Assembly: GCA_964016885.1 (NCBI GenBank)
Contig: OZ024741.1
Span: 158,038,001-158,102,000, forward strand
Source: Eledone cirrhosa
Taxonomy: Eukaryota
DNA: 64,000 nucleotides
Reading direction: 5' to 3'
Below are positions 1-64,000 of the stretch, in pieces. Within the stretch, counting starts at the first letter, position 1. The number at the start of each line of letters is the position of its first letter. Position numbers and translations under genes: made by a program. Below the pieces are notes generated by a model, which worked only from the letters and a program-made list of their open reading frames with translations, was not told the origin of the DNA and searched no databases.

Positions 1-900
1 GCTGCCCTAGTAATTAATGGAATCTACTGCACTTGTTTTTGGTGCTTACTTCTCCTGTACATCTGCCACATATAAAGTCTATCACTTCTGTTAATCTACC
101 TGCAATCCCGCTACAACTCTTGTGCATTCATAGATTATACTGTGTGAACCTTATATAATTTCTGCCTACCCCATTCTGACATATCAAACATGGCCACTTT
201 CCTGATGGTATCACCCTCCTGTCCTCTTTCCTACTTATTTTAACACTTTCATCTTTGCTAAGTTTACTTTTATACCTTTCAACCCTAGGTCCTTTTTCCA
301 TGCTTAAAATTTTGTCTCTAACTCTCCTACAGATTCAGCTATGAGGACTATAAGAGCTTCCATGGAGTGCCAGTTTTAAACTCCTCAATGATAGTTTCAA
401 TGACAATAATAAAGAGAAGGGGACCACAGACTGAGCCCTAGTGAATCTCCACCTACACTTCCAACTTCATCACTATACTTGTTTCCAACTCTTACTCCAT
501 TGGTTGCTCTCTTACACATGGCCTGCATGGCCCTCATAAGCCATTCATCTACACCTAGATTACAGAATGTAGGCACTTTTCAGAGGCCTTCTCATTATCT
601 ACAAAAGCCCGATATAGCGGCTTACTCTTAGTTAAGTACATCTCCTATAGTGGGTAGTACCTCTACCTGGCATAAATCCAAACTGTATCTCATCTAATGT
701 GACTCTGTCTCTAATTAGTTGTACTATAACCCTTTCAGCAACTTTCATGACCTGGTCCATCTACTTGATGCCTTTGTAGTTATTTCTCTCTCGTGCATCT
801 CTTTTGCCCTTGTAGCAATTTAAAATAATATTGCTGTGCCAGTCATTGGGTACACCCCTTTCTCTACTACCAGATTAACTATGCAGCTGACTAGTGCATA
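1..900 (-). mobile_element. Decayed RTE-clade LINE reverse transcriptase fragment
   Basis: The reverse strand near 360-460 reads as a degenerate GVHQGSVLSPLLF..EEFKTG.PWELL RT motif, homologous to the ORF at 28964-30121. Many stops. Confidence 0.75.
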
Positions 901-1486
901 TCCAACAATGGGTGTTTGATAAAAATGCCAAGATAATAAGAAAGTAGAAGAATAAAAAGAACACAGTGAAGTGAAATAAAAGAGTGAGGATGATAATAAG
1001 TTATCTTAGCAATTTTTAATGATCCAAAATATTTTCGGATTTTCCATCCTCAGATTTTCCATCAAGCAGAGAGAAAACTTGATAATGGATGGAAAATCCC
1101 AAAATATTTTGGATCATTAAAAATTGCTAAGGTAACTTCCTCACACTTTTATTTCATTTCTCTGTGTTCTTTTTATTCTTCTACTTTCTTGTTACCTTGG
1201 CATTTTTACCAAACATGCATTATTGGACTTCCAGATAACCAAACTTATTTTTTTATTTGTTTTTAGATCTTATATTCCACAATGCTTCAAGCAAACTACA
1301 ACACTATATCTTCCAATTCTAACCCCCCCCCCCCTTCCCCTCAATCTAACTTATTTCTCATTCTTTCTTCTGATGAAGGACTAGCGTCCGAAACGTTAAG
1401 ACCTTCCTTCCTGCTATATCACGCGTTAACCTAATATATCCCTTCCATATACTGTACCGATTGTGTTGTTATTTCTGTTTATCTTT

Positions 1487-1490
<4 letters not shown>
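901..1490 (+). mobile_element. Penelope-like element 3' end/pLTR with 5' inversion
   Basis: An imperfect palindrome at ~901-1226 is followed by an HHR motif at 1366-1401 and a tail ending in (TA)n. A related degenerate copy lies at ~5660-5830. Confidence 0.6.
1366..1401 (+). ncRNA. Minimal type I hammerhead ribozyme
   Basis: tctt-CTGATGA-a-GGAC(tagc)GTCC-GAAA-CG-T-T-aaga: stem I tctt/aaga, stem II GGAC/GTCC, palindromic stem III ACGT, GUU cleavage triplet. Confidence 0.75.
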
Positions 1491-1518
<28 letters not shown>

Positions 1519-1717
1519 CATATAAATAATGCAAGAAGCAACGAAAATATCAGTGATATGAAAAGATTTCCTGGTGAAAGTTCAGGTAAACTCCGAGTGT
1601 AGATCCAGTTTCAGAGTGAAAATCCAATTTGAAAATCCATTGAATTGTTTACCTTTTACATACAAACATATATATATATACTTTTATTCAGTTGATGAAA
1701 GCTGGTTGATCAAATAG

Positions 1718-3512
1718 CACTTTGTAACATATTTTTTGTTCCCTGGTTCTAAGTGTCATTTCCTGGTTTGTTATATCCCATTATTATAAAAAAAACACTA
1801 TTATTTCATCAGAAGTTTGATATTTCAAAATTTTCATATTTTTCAAGAAAAAACACATTTTTTTTTAATTTATCAGTTCATATAATTAAAGCAACAGAGT
1901 ATATATTTATTTTATTACACAAGCTGGTCAAAAGCAAACAAGTAAAAGCAAATAACACTTATAAAGCAACTTATACATGTCAGAAATGACTGGATTTCCT
2001 GGATTTGCGGTTGTAGTCCAGGTCGCATTCCCGCACTAGCCCCCAGATATAGTCCCCCATCATTTTTTCATTGTATTGGCCCTGGTACCTCCGCTCTATC
2101 TCTTTCACATCTTGGTGGAATCGTTCGCCTTGTTCTTCTGAGTAGGCGCCCATATTGTCCTTGAATTTTTCCAGGTGAGCGTCCAGCATATGGAGTTTAA
2201 GCGACATCCTGCATCCCATGGCGCCAAAAGCCTTTATCAGATCCTGCACCAGCTGCTGGTAGTTTTCAGCTCTGTAGTTGCCCAGGAAGCCCTTAACAAC
2301 TGCCTTGAAACAGTTCCATGCTGTTCTCTCAATCCTATTGAGCTTATTGGAGAACTCGGTAGACTCAAACACCTTCTTTATCTGAGGTCCAACAAAATTT
2401 CCACCTTTGATTTTGGCCTCAGATAACTTGGGGAAGAACTCAAGAAGGTACTTAAAAGTGGCTGATTCTTGGTTGAGAGCCTTCACAAACTGCTTCATCA
2501 ACCCCAACTTAATGTGCAGTGGCGGCATGAGCACAATCCTGGGATCAACCAGTGGCTCCCACATGACGTTCAGGGTCCCAACTACAAATTCTGTTCGCTG
2601 CTCCCAGTTCTTTCTTTTGTCGTGGTCAGAGGTGGCTCTGCTGTCTCAAAGGCAGAGGAAGCATTGGAATTTGATAAAGCCTCCTTGGAGTCCAAGCAGG
2701 AAAGCCACTATCTTGAAGTCTCCAATGATTTCCCAATTCTACTGGTTGTATTGCAGAGCTTCCAAGAGGACTTTCACACTGTAGTAATCTTCCTTCAGGC
2801 AGACTGAATGAGCTAGAGGCAGTGTCGGGAACTTGTTTCCATTGTGGAGGAGGACAGCCTTCAAACTTGTGGTGGAGCTGTCTATAAACAGCCGCCACTC
2901 CTTGGGCACAAACGGCACTCCAATAACGTCAAACAGTCCATGAGAAAGGTTTGTGTCGACTTCTCTGACTTGTCACCTGCACTTCCTCCTTGACCAAGTT
3001 CCACTGCTTCATCCTGGAGACGAATGCTTGTCTTGGAAAATACTTGTCTTGGAAAATGAATTTGATATGCAATACAAAATAAATATAGGAAAGGGAAATA
3101 CATATTTAAATAATATAAAAGAACACTAATCATACTAATGAAAATTCGTGCTTAAAACACAACTTACCCTTTATTCAGGGTGCAAAAATCCAGTATCAAT
3201 AAATCTCTTTAATCCACTTTTTAACAATTTTATACTTTATTGCACTTTTATCATTTTCTTTAGGTATTACTTTTATTTTATAATTTTAATTTAACCTGAA
3301 ACATATAAAAAAATAATTTAACATAAGCAAATTAAACATACATACAACGTAAAATCCAGCATATAAATAATTATAGTGAATAGCTCAGAATTTTTACAAA
3401 CCCAAACTTTTAACTGTTTAATAGCACTTTTTTTTTATTTGGGACCTAAACAACACAAAAAAAGTGATTACAAGCCAGGAACAAAGAAAAAAAAATCTTT
3501 TGCTACATGGTG
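1718..3512 (-). mobile_element. Chapaev3-like (CMC) DNA transposon, defective copy 1
   Basis: Transposase motifs PPLHIKLGLMKQFVKAL and SEEQGERFHQD (ORF 1980-2564). CAC...GTG termini with imperfect TIRs. Near-identical to 9486-11431, with internal deletions near 2940 and 3030. Confidence 0.8.
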
Positions 3513-4224
3513 TAATCTGCCGCCTTTTTCGTAAACAGATACAAAGCACTCTACAATTTGTATTCCTTAGGATTTTCTCTGTAAGATATCAACCGGAGTT
3601 TTAGTATAATAAATAAAAGAGACGGTTTTATTTGTACATCTTCATTTATTACCTAATTCCATTATATGTATTACAAAGATGCAAGGGTAGTTACATAATA
3701 ACCCTCTGGCATGTTTTCATTAGATGGAGTGAGATGTATTTTCCTATCCATTGATATGTTACTGGTTTTATGTGGTGTTAACATCCTTATCCAGTACCCA
3801 TATGAATAGTTTTGTTATCCTATCAGTTAGATGATGAGTGGCAGACAGTATTGTTGCTGGCATTAGAGATTATAAGTAGGCTACAGTGTCAAATTACCAG
3901 AGGGGTCATTTATTTCTTAGATTTGGATTTAATGAACTATTATTATTTTTTTTTTTTTCTTTACTTAATTCTACGTACTTATATTTCTATCCTAGGCATT
4001 AATTATTGGATAATGAGGTTACAGTGAAGCTATGTATTGATGTATGGTTTAGTAATTATTTTATGGTCTAATAGATTACTTATGGAAGCATTAACTATAT
4101 ATTCTGTGGAAAGTTTTAGAGATTCTGTGCATGCATATCTTAAATATGTCGAGGTATTTATTAATAACTTTGTTTCTTCTATTTATAATGGAAGATATGG
4201 AAGATATAGACCCATTTATATATA

Positions 4225-4257
4225 TATATATATATACACATATATATATATATATAT

Positions 4258-4352
<95 letters not shown>

Positions 4353-4363
4353 TATATATATAT

Positions 4364-4448
<85 letters not shown>

Positions 4449-4450
4449 CA
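4225..4450. repeat. Long (TA)n/(CA) microsatellite
   Basis: Direct reading. It produces the YIYI ORF artefacts. Confidence 0.95.
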
Positions 4451-4591
4451 TAATATCGAAATGGCTTCTACGGGACTTCTTCGAATGAAACAGTTCTAGT
4501 CCTGTAGAAGCCATTTCTATATTAAATATTTATACTCTGCTATATATTGAGTACCTTACTTACTGTGGTTACACCCAATTGAACCCAGGAT

Positions 4592-4634
<43 letters not shown>

Positions 4635-4636
<2 letters not shown>

Positions 4637-5054
4637 ATATAAGATCAAAAGATGGTTAAAGGAGTTCAATATATTTTATTAGGCGCATTTCAAAAACAAA
4701 CATCATCAAACAATAATATTTGTGTTTTCATCAGATAAAACAGGAGAACATGATATGAAGGCTAAAAAAAACACTTGTTGATAGTGCAGTTTTAAATCAA
4801 CATGTTGATTTAAAACTGCACTATCAACAAGTGTTTTTTTTAGCCTTCATATCATGTTCTCCTGTTTTATCTGATGAAAACACAAATATTATTGTTTGAT
4901 GATGTTTGTTTTTGAAATGCGCATAATAAAATATATTGAACTCCTTTAACCATCTTTTGATCTTATATTATGCATACTCCAGTCCCACAAACTGTAGAGT
5001 GCTTCTTATCCGATATCTGCATTGATTTATTGTACTACAATAAAACTCACCTCC

Positions 5055-5058
<4 letters not shown>
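4635..5058 (+). mobile_element. Palindromic HHR-bearing non-autonomous Penelope-like cassette in (TA)n
   Basis: 168-bp arms (4635-4802/4803-4970) with no spacer, plus an ~88-bp unique tail. (TA)n on both sides. Confidence 0.75.
4865..4931 (+). ncRNA. Type I hammerhead ribozyme (mirror copy on - strand at ~4674-4740)
   Basis: ttttat-CTGATGA-stem II (acaaatattat/atgatgtttgt, G-U pairs)-GAAA-TGCGCA-T-A-ataaaa. Palindromic stem III ATGCGCAT, AUA triplet. Confidence 0.85.
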
Positions 5059-5088
<30 letters not shown>

Positions 5089-5186
5089 AAAAAAAGGAAA
5101 ATAAGGACTCCACTTGTAGTGTTCAAAAATTCTTTTCCTTTTTTTCAAATATACCTAACTGTACCAAGGATCTCACACATTTTCCA

Positions 5187-5219
<33 letters not shown>

Positions 5220-5430
5220 GTATATATATTTATATCCTTTTTCAATCTTTTCATCTGCCTGTCACCCATCTTGTGGATTGTCTCTCTGTTGACCTCTGGC
5301 CACTGATCTCTGTCCTCTGAGGCATTTTTTCCCATCACTGTCTTTCACAGCATTTAACTGTTTTAACGGTTGTTCTAGCAATGAAATTTCTCATTTTTAT
5401 ATGTATATATATATATATATATTTCCTTAA

Positions 5431-5640
5431 CCCTTTAATGTTCAAACCGGCCAGAATTCTCTACCTTTTTCTGTTGAAACTGGCAGTAATTGGTCACTCA
5501 TACTGATGTTAAAGTATTGTTCTCAAAATAAATACTTTCTAAATCTCATAGATTCGATATTATGTGAGATAAGTATGCAAGGTAAAGCCTTTACCATGAA
5601 AATACAATAGTATATATAGAGTAATGTGAATACTAAAGGG
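5431..5640. mobile_element. piggyBac-like MITE
   Basis: TTAA|CCCTTT...AAAGGG|TTAA. Related copies at ~9333-11480 (interrupted) and 11825-12029. Confidence 0.7.
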
Positions 5641-5934
5641 TTAAAATGGCTAACTGAACTTTTTTTCCATTTCTTCCTTTTCTCACTCATTCTATTTCTT
5701 TTATTTCTCATTCTATCCTCTGATGAATATTTATTGTCCGAAACATTAAGACTCTTTTCCTACTATATCAAGTGTTAAACTAATATATACCTTCATTGTA
5801 CTGTATCACTTTGCTGTGTTGTTTTATCTATATATATATATCATTATCATAGTCATTGGCTTATATCCACTTTCTTTGCTTTCCCTGCTATCTATCCATC
5901 TATCTCTCTCCATATATATATAAATATATATGTG

Positions 5935-6120
5935 TATCCCAGGTTCAATCGGGGGTAACCACAGAAAGTAAAGTACTCAATACATAGCAGAGTATAAATA
6001 TTTAATATAGAAATGGCTTCTACAGGACATTCATTTAAAGGAAATCATCAGGGCTTTCCTGATGATTTCATTTGAATGAAACAGTTCTAGTCCTGTAGAA
6101 GCCATTTCTATATTAAATAT
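5935..6120. mobile_element. Palindromic pLTR-like cassette with degenerate HHR core
   Basis: Inverted arms aatatagaaatggcttctacaggac/gtcctgtagaagccatttctatatt, with CTGATGA..GAAAC at ~6059-6082. Relatives at 4452-4590 and 32415-32490. Confidence 0.55.
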
Positions 6121-6859
6121 GTGTGTGTGTGTGTATTAATACATACATATACAAATATATAATGCCTTGTCTTGCATTGTATTATGTTTTGGTTCTTTTA
6201 CTATGTAACTGTCTATATGGCTGTCTATCTGTTTATCTAGCTGTCCTCTTGTCTACCTGTATACCTGTCTATCTAGCTGTCCTCTTGTCTACCTGTATAT
6301 CTGTCTATCTCAATATGTGCTGGTCAATAAATAAATCTATCGTGTATTCATTTGTCGTCTGTTTGTTTTTGTTTTGTTTTTTGGTTTGTTTATTTTTGTT
6401 TTATTATCTGATTATTTAGAGAAAAATATAATCAAACATTAGGAAACTATATCATCTTCTCTCTCTCTCTCTCTCTTTTCTCTCTATCTACCTCTCTCTC
6501 TATCTATCTATCTCTATATCTCTATCTTTATCTCTATGTTTCTTCTCTCTTCTTTCTCTCTTATCTTTGCCAAGATAGCAGTTCTAGCAATGCCTCACAA
6601 GCCTTGCAGCTTCCACACACATGAAACCACTAAAGACACACACACATACATTAACCTCATCTGCACCACACACATGAAATACACAGTCACACACATACAT
6701 AAATTCATAGACATGCATATGTCCACACAGACGAAACACCTACACACACACGTATTAACTACATAACAAAATATTAAATATTTACCATCATACATACATT
6801 CATATACACACATGTTCACAAGCACACACACATACACTAACAGACATATAGACTTATAC

Positions 6860-7417
6860 GCAAATAGGGAGAGAGAGTCAGAGAAAGAAAGACAGATAGA
6901 GACTGAGAGAGTAGGAAGGAAATATAAAGACTAACAGAGAGAGAGAGAGACAGACAGAGAGAGTGAGAGAGACAGAGACAGAGAGGGGGAGACAGAGAGA
7001 CAGAGAGACAGAGAGAGAGAGAGAGTGGCATAGAGAGAGACAGACAGACGGACAGACAGAGAGAGAGAAAGACAGAGAGAGAGAAAGTGGCAGAGAGAGA
7101 GAGAGACAGACAAAGAGAGACTGAGAGAGAGAGAGTGGCAGACAGACAGACAGAGAGAAACTGAGAGAGAGAGAGAGAGAGAGAGTAAGAAGGCAATATA
7201 TATGCAGAAGAAAGCAAGAGAGAGAGGAAGCTAGAAAGAGATTGATTGATTAAGAAGAGTGTCCATGAGTTAGTGAATGGGCCTTTGATACACACACACG
7301 TATATATACATACAAATATATATATACACACACACATACATACATATAAACATACACACACATATATATATATATACACATACGTACATAGATACATACA
7401 CACACACACACACACAA

Positions 7418-7464
<47 letters not shown>

Positions 7465-8280
7465 CATATATATATATATAGGAACGAGTAGGACCCCGAC
7501 GGCTGAGCTCAAACCGTTTCGACGGCTAATTCTGGACTAGTCCAGAATTAGCCGTCGAAACGGCTTGAGCTCAGGTGTCGGGGTCCTACTTGTTCCTATT
7601 ACCCATTCTACTACCCTAAGTATTGAGTACTTTGGTGCGTTATGGTCCACCTGGTTCCTTACCACATTTCCTTCGTTATATATATATATATATATATATA
7701 CACTTACATACATACATATATATATATTTACATACATACATGCATACATATATATATATATATATACATACATACACACACATACATAACACAAAGTAGC
7801 ATATTCAGTTACAAAGCACACACATGCACTCTCTCTCACTCACTCACACTCTCTCTCTCTTTCTCTCTCTCTCACTCACTCACTCACACTCTCTCTCTCT
7901 TTCTCTCACTCTCACTCACTCTCTCTCTCTTTCTTGCACTCTCTCTCTCTCACACTCTCTCTCTTTCTTTCACTCTCTCTCTCTCACTCTCACTCACGCA
8001 CTCTCTCTCTCTCTTTCTTACTCTCTCTCTCTCTCACTCACTCACACTCTCTCTCTTTCTCTCACTCTCACTCACTCACTCTCTCTCTCTCTTTCTTGCA
8101 CTCTCTCTCTCACTCTTTCTCTCTTTCTTGCACTCTCTCTCTCTCACACTCTCTCTCTTTCTCTCACTCCCACTCACTCACTCTCACTCTCTCTCTCACT
8201 CACTCTCTCTCTCTTTCTTGCACTCTCTCTCTCCCTCACTCCCACTCACTCTTTCTCTCTCTTTCTATCCCTCACTCACA
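6860..8280. repeat. (GA)n/(CA)n/(TA)n/(CT)n compound microsatellites
   Basis: Direct reading. Confidence 0.9.
7481..7678 (+). mobile_element. Palindromic cassette in (TA)n carrying the 3' half of an HHR
   Basis: ~58-bp arms centred on ACTAGT (~7537-7542) plus a tail. A near-identical copy lies at 58505-58710. Confidence 0.7.
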
Positions 8281-9485
8281 CACAAACATCGTTATACCGA
8301 TGCCACAATCAGTATAATAAGAAATACTAGTTACCATTTCCAACACAGCTTCAGTACGCATTCTCGATAGATATTGATCTATACCTGTGATGACACGCCA
8401 TTGACGTCATCACTTAATTCACTCATTTCTTCTCATCCATACAATAACATCATCTCTTTTGCTCTTTTATTCTTTCAGTCATTTGGCTGTGGTCATGCTG
8501 GGGCATAACCTTGAAGTAATTTTTTTTGTTGATCATATCGACCCTAGTTCTTTTATTTTCCAAGTCTAGTATTTATTTTCTCAATCTCTTTTCTTTCTGT
8601 TGAACCGATAAGTTACAGAACATCAACACAGACACAGCCATGAAAACAAAGAGAAGGACAAACACATACATGCACACACACATATTTATATATATATGGT
8701 AGACTTCTACAGCTTCTATCTACCAAATTTCAGTCACATGGCACTGTTCAACTAAAGGCTATAGAAGACACTTGTCTAAAGTTTCATGCAGCAAGACTGA
8801 ACACAGAAACACATGTCTACAAAGAAATCTTAACCACACAGCCATGCCTGTACATCAAATAAACGAAAAGAGAAACAAAAAAATGGATACGGTTAAGAAG
8901 TTTACTTCTTTACTTCACAATTATGTGGTTTAAAATTCGATTCCACTGCTCAGCCACTCAAGCAGATGTCCTCTAACATAGATTTGGGTCGAACAAAGCC
9001 TTGTTTGCTTTGATAAAATTTGGTAGACAGAGATAATATGGAAGTCTGTCAGAGAAACAACTCCTGTTCTTGAGTAGTTAAGAAGTTTACTTCACAACTA
9101 TGTGGTTTAAAATTTGATTCTACTGCTCAAACACTCGGGCAAATGTCCTCTAATTTAGTGTTGGGTCAAACAAAGCCTTGTTTGCTTTGATAAAATTTGG
9201 TAGACAGAGATTGTATGGAAGTCTATCAGAGAGACCACTCTTGTTCTTGAATGGTTAAGAAGTTCACTTCTCATCTATGTGGTTTTAAGTTTGATTCTAA
9301 CATAATCCGTGGTTGAAAATGTCTGCTTTATCCCTTTAGCATTCAAACCGGCTGTATCCGGCCAGAACTCTCTCAATTCTCTCTGTTTAAACCAGCTGTA
9401 ACTGGCTGCTCACACCTACATTAAGGTATTGTTCTCAAAATAAATAACATCAAAATCTCATAGATTCGATTTTATGAGATAATTA

Positions 9486-11431
9486 CACAGTGTAACAAAA
9501 ATAATTTTTTTCTCTGTTCCTGACTTGTAATCACTTTTTTGTGTTCCCAAATAAATAAAAAAAAGTGCTATTAAACAGTTAAAAGTTGGGGTTTGTAAAA
9601 ATTCTAAGCTATTCACTATAATTATTTGTATGCTGGATTTTATGTTGTATGTAAGTTTAATTTGCTTATGTTAAATGATTTTTTATATATGTTTCAGGTT
9701 AAATTAAAATTATAAAATAAAAGTAATACCTAAAGAAAATTATAAAAGTGCAATAAAGTATAAAATTGTTAAAAAGTGAATTAAAGAGATTTATTGATAC
9801 TGGATTTTTGCACCCTGAATAAAGGGTAAGTTGTGTTTTAAGCACGAATTTTCATTAGTATGATTAGTGTTCTTTTATATTATTTAAATATGTATTTCCC
9901 TTTCCAATATTTATTTTGTATTGCATATCAAATTCATTTTCCAAGACAAGTATTCTGATGAAGAGGAGAAGATGGATGCTGAGGACTTGGATTACCTGTC
10001 TGAGGTACCAGAAAAAGTTCCTCACTTCCCAAACCAAAAAGAAGTCAATGACTTGGTCAGGGATATGGGTCTGACCAAGTCCAATGCAGAGCTATTCTTC
10101 TCCAGGATGAAGCAGTGGAACTTGGTCAAGGAGGAAGTGCAGGTGACAAGTCAGAGAAGTCGACACAAACCTTTCTCAGGCTTTTACACTCTTAGGGATG
10201 GCCTCTGTTTCTGCCATGACGTGCCTGGACTGTTTGACGTTATTGGAGTGCCGTTTGTGCCCAAGGAGTGGCGGCTGTTTATAGACAGCTCCACCACAAG
10301 TTTGAAGGCTGTCCTCCTCCACAATGGAAACAAGTTCCCGACACTGCCTCTAGCTCATTCAGTCTGCCTGAAGGAAGATAACTACAGTGTGAAAGTCCTC
10401 TTGGAAGCTCTGCAATACAACCAGTAGAATTGGGAAATCATTGGAGACTTCAAGATAGTGGCTTTCCTGCTTGGACTCCAAGGAGGCTTTATCAAATTCC
10501 AATGCTTCCTCTGCCTTTGGGACAGCAGAGCCACCTCTGACCACGACAAAAGAAAGAACTGGGAGCAGCGAACAGAATTTGTAGTTGGGACCCGGAACGT
10601 CATGTGGGAGCCAGTAGTTGATCCCAGGGTTGTGCTCATGCTGCCACTGTACATTAAGTTGGGGTTGATGAAGCAGTTTGTGAAGGCTCTCAACCAAGAA
10701 TCAGCCGCTTTTAAGTACCTTCTTGAGTTCTTCCCCAGTTATCTGAGGCCAAAATCAAAGGTGGAAATTTTGTTGGACCTCAGATAAAGAAGGTGTTTGA
10801 GTCTACCGAGTTCTCCAATAAGCTCAATAGGATTGAGAGAACAGCATGGAACTGTTTCAAGGCTTAGGGCTTCCTGGGCAACTACAGAGCTGAAAACTAC
10901 CAGCAGCTGGTGCAGGATCTGATAAAGGCTTTTGGCGCCATGGGATGCAGGATGTCACTTAAACTCCATATGCTGGACGCTCACCTGGAAAAATTCAAGG
11001 ACAATATGGGCGCCTAGTCAGAAGAACAAGGCGAACGATTCCATCAAGATGTGAAAGAGGTAGAGCGGAGGTACCAGGGCCACTACAATGAAAAAAGGAT
11101 GGGGGACTATATCTGGGAATGCGACCTGGACTACAACTGCAAATCCAGGAAATCCAGTCATTTCTGACGTGTATAAGTTGCTTTGTAAGTGTTATTTGCT
11201 TTTACTTGTTTGCTTTTGATAAGCTTGTGTAATAAAATAAATATATACTCTGTTGATTTAATTATATGAACTGATAAATTTTTAAAAAATGTGATTTTTC
11301 TTGAAAAATATGAAAATTTTGAAATATCAAACTTCTGACCACAAACCCAAACTTTTGATAAAATAATAGTGTTTTTTTATAATAATGGAAATGATACGTA
11401 GAACTGGGGAACAATAATTATGTTACATGTG
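9486..11431 (+). mobile_element. Chapaev3-like (CMC) DNA transposon, defective copy 2
   Basis: TTA|CACAGTGTAACA...TGTTACATGTG|TTA (3-bp TSD). Transposase fragments 9921-11167 (WRLFIDSS..SLKAVLLHNGN, IKLGLMKQFVKAL) with stops and frameshifts. Inserted inside a piggyBac-like MITE. Confidence 0.85.
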
Positions 11432-11484
11432 TTATGTAAGATGAAGAAGCCTTTACTGTGAAAATATAATAGTAAATATAAAAT

Positions 11485-11670
11485 AATTGTTTCTACTTTT
11501 GGCACAAGGCCAGCAATTATCCCAATGTATTCTGGTACATTATTTTATCGACCCCGTAAGGATGAAAAGCAAAGTTAACCTCGGCGGGATTTGAACTCAG
11601 ACCATAAAGGGCCGTAACTCTTTACTGCAAAGCATGGCATCCGACCATCTACCAATACTGCTAATCCACC
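11485..11670 (-). mobile_element. SINE (MetaSINE/Sauria-like central domain)
   Basis: Reverse complement of the family copy at 27021-27212. Confidence 0.7.
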
Positions 11671-13689
11671 AAAAATAATGTAAATGCTATCAACAACTAA
11701 AACAAAAGTGAAAATAATGGTACAAGTGTGTTGGAAATGGCTATCATTATTCTTCCTCAATGTGTAAGTTTATCGATACCAACCCAGCCAAAACTGACTA
11801 CGTTTCTAAAGGATTCCTATTTAACCCATTAGCATTTAAACTGGCTGTATCCGGCCAGAATTCTCTCACTTCAAACCAGCTATATCCGGCTGGTCATACT
11901 TATGTTAAGTTCATACTTATGTTCTCAAAATATATAATATCAAAATCTCATAGATTCGATATTATGTGAGATAAAGTGTTTACCGTGAAAATACAATAAT
12001 AAATATAGAGTAATGAAAATACTAAAGGGCTAAATTAAACATAATTGTAAAGCCTTATGTTAAGTTACTATTTTAATAATCAAATAATAATTTTAGTAAA
12101 TCCTTCAGAATTCTTCATAAATTGATGGAAATAGAGTGTATTTTATTAAAAAGGCGGTCCCAAAAGTGATACAAAACTATTTTGGAAGATTTTAATTAAA
12201 ATAGGTGTCTTTTAAAATCGGGGGTTTTGTTTCATAGAACTAGAGGCAGCTTTGGGTGGGTTGGTATCAAAAGGGTAAAATAATTAATAAGCTGTGAAGA
12301 ACTAGGACAAGTTGGGTGTGTAAGGGGAGATGAGACAGAAGAGTTAAGAAGTTGGTGGGAGGGCTGGAGATAAGAATGGAACAGTATGTCTATAAACAAA
12401 TTATTGAAGTTAGTAAAAGACTGAAAATATCCACAAAGAGTGACCAACAAAAAAAAAGTTGCTAAATGTCCTGTATTTCAGGAAGTGTTTTATTTATTTA
12501 TTTATCTATTTGTTTATTTGTTGTTTGTTTGATAAAATAAGTACCAGACTTGAAAAAAAAAGACTGAAGTCATCAATATGATCTAAGTTAAGATGGTGCT
12601 CCACAATCTAATGACTGAAACCAGTAAAATATATACTGGGGTCGATGTAATTGACTAAATCCCTTGAGTACAGTGTCCCAATATGGCCATAGTTTAATAA
12701 ATAAAACCTGTAAAATATGAACTGGAGCCGATATGATTGACCAAATCCCTTGATGGCAGTATCCTAGCATAGCCACAGTTTAATAATTGAAACCAGTAAA
12801 AGAATAAGAGAATTAAAGTATAATGTTTATTTATGTCTTTTTGTGAACAGTGTAGGAAGCCAGTAGGTTTAATATGTCATGGCATACATGACATATATTG
12901 ATTAGAAATTTAATATCAGGCATTGCTACAGCAACAAAAACATCAGATACTGTAATTTAACTAGAAAGCTACAGTAATTTGACTGGACATAGGGGAAAGG
13001 TACAGTAATTTGACTGGGCAGAGGAGAAAAGGATTTACTGCTTAACATCCTGTGATGATTTAGAAGAGAACATAAAAAATAGAATTTTTTAAAGATTCAA
13101 TGTTTGTAATATCTTTACTAGTGGACAGATCATTATGAAAATTTGCAGTATTAAAATGAATACTTAAATGTTTAATGTAATAGTGCTGTTTTGCACTTTT
13201 CAAGAATGTCTTGATAGTGTAGTTTCATGTAGTTTGTTAATTAAAATGTTTTAGCAGCTTTACAAATGGACAGATTGTGGTGAAATTTTGCAGTATTAGA
13301 GTAATGACATTAATGTTTTATGAGATCAGTTATAGTGCTGTTTTGAACTTTTCAAAAATGTCTTGGTAATGTGGTTTCATAGAGTACGGGAGAGTAAGAG
13401 TTAAGCATGAATGTATGGTTAATGACATTTTCTATGCAAACACATTTATCATGATTTAATCCCAGTAGTACCGTCAACAAGTCATTGTACTATAGCCTCC
13501 AGTTGACCAAATCCTTGAAAGTGGAAATGGTAGATAGAATATGGTAGAATATGGTAGGAATATGGTAGAAACTGTGTGGAAGCTATATATAGATTGGTGA
13601 CTGGCACGAATAAGACAACCAAAACTGCAATATGGTGAGAGAAATGAAAAAAACCATACCACATCCACCTTTGTGCAGATTAACAAGGG

Positions 13690-15740
13690 ACACATACAGA
13701 CCTTATGTAGTCTCCATCATGCCACAAAAACTGGCGATGGGCCTTTAACCTGTCCTGGGAGGCATAGGATGGATGCACAAAGATTGTGTATCCTGAAACC
13801 CCAAAGAGGGTTCAGAAGGGAACAAACATTGACAATTGGAACCTGGAATATCACAGCCATTACAGGTAAGGGACAAGAACTAGTGGAGGAGGCTAGATGC
13901 TACCGGCTATATATAGTCAGGATTTCCTCAATAGAGTTCTGTGGTTCTGATACTGTAAATTTGGATGGAGGATGGAAACTCCACTATTCAGGTGTGGTGC
14001 CAGAAATGACTGCACAGGTGGGAGTGAGGATACTCCCAAAGCACCCAGCTGTCAGAATGTGTTTTGGACTGGATCCCATTAGGAGGGATGATTTGCCTCT
14101 TGAAGCTTATGCTGAAAGATAGGTCTCTGTGAGTGGTGCCAGTTTATGCACCAAATGAGGAGTCTCAATACGGATCCTTCCTTGAGGAAGTCACTACAGC
14201 ATTAGATGTAGTTAAGACTGAGTCATATATCCTGATGTGAGACTTCAATGCATATGTAGGCACTGGCCACCTAACATGGAATGGAGTGATTGGAAGGAAC
14301 GGTGACTCCAATCTAAATATGAACAGAAAAGCCTTACTAGACTTCTGTTCTAGCAATGGAGTCTCTATTATGAACACCTTCCAACAGAGACATCCATAAA
14401 TATACATTGTATAAGAAGAATCAGGTACAGAGATCAATAATTGATTTTGTTATTGTCTCTGATCTCTTCAATTCTGTGCTGGATGTTCATGTTAAGAGAG
14501 GGGAAGAGCTGTTAACTGATCATCATCTAGTTATCTGCAACTTAAGACTACCTAAAGCCAAAGAAGCCCACAGAACTGGCAAGTCTAGGGCAACCTACAG
14601 GATAAAATGAGAAGCATTGGTGGATAAGGAAGTTTGGACCAGGTATGCAGATACTATTGCATCCAAATTCAGAGAAATCCCTGAGCAAACTAAGGACATT
14701 GAAACAGAGTGGAGATTGTTCAGATCAGCTGTTTCTGCTTCAGCTGTTAAATGCTGTGAGCAAAAAGGTTTGGTGTGGCACTGGATGGCAAGAGGACACC
14801 TTGGTTCAATAAAGAGGTCAAAGATGCCATCAGAGTAAAGAAGGAGGCCTACAAAGCTTGGCTTGGAAATAAGTCCTCCTTCTTGTACTTGAGGTACAAG
14901 CAGGCTCACAGAATCGCAACAGAGACAGTAAAGGCATCCAAAGTTAAGACATGGGAGGACTTTGGGGTTAAGTTGGAATCTGACTTCAGATCAGAAAATA
15001 AAGTGCTCTGGCAGATCATCAGCCGATTTCATAATAAGAGGTCCTCCTCCACACCTGCTATCAGGAACACATCTGGGGTTCAGCTCTCGTCAGAGAGGTG
15101 CATCCACATGAGGTGGAGAGAATACTTTTCTGATCTCCTAAACTTGGTCACAATAGCATCATCTGATGTACACGAGGTGTATCTGGGAGCTCATCTCTCA
15201 GATGCTCATCTCTTGGAGGCTGAGGTCACAAGAGCAGTTAAAGAGCTCAAATGTAGCAAGTTCAAATGTAGCAAGATGTTAAAAGCCTTAAATAGAGAAG
15301 GTATTCTCTGGCTGACTCATGTGTGCTGGGTGACCTGGATCTTTGGAGTACCAAAGCAATGGCAATTGGGAATTATAATCTCAATTTTCAAAAAGGGAGA
15401 CAAGAGAGATTATTCCAATTACAGAAGGATCTCCTTGTTAAGCCTCCCCTGTAAAGTCTATGCTAAGTGTATGTGTATGGCAAAATGATGCAGGAGGGAG
15501 ATTGTTGAGTACAAACTAACTGATGAACAGTGTGGCTTTCGCCCCGGATGCAGCACAGTCAACCAAATATTTATACTGCCTCAGGTCTTTGAAAAATTGT
15601 GGGAGTATTGCAAAGCGGTATATTCTTGTTTTGTAAACCTTGAAAAGGCATATGACCGCATTCCTCGGGACATGCTGTGCAAGGTTCTGCAGGAGTATGG
15701 GATCAATGGTCAGCTTCTTGCTGCCTTGATGTATCTATAT
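13690..15740 (+). mobile_element. Decayed RTE-clade LINE (APE endonuclease + N-terminal RT)
   Basis: IGTWNITA, SIIDFVIVS, LTDHHLV, FKKGDKRDYSNYRRISLLS and FVNLEKAYD motifs, broken by stops. Confidence 0.85.
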
Positions 15741-15859
15741 GAATATGAATATACAAGTTCCAATTCATGCATACATATATGTGAGGGGGTTGTATGTGTA
15801 GATATGTCTGTGTGTATGTATATTTATGTACATGTGTAATTTTATACATATGTATATTA

Positions 15860-16350
15860 AATCCAATACATTATCCTGCCAATTGACAATGATACTGCTG
15901 TACCAATCATTTGGTATGAGACCATCTAGTATTACGTGGTTTACAATACGTGTGGTTTTGGTGTGACCTACCGACCCAGATGCTTTCAGCCTCTCAGCAA
16001 CTGTTCCTGATGGACCAGCTGCAATCCCAGTCTTCATATCCTTAATTGCCTTACTTACTACACTGTTGCTGACTTGTACTGCTGGGCCCTCTATGGAGTC
16101 TACTTGGGGTAGGGTCTCTTTCTCCCATGCATTCTTCTCATTCAGTATCCTTCTCAGCACCTTTGAGGGCAAGTGCACCTTTATCATCCCAGACACACTT
16201 CTCAGCAATGACATCGCACTTTTCTCTAACGCACTATCTCAAACTCTTGAACACTTCCTGTTTCTGGTCCTCATGCGGCAAAACATGCTTGGATTTTTTT
16301 ATCCTCCACTTCCCTTCTTGCTCAGTACACTTTTTGTCTAGCTTCCCCCT
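15860..16350 (-). mobile_element. RTE LINE ORF fragment
   Basis: AIKDMKTGIAAGPSG..AE.LK and IPNDW.SSIIV motifs (ORF 15765-16214). Confidence 0.7.
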
Positions 16351-16364
16351 TTCCCCAGTTCTTT

Positions 16365-19172
16365 AATTTTTTATTTTCTTTTGTATTTTATTTCAGATTT
16401 TTTTATTTATATTTAATATTACTTATATTTCATTTTTTTTATTTGATAATTTTTAATTTTCTAACTTATTTTAATTTTATATTTTTATATATTTTTTAAA
16501 TATAAAAATATATAGATATATATTTTTTTACTTTATATTTTATTTTATTTTGGGATTTGGATTTTCATTTTATTTTATTTTATTATTTTTACCTATTTTA
16601 TGTTTATTTTCATTCATTTGTGCTTTATATGTTTTGTATTTTGTTTTTAATTTTGTAATTTTCACTTTTTATATTTATTTATATTTTTTATCTTACACTA
16701 TTTTTTTACTTTAATTTTTCATTTCATTTTCATTTTTTTATTTTATCTTAATATACTTTACATTTTATTTATATAATTTTTAAATTCTAAAATTTAAATA
16801 TATATATTTCTTAATTTTCTTTCATTTTTGATTATTTCTTTTCATTTATATTTTTTTATTCATTGTTTACTTTTCTGCTATTTTTATAATTTTGATTTCA
16901 TTATTTCATTTTTCAATTCTTTACACTGATATTTGAGTTTGTATTTTTTTAATTTTCGTGTTTTTATTTTTTTTTTCTCATTTTATTAATTTGTTTTATT
17001 TTTTATTTGTTGCATTTGAATATTTTTTTTAGTTTTTGTTTTTCATTTTTATTTTATTCTTATATCTACATTTGCGTTTTTTATTTCATTATTTTATATT
17101 TTGATGTTATTGCATATTTTCTATTTTATTTTTATTGTCCATTTACATTTTTTAATTTATAATTTTTATTTTTATTTTTATTTCTTGTTTTTTTGTTTTA
17201 CTTTTTATTTAACCAGATTTTAAAAATTATATTTCATTTATAGTTATTATAAAAAAAATCTAAATTAAATAGATAATTTCAAAAAATAACAATAGAAAGA
17301 CACAAAATAAAAAATAATAAAAGAAAATATATAGGTGGTATAAAAATAAAAATAAAAATAAAAATAAAAATAAAAATAAAAATAAAAATAAAAATAAAAC
17401 TATTTTTTTAATAAATAAATAAATGAATAAACGAAATAACAATAAAAGAATCGATAAACTTTAAAATAAAGAAGTTTAATATAATTGAAACAATTTTTAT
17501 TTATTATGAAATTAAACTTGGAAACAATAAGATTAAAAAGTTACATTGAAAACATAAATATTAAAACATGAAAAAGAAAAACATAAAACAAAATAAAATA
17601 AATATATAAATAAAAAAGAAAATTAAAACTGAAAAAATAAAATAAATAACAAAAATATATGAATAATAATAAATGAAATATAAGAAATAAAATATATGAA
17701 TATGAAAAAATAACACTAAATAAATAACGCTAAAAAATAACACTAAATAAATGATAAAAAAATTAAAATTAAAATTAAATATAGAATACGAAATAAAATT
17801 TAAAAAAGAAAGAATAGAAAATGGAAATATATGAGAAATAAAAAATAAAAATAAACAAATATAAACAAAAATAAACAAACATAAGAAATAATAAAAAAAT
17901 TTTTAAATTAAAAAAGAAAAGAATAAAACTAACATTAAAAACAAAATAAGTAAAATAAATAAAAAAATTAAAAAAAATAAAATTAAGAACAAATTAAAAA
18001 GTAATTAGCTCATTTCCAGGTGCCGAAGATGCTTCGTCCTTGAGGACGCACCTTAATTTTGACAACCAAAAATTTGAAAAAAAATAATTGTTTCTACTTT
18101 TGGCACAAGGCCAGCAATTAACTTACTGTATTACTGGTACTTTATTTTATCGACCTCATAAGGGGCGTAACCCTTTGCTGCAAAGCAGGGCGTCCGACCC
18201 TCTACCGATACTGCCAATCCACCGCCTTCAGTGGATTGGCAGTATCGGTAGAGGGTTAACCGCCGAGGTTAACTTTGCCTTTCATCCTTATGGGGTCGAT
18301 AAAATAAAGTACCAGTAATACACTGGGATAATTGCTGGCCTTGTACCAAAAAAATAATAAACAATCTTCGCTTCCAGGACGCATTTTAGACTTATTTTAG
18401 GAAAAAAGTAGCATCTTCAACACTGGGAAATACGGTACGTAAAAATAGAATTAAACAAATAAATAGATAAAATTAAATACCCATTGAAATAAATAGAATA
18501 TAAGAATAAAAAATAAATTAAAATGAAAAATATTAAAAATGGAAAAGTTAAAAATCTAATAATTAAACTATTAGTAAAAAAATAAGAAATAAAAAATAAA
18601 TGAAATTATATTAAAAAAGTAAGGAACTAAAATAAAATAAGGTAAAAAATAATAATAAAATATAAATATAAATAATACTAAAAATTAATATTTAAAAAGT
18701 TAATATGATATATAAAAAATTAAAATTAAAGAGGAAAAATAAAATAATTGGATAGAATAAAATATAAATAAATATTTAAATTATTAAGGATTTAAAAATA
18801 TAGTAAAAAATACCAATTAAAATTAAAATTTAAATAAAACGTTTTACATATATATTTTTTTAAATGTGAAAGAATTGAAAACAGAAAATAGAAAATAATG
18901 AAAAAAATGAGACAAAAATAAAAAATACCAAAAATTAGAACAAAATGAAATAAGAAATATTAAATAATAAAAAGCAAAGATAAATGAGCAATATACATTT
19001 TTTTCTAATTAAGCGAAAATAAAAATAAGAATCTTAAATAAATGATAATAATTATAATAATAAATATATGAATTAAAAATAAAAATATTTAAAAAAATAA
19101 TATTGTAACAAAAATATAAAAAAATATATATGAAATATTTATATATATATAATATAAAATATAATTTTCAAA
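16365..19172. repeat. Extremely AT-rich low-complexity tract (T-rich then A-rich)
   Basis: Direct reading. Strand polarity switches near 17245. Confidence 0.85.
18008..18435. mobile_element. Tc1/mariner-type (CCGTATTT TIR) MITE containing a head-to-head SINE pair
   Basis: Right TIR gcatcttcaacactgggaaatacgg|TA versus left catttccaggtgccgaagatgc. Inverted SINE pair at 18086-18365. Confidence 0.55.
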
Positions 19173-19177
19173 ATTGA

Positions 19178-19590
19178 CGCTAACCCTAAACCAAACCAAA
19201 TCCCTAACACCTAACCCTGACACAAAGCCGAACCTTAAACCTTGCCCTAAACTTTACCCTAAGCCTAATCTTAACACTAACCTTATCATAACATTAATTC
19301 TAAGCCTGAAACCTAACCCTGAACTAAATACTAACTCTAGCCCTAGCCCTAATCCTAATTTTAACCATCTACCGTCGTAACTCTAATGCTTACTTAACCC
19401 TAATCCGCTGTTCTAACCCTAATTCTAATCCATTCACTGTCCTAATCCTAAACCAACCCGATCTGCTGTCCTAACCCTAACCCTAAAGCCAACCCCTAAC
19501 TGCAGTCCTAACCTAATTCTGACCCTAACAGCTGTCCTAAACTAAGCCCAACCCTAAACCTAAAGACATAATTGTCCTAACTCTAACCCT
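19178..19590. repeat. Degenerate (CCCTAA)n-like tract
   Basis: Recurring ctaaccctaa variants. Confidence 0.75.
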
Positions 19591-20410
19591 TATTGTACAT
19601 ACTCAAAATTAAATTTACATAAATCAAGTAAAACATTTATAATGCAAGAAAGATAACTCTTGTAAGATGCTGCTGGGAAAATGACAGCGCACTTAAACAA
19701 AGTTTTGTCGTCTGTATTACATGCTTGCACACGCAACACACACACTCTTTATAATATAACTATGCTCTACTGCACCAAGTATCGAGTACTCGGTTGAGAA
19801 CTTAATCGAACCAGTTTAAAATTGATTCCTTCCTGATTTATACACACACACACACGCACACACACACACACACATACACACATACGCACACACACACACA
19901 CACATATCTCACCCTTCACTCACTCACTCTCTGTTACTACCTCTCCTCCTCCTCCTTCTTCCCGTTTGACCTGTGCGTAATTCTTTTCTTTCGCGCGCTT
20001 GGTCAGGCTGGTTCGCCTTTTTTCTCTCTCTCGTCTACGATTTCACAGAACTTATGTTCACCGAATTCACAGACTAGATTCCTTCTTCCTCCCGTTAGAC
20101 CTGTACGGAATTCCTTCCTTGCTCACATTCCAACCAGGTTTGATGGTCTTTATTCTCTCTCGTTCACGATTTCACCGAACTTATATTCATGGAAATTTGG
20201 GACTTGACTCGTTCTTCCTCATTTTTCGTTGCTTCACCATCCTTGTTTGTTTACACTCTCGCTGTTCCCTTTATTTACGTGTCCCAACGACTTTCTTTAG
20301 CCGTTGCTCGCACCAACCGGAGGTATATGGTCTTTAAAGCGAAGTAATACCGATGATGGTTGGAAGATCACTGATGAAGGACCACTTTATTCATATATAT
20401 ATATATATAT

Positions 20411-21406
20411 ATAAAGAATTAATATCTAGTAACATATATATACATACAGATGCATATCAATGCTAGCAAATATATAGGTTTTGTCTTAGTAACTTTGTGG
20501 TTCAATGCATGGGGTTGCAGAACAATAATATGAGAGACGTAAAATAAGAAAATTATAAAATTAACTTACTTACTAAAATATCACTTCCAACTAATTAGTT
20601 TCTGGAATGGAATAAATATATTTTCCGAAGAAGATACAGAGAAGCATTCCGTCGTCAGGGAGGTCCATTCTCATCTAAGTATCCAGGCAAAGCGTGGACA
20701 CTGGAAACTTATTAAAAAATAATTCAGTGGATAGGAAATAGCAAAGCGTGGACTGAATTCCTAGCCATTGAGAAAATCACTGCCTCTGCGTCGGTGGCAA
20801 ATTCAAAATGAATCAATCACGTGACATCGAGGTCAATCAGTGGAAAGTGGTTTGCTAATAAGACAGCGGCCTGCTACCATAGCAGCAGTCATGGCTAATA
20901 TTGCTCGACAAATAATTTGGAGATAATTATAAAGAATTAATATCTAGTAACATATATATACATACAGATGCATATCAATGCTAGCAAATATATAGGTTTT
21001 GTCTTAGTAACTTTGTGGTTCAATGCATGGGGTTGCAGAACAATAATATGAGAGACGTAAAATAAGAAAATTATAGCAAACCACTTTCCACTGATTGACC
21101 TCGATGTCACGTGATTGATTCTTTTTGAATTTGCCACCGACGCAGAGGCAGTGATTTTCTCAATGGCTAGGAATTCAGTCCACGCTTTGCTATTTCCTAT
21201 CCACTGAATTATTTTTTAATAAGTTTCCAGTGTCCACGCTTTGCCTGGATACTTAGATGAGAATAGACCTCCCTGACGACGGAATGCTTCTGTATATCTT
21301 CTTCGGAAAATATATTTATTCCATTCCAGAAACTAATTAGTTGGAAGTGATATTTTAGTAAGTAAGTAAGTTAATTTTATAATTTTCTTATTTTACGTCT
21401 CTCATA
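20411..21406 (-). mobile_element. Non-coding HHR element: 518-nt monomer + partial tandem + inverted segment
   Basis: Direct repeats start at 20411 and 20929. Inverted arms 20529-20857/21074-21406. (TA)n on both flanks. Confidence 0.8.
21267..21348 (+). ncRNA. Type I hammerhead ribozyme (mirror copy on - strand at 20583-20664)
   Basis: acctcc-CTGACGA-c-ggaatg...cattcc-a-GAAA-CTAATTAG-T-T-ggaagt. Palindromic stem III ACTAATTAGT, GUU triplet. Confidence 0.75.
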
Positions 21407-21419
21407 TATATATATATAT

Positions 21420-22210
21420 CATCATCATCATCATCATCGTTTAACGTCCATTTTCCACGCTAGCATGGGTCTGGACGGGAATTGTCCCACTTGAGGCAAG
21501 ATTGGTTGTCTTGCTCAGGACTGTCTGGCGGGTTTTCTACGGCTGGATGCCCTTCCTAACACCAACCACGTTTACAGTGTGGACTGGGAGGTTTTTACCG
21601 TGTTACCTACACGGCCACATTACAGCGTGGACTGTGTGTTTTATTGTCGTGACACCTACACGTCTGGCGGGTTTTCTACGGCTGGATGCCCTTCCTAACG
21701 CTAACCACGTTTACAGTGTGGACTGGGAGGTTTTTACCGTGTTACCTACACGGCCACATTACAGCGTGGACTGTGTGTTTTTTTGTCGAGACACCTACAC
21801 GACCTCATTTCTTTCGGACTGGATGTTGTGGTACCAACATAACTTCACATTTAAGGGGAAGGGGTAGTGGGGGTGGGGGTGGGGTATTTTGTTAGAGGTG
21901 CCTACTGACTAGGTTTCGCTTTGTACTTAGGCAAGGCGGGTCTTATGTATAACTGTGTAGCGCCAAAGATCTCGGTCCAGTGACATTGTCTTGGAGAGGT
22001 GTAAGTGTGTGAGGTCGGAATTTATCAAGTCGCCCCAGGTTTTTCTGGGTCTGCCTACTCCGTGGCTACCGTCTATTTTTATCGCCCTGCACTTTTTTAT
22101 ACAGCTGTAATCTTTCATGCGCATCACGTGACCGTAGCAACGTAGTCTTCTCTCGAGTAAACAACATCTGATCCCTCTTATTCCTAATTTCTCCCTTAGT
22201 TCGTTTATGC
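21420..22210 (-). mobile_element. RTE LINE 3' end with (GAT)n tail
   Basis: GVGRPRKTW motif. The 3' UTR is shared with 28990-30420 and 31300-32410 and contains an internal ~140-bp tandem duplication. Confidence 0.8.
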
Positions 22211-22968
22211 TTTTATATATATATAGAGAGAGAGAAAGGGGGAGAGAGGGGGGGAATAGAAATGCAATGACGCAGAAAACTTGTTAGAAGTAATTCTCCT
22301 CGGGATTTAAACATGAAATGATATAGTTACAAATGAATTATATTAAATTGAGCGAATATTTATATTTATAATATACAGGAGATAACTCTTGTAAAATGCT
22401 GCCAACAATTTATAGGATTATTTCCCCTTGAAATTTAATTGGCATGCAGCATGAATAATATTTTATAGTTCGTATAATACGCATATATATCATAACACTA
22501 TCTCTATTTATAATTGGTTCTACTTTGGACCCAAGGCCAGCAATTACATCTGTGCGTGACTGGTACTTTATTTAATCGACCCCGTAAAGATGAAAGGCAA
22601 AATTAAACTCGGCGAGATTTGAACTCAGAATGTAAAGGACCAAAACTCTATGCCGTAAAGCATGGTGTCTGATGCTCTGCCAATCCACCGGCTCTCTAGA
22701 GTGCAAGGAAATAACTTCGATCTAATGCAGCAGAACAGTTACAGAATTATTCGATAAGTCTTAATACTAACCCTAACTTTATATAATTGAAAATGCATCA
22801 AATTATATTTAGTAGAAAAAAAAAAAAAAAAAAAAAAATCAATATACACAAGGGAGATAACTTGTAAAATGCAACAGAAAATTGCATTTTATTTGCTTAT
22901 AAATTAATTGGCATACTAGATGGACAAAATTCTGTATTACACGTGCTTATACTAAACCTACATTTAAC

Positions 22969-23043
<75 letters not shown>

Positions 23044-23529
23044 GGGGTAACAGATTATTGTTATAGGTAGACCACATAGGTGTAGTCCAGTTAGGGTACT
23101 CCGAGTAGTGGATGATATCAACGCTTGGCTAAGTTTGACTCAACAAGGCGTTTCCATAGTGATGCTGCGAGTACGCGGTGATTTCTATGTTGTTAACACT
23201 TGGAGTAATGATAAATCAGAAAAGAAGAGTGACACGGTTTGCTATACAAAAAAGGTTTTTAATCTCATTGCTGACAATTGTTGCTCTGAACTGGTAGGTC
23301 TAGAGATCACTACCCACTTATTTTCACGTTATTCGATCACCAATACATAGTTGTAACCAGTCACTTCATCAGAGCTTGTGATAATGAAAGGAATATACAG
23401 GCATGGCTTCTATATATAGTAATTCAATCAGAACAATAACAACAATACTAACAATGCTAGCAATAAATTATTTGAAATAATCACATCAATCTAAGTAAGA
23501 AACATATATATATATATGTGTGTTTTAGG

Positions 23530-23920
23530 CATACGTTAAGACGGGCGTCTGGGAAAGTGAAAGTAAATTATTTGACAACAGAGAATTTTTTTTCTTTTTT
23601 TTTTTTTACAATGAAAGTTACGATACACACGCAATTGTATGGATTTCTTAATATATATATATGTGTGGGTGTGTATATGTGTGTATATATATGTGTGTCT
23701 GTATGTATATATATATGTGTGTTTGTATATATATATATATGTGTTTGTGTCATCATCATCGTTTAACGTCTATCTAAAGAAAAAATAATCACACACGCAA
23801 TACTAATTAACACCATATATATATATATATATATATATGGTGTTAATTAGTATTGCGTGTGTGATTATTTTTTCTTTAGATAGACGTTAAACGATGATGA
23901 TGACACAATACTAATTAACA

Positions 23921-23960
<40 letters not shown>

Positions 23961-24236
23961 TGTTAATTAGTATTGCGTGTGTGATTATTTTTTCTTTAGA
24001 TAGACGTTAAACGATGATGATGACACAAATACATATATATATACAAACACACATATATATATACATACTGACACACATATATATACACACATATACACAC
24101 CCACACATATATATATATTAAGAAATCCATACAATTGCGTGTGTATCGTAACTTTCACTATAAAAAAAAATAAAAAAAAATTCTCTGTTGTCAAATAATT
24201 TACTTTCACTTTCCCAGACGCCCGTCTTAACGTATG
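23530..24236. repeat. Large inverted duplication with (TA)n centre
   Basis: Arms ~23530-23815 and 23959-24236, with an internal partial duplication at 23839-23922. Confidence 0.85.
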
Positions 24237-24240
24237 TCAT

Positions 24241-24636
24241 CTGTGGATAGCTGAGAGATAGAGTCCTATCGGATGCCAGTTGCTAATCGCTTTACCGTGT
24301 CGGTTGTCACAAACAGTTATGACCGGCACGGGCTGGTGTTTGGATTCTGTCGATCGATTGGTTATTGATTAGGCGATACCCGCTGATGAAGCCGCATAAG
24401 CTGATTGTGCATTGTTGCATAATATATGCCGACAGATGGTGCAGTGCACCTTACTGCTGCATTAGTGCGGCAGAAACTCAAGTCCGGGAACCTTATAGGC
24501 ACCCGTTTTACGTGTGTTGTGTTGAGGCAAATAACTATGTGTATACTCTGGTAATGTATCTTACATTGCCCATTGAGTGTGCTGAGATACAACCAGTACT
24601 GGCATTGATAAATATGCTGGGTCCGTCAACCCTTAT
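24241..24636 (+). ncRNA. Highly structured retrozyme-like RNA with type I hammerhead (24379-24488)
   Basis: cccg-CTGATGA-a-gccgcat...gtgcggc-a-GAAA-CTCAAG-T-C-cggg (GUC triplet). Flanking long G-U-containing stems. Ends in (TA)n. Confidence 0.8.
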
Positions 24637-24658
24637 TATATATATATATAAAGACATG

Positions 24659-24733
24659 GGTCATTTAGTTCAATGGCACAGAGCGCTCAGCCGGATTTTG
24701 AGAGGTACAGAGTTCGATTCTCTGTAGTGGCTG
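24659..24733 (+). pseudogene. tRNA-like sequence (tRNA pseudogene or SINE head)
   Basis: Cloverleaf stems GGTCATT/AGTGGCT, GTTC/GAGC, CTCAG/TTGAG and CAGAG/CTCTG with TTCGATT loop. Non-canonical anticodon loop CCGGATT and one extra base before the 3' acceptor strand. Confidence 0.55.
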
Positions 24734-25099
24734 CTGCCCAAGTTTTTCCATTTATAGAAGTATTTTACCTTATATTCTAAGTTGTGTTCACAGCTATATT
24801 ACTGCATTCAAGATTTTCTACATTTTCTAAGCATACATATGTGTGTGTGCATATGTGTGCTTTTGTGTGTGTAAGTATTCTATTTGAAGTGTACTCACCT
24901 CAATGCAAATAACCACAATAATAGTCAATCATTATAAATAATAATTAAGAAAATTGGGTAAAGTATCTCTGGATAGAGGCGCCTCTGTTGGGACAACTAC
25001 ACTTCCGATTTCAAATTGTTTTCTCCTTTTCCGTCTTCTTCTTCTTCTTCTTAAAAATGACAGGTAAATAAAGCTTAAAGATGGCAGGTAAATGGTCAG

Positions 25100-25170
25100 T
25101 CTCACTTTGGTGTAATGGTAGAGGAGCTGTCTGGCATGAGCATGTGTGGGTTTGATTCCCACAGGTGAGG
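25100..25170 (+). pseudogene. Degenerate tRNA-like sequence
   Basis: A-box tggtgtaatggta, T-arm gtgggtttgattcccac, acceptor ctcact/ggtgag. Confidence 0.4.
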
Positions 25171-25465
25171 AAATCTACTTTTTCCATCTTTAGGCACTTA
25201 TATGCCTAGCGTTTCAAAGTAAAAAAAAAAACTCTATTTTGAAGAAATAAGAACATTTATAAAAAGTGCAATTTCCATAGTATTAATGTAATATAATTTT
25301 AATATAATATTATCTCCTCACCACCACATCATGGCTGTTTTTTTTTTACTAAGTCCACAAGTGAAATACTAAAGCCCACAAGCACACTAGTATTTCACTG
25401 TTCCAGCTTTAATATTTTTCACAGTGCAAGGACCATACTGTAAATACGGTTGAACCATGCAACAT

Positions 25466-25511
<46 letters not shown>

Positions 25512-25519
25512 GTAATAGT

Positions 25520-26340
25520 AGGGTGGTGGATTGGTAGTATCGGTAAAGTATTGGACAACATATTTGCAGAATATAGTTACATCCCCTTAGTTCTGAGTTC
25601 AAATCTTGCCAAGGTTAACTTTGCCTTTCATCCTTACGGGGGTCGATAAAATAAAGTGCCATCAATTTAACCAACTTTCTCCTCCCCACAAATTGTTGGC
25701 CTTGTGCCTAAATCAGAAACCATTAACATTTGCAGCATAGAATTACGGCCCTTTACATTCTGAGCTCAAATCCTGCTGAGTTTAGCTTTACCTTTCATCC
25801 TTACAGAGTCGATAAAATAAAGTACCAGTAATGCACTGGGGTTGATTTAATAGACTTTCCTTTTCCCCTAAATTGTTGGTCTTGTGCCTAAATCAGAAAC
25901 AATTATTATTAGCAGTAGTAGAATGGGGGATTGGCAGTATTGATAGAGTATCGGAGAACATGCTTTTATGCTATATAGTTATGTTCCTTTACTTTCTGAG
26001 TTCAAATCCTGCCAAGGTTAGCTTTGCTTTTCCTCCTTACGGGGTAAATATAATAAAGTACCAGGTCAATTTAATCGACTTTACCCTCCCCCAAAATTGT
26101 TGACCTTGTGCCAAAATCAGAAACCATTATTAGCAGTAGAATGGCGGTGGATTGGCAGTATCAGTAGAGGGTCGGACGCCATGCTTTCCAGCATAGTTAT
26201 GTCCCTTTACGATCTGAGTTCAAATCCCGCCGAGGTTAACTTTGCCTTTCATCCTTACGGGGTCGATAAAATAAACTACCAGTAATGCACTGGGTAATTG
26301 CTGGTCTTGTGCCTAAAGTAGAAACAGTTATTAGCAGTAG
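25520..26340 (+). mobile_element. Tandem cluster of ~4 SINE copies
   Basis: Repeated ggattggcagtat...gagttcaaatcc...gcctttcatccttacggggtcgataaaa...tagaaac units. Confidence 0.8.
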
Positions 26341-26349
26341 AAGTGAAGT

Positions 26350-26660
26350 CATGTGGCTTAGGGGTTAGAAAGTTGGTTTCACAATCATGAGGTTATGAGT
26401 TCGATTTCTGGACAGTGCAGTGTGTTGTGTCCTTGATTTAAGCAAGACACTTTATTTCACATTGCTCCAGTTCACTCAGCTGTAGAAATAAGTTGCCATG
26501 TTACTGGTGTCAAGCTATATCAGCTCTTGCCTCGTGGCATTAGTTGAGACAGGCCTAGCAAGCCAGTGGCATCTGACCTAGCATTGCCCACAACAGGACA
26601 ACTCGTCTAACCCATGCTAGCATGGAAAAATAGACGTAAAATGGTGATGATGATGATGAT
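26350..26660 (+). mobile_element. tRNA-derived SINE with RTE-type 3' tail
   Basis: A/B boxes, gtgtccttga..gcaagacac core, and tail cgtctaacccatgctagc...(GAT)n shared with the RTE LINE. Relatives at ~27450-27740(-), 46080-46190(-) and 61225-61520(+). Confidence 0.7.
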
Positions 26661-27020
26661 TTTGATAGCTGAGTTATGAAACAGATAAGCTAACTAGAAT
26701 TTCATACTCAGTAACTAACTAACTAAATAAATAAATAAATATATAACAAATGTTTGCAAATGCTTATAATGTACTTATTTTTCAAAAATATTGTTTAAAG
26801 AGTATTGAAGTAATATCCCTTGAATGTTTTTTAAGTCCCTTTGAGAAAGTTGTTGTCTACTAATTGCAAGTATAATTGAAGATTTTCAACTCTCTATTTT
26901 ATATATGTGAGGCTCTACCATATGTTGTGATGGGTGATAGATTCTCCATCAGTTTGATGATTAGCATGCAGTTATTTGATCAACTGAACGTCCAACTTGT
27001 GAATTAATGTGTATTATTTA

Positions 27021-27212
27021 AGGGCGGTGGATTGGCAGTATCGGTAGAGGGTCGGACGCCATGCTTTCCAGCATGGTTACGTCCCTTTACGATCTGAGTT
27101 CAAATCCCGCCGAGGTTGACTTTGCCTTTCATCCTTACGGGGTCGATAAAATAAAGTACCAGTAATGCACTGGGTAATTGCTGGCCTTGTGCCTAAAGTA
27201 GAAACAATTATT
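27021..27212 (+). mobile_element. SINE (MetaSINE/Sauria-like domain), young copy
   Basis: B-box gagttcaaatcc and gttgactttgcctttcatcctt..ggtcgataaaat core. About a dozen copies in the window. Confidence 0.8.
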
Positions 27213-27837
27213 TAGACATATATTGAGCGAGACACAATATGTGACAAGGCTGGACATTTGAATTGCAAGTACTATCCATACAATGGGCTTCTATACAGTT
27301 TCTGTCTCCCCAATTTCACTCAACCAAGATTATGCTAAAACCACTTGCTGAAGATGTCATGCTGCAAGATTGAATCCAGGATATCATGATTACAAAGTGG
27401 ACTCCATAATCATTCAGCTATGCCTGAGTCCACAATCGTATGGAGTGTGTGTTTCGAATCTATGTTGGTTCTAAACAAGAGAACCAACATGCAAGTGACT
27501 GAGCATTCCACAAACACATGTACCCTTAATGTAGTTCTTAGGGTGGTTCAGCATGACACACTGTATGACAAGGCCAGTACTTTAAACTACAGATACAACT
27601 CATTTTCTTTTAGTGGAGTTGAAGACTGGTGTAACATGAAATCAAATGTCTTGCTCAAGTACTCAACACATTGCCAGGAACTGAACTCATGACCTTATCA
27701 TGAGCCAAACACCCTAACCACTAAGCTATATGCCTTCACTTGTATGTAGTGTGCAAAGCTAGATTAGCTATTAAACAAAATAAGCACATGCTTAGGGCAT
27801 AGAGAGAAAAAGGTCATCATTTTAATAAAATTAAGTA

Positions 27838-28147
27838 TAGTGGAACTTCAGTTTATGAACACCTCGCATCATGAACAAATTGGTTCATGAATAATTTTTC
27901 CAAACATAAAATGTTTCAGTTGACAAATGGTGTCTCAAGTAAAGAACACTCAAGCTAGCAACAAGCTGGGAATATCAGCGGGAAAGCGTCACTTGCTGTG
28001 TAGTTAGTTATTATAATAATATCTATCTGTCTTTCACATACAGTCATTCTCTCACTGTATATTTCTCTCAACATTTTGTATGGGGGAAAATAGTTTCAGT
28101 TTATGAACATTTCGGATGAATTAGGTTCATGAACCAATGTTCCACTG
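27838..28147. mobile_element. Tigger/pogo-like MITE
   Basis: TA|tagtggaacttcagtttatgaac ... gttcatgaaccaatgttccactg|TA. Confidence 0.7.
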
Positions 28148-28302
28148 TATATTTATCATTCCAAAACATTATTTTTTGCTGACTTTATATATGGCGGGGA
28201 GCACCATAATCTTATAAGTGCTTTGGGCCTCAAAGGGACTTAATCCTTGGTAGTATCAATGATAATAATACAACACATGTGTTTGTATATATATATATAT
28301 AT

Positions 28303-28903
28303 ATAATCTGAGTTTTTCGAATATTAATAATATTCAATTCGTTTGCAATTATACAAACAAGCTTCAATTTTATAGCCATGTCAGTAGAATGAACCCTTCA
28401 TTCTTGCTCTTGTGTCGAAAAACTCAGATTACATTTATTGTATTCAGTCATGTAGAGCAAAATTTTCTTTTTTATTTGAATTTGGCAAAGCCGGCCATTT
28501 ATCGCTCGTATACAGGAAACTGACTGGCCAGTCTGCTGATATGCAAATCTGGCTGATCAGTGGATCTGCTAATATACAGATCTGACTGATCAGCCAGTCT
28601 GCTAGTATGCAAATCAGGCTGATCAGTCACTGTGTATTTTTGAAAATAGCATATATTCTCACTAGTTCTGACAGTTTGGCAGGTGAACAGTGAGCTGTAC
28701 TGATGAAGGGTGATACCCAGAAACATTAGTGTCTGCAGTTCTGTTAGCATGCCAACACAAGAGCAAGAATGAAGGGTTCATTTTACTGACATGGCTATAA
28801 AATTGAGGCTTGTTTGCATAATTGCAAACGAATTGAATGTTATTATTAATATTCGAAAAACTCAGATTACATTTATTGTATTCAGCCATGTAGAGCGAAA
28901 TTT

Positions 28904-28909
<6 letters not shown>
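28303..28909 (+). mobile_element. Non-coding HHR element: inverted segment + partial tandem + 438-nt monomer
   Basis: Direct repeats start at 28415 and 28853. 28303-28415 is the reverse complement of ~28754-28870. (TA)n flanks. Confidence 0.8.
28693..28740 (+). ncRNA. Type I hammerhead ribozyme
   Basis: agctgta-CTGATGA-a-GGGT(gat)ACCC-a-GAAA-CATTAGTG-T-C-tgcagtt: 7-bp stem I, GUC triplet. Confidence 0.85.
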
Positions 28910-28968
<59 letters not shown>

Positions 28969-28989
28969 ATATATACAAAAACACCACAT

Positions 28990-30422
28990 ATATATATACA
29001 TGTATAGGGGAGCAGTCAGCAAAGTTAGGATTAGCAATGAGTATAGCGAGGAATTTAGCGTACAGGCTGGGGTCCACCAGGGCTCTGTTCTTAGCCCCCT
29101 CCTGTTCATCATAGTCCTGCAGGCAATAACGGAGGAGTTTAAGACCGGATGCCCATGGGAACTCCTGTATGCTGATGACCTCGCACTCATAGCTGAATCT
29201 ATGGTAGAACTAGAGAATAAATTCCAAACCTGGAAGCAGGGACTAGAAAGAAAGGGTCTCAAAGTCAACATGACAAAGACTCAGGTCCTTGTAAGTAGAC
29301 GAGAAAACAGAACCCAGATCCCCTCAGGGAAATGGCCTTGCTCAGTATGTAGGAAAGGTGTAGGTAGGAACTCCATTCTCTGCCCCAAATGCAAACAATG
29401 GGTACACAAGAGATGTAGTGGGATCTCAGGAAGCTTAATTAAGAATGTAGGATTCACATGCAGCAGCTGTGCTGAAACAGTAAGCAGCAAACAGCCACAG
29501 GAAACAAGTACCACCAATCTCTGGGAGGGCCCTGTAGAAACAGTAGACAGCTTCTGCTACCTAGGTGACCAAATTAGCAACAGAGGTGGGTGTTCAGAAA
29601 GTACAATAACTAGGGTAAGAACGGGATGGAAGAAGTTTAGGGAACTACTACCACTGCTAGCTGCAAAAGGCTTCTCCCTCAGAATGAAAGGCAGACTGTA
29701 TGATGCGTGTATCCGAACAGCGATGTTGCATGGTAGTGAGACCTGGGCGCTGAAGGTGGAAGACTTACGTAGATTAGAGAGAAACGAAGCCTGCATACTC
29801 CGATGGATGTGTAACAGTAATATACGTGAACGACAAAGCATAAATGAATTGAGAGAGAGACTGAGCATAAGAGGAATCAAATGCTGTGTGCAGGAGAGGC
29901 GGTTGCGCTGGTATGGACATGTGATGCGTATGAAGGATGACAGCTGCAGAGCACTAGAAGTCGATGGAAACCGCGGAGTGGGGAGACCCAAGATGACCTG
30001 GGATGAGGTGATAAAAGCCGACCTTACCCAATTACACCTCTCAAAGACAATGACACACGACCGTGACTTCTGGCATCACGCAGTAATACAGAGTACCCGA
30101 CCTCCCATGGGTACATGCTGAAGCATATAAACAATATGCCCCCACACCCCCCACCGCAAGGTGGTCGTGGAGGTGCCACGGCAAAAAAGCACCCAGCCCA
30201 CACTGTAAAGTGGACGTGTAGGAGCCACGAAAAAGCACCCAGCACTCACTGTAAATGAGGTTGGTGTTAGGAAGGGCATCCAGCTGTAGAAATCAAGCCA
30301 GATCAGTTCCTGTATGAGCAAGGCATGGTCAGCCGACCAGACACTGCACACAACAGGACAACCCGTCTAACCCATGCTAGCGTGGAAGAACGGACGTAAA
30401 ACGGTGATGATGATGATGATGA
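28990..30422 (+). mobile_element. RTE LINE, 5'-truncated, open RT C-terminal ORF (28964-30121)
   Basis: GVHQGSVLSPLLF and LLYADD motifs, PHD-like Cys-rich insert, (GAT)n tail. Confidence 0.9.
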
Positions 30423-31299
30423 TATATGATCATCATCATTGTTTTTACATGTTTGTCCATGCTTGCATGGGTTGAACCGATCCTCTTCAGCACAGCATCT
30501 CTCCACTCATGGCACTCCTTCATCTTCCCAGTGAGTCTCAGCAATTTTAGATCAGCTCTCACCACCTCCACCCAGGTCTTCCTTGGTCTGCCTCTACAAA
30601 GTTGACCTCAGGGGAATTTGAACTCAGAATGTAAAGAGTCAGAATAAATATTGCAATGGTATTTTATCCAACACACACTATCAATGCTGCCAATCCACCA
30701 CCTTTGCACTGGTTTTATATTACAAACAGTTCACCAAGCTGAATATGTTAGTTTGGCATGCAGACAAGAAGTTTGACATTTCAAGTAGAACTCTTCAATG
30801 AAGAAAGTAAATTACCACATGTTTTGTTTGAGAGAGAGAGAATGAATGTGTTACTGTTGTTGTGGCCACTGCTGTAAGATTGTAAGGTTCTAAGGATTCT
30901 CTCTTCTCCCTCATGGCAAAATAACTTATTCCACCACTTTATGAGTTGTCTGTATTTACTATCTTTGAATTGTATTGTTTCACTATAGTCTTGTAAATTT
31001 GATCTAGTTTCATAGTGTACATACACACACATGCAAGTATGCAGACGTCAATGGTTAGGACTTTTAAAACTAAGTTTTTGTTTATAATTTAGTTATTTTT
31101 GCTTGTTAGTTTTTTACTTACAACTCGGTGATGGGTTAAGGTCAGAGCTCTTGGCCCTTTTAAAACAAGTACAACTTAAGATAGAAAATAAAATCATATA
31201 TGTGTGTATATTTATCTCTCTCTTCTTGTTATATAATTAAGAATGTTTTTACAAAGAGGTACAGAAAAGAACTACAGTTATATAATATGTTTGATACAT

Positions 31300-32410
31300 T
31301 AAACGTTTATCTTCCACGCTAGCATGGGTTTAGACAGGAATTGTCCCACTTGAGGCAAGATTGGTCGTCTCGCTCGTACGGGACTGTCTGGCAGGTTTTC
31401 TACGGCTGGATGCCCTTCCTAACGCTAACCACGTTTACAGTGTGGACTGGGAGGTTTTTACCGTGTTACCTACACGGCCACATTACAGCGTGGACTGTGT
31501 GTTTTTTTTGTCATGACACCTAAACGACCTCATTTATTTAGGACTGGATGTTGTGGTACCAACATAGCTTTACAGAGAAAGGGGTAGTGTTGAAGGGGAT
31601 GGGGGTGGGGGAGTTGGGATAGTGGGATGGGGTTGTATATTTGATTAAGAGGTGCCTACTGACTGTAGGTTTTGCTTTGTACTTAGGCAAAGCGGGTTTT
31701 CTGTATTAATGCGTAGCGCCAAAGATCTCGGTCCAGTTACATTGTCTTAGAGAGGTGTAAGTGTGCAAGGTCGGAATTTATCAAATCGTCCCAGGTTTTT
31801 CTGGGTCTGCCTACTCTGTAACTTCCGTCAATTTTGATCGCCCTGCACTTTTTTATACAGCTGTCGTCTTTCATGCGCATCACGTGACCATACCAACGTA
31901 GTCTTCTCTCAAGTAAACAGCATCTGATCCCTCTTATTCCTAATTTCTCACTTAGTTCATTTATGCTTTGCTGTTCACGTTACACATCCAGCGGAGCATC
32001 CATGCTTCACTCCTCTCCAGTCTGCGCAGATCCTCTGAACACAATGCCCATGTCTCACTGCCATGTAACATAGCTGTTCGTATGCAGGCATCATACAGTC
32101 TCCCTTTCATTTTTAGAGAGAAACCTTTAGCGGCCAATAGTGGTATAAGCTCTCTGAACTTTTTCCATCCCGTTCTGACTCTGGCTACTGTATTTTCTGA
32201 GCACCCTCCACCACTGCTGATTTTGTCACCCAGGTAACGGAAGGTGTCCACTATTTCTATAGAGTCATCTGGTCAATAAAAGGAGCTAGTTTCCTGTGGG
32301 CACTTGCTACTTATTGCACCTGAGCACTGGCCACATATAAAATCTACGTTCTTAGATAGCTTACTTGTGATCCCACTACATCTTTTATGCACCCATACTT
32401 TGCATTTGGG
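31300..32410 (-). mobile_element. RTE LINE 3' fragment
   Basis: FRYLGD..GGGC..RVRTGWKKFREL motif. Same subfamily as 21420-22210. Confidence 0.85.
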
Positions 32411-33779
32411 ACATAAATATTTATTTCATTTAGAAATAATTTCTACAGGACTAGAAATGTTTCATTCATTTGAAATTATCAGGATATTCTATTTTCTTTG
32501 CTAGCAAAAGTTGGACATATCGTCATAAGATAAGGCAGTACTTAATTGGTGTTACTGACCTCTCAGATGGATGAAAGGCTGCATCTTACTTATATATGAT
32601 CCCATACTTAACAGAATGTACTGTGGGCATTTGATTGTGGCACTAACACAAAGGAGGCTGTCATATCTTTTATATATATGTATAGTAATAAAAACTTGGT
32701 ATAAAATATCCAAGGGTTTAGAGCACACATTGCCCAGGTCTCACTATCATGCAACATTGCTGTTCATATGCACATATCATACAATCTGCCTTTCATTCTG
32801 AGGGAAAAGCCTTTTGTGACCAGCAGAGGTAGTAGCCCCCTGAACTTCTTCCATCTTGTTCTTATTCTGGCTAATGTACACCCACCGCTGCTAATTCGAT
32901 CACCCAGGTACCAGAAGGAGAAAGTCTAACATTGACCAAGCACTCTTGAAGATTAGGTTGTCAACGCATTGGAGACATGACGGAAATCTGTGAGATGGGC
33001 TAACCCTGAGCATATATAGAAGCTCAGGAATCAGTGGGTAATTCCTGAATATAAAAAAACCTTGATGGGCCTCAGTTGCCTCAATGTTCTTCAATAACTG
33101 CTCAAGGCTAACCATCTTGGATTGGAAAATTGACTGAAAAGCAAGATCTGTAATTGGGGACCCTAAGGAGCACCATGCTGATGGAGGAGGGACTGCAACA
33201 GAAGGGAAAGACTCTGCAAACAGGTCTATTCTCTGTTGATGTTCAGAAGTCGGGTGGTTGAAAATCCAGAGCTCTCATTTGGAGCTATTGACCTGGAGAC
33301 ACTAACGACCAATCTCTTCAATCTTTAAGGAAATTGAGGGTCTTAGTTACATATATATGTATGTGTGTCTGTGAGTGTATGTGTGTTTGTTTTTATCTAT
33401 GTATCAATTTATATGTTTATATATCAACGTAGTCCTACTTTTGTCCTTCCTATTTGACCCTTGATTTCAACATGAAAAGAATTTAAAGGAAGAAAACAAA
33501 TAATATGAATAATGTGATAGTAACGTGTTACCATAGGAACAGCAAGATACTTTCATTTGATAGTAGCACTATCATCATCATCATCATCATCGTCATCATC
33601 ATCATCAAAAACAGCAGCAACAGCAACTAGACATGATTAATGCTGGTGTTTGTGTTCATGCTGTTGTAAGGATGAAATTTCAGCTCATTGATATTAATGT
33701 TTGCCTATCTATCTGTTTGTCTGTCTGCCTGCTGGAAGGGTGGGTGGACGGGGTAAAAAATGGGTGGATTAGTATGGCT

Positions 33780-33845
<66 letters not shown>

Positions 33846-34012
33846 TGTTATCTACTCTCACCTATCACACTATTCTTTACCTCCTCACTCTGTAAAATTC
33901 AAGACCTCTGCACACATATTCAAATGCACACACAAACACACTGGCATATGTTCCCACACATACAAACATACTAACTAATACAAGCATATGTACATACATT
34001 CACACACACACC

Positions 34013-34044
<32 letters not shown>

Positions 34045-34321
34045 TATATATCGAATATACACATGTATTTTCTCAAACAAATGTTTTTCCATTTCTTCCT
34101 CTTCTCATTCTCTTTCTTTCTATTTCATCCTATCTTATAATAATAATTGTTTCTACTTTTGGCACAAGGCCTGGCACTTTATTTTATCGACCCCGTAAGG
34201 ATGAAAGGCAAAGTAAACCTCGGTGGGATTTGAACTCAGAATGGCAAGGACCGTAACTCTCTATGCGTCAAAGCATGGCGTCCGACCCTCTACCGATACT
34301 GCCAATCCACCGCCTTATCTT

Positions 34322-37300
34322 ATAATAATAATGAAATTATTGTGTACAGTGCTCAGGTGCACTACAACTCGTTAAAGGTGCATGCATAATACATAGAATA
34401 ATACACAAATGTCAGGGAAGTGAATAGTGTATGAGTCATGATATACATGTGTGTATGTGTATGGAGGGGGAACATTAGGTGTAGTGTTGGCGAATCTCGG
34501 GAAGCATGGAGGCCTTGAAGGATGCAGTGTCTCGACAGCTAACAGCCGATGCAGGTAGTTTGTTCCATACTTCAGCAACTCTGAGCATGAAAAAATGTTT
34601 CCGAAAGTCATGGGAGCTGTGCCATTTTCTGACTTTGTGGGCATGCCCACATATGTTAGACACATGGAAATCAAAAAGGTACTCAGGGTTGTTGTTGGCA
34701 AGATGGTTAACAATTTTGTGGGTGTTTACCAAGTCAGTTGCCAGGAGTCGGAGCTTCAATGTATCCATGCCCAGGGAAGCAAGGCGCTCAGAGTATGGTA
34801 GATGCCTGATGGAGGGTATTCGCTTGGTTGCACGTCTCTGAACAGTTTCCAGGCGGTCAATGTTCTGAGCAAAATAGGGGTTCCAGACTGGTGATGCAAA
34901 ATCTAAGTGTGGCCGCACCATAGCCATGTACTGCCTTAAATAGATAGCTGGAGAGCGGCTGACAAAGGTCTTGCTGAGTGATGCTAAGACACCCTCGGCC
35001 CTCTAGACAATTTTAGAGACGTGCTTCGTCCAATGCAAATCGCTGCTGACCGTAATGCCCAGGTCACATTCACAAGAAGACTTCTTGATATTAGTGCTGT
35101 GGAGGGAGTCTGTGGACGCTGAGTTTTTACTCCCAAAATGCATGGTGGTGCACTTGTCCACAGCTAACTTGAGTTGCCAGTCTGAGATCCATTGTTGCAT
35201 TGTGTCCAGGTCAGACTGCAAGCAAGATCTATAGTGTGAAGGATCTGTCCTTTTTATCTCAAGGTACAGCTTGATGTCATCTGCGTACTTTAGTACTGTG
35301 GCATTCTTTAAGTTGGCATCTATGTCATTAATATATGCCACAAACAAAAGGGGGCCAAGAACAGATCCCTGTGGTACACCAGATGACATCTCATATGGTG
35401 AGGAATGCTGTCCCAGAACCGTGACTACCTCTTTTCGGCTGAGAATGAAGGATTCAACCAGTTAAAAAGATCATCCTTCACACCCATTGCAGAGAGTTTT
35501 GCCATAAGCCTTTTGTGTGGCACAGAATTCAAAGCTTTCGCAAAGTCAAGGTAAACAACATCCACCCATGAGCCGCCATCAGTGATCCGGGTGATGTCTT
35601 CAAGAAACTCGATAAGTTGATCACAGCAGCTGGAGTTGGGGATAAATCCAAATTGTGAGGGCCGGATAAGACTGTGGGAGTTCCAGAAGTTCCAAAGTGT
35701 TTCTCTGACACAGGATTCCATCAGTTTGGCAATGCAACTAGTAAGACTGACTGGACGATAGTCCACAGGTGATGTGCGGTCACCCTTTTTGAACAGAGGA
35801 ATGACACTGGCAGTTTTCCACTGTTCTGGAGTAGCACCGTTGTTCAGACAGAATTGGAAGAAGCGTGATAACTGGTGCAGAAGGAGGTACCCACCACGTT
35901 TAAGAAGCAGGTACATAACACCATCAAGACCAGGAGAGGCATGGTTGCGTTTATTTTTTAGGTGACGTCGCAGAATTGCAGGTGCAAATTCCATGGTTGT
36001 AATAGAATCCGGTGTCATAGGTGGTGGAGATGGTACACTCTGGTCTTCAATAGTGAAAATGTCTGCATAGCATTCAGCAATGAGCTCTGCGCATTCCTTG
36101 GGGTTGTCAGTAACATTAATGTCTGATTTGTGCAGTTTGTACTCACGTTCAGCATTGCGACATTCTTTTCTGGCAAGACAGACTGCTGCAGTCTCCCAAA
36201 TTGCACTTTTGGGATGTTTTTTCCACTTACGTGGCACCGATGCTGCACATGCTGTCCATATTGAGCTCAGGATGTTCTGGAGTACAGTGTTGACATCTCC
36301 AGAGTCGTAGAACTTAACCCAGTTTGGCCGTTGAAACTCGGTGCAGTAACAGTTTCAGTCTGCTTTATTCCAGTCAAAGTAAGCAGTTTGGAGATGGTTG
36401 TGGTTCTTGTTACTGCCCATGAGGGATAGATTGGCAATGATCATAGCATGATCAGAGTCACCTAAAGGTTCCTCAGCAGTAACACTAATGACCGTTTCAG
36501 GAGTAGTGGTGAAGAGTAGGTCCAAAGTGTTGTCACCTCTTGTTGGGGAGGTGACTACTTGGGACCAATTCGAGTCCAGCACTAGCTCAAGGAAATCATT
36601 TGCACTTGGCGGCCAACGAAAGGTTTCCCAGTCAATCTCAGGGTGATTGAAGTCTCCTGCAATGAAAACATAAGTGGCTGTTTTCCTGGCAGCAGCTCTG
36701 AGGATATCACGAAGTTGAGTGTCCTGAAGGTAATTTGGAGGACGGTAAACGACTCCAAGTAGCAGTGTTGACATGGGCATACGTATATTGCAGAAAAAAA
36801 CTTCCTGCTGTGATTGGTTCAAATCAACACAACGAATTGCCGACAAATTTGACCGAACGTAGACCATTACACCACCACCACCACGATTAATGCGGTCTTT
36901 ACGAAACAAGTTGTAGCCAGTTATGCTGAAAACCCTATCACAGAGTAAGGGATGTGCCCAAGTTTCCGTGACTGTAATGAAGTCAGGGTTGATACTTTTG
37001 ACGTAGGAGTCAAAAAGATGAATCTTATTGCATAGACTACGTGCATTCAAGGACAACAATTTGTACCTTGATTCCAGTATATGATTATGTGCAGGGGATG
37101 GCAGTTTGTTCTGATTTATTTTCCCAGAGTTTTTTCAGTTTCTTTATTGTCAGTTGTTGTGGGTACAGTGTTTTCAGACCAGCTGGTATCTCTTTTCCAT
37201 GTTTCACCAGCCTTAACAAACTTCCATATCTGCCCATCATCACGTAGGCTGAAGCTTTCGTGTTCTGCTGAGCTGCGGTTTAAGGAAGCTGCAGCACGCA

Positions 37301-37420
37301 ACTTTGGGCGTACATCAGGTGGAAGACCAGGGTGTGTTTGGAAAGCAATCCAAGTTTCACGCCTAGCTTTATCAGAGGCTACAAGGTATGAACGTGCCTC
37401 GGTTGAGTTTTCCTACACTT
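34322..37420 (-). mobile_element. CR1-group LINE, near-complete ORF2 pseudogene
   Basis: Endonuclease (LNARSL, TETW, GDFN, LDLLF, SDH) and RT (DFAKA, SGVPQGSVLGPLLF, YADD) motifs, C-terminal RPHLDFASPVWNP, (TTA)n tail. Confidence 0.9.
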
Positions 37421-38009
37421 TTCCTATTATATCAAGCGTTAAACTAATATATTTCTTCATTGTATAGAGTTTGCTTTGTTATTTACTTTTTGCATACACT
37501 GACACGCACACAAATAATATATATATATATATATATATGTATATATCATCATCATCATCATCATTTTACATCCACTCTTTACATATATATACGTCCGATC
37601 TTTAAGTTATATATATATAACTTCTTTTACTTGTACACATCCATTACGGGTGCGTTAACAAAGTTCCTCTTCCAGCTCAACCTGTCTGGCATTGGTGTCT
37701 CAAATTCCCTTGCTCCCAACCCGATGTTAGTGGGTTCATTATGATGTTTCGAACTATGTACACACTCAAACGCATCTCATATCACAATTGTTAATATCTT
37801 TGCTTTCCTTCAACTGTGAATATCCTTGTTTTCCTGTGTTATCACAAGAACCTTGCAGTAGGTTATCTATATTCTATATAAATAAAAGTCGAATCATGTC
37901 TGTCCGTGTGTCAGTCTGCTTGTGAGATGAATGAGTTAAAATGAAGGAAGGGAGCTGGTGAAAATTCTATGGTGAAAAGAAAAATCAGCGTTTCAACTTT
38001 TGCACAAAG

Positions 38010-38056
<47 letters not shown>

Positions 38057-38229
38057 AGTGTGTGTGTGTGTGTGTGTGTGTGAATTTATGAGTGTGTAAA
38101 AGGGAGGAAGGGGAATAGTGTAAAAAAAAATGATCATCATCATCATCATCACCATCTTCTTCATCAACATCATCATCATCATCATTATCTTTGTCATGAT
38201 CATCACTGTCTTAATATTCTGTTAAGGGA

Positions 38230-39305
38230 CAGTGTGGCACTGGGGATATAGGATGGTAAAATATAGCAATGAGGAGATAGGTTGGTAAAATATGGCACTT
38301 CAAAGATAGAGTGCTGCACTTTGGCACTTCAGAGCTAGGTTGGCACAGTATGGCACTGCAGAGCTAGGGTGTCACACTATGGCACTGGGAAGCTTAAGTG
38401 ACACAATATGGAAATATGGAGCTACAGTGGAGCAGTATGACGATGGTGACATAAGGCACTTTGAAGCTAAGGAGGCCACACTATGGCACTGCGGGGCTAG
38501 GGAGGCACATTATGACACTGGGTGGTTAGAATTTCGCAGTATGACAATGGGCAGATAGCGTGGCAATATACGGCACTTCGGAGCTAGGGTGCGGCACTTC
38601 GGAGCTAGGGTTCCGCACTATGGCACTGCGTACTAAGGAGGCATACTATGGAACTGGGAAGTTTGGGTGACACAGTATCGAAATATGGCGCTAGGCTGAC
38701 ATACTCTGGCAATGGTGAGATAGGGTGGAAAAATATGGCACTTTGAAGCTAGGGTGCCGCACTATGGCACTGCGTAGCTAGGGTGGCACTGGAAAGTTTA
38801 GTTACACAGTATGGAAATATGGCACTAGGATGTTGCAGTATGGCAATGGGAAGATAGGTTGGGAAAATACGACAATTCGGAGCTTGGTTGTCGCACTATG
38901 GCACTGCGGTGATAGGGTGACATACCATGGCACTAGGAAGTTTGAGTGGCACAATGTGAAAATATGCAACTAGGATGTTGCAGTATGGCAATGAGGACAT
39001 AGGATGGCAAAATACGGCACTTTGGAGCTAGGGTGCCACACTATGGCACTGTGGGACTACGGTGGAACACTATAGAAGTGGGGAGCTTCAGTCGCACAGA
39101 ATGGAAATATGGAGCTAGGGTGATCCCCTATAGCAATGGGGAGATAGTGTAGCAAGATATGGCACTTTGTAGCTAGGGTGCCGCACTATGGCACTGTGGA
39201 GCTAGGGTGATACACTATGGAACTGTAGAGCTTAGTGACACAGTATGGAAATATGGAACTAGGATGTCGCAGTATGGCTATGGGGGGATAGGGTGGCAAA
39301 ATACG
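38230..39305. repeat. Satellite: 29-bp monomers in a 5-mer (~145 bp) higher-order repeat
   Basis: Monomer approximately tatggcactgcggagctagggtggcacac. The same subunit order recurs at ~39010, 39155 and 39299. Confidence 0.85.
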
Positions 39306-39405
39306 CTACTCATGTCTAAGGTGTGACTCCGGGGCTCCGGAGCACGCTGTGGTGGATAAATGTTATTCTTTGTTGGGTGTTTGATAAAAAGAATAATGCC
39401 AGGAC

Positions 39406-39739
39406 TGTGATGTTGACAATGTTTATTTTACAATAACAATATGTGACAGAATTTATCACTACATTAATTACTGGCTAGCTACTTCGAGCTAGCGTGAATG
39501 CATGTATCAATACATAACAATATATAACAGGGAGGCGGAAGAATAGATGAAGCATATAAGTAAACAATATCAAACTTACTACGTGTGTGTGTCTATTTTT
39601 AGAATACGTTATTCGTCTCAAGGACTGCTGCTTCATGGTCTCTTGTCTGTTGGCGTAGTCTGTGGCCGAGAAGGTGAGAGCCAATAAACCAAGGAGAGAG
39701 AGATAGAGTGAAAGATCAGCTACATCGTTAACCTTAACA
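39406..39739 (-). mobile_element. Probable solo LTR
   Basis: TG...CA ends, AATAAA near the 3' end on the - strand, near-TSD aggac/cggac. Confidence 0.5.
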
Positions 39740-39744
39740 CGGAC

Positions 39745-40245
39745 AGCTTGCTTCGTAGCCTGGCTGCTGGATTTCCCATGTCCTTGTATTTATAATAACC
39801 CTATAGCTAGAAGGATGTGTATATGTGTTGTTTTATGGGTAGCTATCTGTGTTTCCTCTGTCTACAAGCTGGGGTCACAGGTCAAGTGGTATGTACTTTT
39901 ATCATACTTGTTTCTTGACATGACAATCGTGGGAACTTCCAATAATAGGTGGTCCCAGAGGCGAGAACTCTTAGATTCGGTTTCGAATCTTCGCCGGTAA
40001 GACATAGGAATATTCCGTTACAATGCAATAAGATAGCAGACAGAGAGAATGTGAGCTTAGTGTCCGGCGAAACGGAAGTGTCGGCGACCGGTGACCGGCA
40101 ACCGAGCTGGATGTCCTGGAGGTGCTCTGCGAACCGGTCCACCAATCGCCGTCCTGTGTGTCCCATGTAGACAGCTCCGCATAGCATGCAGTGGAGTCCG
40201 TAGACAAGGCTGGAGGAGGTACAGCAGAAGGAGTGTCGGACATGA
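39745..40245 (-). mobile_element. Penelope-like element 3' end: GIY-YIG endonuclease fragment + degenerate minimal HHR
   Basis: FCCTSSSLVYGLHCMLCGAVYMGHTGRRLVDRFAEH in ORF 39882-40256. On the - strand ~39969-40002: tctta-CCGGCGA-agattc-GAAA-ccgaa-TC-taaga. Confidence 0.8.
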
Positions 40246-41268
40246 TTCAATTGCATGATAGATCAGCTGAGAAAAATCGTGTTATATTGAAAAGGTTAAT
40301 TCATTGTGTTGAAATTTTGGCTTGTCAAGAATTATCATTTCGAGGACGCGATGCAAGAAAAGGATCACACAAGGGTAATTTTCTGGCTCTGTGAAGCAGT
40401 AGCAGAATACGATGATTGTTTAAGATCACATTTAGATTTCGTGAAGAAAAATGCTAACTACACATTCTCTGGACTTTCAAGTGATCATTAATTGTATAGC
40501 TGCTACAATTCAAGGTGAAATTAAGGCAATGATCGAAAAGCATCATTTGTTGCTGTTATGTTTGATGCGACTACGGATCTTCGAATGAAATCTCAATTAT
40601 CACGTGTTTTGCGATTTATTGATGAGAAGGAAAAACCTCAAGAAAGGTTCTGAGGATACATCGATTGTCAGTAAAGATAGAAGAGATGCATCACTGACAG
40701 AAGTTTGAAAATGTGTTAATGAATTCAACTGTGGTAAACAAATTCATCGCACAAACATATGATGGAGCGAGCGTGATGGTTGGACATTTGAACGGAGTGA
40801 AAGCAAGAATAAAGGAGATTTTTGGTGCGAACATCATGTTTGTACATTGTTATACGCATTCACTTAATCAGCTACTCTCTCAATCAGCTTCAAGTATTCG
40901 TGAATGTCGAATTTTCTTCCAAACTTTAAAAGGAATTTAAAATTTTTTTTGTCAAAGACAACGGCTTGCAGGCAATTTCCAGAATTACCTGAGGCATGTT
41001 GGAATAATTCATCTCGACAGGTATCTATTTTATCCGATAAAATTACTGTTTTCTTAACTATTTTCAACGATATTGGAAATTCCAGAGGATTGGAGTGCTT
41101 CCGAATTAGCACAGGCAAGGGGATTTGTTGCAATACTAGAAGATTTTCAGTTTAAATTTTTATTAGTAGTTTTTTTTTTAAATATTGAGTGACTCAGAAA
41201 TTCTGTTTTCGATTCTTCAAAAAAATCCACTTGATATTTTGAGGTGCATTCATGAGGTTGAAAACTTC

Positions 41269-41635
41269 TGTAGCGGTTGTCTCCCTTGTTTTGATTAGGA
41301 TCTAGACGGGAAGTGGAACCCTTTCTGCAACTTCCGGTCAGAGCCCTATAAAACTAACAACTTTAAGCTTCCTCTCTCTCTTTGCCTTTTCGGCACCTGG
41401 TGAAGAGCCATTCATTTGGCTCTGCCATTAATTTGGCCAACAGGCGCCTGGCCTTAGCCAGGCGCCCTCTGCCAGCCGCGTTTGCCTGGCAATCAAAACG
41501 GTAACTACTAACTTTGTTTCATTCTAACATCTATCTTTGACATGTCAAGTATACTATCTACCGTTAATTAAATATTATACACACAAATCATGTCTCGTTT
41601 TGTTACATTCACCAACAACCAGTAATCTCGCTATA
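41269..41635 (+). mobile_element. Solo LTR (Gypsy-like)
   Basis: CTTC|TGTAGCG...CGCTATA|CTTC, a 4-bp TSD. Internal TATAAAA and ATTAAA. Confidence 0.75.
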
Positions 41636-42029
41636 CTTCCAAAAACAATTGGTTGATAACAAGAGCAAGTTTGAGGAATTTACTTCTGGATGGTGTCGCT
41701 GAACCACCAGAAGGTGTTTTAAGAACTTTGTTTAACAACATTTTGGATGAAGTTATTACAATGGGAATTATTTAAAACAATGGGAAAGTTCAGATTTGTG
41801 GAATTGTTGAATCTGAAGCTTTTTCACATTTACAAAAGAAAATTTCCGATGGAAGCGTTTTCATCCTTGGGTGTCTAATAAACATATTAGATTTGGATGG
41901 CTTGAAATGCGAGCTGAAATCAGTTTATGTTGTAGATTTTGCAAACCAAGCGTCATGCATCCAGGAAGTCGCAGACATAATACAGGAACTTGAAACTAAA
42001 GCAAGCTCTGGCAGAAGTAACAACATTAT

Positions 42030-42420
42030 TACGTGGATTGGCGGTGGATTGGCAGTATCAGTAGAGGGTCGGACGCCATGCTTTCCAGCATAGTTACGCC
42101 CCTTTACGATCTGAGTTCAAATCCCGCCGAGGTTGACTTTGCCTTTCATCCTTACGGGGTCGATAAAATAAAGTACCAGTAATGCACTGGGTAATTGCTG
42201 GCCTTGTGCCTAAAGTAGAAACAATTATTACGTGGATTGGCAGTATCGGTAGAGAGTCGGACACCATGCTTTGAAGCATAGAGTTAGGTCCCTTTATGAT
42301 CTGAGTTCAAATCCCGCCGAGGTTAACTTTGCCTTTCATCCTTATGGGGTCGATAAAATAAAGTACCAGTAATGCACTGGGTAATTGCTGGCCTTGTGCC
42401 AAAAAGTAGAAACAATTATT
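42030..42420 (+). mobile_element. Tandem SINE dimer inside hAT
   Basis: Two near-identical ~195-bp units of the 27021 family. Confidence 0.8.
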
Positions 42421-42973
42421 ACGCTTGATTTTGATCATACCTGCCACACCTGCTTCATATGAGGGGTCGTTTTCTTCATTAAAGTGAATAAATAATTATA
42501 TGAGGTCTTCTCAAAGTGAAGGGAGATTGTGTAGTTTGGTCTTCAAAACGTCTTTATTCGTAGAAATGAAGAAGATAAAAGTAGCGTGGTATTGATACCT
42601 TTTATAGCAAAGTGATCGATAAATTTGCCAGAATTGAACTGATTTACAAATGAATTTTAAATATCTCATTATTTGAAGGTTTTATTATTTACTCATATTT
42701 CTCTCGTAACCAAAAAGGATCATCATGACAGGCCCATCGCCAGGCTATTACTAATGGGGAGACATCATGTCTAGTGGAGAGAGGTAACAAGCCTGAAGTG
42801 TGGTCTGTTGGTAGAAGTGCATGTTCTCACATTAAAATTAGTTCATATCACATTTACAAATGGAGGAGAGAACGACGAATAATTTTGCGAAGGAGGGGTT
42901 TAAGGCTTCACAGCCCCGCTCTCCACCATGGCGATTGGCTTGCATGCTCTTCTTTCCAAGTTACCCTTCGTCA

Positions 42974-43039
<66 letters not shown>

Positions 43040-43117
43040 GAGAGAGAGAGATTGACAAATAAAATCGGAAAGCAAGTAAATGAACTTACATAAAGATGGT
43101 GAATTCCGACTCATAAG

Positions 43118-43208
43118 TTCTATACAGCTGTTTCAGGTAGTTAAACAAATAGTGCCAAATACTACATAAATGGCATCATTAAGACAAACCAACCCAACAT
43201 CAGTAGAA
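43118..43208 (-). ncRNA. Type I hammerhead ribozyme, A9U variant
   Basis: Reverse strand reads ttcta-CTGATGT-long stem II-GAAA-CAGCTG-T-A-tagaa. Palindromic stem III ACAGCTGT, GUA triplet. Confidence 0.65.
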
Positions 43209-43689
43209 ATGTGTATACTAAACGCATTAGAAATGACTAACCATCATAGATTTAAAACAGAATGTGAACGGGATTGCTAGAAGCAGCACGATTGGTCTAA
43301 AGTTAGACAGCTCTACTAAAATTTAATGTAAGGGGCAGAAGTACATGTATAAACATCTATATATTAATATGCTAACACCTACGTACCGTACGTACGACCG
43401 TGTGTGTCACGCTTTCAGTAAAACAATGGAAGTGGGGTGGTAAACAATCTACGACAATCTACGGGCAAAGAAAATCAAAGAGCGTTGCAACGTTTGGAAA
43501 GGAGAGAGAGAAGGGGGGGGGGATATAATATAGAGAAAGGGATGGGTTATTATATATATTAGCAGAAGAAGGGCCCCTCGAGCAGTTTTCTGCTAGCATA
43601 TATAGTGTGTATATTGATATGCGCAAATATATATGCACATAGATATAATACGTAAATTGACAATATGCACATAAACTGAACAAAGACAC

Positions 43690-45815
43690 TTACTTCTGTA
43701 ATCCGTCAAGTAATCCATGATACATTTTTAAAAAAGGCGATAATGGATGGAAAAGCGATGAAACTGTTGGCGGAAAATGTTCATGAATCTTCACTTGAGA
43801 ATGTCGATGGGAAGCTTCAATGCCTGTCAAGGCATTCAAAGATATGCTTATGTCCCATACCTATCTCATCAATGATTAGCAGGTCAGCTTGCTGCATAAG
43901 TTTACCTGTATCATCCCTCTTTGTGAAGAAGCAAGTTGATTCAGCAGTCACATTGAGAGGAATCTTGCACTTGGAATGAAGAGTTCTACCTTTGTGAAGC
44001 AAAGTGGCTGCTATTCCAGATATGGCAGTGGCAAGTGCAATTTTTTTTTTTAGATTGGAGGTAATCCAATAGGATGTTTATGACATAGGCCTTTCCTGTA
44101 CCTGCACTTGGATTCAAGCAGAAAATTCTGCCTTCATTTTCCTTTACAGAGGTGATTACATTTTGAAAAATAACCAGTTGCTCAGGATTCAATGTTGGCA
44201 GAAGTTTATTTATGTTTGCTTGCAGTTGGTGTGTATTGAAAACAGTTTCTGCCATAAGAACCCTGTTGATTTCTGGTATGGCAACAATAGTTGGGTCTGG
44301 CCAAGGAAGTCCGTAGTTGGCATGAATGTCCAAGCCATCATGTTGAAGTTTTTGTTGGATCTTCTGTAGAATAATCGGCACGGTTTGCATGGACATGACT
44401 TGCTCATGACGTTCATGCATGATATCCTCTGCAAGACAATTCTTCCATTTCTCCCAGAACTGCAGAGGGTCATTTGGCATGCTGTACAATAAAATGGTGC
44501 AGAAGACCTCAAGCGCAATGGATGAGGCCTCTTCCATAGCTTTGTCTTTTTCTCCATCTTCATCTAACAGACCAAGTTTCCTGGATGCTTCTTGGAATGT
44601 TGGAAATTCAACTCCTTCAATTTTCCTCAAATCTTTGTATGAAGTTGACCTAGCCTTGTGATGTAGGATCATCTTGAGGTAATATAATTCAGATTGATGT
44701 CTACTGAGAGATACTGTTGGAATACGTCCAAGAGATTCACTCATAAATTGTTGATCACCATCCAGATGTCCCTTTTTTCTTCTTTGCCACTATTTGTTTG
44801 TCCAAGTGAAATGGCAAGGCAACTTTTCAACTGGCGGTTTTCGATGATGTAATGGAAATTTATAGATTCTCCAGAATGCTTCACTGGCTGAGATGTACCG
44901 TGCATTGATATAGGTCTCAATCTCATTTTGGGCATGGATACAATTTCCTTGATCATCCTTAATAGTGAAAGTGATCTTGTCTGATCCTTTAGTGATGTAC
45001 TTATATAAGTACTTAACAGCCTTGACACTGTGGACAACCTCACAATTGATGTGGCACTGATATCTCAATGAGAGGAAAGGGTTGTATGGAACAATCCAAC
45101 GATTATCAACAGTAAATTCTTGACCTTTAAGTTGGATTGTATGGGTGTGACTACCATGCTGTCTATCCCTTCTTCTATACTCCGGAAAGGAATTTTCTGC
45201 AACAAATGTGGATTGTCTGAATGACTTGGGATAACTTTTTGAGCAATGGCGTTGTTGTCCTAGCCCTTCCATACATGAGCACATCATATTAGCTTGTCCA
45301 CATGGGCCATGAATGTTGCAGGATGTGATGATCTTATGCAGAAATGGATTGGTTTCTTTATTAGGAATCTCACAGTACACTACCTGATCAATGGCGTCAG
45401 CAGTTTTGGGCTTGCTATCTTCAGCCATTATCAGCAGAATATGAGCATGAGTGAGGCCTCGTTTTCTGCTACTCTATTGTAGCACAATGAGCCACAACTT
45501 TTCCTAGGACATTTTTTTTCAGTATGTCATCCATGAAGTTGTCATACTTGATCTTGAAGACTCTTGCATAAATATCAGGACGGTCTCTAGGTTCTTCACC
45601 AGGGTGCAAACTATTTTTTATTTCATCCCAGTTAGGGTTAGTTGTTACCGTGATGAAATAAGATGGCTTTCCCATGTGTCGAACCACAGTCATCGAATTC
45701 TGAAAGCACTCACTGTAGAAGCGAGTGGAACCATAGATTGAAGGAGGAAGAACAATTCTCCGGCCTGCACTTGTTTCAGACGCTAGACTGTGCCCATGCT
45801 GGAGTACCACGATTA
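43690..45815 (-). mobile_element. Helitron Rep/helicase pseudogene
   Basis: Rep motifs GKPSYFITVTTNPNW, QKRGLTHAH and VPYNP..HINCE..KYLYKYITKG. PIF1-like motifs AGTGKA and LIIDE. Frameshifts. Confidence 0.9.
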
Positions 45816-46368
45816 AAGGATTTTCTTGACCTCAATTCCAGTACATATATTTTAAAATCTAGTATTTATTTTATTGAACTCTTCTATTCTCTTTGAAACG
45901 TGTGTGTGTGTGTGTCTGTGTTCATATGTATGATGGTACCCTATTGCTTGCGACGAGGATTCTTCCAGCTAGGTTTCTCAAATGGAACTGCCTGAAATTA
46001 AGGTGAGAGTGTCTGAGCATTCCATAGACACGTATAACGGGGGGTTTCAGGGTGGGACTACATTGGTTCTTCGACTTACTGGCAGAGTAGACTTTATTTT
46101 ACTTCAGTGGAGAGAAGAAAGGCGAAATAAAGTGTCTTGCTCAAGAACACAACGCACTGATGGGATTTGAACTCTCGACATTACAATCACGAGACACACA
46201 CGGACATAAACACACACACATACACAGATACAGTAACACACATATGCACACACACACATAAGCAAACAGATACACGCACACATACACACATACACACATA
46301 CACATATATATACACATAAACACTTATGCACACACACATATACATACACATAAACACACCACACATAC

Positions 46369-46405
<37 letters not shown>

Positions 46406-46837
46406 CGTGTGTGAGGTAGTCTATGTACTTATGCAATGGTAAAAAGAATATACTCCTGTGGATTGAATCATTGGGACTGTAGTAAATTATCCTTTCCTTA
46501 TTTCCACATCTTCCCATACATACACACAGCCACATATACAGATAACCACACTATCGTCTATCTTTCTATCTACCAACCTATATATCTATGTATCGATCTA
46601 TCTACCTGCCAACCTACCTGTCTATCTACCTCTCTCTCACACACACACACACACAAGTATATCTATTCTAGAGAGTGTGTCTGTTAGATGTATAATTGCA
46701 TTTCAAGAATTACTAAACATTTGCAAGTTACTTCATCCGGGGAGGATTAATAATAGCTTCACTAACCCCGGAAGATGATTTGTGTGCGGTATGTATGTGT
46801 GTCTATATATATCTCTCTCTATATATATCTATATATA

Positions 46838-47875
46838 TTCGCACATGCGCAGTACGGACCGGCCGTCGTGCATGCGCAGAACAGACCAGCATTCGCGAAT
46901 GAGCACTTCAGACCAGCCTTCGTGCATGCGCAGTACGGACCAGCCTTCGCGCATGCACAAATCGGACCAGTATTTTCGTGCATGCGCATTTCAGACTAGC
47001 CTTCTCACATGCGCAGTACGGACCAGCCTTCGCGCATGCGCTGTTCGGACCAGCATTTGCGCATGTGCACTTCGGACCAGCCTTCGTGCATGCGCACTTC
47101 GGACCACCCTTCATGCATGCGCAGTACAGACCAGCCTTCGCGCATTTGCAGTATGGACCAGCCTTGGCACATGCGCACTTCGAACCAGCCTTCGCGCATG
47201 TGCAGTACGGACCAGCCTTCGCGCATGCCCACTACGGGCCAGCCTTTGCGCATGCGCATTACGGGCCAGCCTTCGCGCATGCGCATTATGGACCAGCCTT
47301 CGCGCATACGCACTTCTGACCAGCCTTCGCGCATGCACACTTCGCACCAGCCTTCACGCATGCGCACTTCGGACCAACCTTCGCGCATACGCAGTACGGA
47401 CCAGACTTCGCTTATTCATACTTCGGACCAGCCTTAGCGCATGCGCCCTTCGGACCAGCTTTCGCGCATGCGCACTACGAACCAGCCTTCTCACATGCGC
47501 ACCTCGGACCAACCTTCGCGCATGCGCACTTTGGACCATCCTTCACGCATGCACACTTTGGACCAGCCTTCGCGCATGCGCAGTACGAACCAGCCTTCGC
47601 GCATGCGTACTTCGGCCCAGTCTTCGCTATTGCACACTTCGGACCAGTTTTCGCGCATGCACACTACGGACCAGCCTTCGCACATGTGCACTTCCGACAT
47701 ACCTTCGCGCATGTGCACTATGGACCAGCCTTCACGCATGCGGAGTACGGACAAGCTTTCGAGCATGCGCAGTACGGACCAGCTCTCGCGCATGCGCTGT
47801 TCGGACCAGCCTTCGCGCATGCGCATTTTGGCCCAGCCTTCGCGCAAGCGCATTTCAGTCCAGTCTTCGCGCGCG
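46838..47875. repeat. 27-bp CpG-rich minisatellite (~38 units) containing GCGCATGCGC
   Basis: Unit ccagccttcgcgcatgcgcagtacgga. Its 9-aa repeat translation AHAQYGPAF confirms period 27. Confidence 0.9.
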
Positions 47876-47983
47876 CACATACACACACGCACGCACACAC
47901 ACACATATACACATACACATACGCGTCAGCGTGTTAAAAAAATCCGAGTGTTTATAAAAGAGAGAAAATGTGTGAGTTGTGTG

Positions 47984-48080
<97 letters not shown>

Positions 48081-48509
48081 GTGTGTGTCGCGTGTGTGTG
48101 TGTGTGTGTAGCGTGTGTGTGTGTGTGCGTGTCCACATACTACAAGGTTTCATGCAATTAATATTTAGCTCCTTGTTCAGCGGTGTTAAATGAATGATTA
48201 CAAATTTATCCCAGGATCAGACATTAATCTTTATAGCATAAAACCCACAAAGTCACTGGTCACTAATTGCCGCCGTCAGTTGAAATTAAAGATCTTGTCT
48301 CGTGAGTATATGCCAAATGGACTGGATATAATATTATATTAAGTTGTGCGGTAAGTAGCCGAAGTATATGATAAAGTTACGTATGTATGTATATATAATA
48401 AATAACAAAGAACGCTTATAGCATATGCATATCTTTACTTGCTAACATTGTTTCATCCGCACTATAAGTGGGACTCATGTATGTATATATGTATGTATGT
48501 ATGTTTTTT

Positions 48510-49040
48510 GTCCTGCAGGGTGTCCAAAATCACCCTCCTCAGCAAGTAAACTTGGTGGGGTTGCCGGTTTAGTCGCCGACGAACCGACCATGCGACAGGT
48601 TGCACTGGGTTACATGTTACCAGTAGTACTTAAGAGCGACCTGACCTGAGGCCACAGTATAAACCTCAATAAGAACTGGAGCTGGATCTGTGGGGTGTGT
48701 GGTCGTCTACTGTTCTCTAAATCTGGGTACGTCACTAATTTAAAATCACATAGAAAGCCAACTGAATGCAGCTCTATCCCTCTAATGCTAGGTGAGACAA
48801 CATGTGTGGCGTGCAAAAAGATTTGTAAATCAATCTCAGGTCTTAAAGGCATAGACAAGGATGGCATCCCACAAACTGACCCAATCAATCCAATAGAGGG
48901 CACATATTTCGTCTGTCACATTTGCCGCATACCGTGCAAATCTAATGCTGGACTTAAAAGTCACCTAAGAGGCCATGAACGGACGTTTGGAGTTGGTGAC
49001 GGTTGATAGGGGTGCATAGGGAGACGGCAATCATCTTCAA
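48510..49040 (+). mobile_element. RTE-type fragment with C-terminal C2H2 zinc fingers
   Basis: CGR..SK.G...H and CHIC..CKSNAGLKSHLRGH in ORF 48695-49006. 48510-48620 is the reverse complement of the 5' UTR-like segment at 49660-49750. Confidence 0.55.
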
Positions 49041-49093
49041 AGATGAAGGAATCACAAATATGTATAAATGTATGTGTGTATGTATGTATGTAT

Positions 49094-49288
49094 CAGACCT
49101 GTCAACTCTCTCCGTCCGACGAGGAGATCTCCCACCCACTTTGGGGTGGGTGAGAGATGTCTTCTCTTGTGAAAATGGGTACAGCTTTCATTATGTAAAA
49201 TCTCCCCATTTTGCCTAATTTCTCCCCATTTTGGGGCACTGTTTTTCATGGTACTCGCCGTTTGGGTTTTTAGAGGTTGGCAGGTCTG
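49094..49288. mobile_element. hAT-like MITE
   Basis: 13-bp TIRs CAGACCTGTCAAC / GTTGGCAGGTCTG within (TATG)n. Confidence 0.65.
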
Positions 49289-49659
49289 ATGTACGTATGT
49301 ATATATGTATGCATGTATGTATGTAAACGCTTCAAGGATCGACTAAAGCGCCAGCTGGTCCAAGGCAATATTGATCACAGGGAATGGGGACACTTGGCAA
49401 ATGACTTGCAGTCATCTTTGAGGAGGGCAGGAAGGCGGCAGCAGAAGAAGAACTTTAAAGAAGAAAGCTGTACGCCACCCAACCACCAGCTGACCAAGTA
49501 CACACTTGCCCCAACTATACCAGAGCCTGAGGGTTCAGGATTGGCCTCTACAGCTACCTTAGGTCATGCCGCCGAACAGAACAGGACAACAATTCTTCCC
49601 ACTGATGTTCGCAAGCGAAAAATTCGCCATTCATGTATGTATGTATGTATGTTGCTACT

Positions 49660-51390
49660 AATAACATGTAACACAGTACTACCAGTTGCATGGCCGGGTT
49701 GTTGGTGACTAAACAGGCAACCCCATCAAGCTAGCTTGGTGAGGCGAGTGAATGTTTGAACATCCTTCGGAAGGAAAAGCAAAGCCCGTCAAAGAGTGGA
49801 GGAACTCATAAAAGTCAAACTATGGTAGAAAACCGGAAGAAGAATTAATTGCTGGTCGTCCCAATCTATGTTGGGACATCGACTTTTCCTACTAGTTTTG
49901 TCTGAGAAGTTGACAGGATTCTGTGCAAGCCACGTCCATTACAATCAAATTCACGCACAGAAACTTTTTAGACCCTAAACGGATAACAGACATTGTCTCA
50001 TTCAAAAAACCTGCGGTGATAGGGAAAGCTGTAATGTGTACTGACCTAACAAACTGAAAGTATACGAAGTAGTAAACCCACACGTATTCGACTTGGGATA
50101 TATGTTGTTTCTCCAAATATATGCAATGGTATAACTCGGCCGCATCCCAAGTGACTGAGCAGCCTTTTCCGGGGATAACACTGCTCACCTGCTAACCAGG
50201 AGGAACCTAGAAAAGGTGGTCTAAACAAAGCTTGCCTATATCTAAGCTGACCAATAACTCGTGGCTGGTGGCAGTTGACTTATGTGGGAAAAATACTTGC
50301 AATGAAAATAAAATGACTAATAAGAAACAATGAACAGAAGGAGGGAGAGAGAGGTAAAGAAAAAATCTAAGATAAAGACAAACGGCTTCTCAGTAAGAGG
50401 TGAAATATATAATTAAGTAGGGGAAAAGGAAAAACAAAAGAAAATAAATGATATTGAAAAATTTGGTGGAATTCCAAGACGAAATTCTGTTAATTTGTGA
50501 TGAGTTAATATCTGTATACAACATCTACAACGGTACGCGATGGGCCCACCCACAGCCCCGGTGGACAGAATGGAGAAGGCGTTTCCCCGAAGGACGGCAA
50601 GGGAGACGCGCTGGAAAAGCCACTCCAACTCGCGGGGCTCACACCTGCGGCTGGCCAGCTCAGCGCCTATGGTGGTGAGTAAGGAGGTAGCCCTGGGGCC
50701 GAGGACACCAGAAGTCTCCTATGCCAGGGGTACGACCGCAAACCTGTCGGAGAGCGACCGGTATTTGAGGAGTTTGGCCTCCTCAGCTCGACGTGCAGTA
50801 GAACCTGGGTCAGTCGCAGACTGCACCAGATTGCGGCTGCAGAAAGTGTCGGTGCAAGTGGCATCCCAGACGAGGGGTTTGCCACCGCGGAACGGGAAGA
50901 TGGTCATGCCATCTGGCCTTTTGCCGTCCCCTCGATCCAGCCCCACCGGCTCGAGCTGGGAAGGAAAGCCTGCAGCGTCCAAGCTATGCTTAATGACCTC
51001 GTTGAGGGCAGCATGACGTGGAATGCAGTCGGCACTGTGGTGACAAGAAAGCGGTGGAGGCCGAAAGAGTCCACGGTAGAACCGCAGCGACATTGGTGTG
51101 GCAGGCAAATCCGGAGGCCGAGCCTCAGGGAAACGCCGATTCGCAGGCTATGGTTGTCTAGCTGCGTGCCAGTGGAGAAGGAGGGCAGGGCATGGAGCCA
51201 CGCACCACTGTGGGGTTTGGAGGCCGCACGAAAACAAGCAAGGCGGTGCTGGTCGAATACATTTTCAATGACATCTTCGAATATTGCGTCCTGGAACGTA
51301 CGCACGCTATTGTATTTACCAGGCTCAAATCATTATGAACAGCAAACTGCTTTTATCTCAAAAGAGTTCCATAGGTATTAATTGGATGTT

Positions 51391-51476
<86 letters not shown>

Positions 51477-52800
51477 CTCTCTCTCTCTCTCTCTGAAACA
51501 CGGCTACCTGAGGATGGCCAGCTAGAGGTACCAGATACAGAATACCTTATTCAATAAAGGTCGGCCAGAAAATGAACGTCGTGAAGTTTTGCTCTAAGAA
51601 CCTCCTCGTTGCAACATCTGACGGAGCTTCCACATGGTATCTCAGATCAGATTATGACACTTAGGTTGCTGCTTCACTTTAACCGTTTTATGACTTTGGT
51701 CAGTTTGTACCCCAGCTCTTGTAAGTCCACGAGAAGAAATAATTGAATTTTACGTGGATCAGCGAATAATCTTGAAAAATGTAAATAGAGATGACAAAAC
51801 TTGTAGTGTTGGGTGATTTGAATTGTCGTGTTGGATGCGACTCTACTACATGGAGCAGCATAGGTCGTCATAGAATTGGAAAGTATAATAGCAATGGAGA
51901 TCTGTTGCAGGTGTGACAGGATTTCAATCTTGTCATAGAAAACACATGGTTCAGACAGAAGAACAAATACAATACGTCATTGGCGTATTATTGACTCTGT
52001 GGTTGTAAGACGTAACGATTTGCAGAGTCAGATCTCTCCGTCGTATGAGAGGGGCAGAGTGTTGGGCAGACCAATGTCTCATAAGAACAACTCCCGTGTT
52101 CGTGTTCGGAAGAAGATGAGACATGTACGTGCCAGGGCACAGAGACGTATAAATGTCACACAATTCGCCTATCCAGAAAAAGGAAAGAAATTTCAAGAAG
52201 TAGTTCAGCAAATTTGAAGTCACCAATAGTAATGATGTACGTCTGTCTTTCAGCAAACAGCTTTATGGGGCAGTGGCTATGACTTTGAGTTATGCAGAGA
52301 CCAAATATTAGGCTTGATTTACTGCAAATGAGCCACTAGTGGAAAGCCTTCTAAGAGAAAGGAAAACCTATCTGGACAAGCTTTTGTCATGCTCCAACTG
52401 GAAAAGAATATAAGGTGCGAGTGCAGCACAAACTCTGAGTAGCAAAAGATTCATGTTGCCGAGATAAAGCGCATCACATACAAGTCTCAACAAAAAGACA
52501 AAATGCTAAATCATTATATCACGTACTGCGCACAGTATATGGCCCACCTGCCAGTCTTTGCTCCACTGTGGTCAAATAAGGGAAACGAAGTGTTACGTAA
52601 GCCTGATGAAATCAAGGCAAGATGGCGTGAACACTTTAATGACCGCCTAACGCTTGCATCTCTCGTTAATCCCGGCATGATTGAGGCCATGGAACAGGCT
52701 CCCGTCATTAAAAAGCTTCATGATCCTCTCACATTGGAAGAGGTTAAAACTGCAGTGAAACAAATGAACACTGGCAACGTACTTGGGAAGGATGGTATAC
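49660..52800 (+). mobile_element. Highly decayed RTE LINE 5' half, interrupted
   Basis: IASWNVRTL at ~51283, LSETRL at ~51490, IKARWREHF and AVKQMNTG in ORF 52503-52826. Confidence 0.65.
50410..51265 (-). mobile_element. CRE-like (restriction-like endonuclease) non-LTR retrotransposon 3' fragment
   Basis: [35 protein letters not shown] and LFQRVSLAVLRGNA motifs. Confidence 0.8.
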
Positions 52801-54575
52801 ATACATGCATATATGCATGTATGTAGATTTACGTAGTTTCGGTTATATACAAATGTAACTTTATGATATAATGGTGTCTGATACAGTTACTCCCCCTTAA
52901 CCAAAGCTTTCGGATTATTTCAAGTGGTTCCTTTCTCTTTACGATTCTTCTTGGCATTAATTTTGGTCAGAGGCTGATTGGCCATACGGGCTTTTGAGGA
53001 AATAGCCGCTGGACTACATTAAAAAAAAAAAGAAAAGAAAGGAAACAGCTGGAAAATGTCTCAATAAACAATGGTGACAGATACACAGGCTCGTTTTAAG
53101 ACGTAGTTCGCTTATGGTCGTCGTAATAGTGGTGATAACCTTTATGATGTTGCTAATACTTGTGGTGATGATGGTAATTGTGGTAGTGGTAATGGAAATG
53201 TTAATGGTAGTGGTGGTGGTCTTTACGATGGTGGTACAGTTGGTAGTGGTGGTGTTTGTAGTGGTAATGTTAGTAGTGGTGGTGTTGGTAGTGGTAATGT
53301 TAGTAGTGGTTTTTATGATGATGGTGGCAGTAAGTAGCTTTTATGATGGTGGTGATGATGATAATTATAGAGCTAGTTGTAGTCTTTATGATGGTGGTGA
53401 TGGTGGTAATGGCTGTGTTAATGGTAGTAGTGGGGGTCTTAATCATGTTGGTAATGGTAGTGTTAGTGGTAGTTCTTATAATAATGGTGGATGTGATATG
53501 GAGATAAACAACGATAACAAACCCACAGACAAAAAAAAAAGGGAAAAGGTTAGGCTTCTGTGCACCTTAACCTATATGAAGGGCAAAGTTGACCTACGCA
53601 GGATTTGAACTCAGAGCACAGAGAGCTGGGACAAATATGGAAGGCCTTTCACACAAATGGCTTGACCAATTAATTCATCACATAGGTACACATTATATGT
53701 AAAATAAAAACGGAAATTAATGCAGATTTTTAAACATTAACTTTAAATCTACATATTTTAATAAACAATTAAAATCTACATATTTTAATAAACAATTGAA
53801 ATCTACACATTTTAATAAATCATTTTGACCAACAAGCTACAAAATTATTTATTCTAGTAACATAGAATTCTGGAATTTTGGAGGCAATGAATTCTTTATG
53901 TGATTGTTTCACCAGGATTCAGAAAGTTGTGCTGATATCGACTCCCATAAGCTGATGGGACTAACTAGAAGCTTGATTTAACCATTTAATTTAGAAAATA
54001 ATCAAGAGTTGATAATGATTTAGTAACATAACTAACTTTCTTATTATTAAGTCAATCAAGGGCAGTAGATTGGCAGTATTTATTTCAGCTCTTTTTAAGT
54101 TCTGAGTGCAAATGCTGTTGAGGTCAATTTTGCCTTTCAATCTTCTGAGGTCAAGAAAATAAAGTACAAGTCAAATACTGGGGTCGATATAATCTACTTC
54201 TCCCTTCGCCAAAACTTCTGACCTTGAATTATTAAGCTGGTGTTTGGAACACAACTTAACAAAGGTTCTTACATAAAATTATGATGGAAGATTTTTAGAT
54301 AAACACTTTAAAATAAGGTTTTGTATCATAGAACCAGGGGTGATTTGGTATCAAAACGGTTAACTTTTGGCGCTAAACTAATCATTTGTATAAGAAATGA
54401 AAATACAGAGGTTTCTGATTTATATATAACTAGGTTCCCCCTCCCCACTGGCTCCTCACCCCCTCCACAGATCTTTACCTTATTACCTTTAATACTTGCA
54501 ATAAACTATAAGCCTGACGTAAATTATCTCCCTTCTCATTTCAACTTAAAAAAGGGGTTGTTCCCCTTTTCCTTC

Positions 54576-54609
<34 letters not shown>

Positions 54610-55869
54610 GTGTGTATGTGTTTGTGTATTTGACGGACAGACAGACGGAGAAACAGCTTTTCTTTTATATTATAGATTAGTCTTTATCGTCGTCTAATTT
54701 TATATTTTGTTTCTGATATATTTATTTATTTATTTATTTTGTACATGCCTGGGATAGATGAGGGGTTGATGATTCAATGAAGGAGGCCGATGGTTTAAAA
54801 AATCTGATCTAGTTTGTCTCTCTCTGCACATATTTTACATGCTGCTTACCGATTCATTTACTTACTTATTTATTTTTGTATATACCTGGGGTTGAAATTC
54901 TGTGAAAGAGCCAGTAGTCTAAAGAGTTTCAATATCCCTGACCTAGTCAATCAGGGTTTTGATGCCAAACAACTCAAGACTGCCCTTGGTTCTAGAATAT
55001 AAAATTATTTATTTTAAAATGTTTATATTCAAAATTTTATGTAAGAACCTTTATGTTCCAAACACCAAGTAAATAATTGTTTCTAGAGATTTATCTCCCT
55101 CAAACGAGAAGAGGGTTATCCTGTCTGGGCATTTACCATCACCATGTTTGAGATTAGTAGGTTCCAGATGTGATGGGAAACTGGCTGCACCAAAGTTCTT
55201 TGTAAGTGTGTAACTATATGTATGCATGTAGGCAGCAAATTGGCAGGGTTAAAATGTCGGATAGAATGCTTTATGGTATCGTTCTGGCTCTCTGCTCTCT
55301 GAGTGCAAATCCCACTCAGCTCAACTTTGCCTTTCATCCTTCCAAGGTTGATAAAAAAGTACCAGTCTAATACTGAGGTCGATTCTTCTTCTGTATCTCC
55401 TTCTTATTTCCTCTCTATCACTTTCTATCTTTCTATAGAAGAAATCTGCTGTACTCAGGCCTGGAGAGACATGGGCACCACCAGGCTTAAAATGCCCAAG
55501 AAACGTTGTATGTTAATATGGTACCTCTATGACTGTATCAGGAGTTACAGGACCATAAATACATACATATGTGCATGTATGTTTTCTTGTCTCTCTCTCT
55601 CTCTGTCTGTATGTATATGTGTATGTAATGTGTGTATAGTCTCGGCATGTATTTGTGTATGTAAGTCTGTGTGTGTATATACTTTAAAAGTTTATGTAGA
55701 TCTGTAGGGCTATCTTTGTATGTATGTTGTGTGTGTGCATGTAGATTTGTATTCTAAAGAAGCTCCCCATTTAAAATGTTAGTAACTTTATTGATTATTG
55801 GTTGATTTTCATAAAACATATTTTATTTTGAACAGTATAATGGTAGAAGTACAGTGCAGTGTTAAAATT

Positions 55870-56169
55870 CTATATAAACACCAGCGTTGTCCACCAGTAT
55901 TTGCAATTGAGTCAGAGTTTTGAGCTATAAACATCGTCCTTCATCTACCCCCCACAGGAAAAAAAAATCGCATGGCATTAAGTCAGGGCTTCTTGCTGCC
56001 CATTCATGAGGACCTCAACAACCCAGCCAACGTCCTGGAAATTGAATACGAGTAAAATTGGGGGCCCCATCTTGCATGAATATGAGGTTATTGATATTGT
56101 TGCAAGTGACCACTGTAGGCCAAACATCTTCTTGCAGCTTGATTAGGAAGTTTCATTCCACCCACCCTG
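55870..56169 (-). mobile_element. Tc1/mariner transposase fragment
   Basis: Reverse strand reads FMQDGAP..FPGRW.G..W.ARSPDL.PCDFFLWG. End TA|CAGGGTG. Confidence 0.75.
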
Positions 56170-56679
56170 TATGTATGTGTAAGTAATTTATGTTTGTGTG
56201 TGGATCTGGTTGTATATTGTATGTCTTGGTGTGTGTTTGCAGATATGTAAATATGTGGAAGTTTGTAAGTACAAATGTTTGTGTATGAGGGGGATTAATT
56301 GTTAGTATGCACTTCTGTAGACTGTTATTTAGCCCTAGGTCAAATCGCATTGAGCAGACATATGATCAAAAGTGTTGCAGCTATGGCTATCCCAACCTAC
56401 ATTATCCAACTTAAATTTTTTTTAATGTGATCGGGTTTTATATGAGGGAGATTTGGCTGTTATTACTATTACTAGCAAGTTGAGCGACCGCGTAGAGGTG
56501 GTTGTATTTGTGTGTGCACTTGCATAACAATAGCAGCAGTCGCAGCAAAACAACATCAACATCACCGCCGCCACTAATAATAATATCAGCAGACATCAGT
56601 GTCTGTATACAGACACACACACATATATATATGTATGTATATACACACACACACGTGTGTGTATATATATATATTTATT

Positions 56680-56714
<35 letters not shown>

Positions 56715-56768
56715 ATACACGCACATATATATGCTGGCTGCTGAGGTTGCGAATGTGTGGTTACTAGT

Positions 56769-56785
56769 GATGGCGGACCGGAAGT
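56769..56785 (+). promoter_or_regulatory. Adjacent YY1-like (GATGGCGG) and ETS (ACCGGAAGT) motifs, candidate core promoter
   Basis: gatggcggaccggaagt in non-TE sequence. Confidence 0.35.
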
Positions 56786-58504
56786 AGGTAGAGTGAGTAG
56801 GAGGGTGGAGTACGGTTCCTTTTTCTCACTCTTAAGTTGATTGTGGTTGGTGTTGTAGTTCTTGTTTTTTTTATTGGTAATTTAGCCAGCAGCTCACACA
56901 CCTTGCCTCTCCTCTTTCTCTCTATCACATTACCTGCAATAACAACGGCATAAAGCAACAATAAAAACAACAATGTTTATTTAATATATATATACATGTG
57001 TGTGTGTACTGTAGTACTGAAACGAAATTACATTACCAACAATATTTATTCGAGAGAGAAAGAGAGGGTGGTGGAGAATGAAAAGAGAATAACTGAGTAG
57101 AAACGAACATAGTGAGATAATTAACGAAAGAGTAAGACAGAGAGTGAGAGTGGAAAAGACTGATAGAGAAAAATGATATAGCGCAAAAAGACTTGAAAAA
57201 ATATAGATAGATTAGACTAAAGAGAGAGTATTGCATTGGAGAGAGAAGAGATTGCACCGGGGAGAGTGAGAGAAGGAGAGATAAGAGGGAGAGTTTCGTT
57301 TACCAGTAAAATATGATGCTAACTAATTGTAAAGTGCATTGCGGTGGAGTAGGTGGTCGAATATGAGAAACGTACCATGAATGATGAACAAGTTATGGAC
57401 TCTGGACATCACGAAAATCAGGTAGGAGAAGATATATAAATCTATACATACAGACATGGTGTATCTGATTGATGTGCACCTTTATGTATTACATATACAT
57501 ACATGTGTTGTGTGTGTGTATGTATAATATATATATATATATATATATATAAACTAATTGAAGATGTTCTTGTTGACTCTGACTAACACCTATCCTAATT
57601 ATTTACTGCCGTACTATTTGTTTACTCTTTAGACTAACCTGTCAAATAGACTCTTGTAGAATATATATATATATAATGCACACTGAGACAGCGTGTTTGT
57701 GGATAAGCTGTAAATAATATTTGCATAGTGCAGCTAAATGTATGTTTATTAAACATACGCATGTAAATATATTTACAACTTAGTTCACCCTCCCACTATT
57801 AAATACACACACACATACATAGAAAGATATAATAGAGCGTGAGCAAGGATTTTACTGTTTGTCTTTTTTTTTGTATGTTTGTCATTGTAGAAGCATGTGT
57901 CAGAAGAATAAAATTAAGTTTATTCTTCTGACATAATCTTTACTATTTTTGCATAATAATACTTTCTTTATATAAATGATAATTTCCTATTTATACACAC
58001 ACACACACATATATATAAATATAAACACACACATACAGGTAGTCCTCTTACATTGTGGTAATGAAGCTTCTTCCTCCAGTGTCGAGAATTACTTGACAAA
58101 CTGTTGATACATTCAGTCATGTCTTTCAGTTCCACCACTTCCATAACACTTTTTTTGCACTGTTTATTGTGTCTGCATATTTTTTTTATTTTTACACTAA
58201 CCTTGCTCTTCTTCTTGGCTATACACATACACACCTGTCTCTGAATATACATTTTTTTTTTTTTTACTGGTTTCATTTATTAAACTGCGGCTTTGCTGGG
58301 GCGCCGCCTTCAAGGGTTTTTAGATAATTAAATATTTACGGTATATTTCTATCTATTTTATTGTCTAACTCTTTCTCTCTTTACCTTTCTACCCACCTAC
58401 TTTTGTTTTCTTTATCTCATTGCTATCTCTCTATACCTATGTATCTCTCTATCTGGTTGCATCTCTTTCTTTCTCTCCCCCTCTCTCTCATATATATATA
58501 TATA

Positions 58505-58710
58505 GGAACGAGTAGGACCCCGACGGCTGAGCTCAAGCCGTTTCGACGGCTAATTCTGGACTAAATCTTTTAGTCCAGAATTAGCCGTCGAAACGGCTTG
58601 AGCTCAGCCGTCGGGGTCCTACTCGTTCCTATTACCCACTCTACTACCTTAAGTATTGAGTACTTTGGTGCGTTATGGTCCATCTGGTTCCTTACCACAT
58701 TTCCTTCGTT
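58505..58710 (+). mobile_element. Palindromic cassette in (TA)n, second copy of the 7481 family
   Basis: Same arms with a different centre (taaatctttta). Intact HHR 3' half GAAA-CGGC..GCCG-T-C. Confidence 0.7.
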
Positions 58711-59388
58711 ATATATATATATATATATAAATAATTTCAAAGTAGTTCCGTTTTTTACGCACTATCAAGCACCATTTGATAATTTTACTGATTTGCGTGC
58801 ATAAACGTCACAATATTCTATCCTCTGTTCCCCAAATATTAGAGGTTCCTTGCCTCTCTCTTCAACATACTCTGTCACTTATGAGTTTGTTTTTAAACAA
58901 ACCTTTGCTCTGTGTGTTTCTGTTTAACCTATGTAGAAACATAAACGTACATATACCCCTTAAAAGATGGGATAGTCACGCCTGGAAGACCTTTGTCAAT
59001 AGGTCTGCTCATTCAGGATCGACTGGGAGGGGGGGGGGGGTATGATAACAACAATACACGCATAGATATTCAGCTTGTAATAATAAACGGTCCCTTGCAA
59101 CACTTATTTATTCAGAATCCCAACTCCCTCTCTCTCTCTATATATATATCTATTTATCTGTCTATCTCTACATTATATAAATACATATACATATATATAT
59201 TATATTATACATATTATATAAATACATATATATATATATATTATATATATACACACATATATATAAATATGTACATATATATAGAAAGAGAGGGAGATAA
59301 AATCCCGACCGCGGCGGTAAACAGTTTCGGCTTGTGTGATTAGTGATCTTCCTAATCACAACATCGCAGTCTCTCTCTCTCTCTCTCT

Positions 59389-59430
<42 letters not shown>

Positions 59431-59813
59431 CGAAGGAAGTGTGGATCATAACGAACCAGAGTACTCAATACTGATATATCCCAGTTTGGTCAGTTCACTC
59501 AAGATGTTTACAAGTAGAATTCACTGGGCAGTATTGGGAAACTGTTTTATTAGCTCTTCGTTCTAGTCTTATCTACCTCATTGTCTCTCTCTGTCTCTCT
59601 TACCAATCCAATATATCTATAAATTGATATGATCAATACCACTATCATATATACAATAATAGGCTTATATATATATAAGCTTTCTTTGATAAAAACTCAG
59701 TTAAATCATCGTCAACGTTTTAAAAATAATTATTTGACCATACGCTATATATATATATATATAATTATTATTATTATGTAATAAACAACATAAGGCAATT
59801 ATCCTCAGGATTT

Positions 59814-59871
59814 TTCATTCTGAGGATTGAAAGCAAAACCTTTTGCTTTTAAGAAACCACTGGTAAATGGA
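59814..59871 (+). ncRNA. Type I hammerhead ribozyme
   Basis: ttcatt-CTGAGGA-ttgaaagcaaaa(cc)ttttgcttttaa-GAAA-CCACTGG-T-A-aatgga, GUA triplet. Flanked by ~41-bp inverted repeats 59761-59801/59872-59912 in (TA)n. Confidence 0.85.
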
Positions 59872-62739
59872 ATAATTGCCTTATGTTGTTTATTACATAA
59901 TAATAATAATTAAGCTCTGTTGCTTACATAGAGCACTCTTTTTTCCTGGACTTTTCCGATGGAATTACTTCATTCACACATATATATATATATATATATA
60001 TATCACATAAGAAACGGAGAATCAGTGCTGCGACGAATAAGATTTATTAGAGAAATCTTATTCGTCGCACCACTGATTCTCCGTTTCTTATCTGATATAT
60101 ATATATATATATATGAGAGAGAGAAGGGGGGTTATTATTGAGTAGGAAGCCCGACAGTCAAAAGGGTTTAAGGTGCAAAACATTTGTATGGGGAGAGCTT
60201 CTCTGAAGACTTGCTGTCCAGCTCTCTCTCGAGAGAGAGTTTCTTACTACTTAATGCTGGAGTACAAAGTTGAATGTTGAATAATGGTCTTACTAGTCAA
60301 AACTAGTAACACATCTCTCTCTCTCTCTCTCTATTGTTATATTTGGGGAGGGTCATATTGTTATAATATTGCCAGAAATAATAATAAAACCAATCCAAAC
60401 CAAACAGTGAGTGTGTTTTATTATTATTTCTGGCTATATTATAACAATATAACCCTCTCCAAATATAATATTTGTTTCAACACACGATTTTATATCAAAA
60501 ATGTTGCAAAACAAATATATATATATATGTATATTTGTGTGATATGAATATTTGTGACAGGTGGCGATATCTACACGTTCAGACGCGCGCACACAAGTGC
60601 GTGTATAATATACTTGTGTTAAAAGTGAGAATGTCTACACATGTATGTGCTTGTGAGTATGTATATGTTAGTATATATGATGAATGTATCTATGTATGGA
60701 TGACTATCCACATGTTCTTTGTGAAAGCCTCTTATAACCAGCTGATACTTTCCCTTGGCCAACGGCACTCATTCAATTCTTCAGTGCTGTCATTCTTAGG
60801 GAATGTATCTAACTAGAGTTCCAAAGTTCTAGAAGACATTAACCTTAACACCCCGCTCCTATACACTACCCATTGGCCCTTTCTAGATTCTTCTTCTTCT
60901 ATTGTCATTTATGGCTGTAATGATGCACACATACGCAAGTATGCGCGCTCGCGAGACAAACAAGATGTGTTTAACATTGAATGGCTATATATACAATCTG
61001 TGAATGTGTTCCATAGCTGAAGGGGAATTATGGAGTAAATAAACTGAATAGGAACGATAATACAATTACTATATTGGAATACCTATTCGTTAATTACGTC
61101 TGTTAGAGAGAAACGAGCTGTTGCATGTATAGATGGAAGGAAGAATGTTTTCTTTGTGGGGGTGGGGGGTAGTAGTGACCAGAAGTAAAACGTAAGGTTT
61201 ATAGGCAGGTAGACTATGTCGCAGGTATAGGTTAGTTGTTAGGGTACTGGGTTCACGATGGTAAGTTTGTGAGTTTGATTCCTGGCTATGGCAGCACATT
61301 GTGTCCTTGAGCAAGGCACTTTATTTATATGTTGCTCCAGTCCTCTCAGCTGGCAAAAATGTGCTGTACCTGTAAGTCAAGCAGCCAGCTTTGTCACATA
61401 TGTGTTATGCTGAATCTCACCAGAGAACTATGTTAGTAGAATTAGAATGCTCAACTGCTTGCAGTTTAATTTAACAAGCAGACTGTTCCATTTATTGAAT
61501 CAACTGGAGCACTTGTCAGAAATGATGGTCCAGTAACAACAGGAGGAGAGGATACTGAGAAAAATAGATAGGTAGATACAGAGAAAGAGAAGGGTATTTT
61601 GCACATTTTGAAGATTTTGCACATTGCCAGTGTCTACTTTCAAGTAGAAAAAACATGGTTCCTTTTCACCTTACCATAATCATCAGATCATGCGAAGACA
61701 AATTATTTAAAAAATACCTTTTTATAATGTTTTTCTCAGTTTGGCTGTTTGTAAATTGTACATCAAGAAGAATTTGAACTGAATTTGACAACACATATAT
61801 TATAGGTGTTTAGATTAAATTGATCTGAACATGACTGGTACTTTTTTTTATTTTTTAACAAACTGCAGGAAAGTCAAACTGCAGTACTGCCGCATTCTTA
61901 ATTATTTTGATTCAGAGAATTGGTTCCCAAACATATTTTGTCATGGAACCCTTACCTGTATTTTACAGACAATACCCACCACCCTAATTTTAATAAGACA
62001 TTAAATGAAACAAAAAATATTATATACAGAGAATTTATTCATTTAAAAAAAGCTTGGTAAAATTTTTATTAAATTTTATTAAGAGATATGTGTGTGAATA
62101 AGATGAACCAAGTTCATGGATGATGAATTTAAATTTATTGGATTTACATATTTCATTGTATACACTAGGTTTTAGGAGCCTCAATTTTTTTTACTTAGTA
62201 GGTCTGGAGTTCCGTTGATGTTTTGTTTAAATTGTTCATTTCTTTGAGAAAAAGACAAGCAAAGAAGGAGTTCCAGAGGGCCAACGTTTTAGGAAGAAGG
62301 ACTGGGCAAAGCTGTAAGTGTGTGGTCTGGGGGTTGGAAAGGAAATGGGTGAGATGAGAGTGCCCAAGTGGAGGTGACATCAGCGCAGCAAACTCTAAGA
62401 AATAGAGACCATTGTAGTAATGTTAAGAGACAGAAAGAGGGGACAGCATGTATGTGGGCTAGAGGCTGGAAAGTGTTAGTTATTTTCATTAACACTTTCA
62501 TTATCATATTTCTAATGAGACACTGCCTATGATTTACACATCATTTTGGAAATAAAAAAGATATGGTTTTTCTAGATATGGTCTAGGAAGCTGGTATGAG
62601 TAACAACAGCACCATCCTAGATGTGGGAGCTTTACACGATTGTGAGTCTCACTATAGTACTATATGCTATGGATCTACAGATCAGATGGATAGAACCTAT
62701 AAATGGATAGTTTTGAGAGTGGATTTGCATGCTAGAAAT

Positions 62740-63140
62740 GGTTGAAGGGCGGCATCATTGTTTTCAAAACATTTCTCTCACTCGTACAGCATTCTGACTG
62801 GGTACTGAAACAACTGCTGGACTGTTTGAACATGAATATGATATATTTTGACTTTGTGAAGGCCTTCAACAAGGTTGATCATGGAATGATATGTTACAAA
62901 CTACATAGCTTTGGCATAGCGGGAAAACTAGATGAATGACTGCATGACTTCTTAAAAGACAGAAGACAGACTGTTGCAACCAATGGGGCCCTCTCAAAAG
63001 AAACATCAATAACAAGTGGCATGCCCCAGGGAACTGTCTTGGGGCCATGACTGTCTGTAGTGGCCATGACTGTCTGTAGTGGCTCTCTCAGACATGTCGC
63101 CTGTAATACAGACAGCCTCCCTTACTAGCTATGTTGATAC
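62740..63140 (+). mobile_element. CR1-like RT fragment
   Basis: YFDFVKAFNKVDHG and SGMPQGTVLGP motifs. Confidence 0.7.
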
Positions 63141-63189
63141 TAGAACTCATCTCTTGTGATGCTAAACTCTGCCAGATGCAGACTGCGCA

Positions 63190-64000
63190 TTAATGTGATA
63201 TCCCTTTACACAAAGTTTGATCACCAGCAGCAGAGTTCAAAGATCAAGTCTAGCCCATGATTTGACATTGTCAAGCCATCGTTTTGGCTGCCGGCCTCTG
63301 TTTCTCTTACCAGCCAAGCTTCCTTCCAGGCATAACCTACTCACACCATGAGTTGATCTTTTTATATGGCTGTATAGTTTGAGTGCTCTTGACAATTGAT
63401 GTAATTGGGCTAAGTTTGGTAATGTTGAGCAGCTCACTGATACAGATACAGTCGCTGAGCTGCTTGCCAGTCATAAGTCTCATATGTGGTACTGGAATGT
63501 AGAGAGCTTTTGAAGTGACCTTGTCGTCCAATTAACACAGTCAAGACCATATAACACAACTGGTTGGATGTAAGTATCAAAGATCTTAGCCTTCAAAAGC
63601 TTTTGACAATGTGAAACTATGCAGCTTGTGGCAACTCTTAAACAAGACCTCAATTAACAAAACATACATCAACCTATTGAAAGAAACTTACACCAACTCA
63701 ACAGCATGTATCAAAACAGACTTGGGAACTACACGGTGTATAGACATCTTGAAGGGAGTTAAGCAGGGGGATGTACTATCAGAACTTCTTCTCTGTATAG
63801 TTATAGCTGCACTTATTTACCAAAGTGAAGAAGAATGCTTCTCTGGCTATCAAATAGGAGGTAAAATCCTATCAAATCTCAGCTATTCAGATGATCTGGC
63901 CATCATGAGTTACTCTAGAACTGATCTGCAAGACTTTCTGAATATATTGGCCAAACATTCGCTGGAGGCTGTCTTACACATCAACATTTACAAAACAAAA
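63190..64000. mobile_element. RTE-like fragments (3' part on -, RT part on +)
   Basis: GKRNRGRQPKRWLD on the - strand. GVKQGDVLS and LSYSDD on the + strand. Confidence 0.65.

Follow-up and report, generated by a model that had tools for sequence, protein, structure and literature searches.

The insertion at positions 20411-21407 of the window, the whole 64,000-nucleotide stretch of Eledone cirrhosa contig OZ024741.1 that was analysed, is one insertion of an abundant, dispersed family of non-coding repeats with units of about 470-570 nt. With little doubt, this family is a non-autonomous element of the Penelope-like (PLE) type, and double priming at two fixed sites of the unit very probably accounts for its direct and inverted arms. 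The best explanation, which is considered reasonably probable, is that a dispersed non-coding hammerhead repeat was inserted by a borrowed Penelope-like RT/EN, which primed once from each of the two strands of a cut TA microsatellite and copied a continuous RNA of 518 nt that was probably circular. The observed basis of this reading comprises the copy number, the TA targets, the fixed ends, the pairing of one end of each kind (A+B), the read-through of the predicted cut site, the agreement of sibling units and the covariation of the hammerhead. The first-pass annotation, made from the letters of this stretch, had read the locus as a non-autonomous mini-element, a reading that the present analysis supports.

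Structure of the insertion

A 147-bp sequence had been described as repeated 518 bp apart, and this direct repeat (20411-20557 and 20929-21075) is exact, with 100% identity. Its designation as the tail of the element does not stand, as the two fixed ends of the family lie 117 nt apart, so that the optional tail is 117 nt long and 147 nt is an incidental breakpoint of this copy. The inverted copy placed at 21074-21406 is present, corresponds to unit positions 447 to 118 with 98% identity and overlaps the direct arm by 2 nt, while its actual right end is at 21407. Runs of (TA)n adjoin both outer ends of the insertion. Of the unit, some 70 bp had been regarded as unique; 71 bp (unit positions 448-518) are single-copy within the locus, while genome-wide they are part of the repeated unit. 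The reported lack of an ORF is borne out, none of the six reading frames of the circularised unit being open for more than 59 aa. The features of the locus are as follows (a dot denotes no strand).

20393..20410,., left half of the (TA)n target microsatellite, boundary uncertain by a few nt
20411..21075, minus strand, arm A, 665 nt, the full 518-nt unit plus 147 nt; 3' end (hammerhead-sense strand) at fixed end A, 20411
20411..20527, minus strand, optional tail, 117 nt, from fixed end A (unit position 1) to fixed end B (unit position 118)
20411..20928, minus strand, full non-coding unit, 518 nt, 35.5% GC
20583..20664, minus strand, predicted type I hammerhead motif 1, core CUGACGA at 20658-20652
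20928..20929,., head-to-tail junction 518/1, with 556 exact genome matches (control 0)
21074..21075,., inversion junction, 2-nt overlap of the arms, equal to the median of 69 insertions
21074..21407, plus strand, arm B, 334 nt, unit positions 447 to 118; 3' end at fixed end B, 21407
21267..21348, plus strand, predicted hammerhead motif 2, core at 21273-21279, predicted cut after 21342
21408..21419,., right half of the (TA)n target

A target duplication at 20393..20410 is inseparable from the TA run, and junction 518/1 is no special point of the unit but merely marks start site A. The circularised unit is predicted to fold at -113.4 kcal/mol with 63% of its nucleotides paired (z = -3.1), a stability reached by none of 60 shuffles, while no fold of the tail is clearly supported, single-sequence and alignment folds being different. 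A tRNA origin of the unit was rejected, as no tRNA gene was found by ARAGORN, and a bacterial promoter scan, irrelevant here, remained at chance level.

A dispersed non-coding family

Genome-wide counts were made in the 3.0-Gb genome. The similarity search with the unit yielded 2,078 first-look candidates, 40 of which were scored, with full-length matches at 93-100%. The exact 26-mer over junction 518/1 has 556 matches in the genome, while the B-end and A-end motifs have 1,042 and 358 exact matches, respectively (controls 0 in each case); these three patterns sample different shares of the subfamilies, and the ratio of their counts thus means little. Recurrence of the junction in independent insertions had been named as a check at first pass, and the matches found show that the junction is not local. 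Searches for core patterns with a matching helix III gave 1,599 matches for CTGACGA and 9,253 for CTGADGA (about 10,850 in total; controls 0).

From the fetched loci, 35 distinct cut-to-cut monomers of 471-571 nt were obtained, and the 13 monomers shown form a gradient of identity down to about 70% across the whole unit, indicating that the unit evolved as a whole, without an ORF. The first-pass annotation had also asked whether the unique part might map to the ORF end of an autonomous PLE; for the unit, neither PLE proteins nor the sampled PLE loci gave a match, and 12 PLE proteins compared with the doubled monomers returned no tblastn match at E <= 1. The repeats differ from LTRs in being partial tandems whose inner ends vary, and an array of up to 4.9 units is present at locus L041. 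At loci L075:1073-3430 and L178:850-2100, different subfamilies lie side by side in one TA run, pointing to reuse of the microsatellite; L178, which had been taken as a mixed-subfamily pair, is actually two insertions with a TA run between them. Contigs from three sequencing runs of unknown kind cover the unit in two runs and partly in the third, and are uninformative on expression, ends or circles; one 587-nt contig starts near the predicted cut site, contig starts being likewise uninformative.

Two fixed ends and their pairing

On the hammerhead-sense strand, the fixed ends are A at unit position 1 and B at unit position 118, and every intact arm has its 3' end at A or B, adjoining a TA run, while its 5' end is variable. 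Set 1 consists of 81 loci selected by similarity, junction and HHR with the flanks ignored (six duplicates and L071, L075 and L076 are left out), and with few exceptions their fixed ends adjoin TA-type runs. It contains 52 inverted insertions, of which 47 pair A with B and five have a damaged end, with no case of A+A or B+B, and 29 single-armed insertions, namely 15 with A, 13 with B and one other. Set 2, which overlaps set 1, consists of 138 loci chosen solely by an intact A or B end (two more are without an anchor); among its 74 distinct inverted insertions, 69 are A+B, five have another, damaged or complex end, and like is never paired with like. A literature search, mostly outside subscription papers, found nothing on this family or on a strict pairing rule.

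The two arms overlap at their junction by a median of 2 nt in the 69 A+B insertions, and in 7 of 69 inverted insertions (0.9 expected) the end coordinates of the two arms lie at most 3 nt apart, several of them at local palindromes. Such symmetric junctions and short overlaps fit the annealing of two same-sense cDNA ends. The A arm exceeds 130 nt in 53 of 69 inverted insertions and usually passes site B without a collision limit, and the lengths of A and B arms are uncorrelated; the arms were thus copied from two RNAs of one source or, with strand displacement, from a single RNA, and one shared circle would need such displacement. In L1 twin priming, the second priming falls at internal sites that vary, and there is no overlap of the arms. 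Two cDNAs from two target strands and joining through microhomology are shared with that process as it is commonly understood, whereas here the second site is fixed and the arms overlap in sequence.

The predicted hammerhead motif

Hammerhead motifs had been noticed on both strands at first pass, and both are recovered as predictions (cores at 20658-20652, minus, and 21273-21279, plus). The helices of motif 1 are predicted as follows.

20664-20659 with 20588-20583, minus strand, helix I, one mismatch in this copy
within 20583..20664, minus strand, helix II, 6 bp beneath a C.A mismatch, with a long loop containing an inner hairpin
within 20583..20664, minus strand, helix III, palindromic, predicted GUU cut between 20589 and 20588

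At its gathering thresholds, Rfam gave no match in the window, and the isolated motifs fold no better than shuffles (z +0.46 and +1.01), so that the hammerhead call rests on the core pattern and covariation. The alignment used for the latter comprises 31 motifs hand-picked from 61 distinct ones, which span the subfamilies and from which obviously damaged copies were dropped. In this alignment, the named structure shows 95.6% pairing and 70 double changes, a result reached by none of 500 shuffles, slid controls giving 32-49%, while two of five covariation measures fail to beat the shuffles (65/500 and 217/500). Helix II and its inner hairpin covary between subfamilies down to about 70% identity, and all four pair types occur at the second pair of helix II. 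The signal in helix I comes partly from a one-base shift between subfamilies, and the invariance of helix III in the alignment is by selection, as this helix was in the search pattern.

The C.A mismatch at the base of helix II is found in 196 of the 206 copies counted (duplicated loci included), and the base at the predicted cut site is U, conserved in 204 of the 206, the bases before it being fixed by the search pattern. The family motif also has an extra A between helix II and G12. With its C.A mismatch and the U at the cut, the predicted hammerhead may be a slow cleaver. It possesses the features of PLE minimal hammerheads, namely a palindromic helix III, an unpaired base after A9, a G-C pair at the base of helix II and covarying families; helices I and II are supported by covariation, yet the architecture is PLE-like and not canonical.

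Template and mechanism of insertion

The predicted cut is 61 nt 5' of site B, and B arms have a median length of 353 nt and a maximum of 1,111 nt, 48 of 104 crossing junction 518/1. The first-pass proposal that reverse transcription runs past one unit agrees with the arms that are longer than a unit and extend through the predicted cut site, and this passage shows that the template was continuous across the cut. Arm stops are roughly uniform at 0.29% per nt, and 5' ends form no strong pile-up in any 20-nt bin of the unit; weak excesses at 161-180 (19 against 12.2 expected) and at 241-260 have P values of about 0.04 each, uncorrected over 26 bins. A breakpoint pile-up at 222-229 in set 1 (13 of 133 arm ends) was rejected, as it was not replicated in the end-selected loci (6 against 4.1 expected, P = 0.23).

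Sibling units disagree at 3.4% of diagnostic sites in tandems and 3.8% in inversions, against 25.9% between insertions, while at private sites they differ by 1.9% and 1.7%, respectively, against 2.1% for unrelated copies. Siblings that share diagnostic sites and differ at private ones like unrelated copies are expected if they were identical when inserted. This agreement, which cannot separate one RNA molecule from two of the same source, and the read-through of the cut fit a circle, and also a long homogeneous multimer. The idea of two different RNAs per inversion is unsupported at the diagnostic sites and was dropped. All in all, the template is more probably circular than not. In 15 of 41 pairs of sibling units, the two bases at unit position 228 (window position 20638, in loop II) differ, with changes to all bases, as they do in 6 of 45 non-independent pairs from four new loci against a background of 2.6%, a rate that is elevated and weaker on replication; the position could be a site on the RNA that is misread by the RT. 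A-to-G editing scars were rejected, as there is no strand bias (124/27,233 against 198/38,042, P = 0.26).

According to the preferred reading, the hammerhead would cut tandem transcripts, probably in dimeric form since helix III is palindromic, and the products would be closed into circles. One RT would start at site A and one at site B, with one priming per target strand; each would stop at a roughly constant rate of about 0.3% per nt, some going round more than once, and the two cDNA ends would be joined via short microhomology, while a lone surviving arm would give a 5'-truncated single-arm copy. No autonomous partner sharing sequence was found in the sampled loci, so that the enzyme is assigned by its footprint only. 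A more detailed picture is put forward tentatively and is itself on the doubtful side: a protein-free 518-nt circle may have persisted through about 30% divergence and been copied by a dimeric Penelope enzyme with which it shares no sequence, one subunit priming at A and the other at B on opposite DNA strands, with the 117-nt spacing of the tail set by the shape of the RNA and not by linear distance.

The formation of tandems by altered-core autonomous copies (see below) and the dispensability of cleavage in vitro in the compared parts of PMC11167929 mean that tandems do not prove circles. The same element and two-site priming could operate on an uncut linear multimer from a young tandem source locus, the hammerhead being weak or acting at another stage; this is unlikely, while retaining a considerable share of the probability. 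It explains the read-through of the cut site equally well, and it agrees with the insertion of a PLE in vitro without cleavage, where the compared parts of the study report no RNA ends seen at the cut (PMC11167929), and with the altered cores of young autonomous PLEs in this genome; the absence of a pile-up would be expected for a source of at least four units, which would rarely be copied to its 5' end. However, repeated 5' truncation should shorten arrays unless their length is regenerated, whereas arrays of up to 4.9 units exist (L041). Unit-specific differences are moreover not inherited across insertions, with 29 same-orientation recurrences of tandem-unit differences against 25 +/- 3 in shuffled data (P = 0.14), and the hammerhead fold has been kept by covariation over about 30% divergence.

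Cutting of the RNA to linear monomers, with the RT, on reaching the 5' end left by the cut, jumping to the 3' end of that monomer or of another one, is improbable. The slight excess of arm ends at 161-180 lies just 3' of the cut, as such jumping would predict, but 155 of the 173 arms that reach unit position 160 pass position 190, the conserved base at the cut shows no added bases, and subfamily markers, which would be mixed between molecules, stay together. The first-pass annotation had instead explained the inversion by a template switch of one cDNA after it had circled the template, which would produce short junction overlaps just as well. A switching cDNA would stop variably, whereas the inverted arm has its outer end at a precisely fixed position in (TA)n, and this end is always of the other type; the A+B rule thus largely refutes this explanation, which is now very improbable, and the inverted arm is likely the product of a separate, second priming on the opposite target strand. 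Taken alone, this locus resembles a duplication plus inversion, which would suggest a local duplication, an expanding satellite or a DNA transposon with terminal inverted repeats. Dispersed junctions in their hundreds, flanks that are unrelated outside the TA runs, fixed outer ends with variable inner breakpoints and a covarying RNA structure refute these readings, which are practically excluded.

Autonomous Penelope-like elements in the same genome

Autonomous PLE families of the genome are provisionally named Neptune-like and Poseidon-like, by their motifs and not by a tree. In a 4.7-kb Neptune-like family, the two ends are separated by 41 nt, with one of each in all six inverted loci showing both ends, and a Poseidon-like family has ends about 44 nt apart, with one of each in four of four such loci; the Poseidon-like loci L418, L419, L422-L425 and L427 likewise have one of each end. 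Among the Neptune-like copies, L148:3715-8448 (group L146-L151) is a young 4.7-kb element with an extra upstream ORF of 455 aa overlapping the 784-aa RT-EN frame, and L146 and L148, the two copies read, carry a U3.A8 hammerhead-like motif with GCAAC instead of GAAAC. Several Neptune-like families carry U3.A8 hammerheads, and one of them has a helix II mismatch like that of the 518-nt unit. The youngest-looking Poseidon-like copies (L419-L427, e.g. L423:6266-6292, and L406, L411 and L414) have CCGAAGA in place of the CTGAAGA core of their relatives; these copies, with ORFs of up to about 900 aa, are still found as tandem and inverted insertions, and this family may do without cleavage.

The search for a partner used two PLE fragments, a GIY-YIG family and a Poseidon-like C-terminus as queries. 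The PLE loci scanned with the unit or a monomer profile (L091-L110, L121-L157, L188-L237 and L388-L427) are top matches and no census, and none of these sampled loci contains an autonomous PLE sharing sequence with the unit. Strong unit matches occur only as neighbouring copies in L205 and L422, which are read as separate insertions because of their opposite orientation. Two variant-core pattern searches were set aside, as their matches are read as deleted or variant copies of the 518-nt family (10 of 39 aligned, the rest judged by the matched text). A Neptune-like pLTR matched over 16 nt (E 0.06), which was dropped as chance, and a B-like motif in the Poseidon-like family is not among the ends of that family. 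Pfam gave no match on three PLE fragments.

Two further sequences with hammerheads were seen among these loci. L226:8061-9590 is a tandem of units of about 480-510 nt, each with a small type I hammerhead (CTGATGA ... GAAACTAGTA), constituting a second retrozyme-like family, while at L237:1735-2010 a short piece flanked by TA contains another hammerhead of a different kind, whose loop II is long and whose helix III is a 6-nt palindrome.

Comparison with known systems

The comparisons below refer to the compared parts of the cited papers. Judged by the features that can be tested in sequence, the family appears to work like a metazoan non-LTR retrozyme, i.e. a non-autonomous PLE. Metazoan non-LTR retrozymes are reported with units of 150-450 bp (Cervera and de la Pena 2020, PMC7229834) and, in a preprint on Xenopus, of 51-972 bp (Li, Clavereau and Pollet 2026, bioRxiv 10.64898/2026.07.22.740005); the 518-nt unit exceeds the former range and lies inside the latter. 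In the same preprint, 24 of 57 Xenopus retrozyme families matched known TEs, mostly PLEs, whereas the loci sampled here yielded no PLE homologous to the unit, and one of nine dimers cleaved in vitro. Its filter for two consecutive units would miss the present locus, which has one hammerhead motif per strand. The family shares with retrozymes the tandem units that are non-coding, low in GC and each provided with a type I hammerhead, the predicted self-paired circle and the coexistence with autonomous PLEs, of which retrozymes are there proposed to be circle-copied non-autonomous derivatives (PMC7229834; bioRxiv 10.64898/2026.07.22.740005). However, the retrozyme hammerhead is canonical and the present one PLE-like, inverted arms and two fixed ends are found here but are undescribed in the compared parts of these accounts, and retrozyme circles have been shown experimentally, while the circle of the present unit is a prediction from sequence.

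With EN+ PLEs, the family shares partial tandems, an inverted 5'-truncated arm, a tail at one end and microsatellite or AT-rich targets (Craig et al. 2021, PMC8557442; Frangieh et al. 2024, PMC11167929), the PLE tail being often at one end only (PMC8557442). In vitro, two RT start sites define the tail and both target strands are cut and extended, hammerhead cleavage being dispensable for insertion (PMC11167929); these two internal starts lie downstream of the hammerhead, as here. In contrast to EN+ PLEs, the 518-nt unit has no ORF, and its 117-nt tail is about three times the 30-40 nt reported as a typical value, not a strict definition (PMC8557442, PMC11167929). Strict one-of-each pairing is counted here, whereas start-site use in vitro showed no difference between the strands (PMC11167929).

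PLE minimal hammerheads (Cervera and de la Pena 2014, PMC4209133), for which a circle model of PLE tandems was proposed, share with the predicted motif the palindromic helix III, the unpaired base 5' of helix II, the G-C pair at the base of a long helix II, the covarying families and the low expected activity of monomers; unlike them, the present motif has the extra A before G12 and a U at the cut, and its loop II, which contains an inner hairpin, measures about 40 nt. The Chlamys non-autonomous elements, such as MRC1, are likewise non-coding and of PLE type, with pLTRs and multicopy head-to-tail insertions, but are found in green algae and resemble autonomous families at their 3' end (PMC8557442), a kind of partner not found here in the sampled loci.

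As this kind of element is already known, the surprise is limited and the value is mechanistic. The insertion route of PLE tandems and inversions and the circle copying of retrozymes have been proposed in the papers compared but not shown in vivo. The family provides thousands of small, readable insertion events under a strict A+B rule, which holds for two autonomous families of this genome as well. For the in vitro assay that already exists, it offers a compact RNA substrate whose start sites are predicted exactly. It also adds more than ten thousand predicted hammerhead motifs of a type that Rfam thresholds missed in this window.

Neighbouring features in the window

Just to the right of the insertion are a 139-bp tandem duplication (21523-21800) and, on the minus strand, an RT-like C-terminal fragment (21927-22283). 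Positions 1723-3516 and 9482-11427 form an inverted pair whose copies are 91-94% identical and contain broken ORFs, which look transposase-like. Further broken ORFs at 43986-45831 resemble a Helitron Rep/helicase. The region 39885-40262 (minus strand) contains a GIY-YIG-like fragment with no Pfam match, which by eye is similar to a GC-rich Neptune-like family.

What the first reader, a model, noticed from the sequence alone, without database searches (positions are those of the whole stretch)
24241..24636. ~400-nt viroid/retrozyme-like structured RNA built around a hammerhead
Upstream of the HHR (24379-24488) lies a nested rod: gatagagtcc/ggattctgtc (10 bp), atgccag/ctggtgt and ccgtgtcggttgt/atgaccggcacgg (13 bp). 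Downstream are ggtaatgta/tacattgcc and tatactc/gagtgtg. The non-Watson-Crick positions are G-U pairs that only work on the + strand, which points to selection on RNA structure rather than a DNA palindrome. HHR stem II carries a ~70-nt insertion and there is no credible ORF. This resembles circular retrozyme RNAs (inference).
Basis: partly seen in the sequence, partly recalled or inferred. Interest (0 to 1): 0.8.

Follow-up and report, generated by a model that had tools for sequence, protein, structure and literature searches.

The report
Penelope-hitchhiking hammerhead retroelement, 844-nt unit
This is a cut-short copy of an 844-base non-coding mobile repeat, present in hundreds of copies in TA microsatellites, that carries a hammerhead ribozyme motif with an unusual branched arm and likely borrows Penelope-type retrotransposon enzymes to copy itself, probably in part from an RNA circle.

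Summary
The helices and the type I hammerhead motif are really there (fold z -5.1 on +, -2.2 on -), but the '400-nt RNA' is only the 3' half of a dispersed ~844-nt non-coding repeat: 657 exact core matches in the genome against 5 for the control. Copies share one 3' end 155 nt past the predicted cut, have ragged 5' ends, sit in (TA)n, keep a GT-AG intron unspliced (76 of 76) and often run 1-1.8 units head to tail. These are Penelope-like-element (PLE) marks. An older subfamily, ~70% identical, keeps the unit, the rod and the 67-nt branched stem II, with three compensatory pair changes. In longer-than-unit copies the junction is nearly constant and the two repeated halves group by locus, so one template was read twice, as proposed for circular PLE RNA. 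Against endless rolling: full dimers are almost absent and second passes stop near the rod. This copy has one ribozyme and a broken stem III palindrome, so it is probably dead. No RNA data; no autonomous partner identified. New variant of a known kind (PLE-derived retrozyme).

The parts
24239..24639 (+). 5'-truncated copy (unit positions 438-838) of the ~844-nt repeat; 12 differences from the subfamily A consensus
24239..24370 (+). ~130-nt rod (unit 437-569); inner 13-bp stem 24295-24307/24319-24331; outer arm weakened in this copy
   Evidence: two double-sided changes between subfamilies in the inner stem
24379..24488 (+). type I hammerhead motif: stem I, CUGAUGA, A.A at the base of stem II, GAAA, 2-bp stem III, GUC; predicted cut after 24484
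   Evidence: GUC in young and GUA in old subfamilies
24391..24471 (+). stem II (7 bp) closing a 67-nt insert that folds into two hairpins; 24430 A>C breaks one pair in this copy
   Evidence: G-C to A-U change in 10 of 10 old-subfamily rows
24476..24483 (+). stem III 8-mer: palindromic in the family (self-duplex -10.7 kcal/mol), broken by 24480 G>A here (-1.6)
24485..24505 (+). hairpin predicted to sequester the 3' strand of stem I; an equivalent hairpin of different sequence is predicted in the old subfamily
24485..24639 (+). 155-nt tail from the predicted cut to the fixed 3' end; ends in the (TAT)n tract that is the inferred start of reverse transcription
24640..24651 (.). (TA)n run, the inferred target site
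   Evidence: 24 of 25 unbiased copies have a 3' TA run
24386..24727 (+). open frame from the ATG inside the ribozyme core (113 codons here, 93 in the family); no sign of protein-level constraint
23528..24238 (.). unrelated foldback (MITE-like) element abutting the 5' end of the copy; context, not part of the unit

Best explanation
The stretch is a 5'-truncated, probably inactive copy of an ~844-nt non-coding repeat family that is likely copied into (TA)n microsatellites by the reverse transcriptase and GIY-YIG endonuclease of a Penelope-like element, likely in part from a circular RNA that its two hammerheads would release. Shown: hundreds of dispersed copies, one fixed 3' end, ragged 5' ends, TA flanks, a retained GT-AG intron, 1-1.8-unit partial tandems with a nearly constant junction, repeated halves that group by locus, conserved and covarying folds. 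Inferred cycle: (1) a source copy of about 1.35 units is transcribed from a start near unit 500-545; (2) each ribozyme is held off by local hairpins and has only a 2-bp stem III, so cleavage would need the two ribozymes to pair through the stem III palindrome; (3) double cleavage and ligation would give an ~844-nt circle with one inert ribozyme; (4) the PLE enzyme nicks (TA)n and primes inside the RNA at the UAU tract 155 nt past the cut; (5) it falls off early (most copies, including this one) or passes the junction and reads the same sequence again, which rebuilds two matching repeats; uncleaved linear precursor would also be copied and would give the pile-up of 5' ends at 500-545. My odds: PLE-mobilised non-autonomous element about 0.85; a circle among the templates about 0.6 given that.
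For: Copy number: 657 exact matches to a 15-nt core pattern against 5 for the reversed control; 544 against 0 for the 3' end; 40 scored hits at 95-100% out of 2857 candidates. TA run at the 3' side in 24 of 25 and within 35 nt of the 5' end in 20 of 24 unbiased copies. Intron-like segment of ~91 nt: 76 distinct unspliced instances, 73 ending in AG, 0 spliced joins in 241 loci; intron retention is a PLE mark (10.1101/2021.04.23.441226, passages). The genome holds RT plus GIY-YIG ORFs; in 7 such loci a TA run follows a hammerhead-like motif at 115-203 nt, against 155 nt here; internal priming downstream of the ribozyme and AT-rich cutting were shown for an anole PLE (PMC11167929, main text). Junction: (TAT)4 in 37 of 47 distinct junctions of all subfamilies, while free 3' ends carry 1-18 repeats with mode 2 (30 junction loci had been picked by an exact (TAT)4 pattern, but the loci picked by the splice-site pattern also show 3-5, mostly 4). 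Halves of one locus share 13 rare variants against 1.5 expected (23 loci). In a tree of 22 two-half loci, 12 loci are sister pairs and the upstream halves do not cluster (19 changes, shuffled mean 15). Circular unit fold z -9.7 on + against -3.9 on - (consensus, 20 shuffles). The circle model for PLEs is proposed in PMC4209133 (discussion read).
Against: No pile-up of 5' ends at the cut: 2 of 27 loci on C1-C3 start at unit 684-685, 19 at a TATA microhomology 7-9 nt further on (my count; control window 17 loci). The young subfamily lost the G10.1-C11.1 pair (A before GAAA in 74 of 116 copies) and still spread, and ribozyme mutants did not reduce insertion by the anole PLE in vitro (PMC11167929). 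Only 2 of the 12 sister pairs have strong support, and L118's halves fall apart. No autonomous element shares sequence with the unit: 0 of 49 GIY-YIG loci, 0 of 60 splice-site loci run into an ORF. Covariation is three events between two subfamilies; tool shuffles are mixed (score 10/500, cells 12/500, pairs 471/500).
Confidence: 0.55

Rival explanations
1. Same PLE-dependent element, but templates are linear only. A terminally redundant 1.35-unit transcript is copied, and the two halves are kept alike by strand transfer between homologous ends or by gene conversion; the hammerhead cleaves rarely or serves as a protein-binding fold.
For: Pile-up of second-pass ends at unit 500-545 and near absence of full dimers; no excess of ends at the cut; internal deletions and jumps in some copies (L032, L045, L092); unprocessed RNA was the main substrate in vitro (PMC11167929).
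Against: Core, cleavage triplet (GUC or GUA) and stem III palindrome are kept across ~30% divergence; within-locus distances of 3-16% are not shorter than expected from age, which argues against frequent conversion after insertion; 5 of 61 second passes run past unit 436; PLE RT is not known to carry RNase H for strand transfer (recalled).
Confidence: 0.3
2. A SINE-like element moved by a LINE that primes on a (TAT)n tail, or a DNA-level repeat (MITE, Helitron, satellite) that happens to contain a ribozyme motif.
For: Fixed 3' end with a short (TAT)n tail and 5' truncation also fit LINE-type priming; tRNA-like repeats in the same loci end in an ATT tail; no PLE partner found.
Against: Templated head-to-tail junction with internal priming, retained intron, inverted 5' pieces (L201, L202) and the PLE-type ribozyme are not LINE/SINE marks; no terminal inverted repeats and no arrays.
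Confidence: 0.1
3. One reading: a ~400-nt viroid-like RNA, circular and joined at the GUC site, made from this locus.
For: Strand-specific fold and a hammerhead motif.
Against: The 400-nt span is a truncation product; 5' ends of sister copies are spread over the whole unit; one ribozyme cannot release a unit-length circle; the palindrome is broken here.
Confidence: 0.03

Closest known systems
Non-LTR retrozymes of animals (PMC7229834; bioRxiv 10.64898/2026.07.22.740005)
   Same: Non-coding repeat with a type I hammerhead, short palindromic stem III, strongly self-paired unit, co-occurrence with PLEs.
   Different: Known ones are tandem arrays of ~170-400-nt units in invertebrates (51-972 bp consensus range in the preprint). 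This one is dispersed, never more than ~1.8 units bar one odd locus, 844 nt, TA-targeted, intron-bearing, with a branched 67-nt stem II insert and a ribozyme predicted to be blocked by self-pairing, which PMC7229834 describes for plant retrozymes and viroids rather than most animal ones.
Penelope-like elements with pLTR hammerheads (PMC4209133; PMC11167929)
   Same: Partial tandem that forms pseudo-LTRs, fixed 3' end downstream of the ribozyme, AT-rich target, 5' truncation and inversion, retained intron, extra nucleotide after A9, palindromic stem III, ATG at the start of stem II.
   Different: No RT or endonuclease ORF; no sequence match to any PLE examined; stem II is a three-way junction, not 4-8 bp; the young subfamily lacks the G10.1-C11.1 pair.
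Plant LTR retrozymes (as described in the introduction of 10.64898/2026.07.22.740005 and the abstract listing of PMC5680766)
   Same: Repeat-body-repeat layout with one ribozyme per repeat and a 600-1000-nt ribozyme-to-ribozyme unit.
   Different: Type I not type III ribozyme; no true LTR ends; ragged 5' ends; inferred PLE rather than Ty3/Gypsy helper. PBS and PPT were not searched for.

Membership tests
Type I hammerhead ribozyme | Core CUGANGA, GAAA and NUH between three stems, stem I open | tested here: met
Type I hammerhead ribozyme | G10.1-C11.1 pair next to the core | tested here: not met
   A.A here and in 74 of 116 copies; C in 34 of 116, which allows G-C only with a bulge. The same A.A arrangement occurs in a short ribozyme in PLE locus L163. 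U.U is known to be tolerated (PMC3088659, passage).
Type I hammerhead ribozyme | Match to an Rfam hammerhead model | tested here: not met
   the 67-nt insert may be the cause (inference)
Type I hammerhead ribozyme | Loop I-loop II tertiary contact | not tested
   loop II is replaced by a branched insert; no search for a substitute contact was made
Type I hammerhead ribozyme | Self-cleavage | not testable with these tools
   genomic proxy inconclusive
Non-LTR retrozyme | Type I hammerhead in a non-coding repeat unit | tested here: met
Non-LTR retrozyme | Tandem arrays with two or more consecutive complete units | tested here: not met
   0 pairs at unit spacing among the first 100 of 187 matches; 1 of 61 second passes complete
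Non-LTR retrozyme | Two ribozyme regions in one copy, so that a monomer can be released | tested here: met
   22 of 25 loci chosen for it carry two copies of 170 nt or more of the ribozyme-tail region; not true of the window copy
Non-LTR retrozyme | Abundant linear and circular monomer RNA | not testable with these tools
   no RNA holder listed
Penelope-like element, non-autonomous | Partial tandem forming pseudo-LTRs, 5' truncation, fixed 3' end past the ribozyme | tested here: met
Penelope-like element, non-autonomous | AT-rich or microsatellite target | tested here: met
   24 of 25, 20 of 24
Penelope-like element, non-autonomous | Intron retained in genomic copies | tested here: met
   76 unspliced, 73 with AG, 0 spliced; that it is spliced in RNA is untested
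Penelope-like element, non-autonomous | Shared terminal sequence with an autonomous PLE | tested here: inconclusive
   0 of 49 GIY-YIG loci out of 10,597 candidates; 0 of 60 loci out of 187; one direct 5' join to PLE terminal-repeat sequence in L035
Penelope-like element, autonomous | RT plus GIY-YIG ORF | tested here: not met
Viroid or viroid-like RNA | Non-genomic RNA replicon with ribozymes on one or both strands | tested here: not met
   hundreds of chromosomal, 5'-truncated DNA copies; RNA-to-RNA copying itself not testable

The most novel reading that the evidence does not exclude
A long-lived, protein-free replicon that cycles through an 844-nt intron-retaining RNA circle, gated by a dimer-only hammerhead whose stem II carries a conserved two-hairpin module (a docking site for the PLE protein or a switch). 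Its genomic copies would be a direct record that PLE reverse transcriptase reads a circle more than once, the model proposed in 2014 for how pseudo-LTRs arise: the animal counterpart of plant LTR retrozymes, run on Penelope machinery.
Probability: 0.35. Interest if true: 0.75.

Novelty: new variant of a known kind. Interest (0 to 1): 0.52.

Why it matters
How PLEs build their pseudo-LTRs, and what their hammerheads do, is open: a circle was proposed (PMC4209133), while the one in vitro study found cleavage dispensable (PMC11167929). This family is small, non-coding, has hundreds of copies spanning ~30% divergence, and shows that the repeated part is rebuilt from one template. That makes the question testable with one Northern blot and one reverse-transcription assay. 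It also adds a natural hammerhead with a branched stem II that Rfam misses, so such motifs may be undercounted. The window copy itself is an ordinary dead insertion.

Tried and rejected
Rfam at two thresholds: no hammerhead; only AT-repeat noise and two tRNA-like hits. Sequencing runs: no RNA holder listed, which says nothing on expression. Laying contigs and RAD reads showed only pieces of the family in runs labelled organisms A-E; contig depths are not copy numbers, so the apparent excess over unit 538-807 in run X7 is not used. Autonomous partner: not found by BLAST or profile in 49 GIY-YIG loci, nor in 60 splice-site loci; L203, L205, L211 and L214 break off early without an ORF; PLE protein remnants near 24 of 241 loci are explained by a shared TA target or by Gypsy RT cross-hits. 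The short ORF: no longer homologue, no Pfam hit below E 0.1, frame not kept. Lower mutation counts in the core are rejected because many loci were picked by an exact core pattern. Cut-site pile-up test inconclusive. A TA-joined pattern at unit 540 gave only 9 matches, so solo 300-nt copies are not shown to be abundant in this assembly. The second Fisher test used rough numbers and is not used. Three of 25 loci were dropped from the tree for lack of a second half; four duplicate loci and segments under 85% identity were dropped. Earlier findings by place and by sequence: none. Paper searches listed no description of this family or of a branched stem II in a PLE ribozyme; Repbase and Dfam were not available, supplements were not read, and PMC5785218 on PLE ribozyme variants was not held, so prior annotation cannot be excluded.

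Full report
Observation. The + strand folds at z -5.08 and the - strand at z -2.23. A type I hammerhead motif lies at 24379-24488 with the predicted cut after 24484. Rfam finds no hammerhead at either threshold. The window belongs to a 3.0-Gb, microsatellite-rich genome; it looks like an animal genome (inference from size and repeat content).

It is a repeat. The 400 nt match 40 scored places at 95-100% among 2857 candidates. A 15-nt core pattern has 657 exact matches against 5 for the control, and the 3' end 544 against 0. Other copies extend further 5' and some run into a second copy of the 3' part. The unit is 838 nt plus a 6-nt junction. The window copy is unit 438-838 with 12 differences from the consensus; one breaks the stem III palindrome and one breaks a pair in the stem II insert. 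A foldback element with TA-flanked relatives abuts its 5' end.

Insertion pattern. Copies share a 3' end 155 nt past the predicted cut and have ragged 5' ends. A TA run follows in 24 of 25 unbiased copies and precedes in 20 of 24. Of 26 independent copies picked only by their 3' end, 15 pass the cut site, 10 pass unit 538 and 6 reach the junction (my count). An intron-like segment of about 91 nt follows the junction: 76 distinct instances, 73 ending in AG, none spliced in 241 loci. Inverted 5' pieces occur (L201, L202). Partial tandems, inverted pieces, microsatellite targets and intron retention are described for PLEs (10.1101/2021.04.23.441226, passages), and priming inside the RNA downstream of the ribozyme on AT-rich DNA was shown for one (PMC11167929, main text). 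The genome has many RT plus GIY-YIG ORFs. In seven of these loci a TA run follows a hammerhead-like motif, picked by eye, at 115-203 nt.

Conservation. A second search found an older subfamily, 66-79% identical to the young consensus, with the same unit, junction and splice signals; intermediate copies fill the range 68-98% and form a ladder. Both consensuses fold alike: a ~130-nt rod, a three-way stem II, and hairpins that take up both strands of stem I. Between subfamilies three pairs change on both sides (two in the rod, one in stem II) and seven on one side with pairing kept; two pairs at the edge of the middle rod helix and five of nine in the 3' inner hairpin are broken. On 18 rows 86.8% of cells pair against 29-44% for slid controls; shuffle tests are mixed. 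This is three independent events, so it is support, not proof. The cleavage triplet is GUC or GUA and the palindrome is intact in 82 of 116 copies not picked by the core pattern. The active fold costs about 6 kcal/mol as a monomer, while the palindrome gives -10.7 as a duplex. That fits dimer-dependent cleavage as described for animal and PLE ribozymes (PMC4209133, results and discussion; PMC6765202, passages).

One template read twice. If longer-than-unit copies came from a fixed two-repeat master, upstream and downstream halves would drift into two groups. They do not. Halves of one locus share 38 variants against 8.7 expected, and 13 rare ones against 1.5 (23 loci). In the tree, 12 of 22 loci form sister pairs, though only 2 with strong support, and the upstream label needs 19 changes against a shuffled mean of 15. 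The junction has four TAT repeats in 37 of 47 distinct cases while free 3' ends vary from 1 to 18 (30 junction loci were picked by an exact pattern, and the independently picked loci show mostly four), so it is inherited, not re-made at each insertion. A circle explains this most simply and was proposed for PLEs (PMC4209133) and shown as an RNA form for animal retrozymes (PMC7229834, results and discussion).

What does not fit a plain rolling circle. Only 1 of 61 second passes is complete (L032, an irregular copy) against 6 of 26 first passes (p 0.0025), none of the first 100 of 187 splice-site matches lie one unit apart, and 10 of 16 second passes at risk end at unit 500-545 against at most 5 of 36 in first passes. 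I read this as a transcript start, as in PLE terminal repeats, with uncleaved precursor also serving as template; that is inference. There is no clear excess of 5' ends at the cut. The young subfamily has A.A in place of the G10.1-C11.1 pair and spread anyway. A linear template with strand transfer therefore remains a serious rival.

Partner. None found: 0 of 49 GIY-YIG loci resemble the unit and 0 of 60 splice-site loci continue into an ORF. These are small samples of 10,597 candidates and 187 matches. In L035 the 5' end joins directly to terminal-repeat sequence resembling the L151 family, a single hint.

Placement. It works like a retrozyme moved by PLE enzymes, the relation argued in 10.64898/2026.07.22.740005 (abstract to discussion read). 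It fails the tandem-array test for non-LTR retrozymes and lacks the ORF of an autonomous PLE, so I file it as a non-autonomous PLE-type element with retrozyme-like RNA: a new variant of a known kind. PMC7761336 and PMC3088659 were seen as passages only. Seven paper searches listed no account of this family; repeat libraries and supplements were not seen.

Verdict. The locus is a probably dead copy; the family is a good test case for the circle model. Interest 0.52.

Noticed in passing
window 23528-24238: Foldback MITE-like element with long terminal inverted repeats; relatives are flanked by TA; 477 candidates in the genome.
   Followed up: partly
window 24660-24732 and 25101-25170: Two tRNA-like segments below Rfam's gathering score, probably SINE heads.
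   Followed up: no
window 1370-1409 (+), 5720-5759 (+), 28700-28733 (+): Three further short hammerhead-like motifs; the 28700 type also occurs in PLE loci L131 and L163 and has the same A.A at the base of stem II.
   Followed up: partly
L152:6200 and 6659: Hammerhead-like motif with a ~50-nt stem II region, twice, 459 nt apart: possibly another long-stem-II family.
   Followed up: no
L035, 5' end of the element: Element joins without a TA run to same-strand PLE terminal-repeat sequence just before that repeat's ribozyme-like motif, with an inverted copy further up; possible template switch.
   Followed up: partly
L078, L243 (also L207, L213, L230): A short repeat ending in an ATT tail sits in or at the (TAT)n junction of the unit.
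   Followed up: no
L010, L231, L061 and others: Some 3' ends carry up to 18 TAT repeats though the template has four: slippage at priming or later expansion.
   Followed up: no
window 24344-24391 (unit 543-590): Block almost unchanged between subfamilies while its pairing partner changes; contains CCAAT-like words on the - strand; possible promoter or protein site.
   Followed up: no
L151-L169: Several PLE families with long open RT plus GIY-YIG frames (up to 938 and 1096 codons), some ending in TA runs.
   Followed up: partly
window 46838-47949 and 38189-39238: Tandem arrays of 27-nt and 29-nt units.
   Followed up: no
window 43989-45473 (-), 28850-30118 (+), 34478-37134 (-): PIF1-like helicase fragment (Helitron-like) and LINE-type RT fragments.
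   Followed up: no
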